A program made the position numbers and the translations under genes. Below, in pieces: positions 1 to 64,000 of a stretch of 64,000 bases of DNA (position 1 is the first letter of the stretch; each line of letters opens with the position of its first letter). The notes below the pieces were generated by a model. The model did no database searches, had not been told where the DNA came from, and saw only the letters and a program-made list of their open reading frames with translations. Source of the DNA: the human T2T-CHM13v2.0 reference genome, Homo sapiens; assembly GCF_009914755.1 (NCBI RefSeq), contig NC_060935.1. One strand, written 5' to 3'.

Positions 1-190
1 TTGTAAACAGTGGTGGCAGGTATGTCTTACAGCATGCAACTGCAAATGAGCAGTGAGGGTTACTGGAGGTCACTTTCATCACTACCTTTGTCCTAGCTGG
101 TTTCAGCCGATTTCTTTACTGCATCCTCCTTTGACCAGATCTTGTTTGGGTTCACGCACAGAAAACAAGTCCTGCTGATCTCCTACTTTG
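1..190 (-). mobile_element. ERV1-class LTR end (LTR8/MER4-group-like), cut by window edge
   Basis: ggtcactttcatcactacctttgtcctagctggtttcagccgatttctttactgca...gatctcctact resembles the reverse complement of ERV1 LTR 5' ends; subfamily uncertain. Confidence 0.5.
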
Positions 191-2121
191 CTCCTACTAA
201 AAAAAGCAAAGAATACGCCTGTGCAAAGACCTTATTCTGCCCCAACTTGGGTTCATCCATGCGACTTGCTTTGGCAAAATGGACATGAATGGGCATGAGT
301 GAACAAAAGTATGCAAAGCACTTTTTCTGTCTTAGCTAAGAGGCACCCTCTGGGTCTCTGATACTCTTTCAGCCAACTCCCACTCCAGTCTCAGGACCAC
401 AAGTAAGCTCAAGTGCTCTCCCATTCTTCTTGGGGCAGCAGGAAAGCCAGTAGGTTGTCTAAGGTCCTGTCTGCCCCAATATTCATACAGTGATTTTCTT
501 TCCCTGATCCCATACCACACAGCAGGAGAAGTGCTACAGAGCTGCTACCTCCCAGGATTCCATCGATTGGCAATCCCCTGTATTTTCTGGAGGATACACA
601 TTCTGCAGCCAGTTTAGAGCTAACACTGGAGAGCCCCTTCTCAGTGACCCTCACCTGCATACGCTGTCTTCCTTCACTCTCACCTCTTTTGTCTCTTCAA
701 ATTCTCTTTTGGTAGAAATAGGGAGGAGAGAGAACTGGTAAGCTAACTATTCTACCATACCAGTTTCTCACATCAGGATAATTACTTTTGTCTGATTTTC
801 TTTCCATTCCTGCCATTCCCTGAAGTGGTGAAGGTCAAGGTCTAATTTGAATAGTAGGAATGGCAACAGAACAAATGAGAGAACTGAGGCAGCAACAAGA
901 GCTGAGCTGACAGCAATTACTACCCCACTGGATATCAAAGGAATAAGTGCCAAATTTTAGAAGGTTCAGGTAAATATACAAGTCACCTGAAGTATCAAGC
1001 CAAAAACAGGAGCTTGGAAGGAGTATTAAGTTATGGACACCAAAGTAGGAGAATGCCATTGGTAGAAACACCAAGCCATAGTGATGTCGAAAGAGCCAAG
1101 TTAGAGAAGATACCATAGAAAGATCCGTGCTGTGGCCAGGGTGCAGGATGCAGGGAAATGCAAATCAAGATGTGGGTCATTGTGCATGGGCCAGGGCATG
1201 GCATGGCTTGCTATTTTGACAAGCTTATGCCTCAACTGTGCTGTAACCACACAATCCCTGTCTTAACGTAGCCACGCTCAGGAACCACTGCCTAAAGACC
1301 CTGAGAAGTCTGGAGAGGATCTGCTTTTCTCTCCCAGATGGAATATGGACCAGTGCTCACTGCTTTTTTGAGTCCTGCCACACTCACATGTCCTACGGAT
1401 GCTTTGGTCATATCATTATAGATACAAACATTGCTACCCCACTACCCTCACCTGCTGTAAGTCCCCTCCACGAGGTGACTTCAGTCTTTAACACAGCCTG
1501 ATATTTCAGGGTTCAAATGATTCAAACCAAAACATTTGAGGTGTTCATGTATTGATTTGTCTTCCGTCAAGATGGTAAAAGATGGAAGCAAAGCCACATC
1601 TGATCTCATAAGGTCCAAAACATTGAAGGATAAAATATGATCCCCTGCCCCTTCCAAGTCATCCTTCTACAAGTAGTAGAGATTCCTCCTTCTTTTTCTG
1701 CTGTCTCTGGATTTGTCCTTATTCACTATTCCTAACTTGGACCTAATGACCACCCATCCCCATTCAGGCAAGGCCAGGTGCCCCTTTCCAACGCTCCATG
1801 ATGCATCAGGCATTTTTCTCTTACTATATTTCCAATTATTTTAAAGCTCCCTGTTTATAAACCTCATTGAATTGAGAACTCCTACAAAAAGGAATTAGTT
1901 CTTTAATTCCTTCTGTATCTCATTCATGTCTGTATTCCCATGATCAACCTAGCACAGGACCTGGTATGGATTGTACATCAGTAAACACATAACGATAGCC
2001 AAAGCACACTGGAAAGGAAAGGAAACATCTCTAATTCCAGTCCAAAAATCTAGACCATGACTTTGGTGACCTCCCTGGGCTATACAATCTATAGTCCCCT
2101 GTTAGAATCCTGGTGGTTTCT

Positions 2122-2418
<297 letters not shown>

Positions 2419-4282
2419 CTAAACCATCTTTATACTCAAGTGGTTCTAATATTGACCTGGACTTGTCTCTACTCAGCCTGGAGTCACCAAACCTAGAGGA
2501 AGTATGTAAAGAAGAGGTAAAGGGAAGTATTTGAGTAAATATAGCCTGAACACCAATCAGAGATAGGCTTTGGAAGAAAAGACGTCCTCCCTCTAAAAAT
2601 GATGTGCAAGCAGTCTGTGCTGCCTCAGCGGTGAGGCAAGTGCGAGCTGCTGTCTGAGTCAGGGACAATCATTATTTCTGCTGTCTGGACCACTGGAGAC
2701 AGGATCCATGACCCCAGTGCCTCTTTTCCGTCTTTGACATCTATTATTCCATGAATTTTTGATGTTTCAATCTGCGTACTTTGGGGGCAATAGTGGTGAT
2801 TACAAAAGAGTACTTCCCGTTCTCTCCTGGGCATGTGAGAAAGGGCTGGTTTCCGAGCATGTCTGCAGCAGGGAGAAGCCAGGGAGGCATTATGCTAGTT
2901 GTAGCAGTTCTTACATACACCACTTTTGAAAGGCAGGCAAAATCTTTTCAAGATAGAAAGCGGTGGGTTTGCCTCTTTCCCATTTCAGCAATTATCCTTA
3001 GGCTGCTCTGTTTCATACATTTATGGAGTGGTTATTTGGGATTAAAGGAGCAATTGAATCTATATCAAAAATAAGTTCGAGATTCCTCGCCTCCCCGACA
3101 AATGTGTTATTACTGCCTTTGCAAAGGGGCATTTACCTGTCTGTCAGAAAGATACTTTGTTTTCATTTTGTGTGAAATCCTCTTTTACTTCCAAAGACAC
3201 ATCTGTGGAATAAAATGAATGCTTCTGACAGACACTTCCCAAGAGAAAGCACGAGACTTTGCCCTGCCCATGGTGGGCCCTGGCCTTGAAGCAGCACCGT
3301 TTTGCTGATGAAATGCAGTCATGGACCTGTGTGCTCTAAAAATAGAACCCCATGGAGTTGCTTTATTTCCAAGGTCTGCTGCTGCTTCCCTCATTCATAT
3401 GCTATTTAAGAGATTCCAATTTTCCTGAACATTCTCCCATTTTTTCCATAAATAAGTACTTTGCATCTAAAGGTGGACAGGGAGCAGACTAGCTCTGTGG
3501 CTATACAGTCCCTACCTAGTTAAGACCCTGGGACCTGGGTTCCCTCCTGTTTCTTAAATGCATTCAGATTCGGCAGTCCATCACCCTCTAAGGTGAGTCA
3601 TGTCATTTCCAGGCTATCATTTCTTACACTTAATGAAAACCTTGACAGTGTGTTGTCAAGAGCCAGCTCTAATATTAGGGGAAATACCTGTCTAGAGCTT
3701 TAGATTTGCAGAACACTTCCCCGTTCACTACCTCTGTTGAGTCTTTCAATAATCCTAAGAGGCAGGTGTTTTCCCACTTAATAGATGAGAAAACAAAGCC
3801 TCGGTGAGAGTCTTGCCAAAATCAAAGAGCTCTATGGATGGCCTGACCCAGCTTTCCTAAGATCTCTCAGTTTCTTCTACTGGCAAATAAAAGCCATCAC
3901 CAATTAAACCAAAAGTTCTGGACCTGGGTGTACGTTGGACATGCCCACAGCTTCCTAGGGGACTGTACTGTGCAGGCAGGATGGAGAACAGCTGTACTCC
4001 CAAGACAGCCCTCCGCCAGAGTCCAGACTTTTGTCCCACAATGACAATGGCAATAAGGGCTTTTCACTAGTAAGACGCCAAGGCAGATGGGTGTGCTTGG
4101 GGGAGGAAGTATCTAATCTGCATATGCACCTCACTCTGAGAAGTCAGGCTAGTCAGGGGCCCAGTTCCTTAGATATCTTATGCTCTCAGGGAGAAGTGGT
4201 GAAGGTGTTTTGGAGAAAGGTGGGCAGGCCATAGCCACAGATTTAAACCTATCTTTACATGTTATACATTTACTTTATTTTA

Positions 4283-4522
4283 TAGTTTTCAACCGCTACA
4301 CCATCCACATTTTGGGCCAGATAATTCCTTATTGTGAGGCCATCCTGTGTATTATGGGATGTTTAGCAGCATCTCCAGCTTCAATCCACTAAATGTCAGT
4401 AGCAACCCCCCCCCCCGCCCCCCCCCCCCCACACACTACCAGTTGTGACAGCCAAAACTGTCTCCAGACATTTCCAAATGTCTCCAGAGGACAAAATGAT
4501 CCACCTGCAGTTGAGAACTATG
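4283..4522 (+). mobile_element. MER20 (hAT-Charlie) with poly-C tract at 4406-4430
   Basis: attttgggccagataattccttattgtg...ggatgtttagcagcatc...ccagttgtgacagccaaaactgtctccagacatt...gttgagaac matches MER20. Confidence 0.85.
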
Positions 4523-4789
4523 GCTTTATTTTATTGCATTTAATGTGTATTTATCTGTACCTCCCCCACTACCTGTCAGCTCCTTAAAGGCAAGGCCATG
4601 TTGTACTCGCCTCTATAATCCCCAAGCCTAGGGGCACACTGTAGAAACCTTTCAACTCACAATGGCCACTTAAATTGACCTGGTGTTCTCAGGAGGTTTG
4701 TCTTTCATAGCCGTGGTCCTCTTGTACCTATTACACAAACCAACAGCAAAGAAGACCAGTCTTCCAAGAAATAAGAATGAAAGAGATGT

Positions 4790-4998
4790 TCAAGCAGAGA
4801 CTAGGGACCAGATGAGAGCACGTCTGGGTTCATGATGGTTTTTCAGAGACTGTCTGGTGATTTTTTCCAGTCCCTTCCTGAGGTTTGGCTCCATTCCTGT
4901 CCTTGGATTCTATGAAACACCCCTGCATCCTTATGACAAACTCCCTTATATGTAAAACAGTTTTGATTATATTTTGATAGGTACAATTAAAGAACCTG
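4790..4998 (+). mobile_element. ERVL LTR fragment (LTR16-like)
   Basis: ccagtcccttcctgagg...cttggattctatgaaacaccc...caaactccctt resembles LTR16-family 3' part; degenerate. Confidence 0.4.
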
Positions 4999-5118
4999 CA
5001 CCAATGCATGGGACCTGGCACTGGGTAGATATTCAATAAATTTTGCTTAATTAATTGATTAATTAATGAGCCACCAGCCACAAACAAGAGGTTGTGAGAG
5101 CAGCAGGGCTCTGTGGAT

Positions 5119-5139
5119 GCAGCAGCAGCAGCAGCAGCA
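5119..5139 (+). repeat. (GCA/CAG)n trinucleotide repeat, ~7 units
   Basis: gcagcagcagcagcagcagca seen directly. Confidence 0.9.
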
Positions 5140-5473
5140 CTGCCAGTCACCTGGAGTCCACTGTGAACAAGAAGCAGCTCCTCCTCCTAGACAGTGACTA
5201 GCCCTGCCTAGAGACAGAGGCAGATTCAGCCACTGGGAGAGAAGGAACTGGGTACTAGAGTGGGATGTGCAGCCATAAAACAAGAGGCGGTGTTGACAAG
5301 AATCCAGTCCTCTGGGATTCTTATGAGTCTTTCCAAGCCAGGTCCAGCCTAGGGTAATCAGGCTCAGACCGGCCTGCAGAGAATCTGATTAGTCCCTCAG
5401 CCACAGCTGGTGCTCCTAAAAGCATCTCAAAGGAACTCCCATTTCTCACCCAGCTACAGCATCATGCAATTTT

Positions 5474-6872
5474 TTGGGAAGTGGGGGCTAAGAGCTTGTG
5501 TGAGGGGACAAAGGCCAGCATGACAGCACGGCAGATAAAGCGAGGTGGGAGCTGGCAGGAGCAAATCCCCTCGCTTCCTGGCACCCCTGTTCTGGCTCCC
5601 TGAGAGCCTCCCAGGATGAGCTGGATGCTTGCAGATGTGAGTCTGCAGCAGACTGGGCTTTGAGGGAAACTCTCCAGATTCTCCCCTGGGCACACCAGGA
5701 TGGTGTTCAGTTCTAAAAGGCAAAGGGCTCATAGTGAGGGGACCAAGCTGAGATCCCTGTGGGGTGTCCTGGGTGAGGAGGTACCACCCGTGTGCAGCCA
5801 AGCAGAGAGGCGCAGAGGGTCCTTGGGCTTCGAAGAGATAAGTAGATGAGTCTGGATGAACTCCAGTTGTAACTAGGAGGCCTCTGTATCGTTAAGTAAC
5901 AGCAGCAACTGACGTGGCATCAAACAAGTGAAATCAAAACCACAATGGCCAAGAGTGGCACCAACATACAAAAGCTACAGAAAGCAATGAACTTGTGCAT
6001 TCACAGAGCAGAGAGCTCTGTGTGAACAGCTTGTAGCATCAGGTAAATAACCAACAACTCAGAGCTTCAAGCAAGGGATTTCTCTGCCTGGGTAGTTTCT
6101 CTTGGATGATATCTCCTGTAAAACCTCCAAGGTATTGGCAGAGCCTATTACTGGGTCTAATCTTGCCAGTCTATTGTACCATCTAGGGCTGTCTGGGGAA
6201 GCCATGATGCAAACATAACCGAAAAAGCATATGTAATCCTCTCTGTCAGCCTTGTCTCTACACACCAGAGGGTCGGCAGGGTTGGGGTTGCAGAGCAGAG
6301 AACAGATGGGTAAAAGAACTTGGACACGGTTAGTGCTGGAGACCACTGAGACACAGGGTATAGAGGCAGATGCTACCATTGCTGCATATTGGAGAGATCC
6401 ATTTTGGTTGTGAAAGCAACCACTGGTGTCTTAAAAGAGTAAGCTGTAAGGAAGTGCATGGTCAGGAAGAAAATGCCTCCTTGGTAAGGACTCTCATTCA
6501 GACCCAAGATGGTGGACAGCCAGGGCATTAAGTCATCACCCACAGCCCCACTGAACACTAAACAGAAGGCTCCCTCTGCAAATCTGTCAATTCCTCCACT
6601 GCTCTGCCTTGCAGGGACACCACCACAAGAGCCAGCCCCTACTTCCCGGGGATCCCAGCTCTTCCAAATGCTTTCCGAGTTCTACTGCGCCTGGCTCGAT
6701 CCTCAGGTGGTACTCCGGAGGGCAGCAGCAACAGGCACAAGCTCTGTACAAGTGTGCTGCAGGAACAATCCAGTGAGGAATGCCAGTCCTGACAGTGAGG
6801 GACAAGCCATGGGGGTCTCTGTCCCCTTCTCCAGCGGCCACAGAGGAGACTACTCCAATCCAAAGGCCAACA
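5474..6872 (-). pseudogene. UBE2D4: Processed pseudogene of ubiquitin-conjugating enzyme E2 D4 (CDS homology 6593->~6136, then 3'UTR-like sequence)
   Basis: Across frameshifts the minus strand gives ELTDLQRE.., [46 protein letters not shown] (catalytic Cys codon kept), SQWSPALTVSK, VLLPICSLLCNPNPADPLV, KADRE..YNRLAR. ELTDLQR, AFTTK, ALTVSK, KADRE and YNRLAR fit UBE2D4 better than D1-D3. No introns; stop codon and several frameshifts; candidate TSD atgcaatttt at 5464-5473 and 6873-6882. The symbol names the parent gene. Confidence 0.93.
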
Positions 6873-7524
6873 ATGCAATTTTGAAAAAAGAATTTCTAGT
6901 GTGATAAGTGATGTATAAAATGTAGCATCTGCAGTCCCAGCATTGAAGGCTAGAGAATCAACTGTTAAACCATGCCTGGCACAGCAAGTCTCTGCTTTCC
7001 AAAAGAACTATGTCCCCAAATCTTTATTCATCAAATAATACATCCTACAATATTAAGTTTGAGACAGACATTGTGAGAGATGCAAGGAAACTGAGGGTTA
7101 AAAGGTAGAGATGGTCTTTGATGTCACAAAGCTTACCTTCCTAAGAGGGGAGGAGGGGAAAACATTCACCTATGGGTACATCAGAACACATTGTTCCACT
7201 AATATGTGACTGAATCTGGGACACAGATGCTCACCATCATTACACAGGGGGCTCACAATCCCCTCCATGACTTTGACTAATAAAATGGAACCTGAGCACC
7301 ATGCCTTTCTATAAAGAGGGCTATAGCAGGCCCGTGTTTGAAGAATCAAGGGCTCCTGGTAAAAACATGAAGACCCTCCATCCCCTACCAAGGATCTATC
7401 TTTCCAATACAGCGTCCTATGAACCCTCCCGGGGAGAAAAGATGAGTCTCCCATCCGGATCCACAAGGAAGCTGGTCCTTTCATGAGACCAACCACAACA
7501 AGGCCATACGTCACATTGGCTCAA

Positions 7525-7700
7525 AGCAATGACCTTCAGAGTCAGACAGCTTGATTCCACTACTTACTGTGTGCCTCAGTTTCCCTTTGTACAAAATGAG
7601 GATAATAATCCCAATCTCCCTGAGTTTCTGAGTACATTGAAAGAAGTCCTGTATTTAAAGCACTTGCCCCCAGCCTGGCATAAGAGACTCTCATTAAATT
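7525..7700 (+). mobile_element. MIR
   Basis: gagtcagacag...cactacttactgtgtgcctcagtttccctttgtacaaaatgaggataataat...gtatttaaagcacttg. Confidence 0.7.
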
Positions 7701-8697
7701 TCAGAGCCTTGCCCTCCTTCTCTGGGCTGAGTTTTCTTCTCCCGCCGCCAACCCAGTACCCGTATATTCTTCTAGAGCACCTGCACAGCATTTCTTCTCC
7801 TACTAGGCTAGTACTTGTCTCATCCAAACTCCCATTTCCCAGCTGCTGTCCTCCAGTAACAATCAGGACCTGAAGTACCCTTCAGATCACTGGTCTGTGA
7901 GTCCCCGTCACTCACCTGCGGACCCCATATGTAAGGAGGAATCACCTGAGGGAGAAGTCATGTGGTGTGGAACTCTGATAAGAAAATATTTGAGACAAGG
8001 AGATATTCAAGGGCCACCCCAACCACCACCGCCTCCCTCTCCACCCCCAGGTGACCTCCAGGACAGTCACCTATTCTATAAGCACATCAGGACAGCTTTT
8101 TTTGCAATTAGGCAACAATTCAAATTTTTTCTGCTCGCAGGGCAAAGTGATAAATTTTCCTTGAATTCCCCCCAACACCCTCACTTCCCTTCCTCCTTCT
8201 TCCAAGACAGCACTTGAGGGTGGATGAGTTGCTATTTGTACAGTAGTGCCTCTGGTTTTATTGCAAATTAAACATGCACACATTATAAACAAACAATAGA
8301 TGTCTCTAGAGAAAATATACAGCTTTCAGGCCCCTCATAAATTCTTCAAGAAGAGCTCTTTGCAGTTTATAGCCTTAATACATTTTGAGTGAGTTACAGC
8401 CTTGTGTGTCAAGAAGGAAGCTTCTCACTTAGGGGGCTTCATAGCACAACTCTCCACTCTCCCGTTTTTCTGCAAACTCACTCGGGGTTGGAGTTTGATA
8501 ATGATGTAGTCTCACACTGACCCACCCTCTCCTTTCCCCCATGCTTTTTGATTTTTTATAACATTCTCTTTTTCTAACAAGCTCAGAACTTCCCACTGCT
8601 CAATCACGGAATTCTGGAACAAGGGAGATTGTACCCATCCACTCACACTTTCTTCCTTAAAGTTTGATATAAAGAGACTAAGGCCTAGAGATGTTAA

Positions 8698-9636
8698 GTG
8701 GGAAACCCAAATCATTTCCTACTCTGGCACACTTCCTGCTGTCACACACTCAATGCTCAACACATCACAGAGCACTTCTGTGCCCAGATGTGTGGGATCT
8801 GTTCCACACACACTAATTCTCCAGCAGACACTGGGCATCCCGTAACTCAATTAAATTCTGATGCCATCTACCTGGAGATCACATCAGATCCCATCCCACA
8901 GGTTAAGGGCTCGGTCCCACAAGACTGCTATCCACATCAGAGGCCAGTCACAAGTCCCAGGTTTTGACCTCTACTTCTGATCCACCAGCTATAAACTGTG
9001 GGTTCCTATGACCCCCCTCCTCTGGTTTGATTAATTTGCTAAAACAGCTTACAGAACTCAAGGAAGTCTTAGATATGTTTACCACTTGTTATATTAATAA
9101 AGTATATGATAAAGGAGGTAGATGAACAGACAGATGAAGAGATGCAGAAAGCAAGGTATGTGGGAAGACCCCGGAGTTTCCATGCCCTCTCTGGGCACCA
9201 CCTTCCAGAACCTCCACATATTGTGATCTAGCAGCTCTCTGAACCCTGTGCTTTAGGGATTTTTATGGAGGCTTCATTGGATAGGCTTGACTGATTATCA
9301 GCTCAGTCTCCAGCCCTTCTCCCCTTTTCTAAGGATAGTGGGATAGGGGGCTGAAAGTTTTCCAAGCTTCTAATCATATCTTGATCTTTCTGGTGAGCAG
9401 CCCCCATCCAGAAGCCCACTGACAGTCACCTCATTAGAACAAAAGACACTCCTTTTGCCCAGGACATTCTAAGAGATTAGGAACTCTATGTCAAGATCCA
9501 GGGTCAAAGACCAAGTATTAGAACAAAAGATTTCCTTGGCACCCCATCAGTTAGGAAATTACAAGAATTGTAGGAGCTCTATGCCAGGAACCAGGAGCAG
9601 AGACCAAACATATATTTATTATATCACAATATCACA
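8698..9636 (-). mobile_element. MER21-family solo LTR (MER21B-like)
   Basis: Ends atatcacaatatcaca (rc TGTGATATTGTGATAT start); atctacctggagat..catcagatccca..ggttaagggctc; ggaggcttcatt; internally repeated attagaacaaaaga block. Confidence 0.85.
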
Positions 9637-10481
9637 TTGAGAAACTTACCAGAGTAAGTGCCACAAGAACACAGGTCTTCTAACCTCCAGCTCAGGGTTC
9701 TTCCTAACACACTTTGGGCCCAAGGAACCTGACTTAAATTAAAGGACTCCTATGGGCTTGGAATACTCCAAACTCTGGGTAATTATGTGCTGTAAAGGGC
9801 AGGACATCAGAGAAAGAAGCTAAAGGGTAGTCGAAGTCCAAAACCAAAATCAGGTGCCAAATGGAAGGAGCAGAATGGGGCCAGTGTGTGATCAGATTCT
9901 CATTCCTGAGAAAGGACAGAGGAGACACACAAGCATGCAGGACAGGTCATAGTGGGGAGGTGGGCCAGAAGCACGGGGATTTCCAGGACTGAATCTGGGA
10001 ACAAGTTTGCCTTAGAACACTCCTCTTTTCCATGGGGCAGGTTTAGTGAATGCCCCTTTAAAAGATCTGCCTCATACTGACTCTTTGTTCTATATATTAG
10101 GGCAAGTCAACAGGGTAACATTGAGCAGGTCCTGGGCTCTACTGGGTAATTGGCATGTCAGGAGACACTGGGAGAATATCCCACCCCACATAGCAAATGT
10201 CATCTCGGGGTCTCCTTGCAGGCTCCCTGTGGCCCTGGCAGGAGCTGTCTTGAACAGAAGTATGTGCTTGAATTTTAGCTCCTGCCCTGCCATATTCAGA
10301 TGAAAAACTGAGGCTCAGAGAGGCTGGCTTCCAGAAATGACATGGGTGGTAACCAGAAGACACTTTATTTAACTCTGGCCTTCACTATCCCACTTCGGTG
10401 CTCCTGCCACCCCATCAAGCTCTCCCCTAAGCTACCTCCTGCTTTTCTAAACATAAGTATTATAGGTGATGATGTTTTGAT

Positions 10482-10614
10482 TTGTTTTTTTAAATACTTG
10501 AGATAGGGTCTCGCTATGTTGCCCAGGCTGGTCTTGAACTCCTGGGCTCAAGCAGTCTTCCCACCTCAGCCTCCCAAAGTACCGGGATTACAGGTGTGAA
10601 CCACCACGCCCAGC
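10482..10614 (-). mobile_element. FLAM (free left Alu monomer)
   Basis: Single monomer gggtctcgctatgttgcccaggctggtcttgaactcctgggctcaagc...accaccacgcccagc. Confidence 0.85.
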
Positions 10615-10659
10615 TAGCTATGATTTTGTTTAAATACTTTCAAAATTCTTGTGTTTTTT

Positions 10660-10745
10660 CATTTTTTGTATTTTATTGATATAGTTGTACATGTTTGGGG
10701 GTACATGTGATATTTTGATACATGTATATAATGTGTAATGGTCAA
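10660..10745 (-). mobile_element. L1MA-type 3' terminal fragment
   Basis: ttgtacatgtttgggggtacatgtgatattttgatacatgtatataatgtgtaatg. Confidence 0.7.
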
Positions 10746-12049
10746 GGTGATTATGTTTTTTTAATTAATTACACTTTCTTTCTTTTTTTTTTTTTGCAAA
10801 TGCTGTAGATGTCATGATACCCCCTGAGATATTTTCGAAACTCAAAGATCTCAAATCTGGAGTTGGGAATCAGAGTTAATTCAGATGGTTTGGCCCTTGA
10901 AGCTTGGCTAAATCTTTTCTAGGAAAAAAAACACATAATAGAAAATCTGTTTTTATTTTTAATTAGTGTAAAAATTTCCAGATGATGGACTATATATGCA
11001 ATGAACTCTAATCCACTGAAATAAGTTCATCCTTTTTTGATCAAATTTTCACAGCTGGAACATAAATGACTTGCTACCAGGAGAGGAGGAATTCACCCTC
11101 CTTGCTTGAAAGGCAGGTGAGGAGGAGCTGTGGGTTCAGTCTGTGATGATCCAGCTGCCAATCCTCACTGCTTCTCCAAATGTGAGAGAACCCAACAAGC
11201 ACCTGCCTCCACGGGGTATAGTCACTGCCCAGGAGAGATGACTAGCTGGTCTGTTTTCCTGCAAGCCCAGGAAAATGCGATACTCCTGAAATGGCCATGA
11301 GCCCTTTGGAGATGAGGACCTCTCATCCCTAGGAAAGAAGAGGAGGAGGATCTTTTCCCATAGATCCTCATATTCTCCCTCTCTAAGCTTCACACTCAGA
11401 GCCTGGGGAGGAGTAAGAGAAAGCGGTGGTGGTGAAGAGCAGCCTGTCAAGATGTGGGAGTGATGTTTCCATGCATGGTGATGGCAGGGCAAAGTCCCTA
11501 AGCCTGCACCCACTCCTCATGGGATTATTTCTTGTGGAAAAAGGCAGTACCACGAAGATAATCTCCTTTTTCTCTCCTTGTCCCCTTCCTGGATATCCTC
11601 ATTTAACTCTAGAAAGCCAAGAGTATCTTTCTTTTAAAAAAAGATCTGAAATACTGAAAAAAAGCAAGAAAGAAAAGATTCTAAATGTCCATCAAGAGAG
11701 GAAGAGTCAAGAAGATCATGTTGCATTCATTAGCTATGATAATATGTAGCAGTTATAAGTGACATTTATCATGTTTCTAAAATGGAGAAGTGCAGTCTGC
11801 GAGGTCTTCCCTAGAGAATTATCACAATCCTACGAAAACTCTGTATGAGGAAAATGCTTCATAGAAATGTAACTGAATATTAACCACAGATTGTCTGAAA
11901 AGTAAGACTATTGGTGATAATTTTTCTCTACTTTCTATGTTACTTGAGTTTTCAATTTTTTAATAATTCATATAAATTCCCCAAACAGAAAAAGTAAACT
12001 TTTTAAAAAAATATTCTTCTCCAAACAGTGACAACTTTTAGAGAAAATA

Positions 12050-12610
<561 letters not shown>

Positions 12611-12977
12611 TCTTGTCATTGCTGCTATTGTTGCTAAGTCACCTGAAGTCCACTGCATGAGCTGATGGTTAGGACTGCATACACATAGATTAACAACTTA
12701 AATGTAAGACTTAAAACTGTAAACTACTAGAAGAAAATATAGGGGGAGAAATCTTCACATTGGTCTTGGCAAAGATTTTTTGGGTATCACTCCCAAAGTA
12801 CAAACAGAAAAAGCAAAAATGGGCAATGGGATTGCCTTGAAAAAAAATCAACAAGTGAAGAGAAAACCTACGGAATGGAAAAAAAAAGTTTGCAAACCAT
12901 ATGTCTCATAAGAAGCTAAATCCAAAACATATATAAGGAACTCGTACAACTCAACAGCTATAAAACAAATAACCTAA

Positions 12978-13293
12978 TTTTATGTATTTATTTACACATT
13001 TATTTTGGGACAGGGTCTTACTCTGTCACCCAGGCTGGAGTGCTGTGGTGTGATCACAGCACACTGCAGCCTCAACCTCCAAGCTCAAGCAATCCTCTTG
13101 TTTCAGCCTCCCAAGTAGCTGGGACTACAAGAGTAAGCCGCCAAGCCCAGCTAAATTTTTATTTTTTATTTTTTGTAGAGACAGAGTCTCACTATGTTGC
13201 CCAGGCAGGTCTCTTACCCCTGGGCTCAAGCTATCAATTCTGCCTTGGCCTCCCAAAGTGCTGGGATTACTGGTGTGAGCCTCCATGCCTGAC
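12978..13293 (-). mobile_element. AluJ
   Basis: gatcacagcacactgcagcctcaacctcc..gctcaagcaatcctc (AluJ type); flanked by cctaatttta/cctgatttta. Confidence 0.9.
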
Positions 13294-14027
13294 TGCCTGA
13301 TTTTAAAACAGGCGAAAGACCTGAATAGACATTTATCAAAAGATGATATACAAAAGGCCAACAGGTATATGAAATGGTGCTCAACATTACTGACCATCAG
13401 TACAACATTACTGACCATTAATACCACAATGGGATATCACCTCATACCAGTAAGAATGGCTTTTACCAAAAAGAGAAAAGATAACAAACATTGGCAAGGA
13501 TATGGAGAAAAGGAAACCCTTGTGTACTATTGATGGGAATGTAAATTAGTACAGCCAGTATGGAAAAAAGTAAGATCCCTAAAAAACTAAAAATAGAACT
13601 ACCAAGTGATTCAGCAATCCCACTTCTGGGTATATACCCAAAGGAAGAGAAATCAGTATGTTGAAGAGATAACTGTATATCCACTTTCACTGTGGTATTA
13701 TTCACAATAGCTAAAACATGGAATCAACCTACATGTCCACAAATGGATGAATGGATCAAGAAAATGTGGTATGTATACACAATGGAACACTACTCAGCCT
13801 TAAAAAAGAAGGAAATTCTGTCATTTATGGCAATATGGATTAACCTAGAGGACATGATGTTAAGTAAAATAAGCCAGGCACAGAAATACAAATACCACAT
13901 GATCTCACTTATATGTGAAATCTAAAAAAGTCAAATTCAGAGAAGCAGAGAGTAGGATGATAATTACCACTGACTGGAGGGTGGGGGTTTGGGGAGATGC
14001 TGGTCAAAAAGTACAAGTTTCAGTTAA

Positions 14028-14469
<442 letters not shown>

Positions 14470-17400
14470 TCAGGTGATGGATATGGTAATTAGCTTGATT
14501 TAGTCATTTCATAATAGATACCTATATCGAAATAGCATGTTGTATACCACAAACATACATACTTTTTATTTGTCAATTTTAAAAAGTTGTTTACGTAGAT
14601 GGAATCAAACAGTCAAAAACAAAAACACAAGAATACATAGAGAACAGTCAAGGTCCTGCCTCTGGATGGGCTGGTCCCTAAGGATACTAAATGAAGATGG
14701 CAGTGCTGGAGGGAGTCTTGAGCTTTTCAGTTGCTGAAAAGCTACCGGCTGGTCTGCAGTGAAAGAAGTTCCTATGGAAAAGACCAGAAGAGTCACTGCA
14801 GCTGAATGAGCCACCATTTGGCTTCACTGTGAGATTTCCTGGCTCTAGACCTTCCCGAGACAGATCTACACTTTCTTGGGGGCTCACTGTGTATAAACTT
14901 TCCTGAGGAGAAAGACTCTAATTGGTTTCCAGACTCATATGTATTCTTTTGGTTGGAACCTAAATTCTTACATTACAAGGAATGTTTCTACTACCAAAAG
15001 CATTTATTAATACATGAGAGAGACTGAACAAGGTAACAATAGAATTCCAAATAGCAATCAAGTTTCTCTGAAAAATATGACTATTTTATGTCCAAGAAGT
15101 TCTGTTAGCTCCTTGGCATTGATGTGATTTGGAAAATATCACTAATTTTTCTGAAGTGACAGATTTCCTTAGCCAAATGAATGGATTCCTTTTATCCAGG
15201 TCCTTAGAATCCTATCTCAGCAGCTTCCAGTCCACCCCTCTGGCCTGAAAATTGTATTGTTCATTACAGACAGTCTTGGACTATCAGTTGCAGAGAAAAT
15301 ACTCCATACAGAAGCCCCTTACTGCTGCTTACAGACCTTAAATATGAAACTGGTATCCAGAGTGAAAATGAAATCAGAGGACTTCTACCAGTAAAGCACC
15401 TTAGCAATGCCTGCGGAGTCCTCTGGGACTGAAAGTTACTGTTTGCAAGCTATGTTGATGATATACTTTTGGTTTAAAATAACCTTGAGTCCACAGAGCC
15501 CAGTGTTTGCTGCCATTTTTTAAGCTTGATGGTGAAAGGATCTGTTCAAATTAGCATGCCTTCCTTCAGAGGTGTCCAGGACACTTTGTGTCTATGTCAA
15601 CCAGTGGCATCTCTTACACATCATTAGCTTGGTCAATCCCTGTAGAGAAACTGAGGGATCTCAGTACAAAGAACAAGAACTGGATATATTAACTCCTTAT
15701 TTTGTGTTACCATGTGGTAGCCTTTCCTAATACGTACTCCCCATCACTTTCAGCCATTCCCAGTGCTGATGGAATAAATGTTTTTGAAGAGTAGAATCAG
15801 TTTTGTGGAGTGCATGTTTTAATGAATACAGTAATGTGTTTACCTCCCAATTTATCTTCTACATTTTGGCCATAAAATTTAACTGTATCTGAAGGATAAT
15901 TTAATAGTTCTGTAAAGAAAGGCAGCTTATAGCATGAAAAGCTTATAGCTTTTCCAAGTAAGAGGAAAAATTTAAGCTGGAGGTGGTTTTAAAAATCTTT
16001 CTAATATCCCTTACAAGAAATACCATCCTATCCATGCCCAGGGTCTTTGAGATTTGTAGATGGGAAATACTCCTAGTATTGGATGATTCCATTTCCACAA
16101 GGACTGGAACGTGTCAGAAGCACAATGAATGCCCTTTTTTTTTCTTAACTTTCTTTCCAACTTTATCATTATCATTGTCATCACTGTTAGGTTACGCACT
16201 GGTTTTGCCTAAAGCAACAAACCATCAAAAATTCACAGCCTTCAAGGCCGTCCCTAAGTTATCGGCACACATAGAATAAATCTTATATTAACATTATTGC
16301 ATATTTCTATCAGACTATGACTATCCAGTGATCTGACCAACTCCCTCCACCTTTGTAAGCAGAAAAGCTCCATCGATTTCCCCCAGACAAATGGAAATAT
16401 TACTTGGAGAATTTCAACCCCAGTGTTGCTTCTGCCTGAACTAACAAGAAGATTTCATCCTACATTGCATTCAGTCTTGCCTCCAGCTGTGAGAAATTCT
16501 GCCACGCTGGAATACGGACTTAGATGTGATACACAGTGGGCCATGAGTGATGTGCACCAGCCAGCAGAGGGACATTTTTCTAGGCAATGCTGTGGACTCC
16601 TAGAAGTAGGAACTGAGGCATACTTGGCTCTCTGTCCCCTAGCACATAACAGAAGATCCATGAATGCTTATTGAATTTCAACTAGCTCAGCTGAAGAGGC
16701 TGGTTCCAGCAAAGACAACTGGATGGCTCAAGACACAAAGTCTGACAGGTACAGTTTGTTCTGCACTGATTTAGGCAAGGCAAGGCTACTGGTAGGGTGC
16801 AGTGGGTGGGAGACAGAAGACAGGTGATGATGGAGTACTGAAAAGGGAAGAGCTCAGGTATTTGGAGAGATGTATATACATACAGGCAGGTGATGCCAAT
16901 TCAAGTGATGCATTCATTCTTAGCAGGACCTCAACCAGTAACTTGAGAGGACTGAGTTCAGGTAGTAGATTTCAGCACTTCCCCACCACCATCCCAGCAT
17001 GGAAGAAAGAAACTGACCTGAGTGTAAGTCCCAACCACAGAGATAGAGTTCAAGTTAGAACCCATTCATAAAGAGAGAAAGTATAATGCAAGACATAATC
17101 AGCAGGCCACCACAGGGCAGAGATGGTAGCAAATGCCCAGTTTGGCAAAGTCTCATCCTGAGTCAGGAAGTCCCAGGACTGTGGGGCACTCAAATAGTCA
17201 GAGTTCATTCTTGTCATTAGAACATCAAGTCTGGGAGTGTGACTTCACTCCAGGCTGTCCAGGTTATGGGCACCAGGCTGCTGTTGTAAGCTATGTCCTG
17301 ATCAGGAATGGCTGGAGGCTTTATGAGGTCCCAAATCTGCAGATAAGAGGAGCTGAGTGAGGCCAAAACAGGTAGCAAAGAGCCTACAGATTTTGCCCAG

Positions 17401-18040
17401 CCTGTTTCTACAGAAGGTTCAGAAACACAGTCGTTCAGGCTCCAATTGAACCAAGACAGTGTAGTCTGACAGAATAATTATTTAAAGATGATCTTAGCCT
17501 AAATTCGTTTCTTTGGTATGATTTGAAGGAAAGTAGCAGGTTATACAGTGTCTTTTTCTAGGCAGCAAATCCAAGTTCTTGGCTCCATAACTGTCTGGCA
17601 GAAGGTTTGGGAAGGTTGGTGAGTAAGCTAGATGTGTCTTGTTTTGGAGAATTTTGCCCAGTGTCAGCTCTACTCCCTTGATGTAACCAGGCAACTGGGT
17701 GATTTTATCAAGAATGAAAAAGCAGGAAAGGTGCCCAAGTTCCATAAATCAGTGCTCTGGGAAAAGGTACACTGGGGGCTTCTGGAAGATGGTGAAGACA
17801 AAATAAAGGAAAGAAACCACTCACAATGACCATGGCACAGGGAGTAAGAGAAAGAGATGACAGAAGTCTGATGGGAATAGGAAAAGAGTCTCATTTCCTC
17901 AAGATCCATGGTGTCCAGAGATTAAGAATGTTCCTCCTAAGGCCAACTGAAGCCTAGAAAAGGACACAAAGAAGCTCTTCCCTTCCTTCTCCTCACCATC
18001 ATTCAACCCTGAGTTCTTAAAAATTATACTCTATACCCAT

Positions 18041-18500
18041 TGAATTAGTTAGAGTTTAATCAGAAAAAGAGACCAGACCCCCTCCAGGTTTTCCAAACAG
18101 GAAAGATTTTAATATAAGGAATTACACACTTATACAACCATAACCATTGGAAAGACTTGGGTAGCAAAGATTAGGGCCAGAGGTGCTGCAAACTTCAGAT
18201 ATTGCAGGAAAGCTACAATCTCAGCTACCTGTAGCATTGAAGCAGATGATTCATAGGAACTAACCCGACAGCTCTGCAAGCCTCTCCTTTCTCCCGCTTC
18301 CCATCTGCCCACAATTGCTGTCAGAGAATAATGGCTTCTGCTTCAACTTTCACAAGAGTTTACAGAATCTAACAGGGAACCATCCAGTAAAGGAATTCTG
18401 GGTAATGTAATTGCAGATTTCTCTATAATGATGATGTAATGATGAAGATGATGTAGAAGGAGGTAGAGAAAATGCTGAGTCAACAGCAAACAATCTGGCA
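18041..18500. mobile_element. Ancient LTR remnant (LTR78/LTR79-like)
   Basis: tgaattagttagagtttaatcagaaaaagagacca...tttaatataaggaatt...ggaattctgggtaatgtaatt; family recalled from motifs only. Confidence 0.4.
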
Positions 18501-18817
18501 CCCATTGAGAATGGAGGGTTCGTGATTTCTTTTATCCTTAATGTGTGATTTTTAGATTTGAAGTTTGTTATTGATTCTGTATTGAGTATGTCTCTTTTCA
18601 CAGGCTTATCCTGAGTGTTTACAAAATGGCAAGAGATTGCTAGCTTATTTATTCATGCATTCTCTGAATACTTGCTGAGCTCTTTTTATGTGCCAGGTGC
18701 TGTTCTAGGTGCTGGGGACATATTGGTGAATAAAACAGACAAGATCCCTGCCATCATAGGCTTACATTCTAACCAGAATGTAAGACAGTAATAAAGAGGA
18801 AAATGAACAGGGTAATT

Positions 18818-19088
18818 TCTTTTTTTAACAGCTTTAGTAAGGTAAGTTTCACATATCATAAAATTCACTCATTTTCAGTGTACAATTCAATGACTTCTAG
18901 TAAATTTACTGAGTGGTACAACAATCACTATAGATAAGTTTTAGAACATTTTCATCCCCCTGGTAAAATCCCTCAGGTCCATTTACAGTTAATCCCTGTT
19001 CCCACCCCCAAGCCCAGGCCACCACTAATCTACTTTCAGTCTCTATAAATTTGCCTTTTCTGGGCACTTCATAGAAATGGAGTCATTC
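18818..19088 (-). mobile_element. L1MB-type 3' end
   Basis: ttttttaacagcttta...cataaaattcactcattttcagtgtacaattcaatga...ccactaatctactttc.gtctctataaatttgccttttctgg. Confidence 0.85.
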
Positions 19089-20899
19089 CAGTAACTTCAA
19101 TTTGAGATAAATATGATTCCAGTGAATCAGAGAGATGTGACAGAGCTACTGGAGCAGCAGAAGGACTACTGCTTATTTGGGACAGTGGAAGAAAACTTTC
19201 CGAGAAAGACCAACATTTGAGCTGAGATACACCTTGTCAGATATATGAGACATATATTGTCAGGACCATGAGGTAGAGAATGGGTTGCTCCATATTAAAT
19301 ACACTAAAATACACCAATACACAATACAAATCGTGGCTTGGAGATGATGGGAGAGTTTCCTTCCTTCTCACCAGTCACTGTGTTATGGCAACAGTCATGC
19401 CCAAGGAAGGCAGTCTCGGGAGACCTGTGGGCACCTGGAGGAGCACAGTCTTGTGGAGAGAACTCAAAAAGAGATGGAAGACTTGGAAGAAAGGGATAAA
19501 GGCCTCTGTCTTCCCTGTAAAGAACATAGTCCTCAGACTCTACTGACAAAGCCCAGTGCCCTACCAGAAGACCCAGCACAAGAAGCGATGGTACCAAACA
19601 AGAGCATCTACTTCAACTCCTCCCCTGGCCCAGAAGCTAGGCCAGAGCACAGCAAACTTTCAGCCATCAGAGCAGTATCAGGGAGGCAAGGGTTAAGACT
19701 TTGGGATCAGACAGTTTTTCAAATTCACTTCCTTGTTATGACCTGAGTTGCCATTTCTCCATCTGTGAAATGGGAATAAAAACTCATCTCACAGAACTAT
19801 TTTGAGGATGAAATGTGGTAATATATGGAGGCAATTGATCCAGTGCTTACCACACCATAAGTCCTCAATATGTGACACTATTTGTTACTTTGAAGGAAGG
19901 AACAGCACACTCAAGAACTAGATAGGTAAAGGAGAACATGAGGTTATACCCTATTTGGTAGATCAGTGTTAACTACTCCAGCGGCCACATGCCTTCTAAA
20001 AAGAAGGCTACCAGGGCTGCTACCAGGCAAATAGAGTAAAATGACTTGTCTCTCAGAAGCAGCCAGGGACAGGTAAGACTGAACCAATTCTGCAAATGCA
20101 GGAGCTTAGAGTACAAGGTGACTATGAGGTTAAGAACCACCACCCCACCCAGGGAATGCACTAAAATCTTGGGGAGTCTATTGGCTATCTACTGAGATGC
20201 AATGTGGGCTAGGCCCAGTCTTATCATAAGGAGCAAGAAACTCAACAGAAATCAGAGTTAGGGCAGCTATGATTATTATCACCCACACAGCCCAATTTGA
20301 CAGATGAGAAAACTAGCCATTAAAGAGCTAAGCAGATAAGGAGGATGAAGCTGTGGGCCTTCAAAAGCTAAAAACATGAAGTGAGGGAGGGGACAAAACC
20401 ATGACCTGGGGACTCTGCAGTATTCTCATCACTATCTCTCCAAATTCCTTTTCCTGAAACTGAGACAAAAACCCTAAAAGGATTGTCTTTAGCTAGTAAA
20501 ACCCATTAACAGGATGAAAGTAGCACCTGCAGTGTCTGCATGGGTCATTGCTTGCATAGAGTTTCATTTCAGAATTCAATTCAGTAAATAATTCAAATGA
20601 AATACAAGGAAATTCACCCCTTAGTCCTGGGGCTTTCAAAAGGTGATATTAATTAATACTGATGAAAGTCAGCCAGCAACCAACTATCTTTCTCTGCCAT
20701 CTTCCAAGGGGACTGTTTTTACTTCTTTTCAAAATCTGTAATAAAAGACTTTTGAAGAGGCCTGCCATGTAAAATTTATTCAACTGAGCCCAGCCCTAAA
20801 TGAAGATAGCATTGGCCTTCTCTGACAGAGGAGATAACTGAACAACACTCCATGATTAGAAGACAGAGAGGCGCATGTTACCACTTTCAAGAGCAAAGT

Positions 20900-21890
20900 C
20901 TCAGCAGTCATCAGAGCCAGATTAAATCCTGGCGCTGCCACTTAACCAAGTCATTTAATCTCTCTGTGCCTCAGTTTCTTTCTCTGTAAGAAAATGGGAC
21001 AAATAATAGTTCCTACATCATAGACTTGTTATGAGAATTAAAAGAGATAATTCATGCAATGCATTTTGTAGAGTACTTGTCAAGTTATTAGTGCAATAGA
21101 TCATATATTCAAACATAAGTGGTTGCCATGGACCATGCTGGGAGCTGGGGCACGGGCATTCCTGGTGTAAAGGAACAGGTGTGGGGCTAGGAGAATGCAT
21201 GCCTGAGTTTCAGTCCTGGCTCTTCCCTTGACTAGTTGTTCAGACGTAGTTGAGTCCCCTCACCTCCTTGAGCTTCAGTTTCCTCACCCAGAAAATGGGA
21301 GTGACAGTACATAGCCCAGGCTTATGATGAGGAACAAACAAAATCATGATTTTTGTAAAGCACTCTAAAAGTACAAAAGATATTATTACTGACTTGTGGA
21401 TTACTTGGGCATTTTGTTTCTCTTCTTTTTCTCATTTGGTCTGCTCCTTTTGGGCCTATTTTCTTTTCTTCATGTTACCAAACCAGGAGTGACTGAAGGG
21501 AAGGAGGGCAGATTGCACATACCTCAGTCTATTTCATCAGAGATTGTTAAACTGTATTTTTGGTGAGAGAAGAAGTTGAAGATGTGATTGATTCATGGCA
21601 GAGATCCTGAAGAGGTGGTACATGTCCATTGTTCAGGGTAAATTGAGGTTAGTATGAAGAGATCATATTTGGGAATGAGATCTGTGTTTCAACTTTTAAA
21701 AAATTATTATTCCACTACCTTTCTATCTGTGTGACCATAGATGAGTTACTTAACTTCTCTGAGTCTCAATTTCTTCATCTATAACACTGGCATAAATATA
21801 CCTAATATGTAGAGTTGTCAGCTTTAAACATAAAGTAGGCAAGATACACTGTCTAGACATATTGGGTGTTCACAAGTGGTAGTTATTCTA
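20900..21890 (+). mobile_element. Cluster of three MIR fragments (~20900-21120, 21200-21390, 21700-21890)
   Basis: Repeated MIR core (ctctctgtgcctcagtttc; gagcttcagtttcctcacc; cttctctgagtctcaatttcttcatctataa). Confidence 0.7.
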
Positions 21891-22199
21891 AATTGAAATC
21901 TTTACATCAAGTCTTTCAAATCCTAACTATGGTAATGAATTTTTAGCACTACTTTATGAAATACAATAAAGTCCCAGCCGGCAGACTCAAGTGCCACTTC
22001 TTCATTATCCTCCTTTTCCCTTCAGACCCCTGCTTCTTGCCTCAAACATCACCTTATAATTCATCAAGTCACAGGATTTCACATAGTTCTTTGTGGTATC
22101 TCCGGAGCTTCTTCCTTTCAAACTAGTGTCTTTGTCCTTCACAGAGGCAAGAATCTATGGGATTAATCACTCTCCAGAACTGGTGTTCTATCAATAGAG

Positions 22200-22850
22200 G
22201 GATACTGAGTGCTACCATGTGCAAGTTAGTATTCTGCAAAGCCCCAGGGATAGGTAATCATGCAATGCACAGTCCCTGAGCCTCTAGAGAGAGAGGCCTG
22301 TCCAATCCACAGTGGCAGTGACATAGGGCCAGGGCTGTGACAGCACAAACCCAAAGCTCTGAGAGAACCAACACTACTGCTGGACAGCCAGAGATGACAA
22401 TCCTTAGGCTGGGCCTCAGAGAATAGGCAAGAGTTTGACAGGTGGTCAATGGAGGTTAAGGACTCCAAGCAGAGGAACCATACGTGCAAAGGCACAGAGA
22501 CTTGGGAATTCTGAGAAGTTTGGGTAGGCTGGAAGATGGTAGATTAGGAAGGTGGTAGAAGAAGAGATTGGAAAAGCAGTACAGGAAAAGTTGTTAAGGA
22601 TATGAACTAGAACAGTGGTGCTGAAGAGGGAAAAATATATATAAAAGACATCTCTGAGGTTGCATCATCAGTTCTTGGCAACCAAAGACACTGGCAAAGG
22701 AATGAAGAGGAACATCTAAGATGACTCTCAGGTATGTGACTTGGAGGTGTGTGGAGTGGGTGGTGGCTCCATTGGCTGAGATGGGGTCCTCACAGGAAAA
22801 ACAGGGAGGTGTGCATTTTGAGCTCTATCTAGTATCTGTTGAATTTCAGA
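22200..22850 (-). mobile_element. L2 fragments
   Basis: tactgagtgctaccatgtgcaag; tgcaaaggcacagag; agatgactctcaggt..gacttggagg; gttgaatttcagatgc. Confidence 0.6.
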
Positions 22851-25388
22851 TGCATGTAAGTACCTTCCATGCCAGGTGGGTTCCCAGTCAAAATATGTCC
22901 AAACTGTAACTCTGTTTGAGCTCTGCCATCTGTGCTGGTTGAAGCATATATCCTTCTCCCTAAGTGGCCATGTCCACTTAAGGCAGTTAGATCTGCGAAA
23001 GTGTCTGGACTGAGCATAAGGCTTGAGCAGTCATCTTCATTAATGCAGTCACTGAAACTGTGAGGTAGAAAAGGCACTTTTTTGAGCCCCAGATCATAGC
23101 TCCTGGAAGAGGGAGGAACTTGTGAAAGGAGCTTGATGAATTACTGCTACCTGGTTGATTCTTTTGACTCAGCTCTCCCCCTCCCTACTTCATCTTTTCT
23201 ATAGTTTTCACGTCTTTCTTCTTTTCATCTCCTCCTGCTTCTCCTTTGCAGCTCCCGGTGAATGCTTGATGAATCCTGGCTTAGCGAATAGGCTAAACCC
23301 TCCACTTAGAAAACAAGCCCTAGCTTTTATCTTCCTCTGCGGTTTTGGGTTTGCCAGAATCAAAGTAACATTAGCACGATTTGTTTGGATTAGCATGAAG
23401 ACTTCTAGTCCACTCCTTTGCAATATTCCATATTTTAATAACTTTAATAATTACAGCTTCCTTTTTCTAATTAAGAGCTTAGAGAGAGACCTTGGAGAGG
23501 GACCAAAACAGTGGTGTTTGGTATGGTGGCAAATAGGAAGAAAAGTTCGCATAGCAGAATCAATATTCGGAGCTGGCTATGAAGCACTTGGATTTTAATT
23601 CTGTGAACATTTATTGTGCCCATGCTGTGAACAAGGGCTTGAATGCTGGAGATTACAGATGTGCAGAAGGTTCCTCTGCAAATCTGTTTGTTTGGGATCC
23701 AATTAGGATGCCTTGGGTTGCATTCTGACAATAGCATTAATTCTGTAACAATATTCTCCTGGTGATGTGGTCAGCAGGCCCTAGCATTTAGGGTAAAGTC
23801 CAGACCACCTTGACTCTATCTCACTGCTCTGACTTCAGAGATAGGCACTGATGGCTAAGCAGAAGTTCCCACAGGGGAGTTGCCTTCAAACTACAGAAGG
23901 TGCATCCTATCCTCTGCTCCAAGAACATCTATCACATTAGGATATGTTCTCTTCACCTGAAGCTAACCTAAAGGGCCCAGCAAACCCTCAGAACCCTCGC
24001 TGTAGCTTTTTCTATTGCCCAGCACTGCGTGAATGTGGAGTGAAGGCCACACGATGAAAGCACAGCCCTCTAGCATGGGATGAACCCAGAGCCTCAAGAG
24101 GGCAAAGTATCGTCCATGCTGGCAAAGCTGCCAGCCTGGAGATCAGAGCAGGAGGCGGATCTTCTGCTCCTAATTGACAACCCAGCCACAGCCTTTACAC
24201 AGTGTGACTTTCTATTTGAAGCCCAGCTCAGGAATGAACTGTTCTGGGATCAGTTCTGGGATCTTCCACGTCACAGACCCAGAGTCACCATCCTCTTCCC
24301 TCCTGAAGCCTGTCTTCAAGAGCTGAAAAGCTTTTATTTTCAACTCTCACATGAGGGATTGTGGATCCCCCTTTTGTGTCAATCATACTACACCTACTCT
24401 TTTAACAAAATCTATCTTTAGTGCCTTTCGAAGGAAGACCCACCAACGGATTCGACTTCTATCTTTCTAAGGAATGCCAGTCTCGGATTCAGAGGTAGCT
24501 TTCTACATCTTCTCACTGAAGAGACAAAAATGCACAAATTCAGTCTCAAGTGGGCCACCCTTCTGGCAGAGACTCTAAACCCCAGAGATAAGTTTGGTGC
24601 CACCTCTGCCTCAGAGGAATCAGACAGACATGGGCAATACGCTCTTACAAGGCAGAACTGACTACATGCAAAATACAGGCTCAAAAAAGCTCACATACTT
24701 CTGACATGGTGACATGGTAAGTTGGGAACAGTTTCACAGAGGAGGTATTCCATCTGGGACCTTGAGGATAAGAAAGATTTAATAGATGAATATTAAGGGA
24801 AATGGCATTCTGGGGTCAGGGTGCAGAATAAGCCAGTCAGGGGAGCTTGAAAATGCAAGCTCTATTTAGGGAATAATGATGGGTCTGGTATTGATAGAGT
24901 AGGATTCACACAGGGCTGAATGGGACAAGAAGCTGAAAATGTCTAATGACACCCAACCAGAAGACCTTTAGTGCTGTGATAAGAATTGGTTCTCTATGCT
25001 GTAGGGGATGGAAAACCACCTGCGCAGGTTTACAAAGAGAGGAGTGGTCCAGTCCGATCTTTCCTCAGCAAATGAACTTTAGGAGAACCACTGCTTATCC
25101 ATGTGAGGGATGAAGAAATAAGCAGCAGGCCAGCAGCTTGAAAGCTATTGCTACCAGCCAGAAAATGAGAGACAAAACCAGGGTAAGGGCAGTAGGAAGC
25201 AAAAGGAGAGATGGTACAGAGTATTAGTCAGTTTCTGCAATTGACTAGCTGAGGTGTCATTGTCTGGGTAAACGTTTGGTCTGCCTCACTTGAGTATAAG
25301 TCCCTTGAAAACAGAAACCATGTCTTACTCATCGTTGTGCCTTTGGTGCTTTACAGGATACCTGGCAGACTGGTGACTGTCATTATAA

Positions 25389-25567
25389 CAGATATTCTAA
25401 AATGGTGACCTTAGGTGGGCTTCAAGGGGGCGTGCAAATCCTCCCAAAACTATACACATTATTTTGTGTGTCTGTATATTGGGCATCTTCCTCTTGGAGA
25501 GGGTCTATAACTTTGATCAAGTCCTCAAAGAGCTCTGTGACCCAAAAAACGGTTGGGAGCAACTGCT
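25389..25567. mobile_element. MER103-like hAT-Charlie element
   Basis: ggtgggcttcaaggggg...ggagagggtctataactttgatcaagtcctcaaagagctctgtgacccaaaaaacggtt. Confidence 0.7.
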
Positions 25568-26195
25568 CTAGAAATTTGTTGTCTTCATAAATGTTTCTGA
25601 CTCTTAGTTTCTGTTTTTATCCCTTCTCTAAGTACCAACTTCCTACATAAAAAAGGACAAGGTCAACAACATTAAATGGACACTTTGAGCATTATTCATT
25701 TTATTTGTAGTAAAAGCCCAACATATAAATTCAGCTATGAGTCTAAGTTATGCTGAAACACTGAAAGACATTTTCCCTGCCCATAACTGACCTCATTCTC
25801 TGGTAACACATCCCATTTCAGAACCTACTCTCTAATAGCTGATGCTTCTATGAGAATGTAAATCAATTTTAATTTGGACTTTAGCTTCTGCAGCAAGTGC
25901 CTTTGAAGAAGCACCTTCCTAAGAATGCCAACTTGCACCTTTACAGCCTGATAATTGGGATAGAGGCTTGACTGCCACCCATTTCCTTTCTATGAGGATG
26001 TGGGGGGTAGCGTTTCTGGGAAACTGACACCTTCGCCAAACATTAAGAGATATTATATTGTTCAAACTTAGCCTAAAGAAGGAACTTGTGCCACTTCTGC
26101 ATGCCAAAGCAGTCTGGGGGATGTGGTTTGGATGCCAAACTATTGGATTTTCTATGATATCCCGATGGTTTAGGGGGACTACATAAGTGATTGTT

Positions 26196-26588
<393 letters not shown>

Positions 26589-27109
26589 TCAAGAAAATGT
26601 GCAGTCTAGTTGGGTTGATAGTATGCACACACAAGAAAAAAATAAACCTACTTGACAAAGGAACAAGGCAGTGAATGTTCAGTGTAAGGTAAATTATTCA
26701 GATAAGGGGAAGGGAGGGTGAAGGAATTCAGAGAAAAAAGCTGCCACTAGGCAGGAAAGCGCTCACAGAAAAATATGCATAAATAAGGGGCAAAGACAAG
26801 GAATTAACATACTATGAACATCGTGCTCTCATATTTAACTTCATCCTTATGCCTCAAACATTTAGAGAGTGCCTACTATGTGCCAGATACAACATCAGGT
26901 GATTTTACGTATATTATCTGTTAATCCTCACAACTATATATGAGGTAGGGATTATTCTTCTCATTTCATGAATGAGAACTGAAGCTCAGAAAGGGTAAAT
27001 AACTTTCCCAGAACACACAGCTAGTAAATGGCTGAGCCAGAATGAAAACCCAGGTCTCTCTGACTCCGAAGACTACATTCTTTCTATACCACAGTGTCCA
27101 TAAAAAGCT

Positions 27110-27450
27110 ACTAAGACAAAGTGGATGAACCTCAAAAACATTATGCTAAGTAGAAGAAGCCAGGCACAAAACGTCATGTATTGTATGATTCTATTTATAT
27201 GAAATATCCAGAGTAGGTAAATCCATAGAGACAGAAAGCAGACCAGTGTTTGCCAGGGACCTGGGAAAGCGGTGAAAGGCAAATGACTGCTTAATGGGTA
27301 CAGTTTCCTTTGAGGGTGATAAAAATGACTTGGAACTAGACAGAGATGATGGTTGCACAACTACTGAATTACTAAATGCCACTGAATTGTACACTTTAAA
27401 TGGTTAACTGTTAATTTTATGTTATGCAAATTTTACCTGTATTTTTAAAA
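27110..27450 (+). mobile_element. L1MB-type 3' end
   Basis: ggatgaacctcaaaaacattatgctaagt...aatccatagagacagaaagcaga...gccactgaattgtacactttaaatgg. Confidence 0.88.
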
Positions 27451-29159
27451 GCTATTAGAAAGGAGAGTTTGAGGAGACAAAACCAGGGAAATGGAACACT
27501 CATCATATTTGGGGAACAATGAGGAGACTGAGCCAAGTGGAGCAGCACGAAGAGCCAACATTTTCTTCTCAGCTCAGATGAAGAATTTGGGTAAAAGTGT
27601 GAGTAACTTTCCTTAGTTTAGAGTGAGAGAATTCCCAGGCACAGACACCTGCCTTCCTTAATCACAGAAAGAGCTGCCCTAGCTGGTCCAAAATGCCTCT
27701 GGTTGCATTTTGGTGTTAGGAGGGGTGAACGCCACCTCTCCTGTGGGTCTCCTAAATTCAGCAGACACAGTATTCTGCTTGAGCATTCCCAAGTGATTCC
27801 TCAATCTACGAAATGTGGTTATTTCTTGGTTACTGAGGGGCAACTCTAAATCTCTGTAAACCTGAAATACGTGGAATCATCTCTTTACTAATGAGGGTGC
27901 GCAACCGGCCATCCTGCATCTTATCTCCTGTGGGCTGGCTTTGATCTTGGCATTGAGGGTGCAGCAACTCTCAGGAAGGGTCTCAGGAGCCACTTGAGAT
28001 ATTTGATTGTCTTTACTGCCTCTTATGTGAGATGTAATAGGCACTAAAGCAACTCATGTGGATGGGAACTTCCGCAGGCCAAGGCACACCCCCAGTCAAG
28101 GGTCTGCCATCCAAGCTGCAGCAAGCCTGGCACAGACCTACCTCAGAGCATCACTTTCCTTCCAAGCTCTTTGGGAAATGTTTGCCTTCACTCCACACGC
28201 TCCTCTCAGATGTACACGCACCATTGACGGTGGCTTCTATTTACTCAGAGTTTCACTGTGCAAACGAATCTTTTCAAAGCCCTGCAGCCTTTCTGGCAGC
28301 AAGAAGGAGGCAGCATATGTGAGTGGGCTCTACTGCTTTCCCTCCCTTCCCCAGTGCCTGGGACGTGGCTGCCCTGGTCGGCCTGTAGCGCAGTTTCCTC
28401 CATAGAATAGGCTCTGCTCCTGGAAGGTGTCTACTGAGTGGGTCTGGGATACAAGAACTAGCCTCTTCAGCTGCCCGCTCATGCCCATTATTGGGGTAAT
28501 GGTAGTGCCCAGAAAGGGTGCTTCCCACAGACCAGTTCAGAGTTTTGCATGGTGTCAACTATGATGCTGAAAGTCACATTCTGTGTAGGATCCAGTAAGA
28601 ATTCTACAAGGTGTCCTGTGCAGTGGTGCACATAGGATTCCATCCAGTGCCTAATGCATTATCCACTCAAGTGCTCTATGCAGTGACCACCCTCAGCCCA
28701 GGGAGTTATAAGGTAGTGCTGCCTGGGCAATGACCAGTGAGATGACCTCAGCCATCCCAAACATACAATCTGGCCAAGAGTTCTATGCCATGCTCAGCTC
28801 AATTCCCCACAGAGTGCTCCAAGCTAAGCCCAGCATGAGGTCTGACACTGTGCTGAATATAATTCCTAGTGCCCAATGAGTGCCCACTGGATGCCCTTCA
28901 AGGTGGCCAATGAATGGACTTCACACCCCAGTGAGTGACACACCTGGGAAGTTCTCTCTTGCCCAAACCCCCCCTGCTAGGGAGAAGTAGGACCACCCCT
29001 CTGACCTCCTGATAAATCTCAACCTCACTGCCAGCCTCTCCACAGGCTCTTGGTGTCTTTAAAAAGCCACACAATATTATTTTATCTAAACAAGCAACTT
29101 GCTCTAAACCTGAAGCCAACCAAGAAAACATAAAACCCGAATACTAACATAACAAAGTT

Positions 29160-29712
29160 TTATTTTGAGATTCTTTTTTACATCTTTTAAAAGCAAGGTG
29201 TAGTACATGCTTATTATAACACAAAACATGACAAGCAAATAGTACAGGAACCTATTACATAGAAAGTGAAATTCCCTGTTTCCTTTCCTCTCTCTCCCAT
29301 CTCCCATCAATCCCTCTTTCTAGAATTAACTACCATTTATTTGGTTTGCATCCTTTTGGGTCTGTTCCATGCATTACTCAGACATTTACATTACATGCAT
29401 TTAACTCTTTTTTATACATATGAGCTGATACTGATGCATTCTTCTGAAACCTGCTTTTTTCATTTAATATAATGTGATAATGTGGTCACCTCTCCATGTC
29501 TATGCATACGTATTTACTTCCTCACCTTTAGTTAATGCATATTATTCCATAGTACAAAGGTACTTCCAGTTTTTTAACCAGTCCTCTGTTGATGGCATTT
29601 AGACCATTTCCACTTTTTCACTGCCACAAACAACATTGCAATTACCATCTTTTATGTACTGATAATTCTGCAAAATCACCCTCTGAAAAGATTGTAACAA
29701 TTTACACTTCTT
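29160..29712 (-). mobile_element. Old L1ME-type fragment
   Basis: atattattccatagta...ttaaccagtcctctgttgatggcatttag...ttgtaacaatttacacttc. Confidence 0.6.
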
Positions 29713-29964
29713 CATGATGAGCACAGTAGAAATCTTTCCCTTGCTTCTGGAAAGCCATTAATCGACTCCACTTTAAGAAATGCAGGAGGCAGAAGGTTGC
29801 CAACGCAAGCTGCATGTCCCTTCTGTCTATTCAGAATGGAACTGCCTGTTCTCACTGGGCTTGGGTGTGGTCCCTTTGTCTTGCAATATGCAAGCTGGAG
29901 CCCAGTCCTTGGCATGCTCTCCCAGCTGCCAGGTGTGAGGACCTGCCCTCAGTGCACAGGAGGC

Positions 29965-30552
29965 AGGCTCAGCTTACATGGTGATAAGGTCTCATTCACA
30001 GAGAAGCAGGCTTCACTCACATGGGATCAGGCTTCACCCACATGGAACCAGGCTTCACACACATGGAATCAGGCTTCATTCACATGGTAATCAGGCTTCA
30101 CTCATATGGGATCAGGCTTCACTCACATGGAACCAGGCTTCACCCACATGGAACCAGTCTTCATTCACATGGTAATCAGGCTTCATCATGTGGGATCAGC
30201 CTTCATTCACATGGGATCAGCCTTCATTCACATGATGATCAGGCTTCACTCACATGGAGTCAGCCGTCAATCACATGGGATCAGGTTTCACTCACATGGA
30301 ATCAGGCTTCACTCACATGATGATCAGGCTTCACTCACATGATGATCAGGCTTCACTCACATGGAGTCAGCCGTCAATCACATGGGATCAAGTTTCACTC
30401 ACATGGAATCAGGCTTCACTCACATGATGATCAGGCTTCACTCACATGATGATCAGGCTTCACTCACATGGAATCAGGCCTCAGTCACATGGGAACCACT
30501 GTAGGATCAGGTTTCACCCACATGGGGTCAGGCGTGGCTCACATGGTGATCA
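29965..30552. repeat. Minisatellite with 21-22-bp unit (ATCAGGCTTCACTCACATGG[A/G] / ...CACATGATG), roughly 27 copies
   Basis: Tandem units visible directly; a 5-unit 107-bp block is duplicated (gagtcagccgtcaa at 30257 and 30364). Confidence 0.97.
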
Positions 30553-31422
30553 GAGTTTGCAGTGTTTCTGCTTCTGCTGCCCCATGACTATCTCGAGAGA
30601 TCCCTTGAGTGATGCAGGGATCCCTAAATGAGCACAGAGCCATTGGTCATCCCTAATTTCCATAGAACAGTCTTTCTGTCTATCTGACAGGCTCTAGGTC
30701 CCTGGCTTTCCCTTTAGTTCCCCACTTGGACTGGAGCCCAACTGACCAGGGCTCCGCCCTCTTCTCTTTGCTCCCTCCAGCTCAGCACCAACCTTGGTGC
30801 CAGCACCCCCACTGACAATGATGGTGAGATTCTTGAGATTCATGCCACTCTCTCACTCCTCTACCTTCTGTTCTGGACTGGGTCAGAACTACCTCATTCT
30901 CCAGAATTGGGGATTTGGACAACTGAGCAGTCCCGCTTTTATCATAGCTGCCCAAGCATCTCTCTGCCAGCCTGTGCTTCCCACCTCGTGCAGTGCCAGG
31001 AACCAGGATGTCTCATGGCTGGCTTTATCTCACATTTCACTCATTCATTCAACAAATCTTTATGATATGCCACTGTACACCATGCACATTTTCTACCAAA
31101 CTGTAAATGTCCTAAAATAACTACATACGTATCAAGTTCTGTGTTTCTTTTGTAATATGGATGGCAAGTTATTGAAATTTTATGAATTCATTACTATAAA
31201 CCGGATACAGTTCAGTCCTCTTTCTGGAATAAATGCACTTCTAGACAGTTACCACTATAGCACTCTATCCCATCCCACTGATTGTATAATAAAAGTCAAC
31301 ATGTATTAAGTACTCTTCAAGTTTGGTCCAAGAGGCATACATGTGTTCGTTTAAATCCCCACCAGAACAACCCTATAAGTACCATTGTTATCACCATTTT
31401 ACAGGTGATGATCTGAAGTTAA

Positions 31423-31810
<388 letters not shown>

Positions 31811-32644
31811 CCCACACTGTTCATTGTTATGGCATTCTGCACCTCCATAGTGGTTCTCTACATGAGTTCCGTGGGCAGAAAACCAAAAAACTCATCAGGG
31901 GCAGCTTTGGGAAAGCCTGAAAGATAAAAGGGACAGAACCTAAAATGAGAGCAACAGTTCTGAGCTGTGACCAGTGAGATACCTTGGCGGGCTCAGTGAT
32001 CTGCAGATGGCAGGGCAGGGCATTTTGTCCAGCATTTTCCAGTGATGCCATGTGGTAGATCCTCAGAGGCCACTGCAGAGGCATGGAGATTTCAGCTTCA
32101 TCCTGCTGCCAAGAGTCCTACTGATGAGCAGTGGCCATCCAGACTTACTATTCCTTCAACTCCAGTCATCTCTAAGCTTGTCTGCATGGGGGCTACTAAG
32201 AGCTCACTGTGAGAACGAAGGTCAAGGACTCTGGGGTCAAAGTGTCTGGACCTATTCACCTCCTGGCTGTACCACTTCATAGATGTGAGATAAGTTACTA
32301 AACATATCTGTGCCTCAATTTTCTCAGGTATAAAATGGGGACAATAATAGTATCTTTCTCAGAGAGTTGTTGTGAGAGTTTATCTAATGAAATGTGTATA
32401 AAGTACTGAAAACGTCAATAAATACTATTTTTATGACTTCCCAAGGGCCTGCTGACCACTCTGGAACAGTTGAGGCAGTGAACATAGAGCCATGACCACA
32501 GACTTGCTAGGTGTTACAAGTTACTTAGTAGGTGTTACAAGGCACATCCAGAACAGGGGAAGGTGGCAACAGAATGGCATGAAAATAACTATATTAGTTT
32601 TCTAGGGCTGCTGAAACAAAGTCCAAAAACTGAGTGGTTTAAAC

Positions 32645-33285
<641 letters not shown>

Positions 33286-35109
33286 GTTTAAACAACAGAA
33301 ATTCATTGTCCATGGTTTGGAGGCTGAAAGTCTAACATTAGGGTATCAGTAGGTGAGTTCCTTTTCAGGGCTGTGCAGAAGGATCTGTTCTAGGCCTGTG
33401 TCCTTGGCACGGATGGCACCTTCTCCCTATGTCTCTCCACATTGTCTTCTCTTCACGCATGTCTCTGTGTCCAAATTTCTCCTTTTTATAAAAACACCAG
33501 TCATATTGGATTAGGCTCCACCAGAATGACCTCATTTTAACTTGATTACCTCTATAAAGATCCTATCTCCAAATAAAGTCACTCTCTAAGTAGGGCACTG
33601 GGGATGAGGACTTCAACATACGAATTGTCAGGTGATGCAATTCAACCCACAACAATGACTAATGAAAATTGTTACCATTCATTAGGCAGCTAACACATGT
33701 CAAGGATATAACTATGACTTTTTAGCACCCACAGCATATCTTCGGGTTATCTACTAAGAAAGTGGAGGTTCAGAGCATTTAAGTGACTTTCGAAGATTAT
33801 TATACAGTTAGCAACTGGCAGAGCCAGGATTTGGATCACAACTGTCTGATCAAACCCATGTTCTCTAAATGTCATTTAACAGTGTCCTTTTAGTTGGTTC
33901 CAACTAGCCAGTGACAGGATCGTTCTTGTGAAGGTGCCCATCTCTGGATCTCCTCTGTTCACATGCAGATCCACTCGGACTCCAGAAGATCGTAGACTCT
34001 CAAAGCAGGCAGGACCCTTTGATGTCATCCTTTCCACCCCCTACTTTACGGATGAGGAAACAGAGTCCCTAGGAGACTAGTTACTTGCAGGAGGTCACAT
34101 AGGAAGTGGGGATGTTCTGAATCTGCTCTCTACCCAACACTGCCTCTGCTGGAAGAAATTTTGAACTTTGCTGGTGGATCTAATTTATTTGGCAAATGGT
34201 TTCACAGATTTAAGCCATTTATACAAAATCATGAGATTAATCATTATTAATCAAACACAATCTGACACCGTATGAAATAGGCAAGGGATAGGTCTGTTAT
34301 GCAAGCATCCTGCAGCCTTAATTACTGAATGGCTGGAATGATGGTCGGCCCCTCACATTTATCACAAGAAACATTCAGCTTCTTAGATAACTCATTTTCT
34401 ATGCCAATGCTTTGAACAGTAAGAAATAAAGGAAACAGCAATCTGTGCTTGTCACAGGAGATGTTATCTAGAAAAGGAGGAACACATCAAATGTCCACAT
34501 CCACTCTCAGACTGCACACGCAGCATTGCTCCATAATAGGATCAATCTTCTCTCAATTACCAGCTCTGGGGCACAGCCACCTTGTTGAGTGTCTAGAGCA
34601 AATGTCCCCTGCCATGTGATAGACATATGGCATTCTGCTTTCTCTGTCCCAGAACAGAGACCAAGTTTCTCAGGATCATTAGGCAAATGTTAACAGAACT
34701 GAGACAGCAACACGACCACACGACCACAAGGCTTGCAGCATCAGGTGTGATTCTGTGAAAAGACCAAAGCCCTACTTGCTGATTCAGCTCTGCTTCTCAG
34801 AAACTGTACTTCCTGGGATAGATTCCTTCAGCTTCTGGGACTCAATTTCCTCATCTTCACCATGGGGGAAAGGGTTGCCTACATCACAGGTTGTGAGGAT
34901 TCAATAAGATGATGGCTGAGAAAGTGCACAGCGCAGTAGCTGGCGCTGAGTAGGGGCTTAAGTATTTTTTAATTAAAAATATATGGCAAATAATTTTCTT
35001 CCCTCTAAAGCTCATCTGCAGTAATCTATTCTTCCCTTATTCATACGCAAATAAGGAAGGACGGAGTTGTAAATATTATGGGCCTAACTTGGCCCATCTC
35101 TGTTCTAAT

Positions 35110-35124
35110 GCTGCCACCTGCTGG
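35110..35124 (-). promoter_or_regulatory. Candidate CTCF site
   Basis: Reverse complement CCAGCAGGTGGCAGC matches CCASYAGRKGGCRS; binding not shown. Confidence 0.55.
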
Positions 35125-35401
35125 ACAGCCAACAACCCACACAGGTATTTCAAGGGGATGCCCTGATACTAATGGGAGACAATCTCAGATGCATCTAGGC
35201 AAATCCTTCCTTCCCTAACACACTCCCCCTGGCCTCCATCCTTCAGATCTAGACCTAGTGCACCCCTGACTTATCGGATCCTGGGGTTGACTCACAACCT
35301 AATTTCCTTGGCAGGAGGTATTTTTCAGACAGTGTGACGTCTGCCTAATAGATCACAGCTCCCAGCATTGGGAACATGAGGACAGCTATGGGCTGAGTTG
35401 C

Positions 35402-35752
35402 CCAGGGAGTTCGAAACGAGCATGCGGCCTGCAGACATGTTTTGTTCAAACTGCATCATATTGGCCCACACTGTGTTTAATAAAATTCAAATTACCCACC
35501 AGCACATAAATATCAGATTTCACCTAAAAACGTGGATATTTTCAGCATGTTGTAAAATCTAAAGATATAGCAACACAAGATCCACACTCCTTCATGACAG
35601 CAATTAGCCAGAGCAACTGCTCCCTTCAGCCTGAGCATGGCCTCACCAGTGTGACACACTCCCTACCACTCCCTTTCGGACCTTTCCCTTGACCTGCTTC
35701 ACTTAGGTTACTCTGCCCTGGCCCTGGAGCCACAAAAATTGTTGTCTCCCTA
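35402..35752. mobile_element. MER102-like hAT-Charlie element
   Basis: ggcctgcagacatgttttgtt...attggcccacac...atcagatttcac...gcaactgctccctt...ggccctggagcc. Confidence 0.65.
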
Positions 35753-36209
35753 AACCAAAGCACAAAGCATTGCATAGACTAGGATGGCTAAATAGAGCAG
35801 CAGGAGTGAATAAAAGAATGATTTACACCTTAAAGTAATAATGTTAATAATTAGTAATTACCAAGCACTTACTTAGCTTGTGCCAGGCACAGAGGAAAGC
35901 ACTTTGACCCTAACTTTTTGACCCCAAATATATTTTCATTCCATGGTACATTTAAATCTCACATTTCTGCTCTTCTCATTTGCTTTGTTCTCTGTGCCAA
36001 GAAATATAAAATCCCTAACTCATCCAATTCTTAACAAATATTACCTGCAGAAAGAATCTGTTCGAAGTAAAACTAGCAATGGCAAAAGCTTCAAACAGTA
36101 AAATTTGTTACGACCAAAAAATAAAAATAAAAAAAGAATCCTACATCTTAGGTAATATTGAAAATAGAAAATTCGAACTAAAAATTTTCATATAAAAGAA
36201 TAGAATTTT

Positions 36210-36440
36210 TAATCCCAGCACTTTGGGAGGCCGAGGCAGGTGGGTCACTTGAGCCCAGGAGTTTGAGACCAGCCTGGGGAACATGACGCGACCCTGTCTC
36301 TACTAAAAATACAAAAATTAGCCAGGTGTGGTAGTGCACACCTGTAGTACCAGCTATTTGGGAGGCTGAGTGAGCCAAGATCATACCACTGCATTCTAGC
36401 CTGGGCAACAGAGCAAGACCACGTCTAAAAAAAATAAAAT
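36210..36440 (+). mobile_element. AluJ, 5'-truncated, with ~40-bp right-arm deletion
   Basis: Starts at taatcccagcac; junction gggaggctg|agtgagcc skips the ggatcgcttgagccc segment. Confidence 0.88.
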
Positions 36441-36699
36441 TTTCTTTACAAATTTTTACCTGTCAATTTTACCCAGGAGAATTGTACTTGCTAACAACAA
36501 TGGCCAAGAAGAAAACTCACAATAGTAAAAGTAATAATTAAACAAGATAAGAAAAAATGCTAATTACTGAGCCTTAAAAAAAATGTATGTGGAAAAAATT
36601 GACCTCAGTAGAAACAACTTCAGTAGAATAAAACTTTAAATTGGGAAAAATAAGAAATCACTTAAATGTATTGTATAGAAAATGGTTCAAGAAGTTATA

Positions 36700-39390
36700 C
36701 TGGGTCTATAATTCTTCCCTTCCCCCCTATATCATAGAAAATCCATGTCAATAGCCTAGCATGTATCCTTCCATATATTTCTCCATATTTATTTAATCTC
36801 TCATACTCACATTCATATTGAGGGAGGCTTTTCATTGATTGTCTTACAAAAATCTAATCATACTATGCACATTTCCTGACATCTTGTTTTTCTCACTGAA
36901 TAATATCTTACAGAAATCTCTTTCAATCAGACTGGGCTTATGCATAGAAAAGAAAGCCTATGAAAGGGATTGCTAGGTGGAAGGAATCCACCAGCACTTT
37001 TTATTTTTAAAAGAAGTTGTCAGATTACTTTCCAAAAGGACTGAAATAATTTACATTTCCTTGGTCAAAATTATGCAGGGGCCTTTTCCCTACATCTCAC
37101 CAGCAGGCGGCATGACTGCTGCTTCCCACTAGTCTGACGGGGTAATAATCTCCGTATTACTTTACTCTGCATTCTCTAACTTCTAATAAATTTGAGCAAC
37201 CTTTCCTATGTTTGTTGACAACTGAATTTGCTTTTCCACAAAGTGCCTATTTATAATACTTGGCCATTTTTTACTGGGATATTTGTCTTTTGCTTGCCAT
37301 TTGTAAGAGTTTATAGTATATTTTCATTACACATATTCTACCTGTCACCTGCGGTACAGTTATTCTTTTCAAATCACTTGCTTGTCTATTGACTCTGCCT
37401 ATGATATCTTTGCAATACAGGGGTGTGAATTTTTATGTGGTTAAATGTGATTAACCTCTTGTTAAAAGAGTCTTCCCCCATCATCTCGCATTCTTAGAAA
37501 ATCTAGGAAAGTAGTCCCCCAGATTATCCTGCAAGATATTATTGGTTAATGTTTTATATTTAGTTTATATGTCTCTATTTAACCTATTTTTTAATATGCA
37601 TAACATATGGGTCCAAAGTTTTCTTCCAAGTAGACAGCCAGTTGTGCTAGTATCATTTATTATAGAAACATACTTTCCCACTGAACTTAACTACCAAGAT
37701 GCTTATATATTCCAGAATCTACTTCCAGAGTCTTTATTTTCTTCTACTGATCTAGTTACTTGTTCCAATGCCAATACAATATTTAATTTATTAGTATGCT
37801 CTGAAACCTTTTAAACTCTCACTAGTCTTTTTATCATGTTTTGGGGGGCCATCTGGGGGCATTTGTTCTTCTATATAAATTTTAAGATCATTTTATCAAA
37901 TCCCCCCACACCAAAGCCACTGGGATCCTAATAGGAACAACATAAAACATATATATATATAAATTTTGGAAGAATTGACCATTTTTAATAATGTCTTCCT
38001 ATCCAAAAATATAGTGTTTTTATTTGTTTATATCTTGTTTTAGGTCCTTCTATAAGCTATATAACTTCTAATGAATTATCTGCTTCATGTAAGTCCTATG
38101 CCTTTCTTGTTAAATTTCCTTCTGTTCTATAATTTTGTTGTTATTAATTGAATACTTGTTAACATTTCCATTTGCAGCTTTTTAAATACTAGGTAAAAAT
38201 TAGTGATTTTTGTATATTTATCCTGCATCTATACACCTAGCTAAATTTTTTTTACCTCTAGGAGGTTTTTACTATAGTGTCCTGGATTTTCTATATATAT
38301 AACCATATGGTCAGGAAAAAAAGATTATTTTTCTCCTCTTTTTCAGGATTTTGACCAGTTGGATTATTTATTTATTATATTTGCAAGGACTTCCAAGGAA
38401 TGTTAACTAATAACAGCAAGAGCAGGCCTTCCTGTCAAGTTCTTAGTTGAACTTGGTTTTACCATTTCACCATTTGGGATATTTGTTATTAATTTTTGGT
38501 AAATAATATTTGTTTTATTGAGAGTTTTTATTATGAATAATTGCTACATTTAAGCAAATATCTGTTTTAATTTATATGTTGACTTTTCTCCTTTAACCTG
38601 TTTAACTTGTTGATTAATAAATTACGCTGGTCGAGGCCAGGTGCGGTGGCTCACGCCTGTAATCCCAGCATTTTGGGAGGCTGAGGTGGGCAGATCACTT
38701 GAGGCCAGGAGTTCAAAACCAACCTGGCCAACATGGTGAAACCCTGTCCCTGCTAAAAATACAAAAATTAGCCAGCCATGGTGGCACGTGCCTGGAATTC
38801 CAGCTATTCGGTAGGCTGAGGTACAAAAATGCCTTGAACCTGGAAGGCCAAGGTGGCGGTGAGCTGAGATGATCCCACTGCGCTCCAGCCGGGCAATACA
38901 GAGAGACTCTCTCAAAAACTAAATAAATAAATAAATAAAGTTGGTCAATTTCCTAATATTAAACTATGTTTGCATTCTTGAAGTAAACTATTTTTGTTTT
39001 AATACTCATTAGATACATTACTAGGATCTACTTGCTAATATTTAATTTAGAAATTTTACATTTATAATAACATGTGATCATTGTTTATGATCCAGATAGT
39101 GCATAAAACATTTGAATTACCTGTTCTTTAAAAATGAGATGAAACTCACTTGTATATCTGTCTAGTCCTATTGTTTTCTTCAATCATAGCTTTGTAATGA
39201 CTTTTCTAACATCATGTGTGGTAATTAGTAGTCACATTTTTTACTTCAGCTTACTCCTTTTGAAGATGTATTTTTTGCTGAGAAATCAACTATTGTATCT
39301 GTTTTCAAATGTATAGCCATAAAGATGCATGTAATACCCCTTACAATTGTTTTTATCTCTATCACTTCTAATTTTATAGTTTTCTCTTTT
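36700..39390 (-). mobile_element. Highly diverged L1M/L1ME sequence, interrupted by an Alu
   Basis: AT-rich antisense L1 motifs (ttttgtatattta.cctg; aattttggaagaattgac; ttgcaaggacttccaag). Confidence 0.65.
38635..38939 (+). mobile_element. AluS (Sz-like) with (TAAA)n tail
   Basis: Full dimer; gatcacttgaggccaggagttc. Confidence 0.92.
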
Positions 39391-40774
39391 TTCTTTAATC
39401 ATAGAACCAGTGTTGGAAGTCTAGTCTTTCTGCTTCCAGCCCTAGTCCTCACACCACTGCTCCATACCACAACCTTGGAGGCTAATTAAGGCTGAATCAA
39501 AACAATTTTGACTGATATGATGTAAAAGACTTAGTCAATTGAAGAAATCAGATTTTTACACAGTTCAAATTATTCTTATTTTTACTTTTAAAAAAAGCTG
39601 TCTTGGCATAAGTAGAATCAACAATAAGACATATCCATGCTTGGCAAAATCTTGGGAAATTTGAGTTCTTATTTAACAAGCAGATTCACTGTTTTCTTGA
39701 TCCTAAAACTGGTTTCTGACCAGCACTGATCATTTCCATGGAGGAAACAAAATCTATCTGAATCTGAATGTTATTTAATTCTTGAAAATGGTATTCAAAC
39801 TAACATGAGATTTTATTCAGTTTAATAAAATACTACCTAATTAGGAAGAAGCTTTACTACTATCTCTAGGGATATATTAATATCATTAAGAAGAACATAT
39901 GCTTGAAAATTATATGTACATTTATAATTTTGTTCCCTTCTGAATAGAAAAGACTATTTAATTAAGATTATTACTATCTTTAAAGTTTTTCTCAAGGGAA
40001 ATGGTCTTCATGCTAAGCTACATATCTTCTATGGAAAAAAAATTGTCTAAAAAACCCTGAAATTCTACAAGTACATATGCTCTGGTTGTATCCTAAGGAG
40101 AACTCCCTTCCTCCCTCCCTCATTATATTTCTATTGTACAATATCAACCAGGGTTGCTTGCATGTGCTTGCTTGCTTGCTCTGTGATGATTTTTAACAAT
40201 TTTTTTTATGAGCAAAGTGGAGAGATAAACCAATTCTTCATATAATTTATACCAAGAAAAAAAAAAGAAGAAGAAGAAGACAAAAGAATACGGAGCCTAA
40301 CAGGAGGGTGCAGAAAAGTCCACCTGCTGCAATCCAGACAAGGATACAGATGACTGCTCATCCATCCATTTTGCTTTGTCCTCAGTCTGAACATCTTCTC
40401 TTCCCCTATGGTGAGTGTATTTCCGTTTGTCCCATGCTCTTCTATTTCCCTTCTATTTCAGGGTTCCACTTTCTTACTTCCCTTGCCCTGTGTATAATCT
40501 GGCCTCTGCTGATACTGTTCTCCCAAAGACCACCTTCCCTGTTATAGGTGAAACTGTGTCACAGTTGGAAATTATATCTGCACAGTTAAAAATTATATCT
40601 GTCTTAACTGATTACATAATTATTATATAATTACTATAGAACCAGCGCTGAACGCTAGTCTTTCTGCTTCCAGCCGTAGTCCTCATGCCACTGCTCCTAT
40701 ATCGCACCCCTGGAGGCTAATTAAGCCTGAATCTATAAATGGAAATCATTTTGACTGATTTAAAAGACTTAGTC

Positions 40775-41830
40775 CTGGAACTTAAAATTAAATTAAATTA
40801 AATTAATTTTTTTAAAAAGACAAAATGACAGGGGGACTCACATGATATCAATCTTCAATCTCTTCTAAGTACATTTAAAAGCACTCCAGAAGCATCAGTA
40901 TACACATATCACAACATTCTTCATCCATTGTTGAGTCCAATTATTGTTGAATATTTTGTTTTTGCCAAATAGCTACCTTTGAGGAATTTACAACCTAGTA
41001 GCCACAAACTACAAATTTCCCTAGTTATAAATCATTCTGGTTATTGGATTTTTAATTATATCATACCGAGCATGTACAAAAGAAAGTTTTATATATATAT
41101 AAATTATGAAACATAACAATGAAATAAATATCCTATGAATCTACCACCTAGCCTAAGAACTAGAATATTCCCAATGTCCATGAATTAACCTGCAAGCCCC
41201 TTTATTATCCCCACCAGAACTAACCACTCTCCTGAAATTTTGCGTGTATCTTTCCTTTGCTTTTCTTATAGTGTTATTCCATATATATGCATTTCTAAAC
41301 ACTAAATTAAGCTTTGCTTTTTTCAAACTTTTTTTAATGGCATTGTGCTGTATGGAGTCTTTTGTGATCTGCTTTTCTTTATTCAGTATTAAGTTTTAAG
41401 ATTTGTTCATGCTATAGCTGTGTAGCTGTGATTTGTTCATCTTAACTACTGTATAATGCTTCATTTTATTTATCTAGTCTCATGATGATGGACATTTGGG
41501 ATGTTCCCATTATTTTTCTATTACAAATAGCACTGCTAGGAACATTTTTGCACATGTGTGGTGTTTATAAACAAGAGTTTCTCTAGGATATACCTAGAAA
41601 GAGAAATGCTGGGTCCTGGAGCATATTCATTTCCAAAATGGCTATATCAATTTATAGTTCCCTCAGTAAGGTATAGTTTTCCATTGATCTATATTCACTC
41701 CAATAGTTAATATCAGCAGATTTATCTTTTAAATTTTGTGGATTTAGTGAATGTGTAATGTTATCGCTATTTTAATTTATGTTTCCTTGATTATCAATAA
41801 AATTTAGCACATTATCATAAAAAAGAAATA
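40775..41830 (+). mobile_element. L1-mediated 3' transduction: L1PA 3' tip, ~1 kb of flank, A tail
   Basis: TSD aaaagacttagtc at 40762-40774 and 41831-41843 at a TT|AAAA site; starts ctggaacttaaaattaaattaaatt; AATAAA at 41796-41801 before an A-rich tail; empty site preserved in the duplicate at 39524-39536. Confidence 0.8.
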
Positions 41831-42228
41831 AAAAGACTTAGTCAATTGAAATCAGATTTTTACAAAAATCTGTGTATAATCTGACCACAGATCTGTGTAT
41901 AATCTGACCCTAGGTAAAATTTGACCACAGATTATAATCTGTGTATAATATGATCTGCAAAGATGCCAGCAAACCACCAGAAGCCTGGTCTGCAAAGATG
42001 CCGGCAAACCACCAGAAGCAAGGTGAGGGGCATGGAACAGATCCTTCCCACCCAGTTCTTGAAATTGTCACCTAATGCTGCAAAACTATAGTTCATTGAT
42101 CCTCTTCTGCTGTTTCTTCCCATCTTCTCTGACTTCTTTTCCTCCACCCCCCAAAAATGTCAGTGCCCTCAATTTTCTATCTAAAATCATTTTATATCTA
42201 AAATTATATAATAATATAAATATTATAT

Positions 42229-42580
42229 AATTAGTTAAGACAAGGTCATACTGGAGCAGGGCGGGCTCCTAATCCAATATGACCCGTATCTTTACAAAGA
42301 GGGGAAATTTGAACAGAGACATCCACACAGCGAAAATGCCATGTGAACATGAAGACAGAGATTGAGACGATGCATCTATAAGCCAAAGATGCTGGCAAAC
42401 CACCAGAAGTGAGGTGAGGGGCATGGAACAGATCCTTCCCTCACAGCCCTCACAAGGAACCAACCTTGGGACACCTTAATCTAAGACTTCCAGCCTTCAG
42501 AACTGGAAGACAATAAATGTTTGTTGTTTAAGCTGTCTCGTCTGTGGTACTTTGTTACAACAGCCCTAGCAAACTAATAT
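42229..42580 (+). mobile_element. MLT1B/C MaLR LTR, 5' end lost
   Basis: gttaagacaaggtcatactggag..ctaatccaatatgac...gcaaaccaccagaag...tgtggtactttgttacaacagccctagcaaactaata. Confidence 0.9.
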
Positions 42581-42869
42581 ATTCCCATTCCAAATTTAAC
42601 AGTATTTTCTCTATATTCATCCACATTAACTTCTCACCTCAATTATAACAGTGGCTACCAAGTCCTTGAAATTCTCGCCTAATGCTGCAAAACTATAGTT
42701 CATTTCTCCTCTTCCACTATTTCTATCCTCTCTGACTTCTTTTCCTCCACCCTCCCAAAATGTCAGTGCCCTCAATTTTCTATCATTGTACTACTAATCA
42801 TTTTCATTGTACTATTATCTACTAATAATCATTGTCATTATTAGTGGTAATAATTTTTAAAATGGTAGC

Positions 42870-43080
42870 TTTTATCAAGCAGTCATATGCTGGGCATCCT
42901 TCTAAATATTTTGCATATGTCATCTGATTTAATCCTCATAATCCCCTCCAAAGAAAAGGCTATATTACATCCCATCTTATAGATGAGAAAACTGAGGCTT
43001 AAAGAGGTTAAGTAACTTGTCTAAGGTCACACAAAGACTATGTGGCAGAGCTAGGATTCAAATTCAGGTCTGCCCTCTGA
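42870..43080 (-). mobile_element. MIR
   Basis: tttaatcctcataa...atagatgagaaaactgaggcttaaagaggttaagtaacttgtctaaggtcacaca. Confidence 0.85.
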
Positions 43081-43926
43081 GCACAAAGCCACTTTCACAT
43101 TGCCTCTCATTTTCTTCTGCACAGATAAGAGATCTCCCAACCTCCTCTGAAATCTTACCAAATTCTACCGGTTTATCTTTTTCTCAGTGGAACTGATCTC
43201 ATATTCTATGTCTCAAAGCCATTTCCCTTCTGTACTCCAAGCCTGAATTTCTACCTGAACATTCTACAGATATCTCAAACTCCTCTTGACCAAAATGGAA
43301 CACCTCCCATTTCCTTTCAAACATGCTTTGCCTCTGTACCTGCTATGGGTTCCACAATCTTCCCAGCCAACAGTGTTTGGAAATGTCATGGCATTTTAAA
43401 AATTCATCTCTGTCCATTGGCCCTTTTTACAATCAGTTGCCAAGTAATGTTGATAAGTGATGAAACACTTATTTAGGTTGCCCTCTCCTCTCCATTCCAC
43501 CTGCCTGAACTATCCTAATAGTCACCTAATGTCTCTCCACATTTCATCCTTCCTTCCTCCCATCCATCCTATGTCCTATCACTGAATTCTCCTAAAACAC
43601 TCTTCTCATCAGGTTATGCTCATTGCCTAAGAAATCAGATCCAAACTCCTTGCACAGATGATGAGGACCCAGTTGGATGTAGCCTCCGTCTATCTTTCCA
43701 GTCTCCATGCACCAAACAAAACTTCTGGCAGTTTCACACACACCCAGGCTTTCCTGCCATGGTTCCATCTGGGATGCCCTCTGCAACTCACATTCTTTTA
43801 GTTCAAATGCTCCCTGCTATAAAATTTTACTGTTGGATATATCTCCCTCTTCTGAACTCACTTACATTTTACTTCTACTTGAATCATTATCACTTTCCCC
43901 CCTCTAATTCAACTGTCTATGAGTCT

Positions 43927-45607
<1,681 letters not shown>

Positions 45608-46173
45608 CAATTATTTGTCTATGAGTCTCATAATCCCCACCAGATTGTGAGTTTGTGGAAGGTGGGGGCAATGATTCATCTCAGAATTTGCCACAGCACT
45701 TGCCACAGCACTTAACACCTAGTATATGGTAGGTATTTATTGGCTTAATTTATTAAGTCTCTAAGTAAATGAATGTATTCGCCAAACTGACTGTTGGACT
45801 ACTTGAAATTCACAGAGCTCAGAGCAGCTAAACCTTGAAAGTAGATAAAAATCACCAGGAGACCTGGCTCACCTGGGTCTCATTCTGATCCAGTCAAAGG
45901 TTGTCATTATGTACAGCAACCTTGCTTTTTGTCCCTGGGGAGCACTCCAGGCTAACCCATCCCACTGGCACCAAAGCCCTTTCCCATCATCCCCACCACA
46001 CCCTGGAAGCTTAGAACATGTCATTATCCTCCCTCATATGTCAGTCCACAAGATGCCAAGTAGATCCCTAACACTCCTTGCAGTGATAACAAGATAACAT
46101 AGTGACAAAGTACTTTGAACTTCACAGGTTCCATTCACCCTGCAGTTATGGCTATTACCGTGCCCAGAAGCCA

Positions 46174-46187
46174 CCACCAGGGGGCTC
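46174..46187 (+). promoter_or_regulatory. Candidate CTCF site
   Basis: CCACCAGGGGGCTC is a near-consensus core; binding not shown. Confidence 0.55.
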
Positions 46188-46759
46188 CAGCATGTCTCTG
46201 AAACCTGGCTGTTCAGTAAGTCTATGAGAAAGACTGGAGGAAAACTCCGAAGTCTTAATTTCCATTCCCAAGACACAGAAATGCTGGACAATCCCAACTG
46301 ACCCCCTCACCCGAGAGCACAGCCGGGGAGGGTCCCAGGGCCCAATGAGGAACAAGTGCTTGTCTTGTCCCTGCAGATTTGAGAATCCTTGGGTGAGAAT
46401 TATGTGGATTTCAAGTTTTCTAGGAAGGACAGGGAAGGAGGACTGGAAAATCAGAGCTGGTAGTTCAAATTTTTAGTCAGATCTGGTTACTTTCTCCCAA
46501 GGCAAGTAACCCAAGAAAGTACCAGAAATCTTACACTAGCTCCACTATATTATGGTTTAGTAGTATTAGTGTCAACATTAACATTGTTGAAAAATACAAT
46601 TGCAATTTTTTGAGCACATGCTATACAACAGGCATTGTACTTTTTTCTCTGTACATGATATCATTTGACCCTCACGTTGCCCCTGTGAAGAATTATGATT
46701 ATTAGGAAACTAAGGTTCAGAAGAATAAGTGATATCCCAAGGTCACATGGCTTCTAAAG

Positions 46760-48540
46760 GCCAGACAGTCCAAGGCAGAGTGGAGCACATGAGCAAAGAC
46801 ACAGAAACAGGGAAAGCAAAGTATTCACAGTGCCCTACAAGCAGCTGGGTATTCTTGGAGAATAAAACAAGAAGGACATAGAGACAGAGACCACCTATCA
46901 CAACACAGAATATACTGTTAGGCTAATGACTTTATCATGCAAATGACTGAAAGCCTTTGAAGAGTTTTAAACAGGAGAGTGACATGCCAGACTTATGTTT
47001 TAGGAACTGTGGCAGAGAATGGATCGGAGAAAATAAGACTGAAGGCAGGAAGACCAGATGGAAACTGTTGAAGTAATAAAGAAATGATGACAGCTTTGTG
47101 CCTTCTCCATCTCTTTTATATGGAGGGACAGCCCTGGAATAGAAAAATGTTTAGGAGGTAAAATCAGCAGGTCTTGGTGAAGTATTACATAAGGTGTCAG
47201 CCTACGGCATCTCCAGCCTATTCTCCCATGCCTTGGACTGACGTATACAATCATCTTGTAAATGACCCATGTCAAATTGTGCAGAGAATACATGAATGAA
47301 CAAAGCAAAGTTTCTGATGACCTTCTAGTTGGAGCAGACAATACCAAATAAACAAGAAAAATATCCAACAGAGATAAGTGTTATGCAGACAATTAAAATA
47401 TGGTGATGTGATAGGTGTCGGGCTCCTTTAGAATGAGTGGTCAGGGAAACCTCTCTGAGATGTCATTTAGACTTTCTAAGGCCATGTGAAAATCAGGGAA
47501 AGAAGTGGCTTACGAGGTTGAAAAAATCCAAAGCAGGCCAGTGAAGCTAGAATAGAATGGGCAAAGGAGAAAAGGGAATAAGGTAAGATTAGAGAGATCG
47601 GCCAGAGGCCAGATCACACAGGACTTTGGAAGTAAGGTTTGGGAACCTAGATTTTGAGTATCATGGGAAGCTTGTGGAAGGTTTTAATCAAGGGAATGAC
47701 CTTATCTAATGTAAGTTGCTAAGTGATCTCCCTGGCTTCTGTATGAAAAATGAAGGCAGGGGAATAGCGAAAGCAGGGATAGTTGTTCCACTGAGAAATG
47801 ATGGTGGTCTGGAGCAAAGTAAATGGATTACGGACCTCTTCTGATAGAGTAGAGTGGAAGGTAAGAGAGAGACGAATCAAGGGTGACTCTCTATTTTGGC
47901 TTGGGCAACAAGGATGGAGAAGCCATGAAGGAGCAATTTGACATGGAGAAATCAAGAGCTTTGTTTTGGACGTGTGGAGTTTGAGATGTCTACTAGAGAC
48001 CCAAGGGAATATGCCAAGTAGGCAGCTGGAAATACAAGTCTGGAATTCAGGACAGAAAGTGCATATAGAAATGCACATTCCAGAATGATCAGCCTATAGT
48101 TGGCATTTAAAGTCAGAACACCAGCTGAGATTTCTTACTGAGTAAGAAAGAGCAGAGATGAGGCTGAGAAGTGAGCTCTGAGACATTCAAATATTTGGAC
48201 GTCAGAAAAAAAAGAGGAGCTAGGGAAGAAGATAAGATGGAACAGCCAATGGGTGAAAAGAAGTCAAAGACTTCTGCAGTGTCCCCATAACCAAATGAAG
48301 AAAGTGGTCAAGAAAGGGAAAGGAACCAACTGTGTCAAATATCACTAAAAGTTCAAGTTGAAAGAGGACTGAGAACCAACCATCAGATTTTACAAGATGG
48401 ATGCTATTAACGCATACGGAAAGAGATCTCAGGGGATTGGCAAGGACAAAGTTCAATAAGAGCAAATTAAAGGGAGAAAGGAAGTAAGGAAATGGCCTCA
48501 ATGTCCCTAGGAGGAAAAACCACATGCCAGGGATGAGAAC
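46760..48540 (-). mobile_element. L2 fragments
   Basis: ggccagatcacacaggacttt; gttttggacgtgtggagtttgagatgtcta; ccaagtaggcagctgga; aactgtgtcaaatatcac. Confidence 0.8.
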
Positions 48541-49714
48541 TCAGGGGTGGTATAGGGCTTGAGGAAGGTGGTGAAGGCTAAGGCAAGTAATGAGCTCTTG
48601 AAGGAGGAGCTAATCGCAGTGGCACAGTGTGTGTAATCTACACTTCTTCTAGCAGCAGGAGCAGCAGCCCAGAAGTAGGAGCTGAGAAGACAGAGGTCTC
48701 ATACATCCAGAGTTAGTTTTCTGATGGATGAGTCCAGCCAAATGAGAGAAAGTGAGGGAACCCAGAGTTCTGACAAGGAAGTGGCTCAGATAATTAACCA
48801 TGTGAGTTCACAAAGAAAAATGTGCAGGGCAGTACTTGTGGGATGGGACAAAAACAGGAGCCAAGGACTTGAGGACTCTTTGTGGAAGAAGAACAGGCAG
48901 GGGAGGAATGAGTACTAACAGAGCTGAATAAGAAGCTGGTCGGAAGGAGAGATTAAGGTAACAAGACCATGAGAAGGTCCTTAGCTAACTGGGAAATCAG
49001 TCCTGGAGTCACACTGGCAGCGGCTCCATCTTCGCGAAGAACAGGTTGGTACCAAGACTTGTCCCCAGAGCAGTCCTATTCCATTCATTGCATTTCCAGA
49101 GATTGACAATGCCAGGTGAGCTAACCATGCCTTTCACAACAGGTGGGTCCTGGGTTGGCTCTGCAGCAGTGTGCGTGCTCATTATAGGTAAGACCTGCCT
49201 GCAGGGCTGGAGGGGATTTGCTCCTGGCCTTCAGAACATCACGTTGTACATTCTTCCAAAGCAATGTCCCCTTGTGTTTTTGATGTTCCTAGAGACGCAA
49301 GCTTGGGTCCATGAACAATCTAAGAAAATCCTGGACTCAGAAATGCTTCTTCTTTTACACAGATGAGGTAGTGTTTTTGACCCAAATTATCTCCATTATG
49401 ATAAACACCTTCCCTCAGACCTTAGCGCAAATAGATAAGCCCACTCCTCCACACATGCCCTGGCATACTTGGCCCGTAAATGGAAGATAGCTTTATTTCA
49501 AGGCAAAACCCTACTACACTGATATTTTTTTCTACTGTGTTGTGAGATATTGGGGAGAAATTGGGGATAAGAACAGTGCACCACTTCCACAGCACATAAT
49601 AAGCACTCAGTAAATATTTTGTATTGGAATGAATGAATGGACACAATTTAGAAAACAGGGAAACAAAAGAGAAGAGAAAAGAAAGAGGTACCAAAACTTT
49701 TAGAAAAAAATTAA

Positions 49715-50024
<310 letters not shown>

Positions 50025-50157
50025 AAACATAGTCATTTTTACATTTGCCAAAAATCCCTCTTTGTAAACTATCAAGGAACAATTTTTTTACTATTCACTC
50101 AACTATTTCCTATAAATAAACACAGCCACACTGAGGATTATTACTTTTTTAAAAAAC

Positions 50158-50452
50158 TTTTTTTTTTTTTTCTGAGACAGAGTCTTGCTCTGTTGCCCAG
50201 GCTAGAGTGCACTGGTACAATCTCAGCTCACTGCAACCACCGCCTCCCAGGTTCAAGTGATTCTTGTGACAGCCTCCCAAGAAGCTGGGATTACAGGCAT
50301 GTGCCACCCACCTAACTAATTTTTGTATTTTTAGTAGAGACAGGGTTTCGCCATGTTGTCCAGGCTGGTCTGAAACTCCTGGCCTCAAGCAATCTGCCCA
50401 CCTGGATCTCCCAAAGTGCTGGGATTACAGGAGTGAGTCACCGTGCCTGGCC
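50158..50452 (-). mobile_element. AluS (Sz/Sx-like)
   Basis: Full antisense dimer. Confidence 0.93.
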
Positions 50453-50574
50453 TTAGAAACTTCTTTTCTAGAAAAGTAGTCAACTAACATTAGTATTTTC
50501 TACTTTTACTCAAAACGGAGGTCAGCTACCATTGCTTTATCTATATTAGCTGACAATTCAGTGTTAACACCTCG

Positions 50575-52930
50575 AGAGATACAGAAACAATATAAATGTT
50601 CATCAATGGATACATAAGTAAAATGTAGTATATAAATATAAAGGAATACAATTCATCCTGAAAAAAGAAAGCGAGCCTGTTATTTGCTGCAACATGGGTG
50701 GATCTAGAGAACATTATGCTACATGAAACAAGCCAAATGCAGAAAGACAATCACTTATATGTGGAATCTAAAATAGTCAAACTCACAGAAGCAGGGAGTA
50801 GAATGGTGGCTGTCAGGGGCATGGTGGAAAGAGGAAAATGAGGAGGTGATGGCCAAAGGATACAAAGTTTCGGCTATGCAAGATAAATAAGTTCTGGAGA
50901 TCTACTACATAGCATAGTGCATATAGTCAATAATACTGTATTATATACATACAATTTTCTTTTTTTTAAAATTTTTACAGAGTTGGGGGTAGAAGTGCAG
51001 TTTTGTTTCATGGATATATTGTTTTGAAGTTTGAGCTTTTAGTGTACCCATCACCCACATAGCGTACACTGTACCTAAAAGGTAATTTTTATCCCTCATC
51101 CCCTACATTCAACTCTATGGCCATGTGTACACATTGTTTAGTTTCCACTTATAAGTGAGAATGCATGGGTTTTTACTTTCTATTTCCATTCATGTTGCTG
51201 CAAAAGACATGATTTCATTCTTTTCATGGCTGAGTAGTATTCCATGGTGTGTGTATATGCTATATACATAGTATTCCATATTCCACATTTTATTTATCCA
51301 ATCCTCTGTTGACGGACACTTTATGTTAATTCTATGACTTTGCTATCGTGAATAGTGCTGCAATAAACATATGATTGCAGGTGTCCTTTTATATAATGAT
51401 TTCTTTTCCTTTGGGTAGATACTCTGTAGTGGAATTGCTAGAGCTAATGGTAGTTCTATTTTCAGCTCTTTGTGAAATCTCCATACTGTTTTCCACAGAG
51501 GGTGTACTAACTTACATTCTCACCAACGGTGAATAAGTGTTATATTTTCTCTGCATCCTTGCCAACATCTGTTGTTTTTTTACTTTTTAATAATAGCCAT
51601 TCTGATTGATGTAAGATGGTATCTCATTGTGGTTTCACTAAAATGACCTTAAAGCAATCTACAGATTCAGTGTGATTCCTATCAAATTACCAATGTCATT
51701 TTTTGCAGAATTAGAAAAGACAGTTCTAAAATTCATATGGAGCCAAAAAAGAGCCCAAATAGCCAAGCAATTCTAAGCAAACAGAACAAAGCAGAGGTAC
51801 CACATTACCTGACTTCAAATTATATTACAAGACTACAGTAAACAAAATAACATGCTACTGGTATAAAAATAGACACATACATCCATGGAACAGAATAAAG
51901 AACTCAGAAATGAAGACACATACCTACAATCAACTGATCTTTGACAAAGTCAACAAAAATATCCATAGGGGAAAGAACACCCTATTCAATAAATGGTGCT
52001 GAGAAAACTGAATAGCCACATGCAGAATAATGAAACTGGACCCATATCTTTCACCATACACAAAAATTAACTCAAGATGAATTAATTACTTAAATGTAAG
52101 ACCTGAAATTATAAAAATCCTAGAAGAAAATGTAGAAAAAATGCTTCTGGACATTGGCCTAGGCAAAGAATTTATTTCTAAGACCTCAAAAGCAAATGCA
52201 ACAAAAACAAAAATAAGCAAATGGGACTTAATTAAACTAAAAAGCTTCTGCACAGCAAAACAAATAATCAACAGAGTAAAGAAACAACATACAGAATGGG
52301 AGAAGAAATAATTATTTCATCAGCCATAACTACCTCCTTGCTTTTCAGAAAGAGAAGAAAACAAAAACAGGCAAATGGCCAAAAAAAAAAAAAAAAAAAA
52401 AACAGGCAAAAAAAAAAATTAGGTAAATGGGACTTAATGCACAGCAAAAGAAATAATCAACAGAGTAAAGAGACAACCTACAGAATGGGAGAAAATATTT
52501 GCAAACTATGCATCTGACAAAGGACTAATATCCAAGCTCTATACAGAACCCAACCAACTCAACAGGAAGAAAACAACCCCAGCAAAAAATGAGCAAAGGA
52601 CATGAACAGACAGTTTTCAAAAGAAGACAATCAAGCGCACAAAAAAACATGAAAAAATGCTCAACATCACTAATTATCAGAGAAATGCAAATATATACAT
52701 ATAATTTTCTAAGGAGGTAGATCTCATGTTGTGCTCTTACCACACAAAAAAATAATAATTACAAAGGGGGCTGGATAAAACTTTAGGAGGTAGATGAATA
52801 TGTCTATGGCCTTGAAAGGTAATAGTTTCACAAGTGAATACTTATCTGCAAACTCATTGAGTTATATACCTTAAGTATATACAGCTTTTTACATGACAAT
52901 CATACCTCTACAAAGTGATTTGAAAAAAAT
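50575..52930 (+). mobile_element. L1MB-type 3' end (L1MB3-like), split by a younger L1
   Basis: Host sequence is continuous across the TSD: ...aataatactgtattatatacat | aattttctaaggaggtagatctcatg...catacctc. Confidence 0.8.
50961..52691 (-). mobile_element. L1PB-type element with 5' inversion (twin priming): 3' part minus 50961-51637, inverted part plus 51638-52691
   Basis: TSD tatatacata(c/t)aattttct at 50942-50960 and 52692-52710; plus arm ends atcagagaaatgcaaat and minus arm begins aaaccacaatgagatacc, which are adjacent in L1 ORF2. Confidence 0.9.
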
Positions 52931-53333
52931 AATAAATTGATGTTTCTCCATTTCCTCAGCATATTTTCTAAATTTTATAACAAAAATACATGCTAAAATT
53001 CAAAGTTATGTATGTATGTGTATGCTTGTGTGTTTACATTGTGCTGTTTTATTTTCTTAATACAAAATAATACAACTATAAAAACTGAAAAACTCTGCTT
53101 TAAAATTTAGATTAGCTCATATTCCTGGGTAATTTCTATGATTAAACCCTGTCCTTCGTCTTGGTTTTTATTTTCGCTGAAGTCTCTTTAAAAATATTAG
53201 TATCACGTCCACTTTTTGAGAAAAAGGACGAATTCAATTTTGTCTGAATATATTTTATCTCATTTGTTTTTTGCGATTTGATAAAAACATATTTTTCCTC
53301 TAGCTATTATCACAAGAATGGTAGTCATTATAC

Positions 53334-54700
53334 CTGAGTCTTCATTTTTGTCTTCTATAAGGCTCACAGTCTCCAAAACATTTTTAGGAGTCACGAGTTT
53401 CATCACCAGCATTCAGCATATTACAAAATACACTCTAAGCCCCTTTCAGCCATGACCTACTTCTTCCAGGCAAACTCTAACCCAGATGCTGTTCATCCAA
53501 ATCTTCTCTTTCTGAAAAGCAAGGAGGTGGCTATGGCTGAAGAAATAAAGAAATCTTCTGCCTGACTGGCTTCCTCTTGGGTGCCCATATGGCTTCTGAT
53601 TCTCTGAGAGGATCTGAAGTTGCTCTGAGGAAGATGGCTATACCGTCAAACTGTTTCTCCACTTAAGATCTCTGCCCAACTTCTGCAGAATCACTGAAAT
53701 AGTGAATTCCTTCTCCACTTCCACCCCTGACATATTTGGGAGTTGCTAAAGACAAATAACTGCAGTGACTACTGTGACTATTGGTAACAAGCCCTGATTT
53801 TAGAGGGAAAAAAAGAGGGGCTTTTGAGTTAGAAAAATCTCTTGACTGTGATCAAAACTGCTGTCCATTTTTTTCAGGGCTTATCATGCCTATTTGAGAA
53901 GCTCTCTTATCTGTCAGACTCTCCACCCAAAATTCATCTTCCAAGTTACATGTTTTCAATTCAAGCACAGATGGACTGGATGACAAAGGAGGCTCTATGT
54001 TATGAGGACAGCTGTTTATTTCAGGGAGGGCAACTCCTAATACAAGGCCTACAATGATTTCCTTGTGTGCCTTTTTTTGCTTTTGGAATTTGCTAGGATC
54101 CCATCATCAAAACAGTATGAAGCAGTTTTAAGATCTTCATTGCAATTATCTCTGGAAATACTGGTTACCTGGTGTTCGCTGTCTTTACTGCAGCAGACAA
54201 GCATATATAAATACATACACAGCTCCTTTGGCCTCATCTTGATCTTACTTTTCTTGAGAGAAATGGGATTTCTGCAAAATCTTTTATAAGTTAAGTCTGA
54301 CAATGAGTCTTAACTTTTTAAATGTGCTTTTCTCTTCTTCTTTCCTTTCTTGTCAATAATGGACAAGAATGAACATGAAAGAGAAAAAGCTTGATCCCGA
54401 TGAATGTCTTTTTTGGTAGCTTTGATTTTGCCTAGATCCTTTTTGTCATGTTTAGGATGTTTTTAGAAGTTTTATTATTTTTATAAAACGAGGCATTGGG
54501 ATGTTTGAGATTTTTTAAAAACATTCATGTTTTCTGAATATAGTGTCATGTCTTAATTTTTCTTATACAGCTGAAGCATATTTTGATGATCCATGTGATT
54601 TTCTAGCTTTATCTTTTATGTGATGGTAACTTGTTCTTAATTTTTCTTTACAGACATCAGAGTTCTCAAACTGGTGCTTACCTGCTTGCAACTGATGATA
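53334..54700 (-). pseudogene. Candidate decayed large coding exon (Lys/Ser-rich protein, not identified)
   Basis: Non-repeat 1367 nt bounded by TCTTATTTTAAG| and CAG|GTATAA; long near-open frames with sparse stops and frameshifts (YHQLQAGKHQFENSDVCKEKLRTSYHHIKDKARK..; KHDKKDLGKIKATKKDIHRDQ..IDKKGKKKRKAHLK; LPEINSCPHNIEPPLSSSPSVLELK..; VTPKNVLETVSLIEDKNEDS). Confidence 0.5.
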
Positions 54701-55109
54701 CTTAAAATAAGACAGACTACAGCAAGCTCAATTCTTCCATATAATAAACATTTAAGTGGTCACTATATGCACACAGTCCTACACTAGATGCCATCTATTG
54801 TAATATCTTAAGGAATTTAGTTGGGGAAGGAAAGATATAGGTCCTTGGAAGAAAAAATCAAGGCACTATATCAGCAATTACATAACAGGTGGTCAGATCA
54901 AAGATGGCCATAACTAAAAGTAAATCTATATTATTTTAGTAACATTACACATAGTGCAACAATTTGACTATAATACAAGTAGTATTGGATATGTCTAGTG
55001 AAACCGTAAGATGATTCAGCTGTAGCTAGGAGTGACAAGATGTACTTTAGTTAGAAATGGTAACTTTCTTAAGCATATGCTTCCCAAACAAAGTACAGAA
55101 TGTGATTTG

Positions 55110-55218
55110 ATTTTTTTTTCTTTTACAGAGGGTGTCTCACTATATTGCTGGCTGGGCTCAAGCAATCCACCCACCTCAGCTTCCCAAGGAGCGGGGAAGT
55201 ACAGGCGTGTACCACGGT
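55110..55218 (-). mobile_element. Degenerate FLAM/Alu monomer fragment
   Basis: gtctcactatattgc..ctgggctcaagcaatccacccacctcagcttcccaa..tacaggcgtg. Confidence 0.7.
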
Positions 55219-56489
55219 CAAATCATAAACAGCTTACGATTTGACTTTTAAGCAGAATTTTTTTTTAAGTTTCTACTGCCAAGTTGCCAACTTAGTGAAT
55301 TTTAAAGAAGAGAATGCTTGTTTGATGAGAATATCATCTCATCAAAAAGGTATATAATGTTTTGAGTAGGAAAGCAGAGAATCAATTATGAAACGTCATC
55401 TAGGGACCATGTGTCAGGAGAAAAACCATTTTAAAACTACAGACACAAGTCACGAAAAATTAAAGAAGCCAATTTACAATAACAGCTGTATCTATCTAAT
55501 AACACATCATAAAACCAACAAAGCCATGTTCTGCTGATAAGGTACAAGTAAATATCTACATAAACTTTTCCCTAGAACTGCATATTATCCATAATAGCAA
55601 TTTACATTTGTATAGTGTGTTTCTGCTTTCAAAATGTTTTCACATTCCATACCAATAAATGAAAAAGAATGTTGTGCAGTGTGCCAGATGCAGCTGTAGT
55701 GCAAATTGAGGGGGAAAATGTCTGGACCATTAGGCAGTGGTTGCAGTTCAGGATAGCTCTGTCTTTGGCACGTTGTGCTTTATGAAGATAAACCCCAGAT
55801 TATGAAGCTGGGTTCCAATCAAAACAAAAATCAAACAAGGCTGAGAGGACCAATTAAAAGACAAGGCAAGAGAAGCATATCCTGCTATGATTTGAATCAC
55901 ACTTCTAACCACTGACCTACACAGTACCAGGGAAGGAATAAAAATAGAACATAAGTCTGGTTCCACCAGTTAATTTAAATTGCTTATAATTTCACCTTTA
56001 AATCGGCCACTCCAACTCATCAGGGTTGGCAACAAATAAAGTGTGATTTACAAAAAGAACCTAGTAGGAAGGAGAGAGAGAAAAGCTATGCACCAACATA
56101 CTAAGCCAGGTGGAATCACTCTATACAAAGGTAAACAGAACTGATCCCGGAAAACAACAACAACAAAAACCTGTTAAGTGAAGTGGGCTAAGGCGACCTT
56201 CCTTTAGGAGTCACTCCTTTCTTAGACTCTTTCTCACTGCCTTTCCTCCTATTTTCTCTGGTCTTCCCCACCCCAACCATTCACACTCCCCACTTCCAGG
56301 CCTTAGAAACAGGAAAAGATCTTCAGTGTGAATCAGTTGAGGTCAGATACTCCTAACCAGAACTTAACACATTGAATCAGGTGTCCGGAAATGAACTTAG
56401 AAGTCTTTTCCCCCCTAATGTTTCGCCCTCTGCATCAATTGTCTTATAATAATTCCTACACATGGAGCCCAGACTCTGAGTAAACACGT

Positions 56490-56850
56490 TCCCTGACTGT
56501 AAATCAAGGCCTCCTGGGGCAGCTCATTCCATTTCTGGATTGTTCTAATCATTAAAATCTTCTCAGTTGTGCTAGCCAAAATTAGCCCCCTACAGTTTCT
56601 CCTCACTTGAGAAACATAAAACAAGTCCTTCTCCTCCTGGCAGCCTTTCACTTTGTTTGAAGGCAGCTGTCCTCCCCACCAAGTGCTATGTCCCTGCAGT
56701 TTAACTATGCCTAAATGCCCCTCATAGGACAGGATTTATAGGCTCCTAACCATATTGGTTATCCTCTCTTGAACATGTTGCAGTTCAACAAAGTCCCTGT
56801 TCAAAAATGTCACCCAGAATAGAACACAATATTGCAAGAATGGCCTATAT
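56490..56850 (-). mobile_element. L3/CR1 LINE 3' fragment
   Basis: Minus peptide KGC..E..LF....R..IRTIQKWNELPQE resembles the CR1 ORF2 C-terminus; gcagctcattccattt, cccagaatagaacacaata. Confidence 0.75.
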
Positions 56851-56932
56851 ATGGAATGAAAGCCTTTATCCACTGTTGAAAAAACTGAGCCTTCAAGAAC
56901 CAAGGATCACAAAAACAAGAGAAGGGTTTGTG

Positions 56933-56953
56933 TTGTTGTTGTTGTTGTTGTTG
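56933..56953 (+). repeat. (GTT)n microsatellite
   Basis: Seen directly. Confidence 0.9.
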
Positions 56954-57133
56954 TGTTATCAGAGGGTTTTTTCATATGGGAGTAGGAAGGAGGGCTTCAC
57001 CATGCTTTTCATTCTGTGATTCTGGAATTAAATTTTTAAAAAATAAAAATGAGAGTTGGCTTTCAAGATTCTCTGCTGGGGATTTTTGAAGAAACAAATG
57101 AATAAGATACAGCCTTGAAAGAGTCCACATACC

Positions 57134-57521
57134 TGGCACATATACACCATGGAATATTATGCAGCCATAAAAAATGATGAGTTCATGTCCTTTGTAGGGA
57201 CATGGATGAAATTGGAAATCATCATTCTCAGTAAACTATCGCAAGAACAAAAAACCAAACACCGCATATGCTCACTCATAGGTGGGAATTGAACAATGAG
57301 ATCACATAGACACAGGAAGGGGAACATCACACTCTGGGGACTGTTGTGGGGTGGGGGGAGGGGGGAGGGATAGCATTGGGAGATATACCTAATGCTAGAT
57401 GACGAGTTAGTGGGTGCAGCGCACCAGCGTGGCACATGTATACATATGTAACTAACCTGCACAATGTGCACATGTACCCTAAAACTTAAAGTATAATAAT
57501 AAAAGAAAAACAAAAACAAAA
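57134..57521 (+). mobile_element. L1PA2-like 3' end, ~390 bp
   Basis: ctagatgacgagttagtgggtgcagcgcacc (GAG, not the Ta-diagnostic ACA); perfect 16-bp TSD aaagagtccacatacc at 57118-57133 and 57522-57537. Confidence 0.95.
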
Positions 57522-58449
57522 AAAGAGTCCACATACCATTGCCCGCCCATTGTCCTCACCCCGTGTGCATTACAATCACATTGGGCTTTTGGATGAGGCA
57601 AGTCTTATGTGAGTCTTCTTTTAGAGTAACTTGTCGGGCATAAAGTACCCACAGATGAGCTTGACCTGGCGCCAGAATAGTTGTTTATTCCCCGGAAATG
57701 TAAAAGTGTTTCCTACCCTGACATTGCCCCCCATCCTCCAACCACATCAGTCTGGCTCTTGTACACTGGGTACCCTCTTCCCAGTCCTTCCTGCTCCTCA
57801 GAACGATAGACTTCTCTCTCTGCCCAGATACCCAGCCACTACACATCTAGTATCCAGTCTCTTGGACCCTGAGGGCTTGGAAAGAAAATGTGGGCTTCAC
57901 CAGTCTCCCTGCGGACTGCGAGCGCCAGAACACAGAGCAGCTTGCCTCCTTTCCCAGAGAATCCCGAGGATCTTGCCTTCATTCTCTTTGCTTTAACACC
58001 TGTTTGGTGCTGAAGGGCTGGGAGGTTTGCAGCCACGATCCTGTGATTAACGATACCGGAGCTGAAGCTGTGAAACTTCACCAGACTGCCCTTTATAGAC
58101 TTGCAGGACGGAAGTCTTGGGGAGCATTCCTTTTATGGGTGACAGAATGAAGGAAGCCCAGAAAGTTAACTGACTCATTCGAGATGACAGAGGACCGCAG
58201 TGATAGAGGAAGGACTATCTCAGTTCCCAGCTCAGCACCCCTTTCGCTGGAGGGCCTTATTAATTAACATCATCTAAATACTTTCTGTGTATTTTTAAGA
58301 AGTGGCTTTGGCTCTATCTATTCCACTTACTATTTTAACAAAGACGGTCCCTAAAAATGAAATGCCCACCCCACTTAGGTACAGCAGATCTTCCCTTCGA
58401 TGCCTAACTGCATATGGAAAAGCTGGCCTCACCACATCCTCTTCCTGCA

Positions 58450-58930
58450 GAGGGCGAGGACTCGCAGGACAAAACTTGGTTTCCTTCCATTCTCTGCTCC
58501 TCGGGAGGGCCTGGGCTCGCTAGGTGTAGAACAAGGAGAAAGGGGTAGAGGGGAAGAGTCGGGTCGAACCCCAGCGAGGGACCCGGCCTTCCCTGGAGGA
58601 GAGGATCGTACTCGCGCCAGGAGTATGGACTCACCCAGGGAGTGCTTGGGCGGAGAAGCAGCCTCTGCTCCAGGCCTTCCGCTGCGGCACCTAAAGAGGC
58701 CGGGCGGCCCAGAGGCCCGCAAGCCACGCCCCCTTCCAGGCCCCGCCTCCGTTTGGCCACTCCCCTTGCTGTCAGCTCTTCCACCAGTTCCTGCCCCTGC
58801 CCCTTTCCTCCCACGCATCCGCACCCGAGCAGCCCCACCTGCTAAGCCACGCCCCCTGTCCTGTGCTGTCCTGCACTCCCAGGTGCCCCACGCTTTCCCA
58901 CCCTCCCAGTCAACCGGCGCAGGGAGCCTC
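58450..58930 (-). promoter_or_regulatory. Small CpG-rich promoter with SP/KLF GC boxes; putative non-coding first exon ending at 58635
   Basis: Densest non-Alu CpG cluster in the window; aagccacgccccct at 58721 and 58844, ccccgcctcc at 58741; minus-strand donor CTGG|GTGAGT at 58635/58634. Confidence 0.7.
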
Positions 58931-59105
58931 ATCATTATTAGTGCGTGGACAATCACATGTAACAAAATGAGCTAACGTGCAGTTATCTACCAGGTGCCAG
59001 GCTCTGTCCTAAGTGTTCTACACATAAACGTTAAGTTACCAGTATTGTGCTTATTTTATAATTGGGAGACTGAGACATAGGTTGGTTAAAAAGTTTAAGA
59101 CTTTT

Positions 59106-59790
<685 letters not shown>

Positions 59791-60068
59791 AACAATAATT
59801 ATTATAAAAGGGAAGAGGAACAAAAGGGAATCCTGGGAACACCAAGGATAAGTAGACAATGAGACAACAGGAAAGGAGGAGAGGAGAAGTCGGAGAGATG
59901 GAAGAAGGAAGACAGCAAAGACGCCAAGTGAGACGCCCGCACCTGGTGCATCGTAGTTGCAGGATAACGACTTGCTGAATGCAAGGTGGAGCCGTGTCCC
60001 TAGGAGGGAAGTGCTCAACAGGTCACAGAGAAGTTGTGGAGGATGAGAACTCTAAAGAGGCCACTGGA

Positions 60069-60387
<319 letters not shown>

Positions 60388-61361
60388 TTAATAAAGTTCA
60401 TTTGTATGAAAATATTTTGAAATATTTTTAATAGTACTTGACCAATGGCTTCCAAAAGGGAGTTAATAATGATCTGTCCAGTGTTCTCATCTTTTGAGAT
60501 ACAGGCTCATGACCTTGGAAGGGTGGCAATCATAGAAGATATGTCCTCTGCAGTGTGAAGTTTCTGACACTGGTTTACATGAGTATGATTAGCAGTGTAC
60601 TGTGGTATTCAGTGAAGCTGGCCAACAGTGTAAGCATTCCAAAGTTCATGCTTTGGCCTGGAGGACCTGAGTCACAATGACTGACGCAAGACAGTATTGC
60701 CCAGAAGTTATGGGCTGGTGGGCTGATTAATGGTCTCAGCATGAAGCTTTGGGTCTCTAACCCTGACAGATCATTAGCTCCCAGCAAATGTCCAGCCTCT
60801 GAAGGTCGTGGTTATTATTACAAACCAATAGATACATGAATTACATAAAACAAAGCAAATGACCTTTTTATGTGCTAGGGATATTTAAAAACTAAGCTGT
60901 ATATTTCCGTGAATACAGAGTCTGTTTGGAGCATAAATCTTTGCTGAACTTTCACAAAGCAAAAGCAGAGACTGAAGAACCATACTTCACTGTTAATGTC
61001 TCATTAAATTTTAACCACTGCAGTCATGGTTAAGGAGATATTTTTATTATAATCCAGCATTTTCAGGACCTTACAATTTAACTTAGTTCCACATTCTCTT
61101 TTGGTGAATTAATTATTTTTATATTGGTCTCTCACTCAAGAAATATGAATGTTTGAAGTTTGATAAAACTTAATCAGTACTTAAGGTAATTTAAATGTTA
61201 GAAAAGAGAAAATCCTCACATACAGAGTAATATATTATTATATGGGGAAACTATTAAGCCCCTATTGGGAACAAACATTGTTCAGCCTCTGTTTCTCTGT
61301 TGAGTACAGTATGTTTCAGTGAAAAATACATACGGTACCACCATAAACTGGTGGTATGTAA

Positions 61362-61676
<315 letters not shown>

Positions 61677-62042
61677 TCAGAAACTCTATAGTATGTGAAA
61701 AGGAAACCAAAAGCACTACTGGAATCATTGTCTACTTGTTTAGTTCTACTTTACCTGGGGGTCGGGGGGTTGGGCTAACAAAAAGGGACAAATGAAAACA
61801 GGGTAGACGGCAACAATTCCACTAATAAGGACCACGTTAGTTACTGGGATGGGGCTGGGGATCAGAGCTCCTTGGTACTAAGGCCCAGAGGGAAACTTCA
61901 TAACCAGATGTAACTGTCATCAGAAAGGGGAAAATGTGGGAGGTCCTTCAGGAAAACAAACTATTGAAGTTTAGAAGCCTGTTAAAGTTTAATCATGTCC
62001 CATTCTCTTTGGCCATTAGACTGTGGTACCTTAGTGACACTT

Positions 62043-62438
62043 TGTTATAGACTGAATTGTAGCCCATCAAAATGAGTATGTAAAAGCCCTAACTCACGAT
62101 GTGACTGTTTCTGGGATAAGGCCTTTAGGAGGGAAATAAAGTTAAATGAGGTCACAAGCATGGGGCCCTAAGTTGAAAGGACGATGGCCTTATAAGATAA
62201 GGAAGAGAGAACTGTCTCTCTTCCTCTTGTATCCCGCCCCAGAAATGGCCCCCTCTTGTGAACACACAGCCAGAAGGCAGCCATCGGCAAGCCAGGAAGA
62301 CAGCCCTCACTAGAACTTGACCATGCTGGCACCTTGAGCCTATACTTCTAGCCTCCAGAACTGTGAGAAAATAAATTTCTGTTGTTTAAGCCACCCAGTA
62401 TGTGGTATTTTGTTATGGCAGCTGAGCAAACTAATGCA
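62043..62438 (+). mobile_element. MLT1A-type MaLR solo LTR
   Basis: tgttatagactgaattgt...gcaagccaggaag..gccctcac..cctccagaactgtgagaaaataaatttctgttgtttaagccacccagt. Confidence 0.9.
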
Positions 62439-63565
62439 CGCTTAGACATAATCCATGCAGTCACCCTTAAGACATGAGTACACTGTACAGTCAGATGTCA
62501 GGCAAACTGGGTCTGCTGCTGGCACTCTATTTCCTTCCATGGCTTGTCAATGTAGATGACAGCAGGATCTGGTTAGGTGTCTTTACCTGTCCTATAAACT
62601 GCAAGATAATAATAAACACATAAATAAACAAGACTCTTCCTTTATGTCACACAGTAAAGTCACAAGTTCTCTTTAACAAGCTATACGGTGAGCCTATTAA
62701 ATCAGTTTGTTTTTAACAAATAAAAAAGATGGGGTGTCTTACACAGATGCACAATAATAGGAGGCTGATAAATTATGATGCTTTGACTACATCACTATAA
62801 ACTTTGCTTTAGGAAATTTTGAAAAATATATGCGATATAATATTAAGTAAAAAGTTAAAGAAGACATTCTGTGATTACCATGACTTAAAAACTATAAAGA
62901 TAATGTAAAAATGAAAATAATTCTAATACATGGTTGAAATGCAAATCAATTTTTCCCTACATTTTGATTTTGTGCATGTTGCAAAATGTTCTTTTTTATT
63001 ATTTACAATTTAAAAAAATAAATTCAAAAGCACCTGTGGGTATCTTCTGTGGAGAACTGTCTTTTACTGTCAAATTGACGGTGCCTTTTATTAGTTATTG
63101 AAAATTCCAATTGTAATTAAAGTTTCATTTGATTGCTAGTACTGTCATCTTAAATACACAGAGTCAAAATTGACTAAATCAAGCCGACCAAATGTTTCAA
63201 TTTTAATGAGATCTGAAAGTTCTAATTTAGCAAAATACCTTCAAAAGACTTGCTCAAGTTGAATATTGTGGTAATTAGATATATTCATCTCACTATAAAC
63301 ATCAAGATTGTCCAATGCAAGATAAAAAGGAGATGGTATTCTTTTAAAAAAAAAATAAAATAAAAAGGAAAGTATTCAACCCTCACGAAAACTGGATCTT
63401 GATTGCTAGGTATGAGTGGATAACAAAGGCCTCAACATTGATTCATTCATTTATTCAATTCACATTCACTAATCACTTAAAGGACAGTGATTTAAGGCAC
63501 AGGCTGGAGAGCCGGATTGTCTGGGTTTAAATATCTACTGCATCACTTACTAGAGTTCTGATCCT

Positions 63566-63980
63566 GTGTATTAGTCAGGATGAGTTAGGTTTGCTATGAT
63601 AACATATCAAAACCCAAATCTCAGTGGCTTAAAACATCAAGGTTTATTTCCTACTCGTGCTACATGTTCATGTGGAGGAGAGGGAGCTCTGCTCCACAGA
63701 ATCACTCAGGAATCCAGGATTATGGAGACTCTAATGTCTTGCAACTACATATGTACTTCAACTCTTTTGAGCACTGGAGGGTCTCATATCAGCAGTTAAA
63801 TGCTAAGGCAGAAAAGTGGCCCATAGCACAGAAGTGACACATATCAATTCTACTCATAGCTTATTGACCATTACTAGTCACAAGGCCACCTAACTGCAAG
63901 AGGGTAGGAAAGTGATCCTCCCACATGCCTGGAAATAGAGGAGACCCAGGGGAGGGTGAGCACTAAAAGCCTCTATGGCA
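63566..63980 (-). mobile_element. MLT1K/L-type MaLR LTR
   Basis: tgtattagtcagga..aaatctcagtggcttaaaaca...gaagtgacacat...ctagtcac..ggccacctaactgcaag. Confidence 0.8.
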
Positions 63981-64000
63981 TCTCAAGCAAATTACTTAAT

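What the first reader, a model, noticed from the sequence alone, without database searches (positions are those of the whole stretch)
40762..41843. Near-orphan L1 3' transduction, with its empty site preserved 1.2 kb away
Seen: a 13-bp TSD (aaaagacttagtc) at an L1-endonuclease TT|AAAA site brackets ~1.05 kb. The insert begins with only the tip of an L1PA 3' end (ctggaacttaaaattaaattaaatt), continues through unique and old antisense L1ME-like DNA, and ends AATAAA + ~17 nt + A-rich tail. The duplicate at 39524-39559 has the uninterrupted sequence aaaagacttagtcaattgaa. Inference: DNA copied from downstream of a source L1 elsewhere, which repeat annotation would probably show only as unrelated fragments.
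Basis: partly seen in the sequence, partly recalled or inferred. Interest (0 to 1): 0.7.

Follow-up and report, generated by a model that had tools for sequence, protein, structure and literature searches.

The report
Ancient L1 copy-paste with vanished parent
A 1-kb piece of chromosome 9 sits copied into chromosome 11 with every mark of a jumping gene (L1), but its origin holds no parent L1, so the parent was likely lost long ago; the copy lies inside a likely DNA-repair scar whose template keeps the uninterrupted site.

Summary
An exact 13-bp TSD (40762-40774, 41831-41843) at TTT|AAAA brackets 1,056 bp: an L1PA 3' tip and tail (19 of 19 sampled genomic copies of the tip are L1PA ends), then 1 kb with one full-length paralog, C9:113,013,193-113,014,248 (90.8% over 993 columns). 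The donor has the AATAAA but no A-tail, and its old repeat runs on past the cut, so C9 is the origin and the copy passed through RNA, roughly 30-45 My ago. The junction there is itself an empty TT|AAGA endonuclease-type site. Most likely (0.58) the source L1 never fixed. Against this, a 300-bp fragment of the same L1 type ends 47 kb upstream on the same strand (chance 0.2-1%), so a long-range template jump stays open (0.2). The 'empty site' is the template of a 160-bp patch in a 600-bp repair-type patchwork that splits an LTR (5-bp TSD intact), a known class (repair-mediated duplication). It is a new member of known kinds, with no sign of function. Primate orthologs were not available.

The parts
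39401..39560 (+). Template ('empty site'): 160-bp local donor of a repair-type patch; carries the uninterrupted 13-mer at 39524-39536
   Evidence: 136/150 columns; only 2 copies found
40488..40501 (+). 14-nt template copied twice into the scar (41870-41883, 41893-41906)
40535..40539 (+). 5-bp TSD (TTCCC) of the old LTR, left copy
40540..40561 (+). 5' stub of an old LTR-type repeat (MLT1-like; name recalled)
   Evidence: summed mismatches to 8 relatives' upstream regions 64, null mean 82; 0 of 300 random 22-mers as good
40560..40635 (.). Scar, left part: fold-back, 21-nt tandem copy, inverted copy of 42209-42242
40636..40774 (+). Left half of the 160-bp patch copied from 39401-39536
40762..40774 (+). 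5' target-site duplication, 13 bp, after TTT|AAAA
40775..40816 (+). L1PA 3' tip (about 14 nt), (AAATT)n end and T/A tail; 2-nt microhomology (TC) with the TSD end
   Evidence: 19/19; 7/19 relatives have the same T-run then A tail
40817..41818 (+). Transduced DNA from G000:C9:113,013,193-113,014,248 (minus strand): unique DNA, then an antisense old repeat
   Evidence: (902/993; K2P 0.099 +/- 0.011)
41796..41801 (+). AATAAA, also present in the donor, 17 nt before the cut
41819..41830 (+). Decayed poly(A) tail, absent from the donor
41831..41843 (+). 3' target-site duplication
41844..41864 (+). Right half of the patch copied from 39537-39560
41864..41957 (.). Scar: palindromes/fold-backs and repeated 23-mers
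41958..42049 (+). Scar: two copies taken from 42384-42440 (inside the LTR)
42050..42181 (+). Scar: 130-bp patch copied from 42657-42784 (beyond the LTR)
   Evidence: 116/128
42225..42581 (+). Remainder of the old LTR-type repeat (73-79% to dispersed relatives)
42582..42586 (+). 5-bp TSD (TTCCC) of the old LTR, right copy

Best explanation
The 1,056-bp insert is an L1-made, RNA-derived copy of C9 DNA carrying only the tip of an L1PA, and its parent was likely a full-length L1 that once sat at the empty TT|AAGA site on C9 and was never fixed in our lineage. Steps: (1, inferred) about 30-45 My ago an L1PA (L1PA8/8A-like; name recalled) inserted at C9:113,014,248. (2, product shown) Its RNA read past its own end and one AATAAA, and was cut 17 nt after the second. 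(3, hallmarks shown) Target-primed reverse transcription at TTT|AAAA on chr11 copied the tail, 1 kb of flank and about 40 nt of L1, stopped at a 2-nt microhomology, and left a 13-bp TSD. (4, inferred) The source allele was lost while the daughter persisted. (5, anatomy shown, mechanism inferred) The target was a 160-bp patch inside a break-repair patchwork that had split an LTR, so the patch's template 1.2 kb upstream shows the pre-insertion sequence.
For: There is one full-length paralog. Sub-searches in which all candidates were scored found no sibling (4/4, 58: 2/2, 59: 8/8, 16: 2/2). The donor lacks the tail, and 6 of 6 old-repeat relatives tested align across the cut on C9 but stop at or before 41819 on chr11. 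Homology starts exactly at TATT|AAGAC on C9. TT|AAAA or TT|AAGA occurs at 35 of 13,718 possible junctions in 20 kb (0.26%), or 35 of 1,297 (2.7%) given an AA overlap. The tip is an L1PA end in 19 of 19. Ages fit: non-CpG K2P insert/donor 0.093 +/- 0.010, among tip-type L1s median 0.115, IQR 0.098-0.131. The AATAAA used has a T/GT-rich downstream stretch and the skipped one does not. Sources absent from the reference are documented for young elements ('proxy elements', PMC13009371 section 10; PMC12593883 passages). Scar: 473 of 599 nt (79%) are tiled by local templates, control median 9%, 1 of 90 windows higher (the tandem array). The LTR's 5-bp TSD is intact.
Against: The source L1 is not seen; its existence is inferred from an empty site. 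A 300-bp fragment of the same L1 type ends 46.9 kb upstream on the same strand (C9:113,061,423-113,061,120). This model treats it as coincidence. The subfamily's tail is itself rich in TTAA, so microhomology could also favour a TT|AA junction; the broad motif set given AA has an 8.4% chance. The template copy reads GT|AAAA, not TT|AAAA. No primate outgroup could be searched.
Confidence: 0.58

Rival explanations
1. Long-range jump in cis. A long RNA on the C9 minus strand (a host transcript, or read-through from a once longer L1) spanned both places. L1 reverse transcriptase started at its poly(A), copied 1 kb, jumped about 47 kb along the same RNA to the A-rich tail of the upstream L1 fragment, copied about 40 nt and integrated. 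No L1 ever sat at the junction.
For: A same-type, same-age L1 end lies on the correct strand 46.9 kb upstream (2 mismatches to the tip; K2P to 19 relatives median 0.111), with chance 0.2-1%. Both it and the insert have a T-run then A5 tail. It has no clear TSD, so it may once have been longer.
Against: The fragment is 300 bp with no promoter or ORF, and 75 AATAAA lie between. Its own 3' flank is absent from the insert. The T-run tail is common (7 of 19), and the number of AAATT units differs. The model leaves the TT|AAGA junction to chance (2.7-8.4%). In the passages read, described L1 chimeras put the non-L1 RNA 5' of the L1, the opposite order (bioRxiv 10.1101/2025.02.02.635956).
Confidence: 0.2
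2. The source L1 was fixed at the C9 junction and later removed precisely by recombination between its two TSDs.
For: It gives the same empty TT|AAGA junction as the best explanation. Precise TSD-mediated loss is recalled from the literature, not read here.
Against: It needs a rare second event that then fixed. No remnant can be expected or was seen.
Confidence: 0.1
3. Trans mobilisation of a non-L1 polyadenylated C9 RNA (a class 1 TSIP-like event), with a template switch onto an unrelated L1 RNA's 3' end.
For: The TSD, endonuclease site, AATAAA and tail are all expected for class 1 TSIPs (PMC5110952 passages). Template switching by ORF2p is described.
Against: It leaves both the endonuclease-type junction and the upstream fragment to chance. 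The order L1 tip 5' / unique DNA 3' is the transduction order (PMC4859970).
Confidence: 0.07
4. Spliced read-through from the upstream L1 fragment to an AG at the donor junction.
For: The junction can be read as ...AAG|AC, and an upstream L1 of the right type exists.
Against: There is no GT at the end of the fragment's tail; the nearest AG|GT is about 24 nt further and those bases are not in the insert. The AG is preceded by A, with no pyrimidine tract.
Confidence: 0.03

Closest known systems
L1 3' transduction (partnered, severely 5'-truncated; near-orphan), as defined in Hancks & Kazazian 2016, PMC4859970 (passages read)
   Same: TSD within 4-20 bp, YYYY/RR endonuclease site, two A-rich tracts, downstream AATAAA, untemplated tail, donor on another chromosome.
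   Different: About 30-45 My old rather than polymorphic; only about 14 nt of L1 body; no source L1 at the donor.
'Proxy elements' and source-less transductions (PMC13009371 section 10 read; PMC12593883 passages read)
   Same: A truncated reference L1 plus transduced flank whose source is absent from the reference.
   Different: Those concern young elements whose source is polymorphic today or may be lost or rare; here the source is likely extinct, and a same-type fragment lies 47 kb upstream.
Repair-mediated duplications (RDs), Pace et al. 2009, PMC2671141 (parts 1-2 of 8, passages and Table S1 chr11 rows read)
   Same: A 160-bp patch, donor about 1.2 kb away, inside an interrupted TE, with deletion and filler. 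The paper gives mean 162 bp, a distance peak near 1,200 bp and the highest rate at 30-42 Mya.
   Different: At least 4 local templates plus fold-backs in one scar (the paper describes 20 chimeras of 2 donors), and a later L1 transduction nested in one patch. The locus is not among the 123 chr11 places of Table S1.
SD-MMEJ / snap-back templated insertions (Khodaverdian et al. 2017, PMC5728401, passages read)
   Same: Short fold-backs, loop-out repeats and repeated rounds of annealing and synthesis.
   Different: Patches here reach 130-160 nt from 0.5-1.2 kb away, far beyond the roughly 30-bp range tested in that fly assay.
Class 1 templated sequence insertion polymorphisms (Onozawa & Aplan 2016, PMC5110952, passages read)
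   Same: TSD, cryptic AATAAA, tail, TTTT/A site, distant intergenic donor.
   Different: This insert carries an L1 tip and internal tail 5' of the unique DNA.

Membership tests
L1 3' transduction | Target-site duplication of 4-20 bp | tested here: met
   13 bp exact
L1 3' transduction | Insertion at an L1 endonuclease site | tested here: met
   TTT|AAAA at 40759-40765
L1 3' transduction | L1 3' end and first A-rich tract upstream of the unique DNA | tested here: met
   19 of 19 tip copies are L1PA ends; tail type shared by 7 of 19
L1 3' transduction | Templated poly(A) signal and untemplated tail | tested here: met
   Donor has AATAAA but no tail
L1 3' transduction | Donor locus is ancestral (sequence continues past the cut) | tested here: met
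   6 of 6 relatives span the cut on C9
L1 3' transduction | Full-length source L1 directly upstream of the donor | tested here: not met
   None at the junction; about 58 kb upstream examined, only a 300-bp same-type fragment at 47 kb. Absence is compatible with a lost source, but the feature is not shown.
L1 3' transduction | Transduced DNA begins with the source's 3' TSD (an endonuclease site) | tested here: inconclusive
   Junction is TT|AAGA (chance 0.26-8.4% by model); the TSD itself cannot be seen without the source
L1 3' transduction | Empty chr11 site in outgroup species | not testable with these tools
   The genome has no relatives here; the local template gives an internal stand-in
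L1PA8/L1PA8A subfamily | Diagnostic 3'-UTR positions against a curated consensus | not testable with these tools
   No repeat library; name recalled; age estimate compatible
Repair-mediated duplication (RD) | Insertion of 50 bp or more interrupting a TE | tested here: met
   LTR stub 40540-40561 and remainder 42225-42581 share a 5-bp TSD
Repair-mediated duplication (RD) | Single donor within 5 kb, more than 50 bp away | tested here: met
   1,234 bp; only 2 copies found
Repair-mediated duplication (RD) | Deletion, filler or microhomology, and no poly(A)/TSD on the patch | tested here: met
   About 80 bp of LTR missing relative to relatives; fold-backs and filler
Repair-mediated duplication (RD) | Empty orthologous site in an outgroup | not testable with these tools
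   No primate genomes held

The most novel reading that the evidence does not exclude
The insert is a pseudo-transduction. L1 reverse transcriptase jumped about 47 kb along one long C9 RNA, from a cryptic poly(A) end to the A-rich tail of a dead upstream L1 fragment, and wrote a product that looks like a 3' transduction although no source L1 ever stood at the donor. Some 'missing source' transductions would then be long-range template jumps in cis.
Probability: 0.2. Interest if true: 0.65.

Novelty: new member of a known kind. Interest (0 to 1): 0.4.

Why it matters
Under the best explanation the insert is a fossil of an active L1 allele that left no copy of itself: its position, strand, tail type and age can be read from the daughter. 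Old transductions with empty donor sites could then count how many ancient source L1s were purged, something so far seen for young elements. The locus also stacks three events whose order can be read from one genome: LTR, repair scar, L1 insertion. If the upstream fragment is causal, it points to an undescribed long-range template jump. There is no evidence of function: the supplied annotation shows no gene or functional element here.

Tried and rejected
Segmental or DNA-level duplication from C9: rejected, because homology stops exactly 17 nt after AATAAA, the tail is untemplated and the donor's upstream DNA is single-copy. Direction chr11 to C9: rejected. Sibling transductions from the same donor: none in 4 searches with all candidates scored; searches scored only 40 of 119 and 40 of 178 candidates, so very short siblings can be missed. 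The L1PA at C9:113,011,939-113,012,604 as source: rejected, it lies downstream of the cut and has another tip type. The template (39401) as the derived copy: rejected, because the other copy lies inside the split LTR. One coupled event for scar and insertion: not supported beyond equal age (31/341 vs 91/993 mismatches, Fisher p = 1.0); both processes peaked at 30-42 Mya. One search listed only 100 of 275 matches and missed the upstream fragment, which one search found by direct reading. Papers not held, so not read: Khan 2006, Szak 2003, Boissinot 2006, Pickeral 2000; the older genome-wide transduction surveys may already mention source-less cases or this locus. Searches for ancient source-less cases returned 0 papers and 1 paper. 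Earlier findings of the scan could not be consulted.

Full report
Observation. The 13-mer AAAAGACTTAGTC is exact at 40762-40774 and 41831-41843 and occurs a third time at 39524. There are no other copies in the window; 0.002 would be expected. The first copy follows TTT, giving TTT|AAAA. The insert is 1,056 nt, with AATAAA at 41796, 17 nt, and a 12-nt A-rich tail.

The donor. A genome search with the insert gave one full-length paralog, G000:C9:113,013,193-113,014,248, minus strand (40 of 119 candidates scored). It aligns to 40817-41819 with 902 of 993 columns identical, K2P 0.099 +/- 0.011, non-CpG 0.093 +/- 0.010. Searches with three parts of the insert and with the donor junction, in which every candidate was scored, gave only chr11, C9 and short old-repeat hits, so no sibling was found. 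C9 has the AATAAA but no tail. The old repeat there continues across the cut: 6 of 6 relatives chosen for spanning it align through it on C9 and stop at or before 41819 on chr11. C9 is therefore the origin, and the copy passed through a polyadenylated RNA. An earlier AATAAA 309 nt into the donor was skipped. It lacks the T/GT-rich downstream stretch that the used one has (30% T against 47%).

The tip. The first 25 nt of the insert occur exactly at 36 places, against 0 for the reversed control. I examined 19 of the 35 others (every second one plus L028). All 19 are preceded by the same L1 3'-UTR-type sequence, and 7 of 19 have the same T-run then A tail. The L1 bases just before the tip (TC in most copies) equal the last two of the TSD, a 2-nt microhomology. 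These L1s differ from each other by median non-CpG K2P 0.115 (IQR 0.098-0.131; 169 pairs), slightly more than insert against donor, which fits activity late in that subfamily's time. The name L1PA8/8A is recalled; no repeat library was available.

Age. Table S1 of PMC2671141 gives an empirical scale (chr11 acceptor rows of sheet 1). Duplications shared with marmoset have median 9.7% divergence (21 rows, 14 at 8% or more), catarrhine-only 5.4% (14 rows, 2 at 8% or more), great-ape 4.7% (11 rows). I left out 1 human-only row, 2 rows where chr11 is only a second donor, and sheet 2. The 9.2% seen here leans to about the New/Old World monkey split. That paper places L1PA7/8/8A at 30-42 Mya. The scale is rough: short patches, a different divergence measure, different chromosomes.

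The missing parent. There is none: homology begins at ...TATT|AAGACAAAG in unique DNA. That junction is itself an endonuclease-type site (bottom strand TCTT/AA, fitting the pyrimidine/purine rule in PMC4859970, passages). TT|AAAA or TT|AAGA would be hit at 35 of 13,718 positions (0.26%), at 35 of 1,297 (2.7%) if an AA overlap is required, and at 8.4% for a broad motif set. A transduction begins with the source's 3' TSD, so this is what a vanished source would leave. Sources absent from the reference are described for young elements (PMC13009371 section 10; PMC12593883 passages).

The result against this reading. To test for a more distant source I read about 58 kb upstream. An L1 end of the same type (2 mismatches to the tip, 86-89% to relatives) ends at C9:113,061,120 on the same strand, 46.9 kb upstream. 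437 kb of unselected strand-bases held none at 3 or fewer mismatches. But the fragment is only about 300 bp and has no clear TSD, no GT at its tail end and none of its own flank in the insert; 75 AATAAA lie between it and the junction. It cannot drive a read-through as it stands, and a canonical splice does not fit. A link would need a long RNA and a reverse-transcriptase jump in cis. Weighing a low prior for that against the coincidence, and the endonuclease-type junction on the other side, I give lost source 0.58, jump in cis 0.2, precise deletion 0.1, trans switch 0.07 and splice 0.03. These are judgements, not computed posteriors.

The 'empty site'. It is part of a 160-bp duplication (39401-39560 against 40636-40774 + 41831-41864; 136 of 150 columns) found only twice in the genome. 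The filled copy lies inside one old LTR-type repeat (MLT1-like, recalled). Its 5' stub at 40540-40561 matches the starts of dispersed relatives (sum 64 mismatches over 8; null mean 82; 0 of 300 as low; one relative, L055, did not match at its start). The rest lies at 42225-42581, and TTCCC flanks both ends. In place of about 80 bp of LTR stands a 599-nt patchwork (insert removed), 79% tiled by local direct or inverted templates. The control median is 9%, and 1 of 90 control windows, the tandem array, is higher. Templates include 39401-39560, 40488-40501, 42384-42440 and 42657-42784, plus fold-backs. This matches repair-mediated duplications (mean 162 bp, distance peak near 1.2 kb; PMC2671141 parts 1-2) with SD-MMEJ-like snap-backs (PMC5728401 passages). 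The repair pathway is inferred. The order is LTR, scar, L1 insertion. The patches are as diverged as the insert (31/341 against 91/993; p = 1.0), but both processes peaked in the same era, so coupling is not implied. None of the 123 chr11 places in Table S1 lies between 11.6 and 12.0 Mb (nearest acceptor 11.54 Mb). My conversion to that older assembly is approximate and recalled, and that pipeline filtered out transductions.

In print. Ten searches were run; none was by this locus's coordinates, and none showed it. The older transduction surveys could not be read. PMC9311842, PMC12350158 and PMC8199441 were seen as passages only.

Verdict. A real and unusually legible fossil: a near-orphan L1 3' transduction with an identified donor, no parent at the donor, and an internal copy of its pre-insertion site supplied by a repair-type duplication. 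Each part belongs to a known class and no function is evident. The missing parent and the unexplained upstream fragment lift the interest to 0.4.

Noticed in passing
G000:C9:113,061,120-113,061,423 (L086, minus strand): 300-bp L1PA fragment of the same tip type and age as the insert's tip, 46.9 kb upstream of the donor on the same strand, with no clear TSD; unexplained.
   Followed up: partly
window 30007-30494: 21-bp tandem array of about 23 copies. The annotated MIR8070 (30306-30393) lies wholly inside it, which casts doubt on that miRNA or makes it repeat-derived.
   Followed up: no
window 39520-39527 vs 40757-40765: The template reads GT|AAAA where the filled patch reads TT|AAAA, with small indels just upstream. 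Either the template mutated later or the patch gained the endonuclease site.
   Followed up: no
G000:C9:113,011,939-113,012,604 (minus): A second L1PA 3' fragment of another tip type about 590 bp downstream of the donor's cut site, same sense; not the source.
   Followed up: yes
window 43920-45316: Antisense L1PA 3' portion, 93% identical over 1,370 nt to a copy at C9:113,043,551-113,044,920; ordinary subfamily likeness.
   Followed up: no
G000:C6:29,660,470; 29,695,287; 29,788,093: Three tip-type matches within 130 kb on the same strand, probably one L1 multiplied by tandem segmental duplication.
   Followed up: no
G000:C17 (L056, L057, L059, L060 and others): Several LTR relatives with near-equal scores, two of them (L056, L057) with near-identical flanks; probably copies within segmental duplications.
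   Followed up: no
L027 (G000:C1:39,517,729): A very short L1 end (about 30 nt before the same tip) directly behind an Alu-type tail; another extreme truncation or an Alu/L1 chimera.
   Followed up: no
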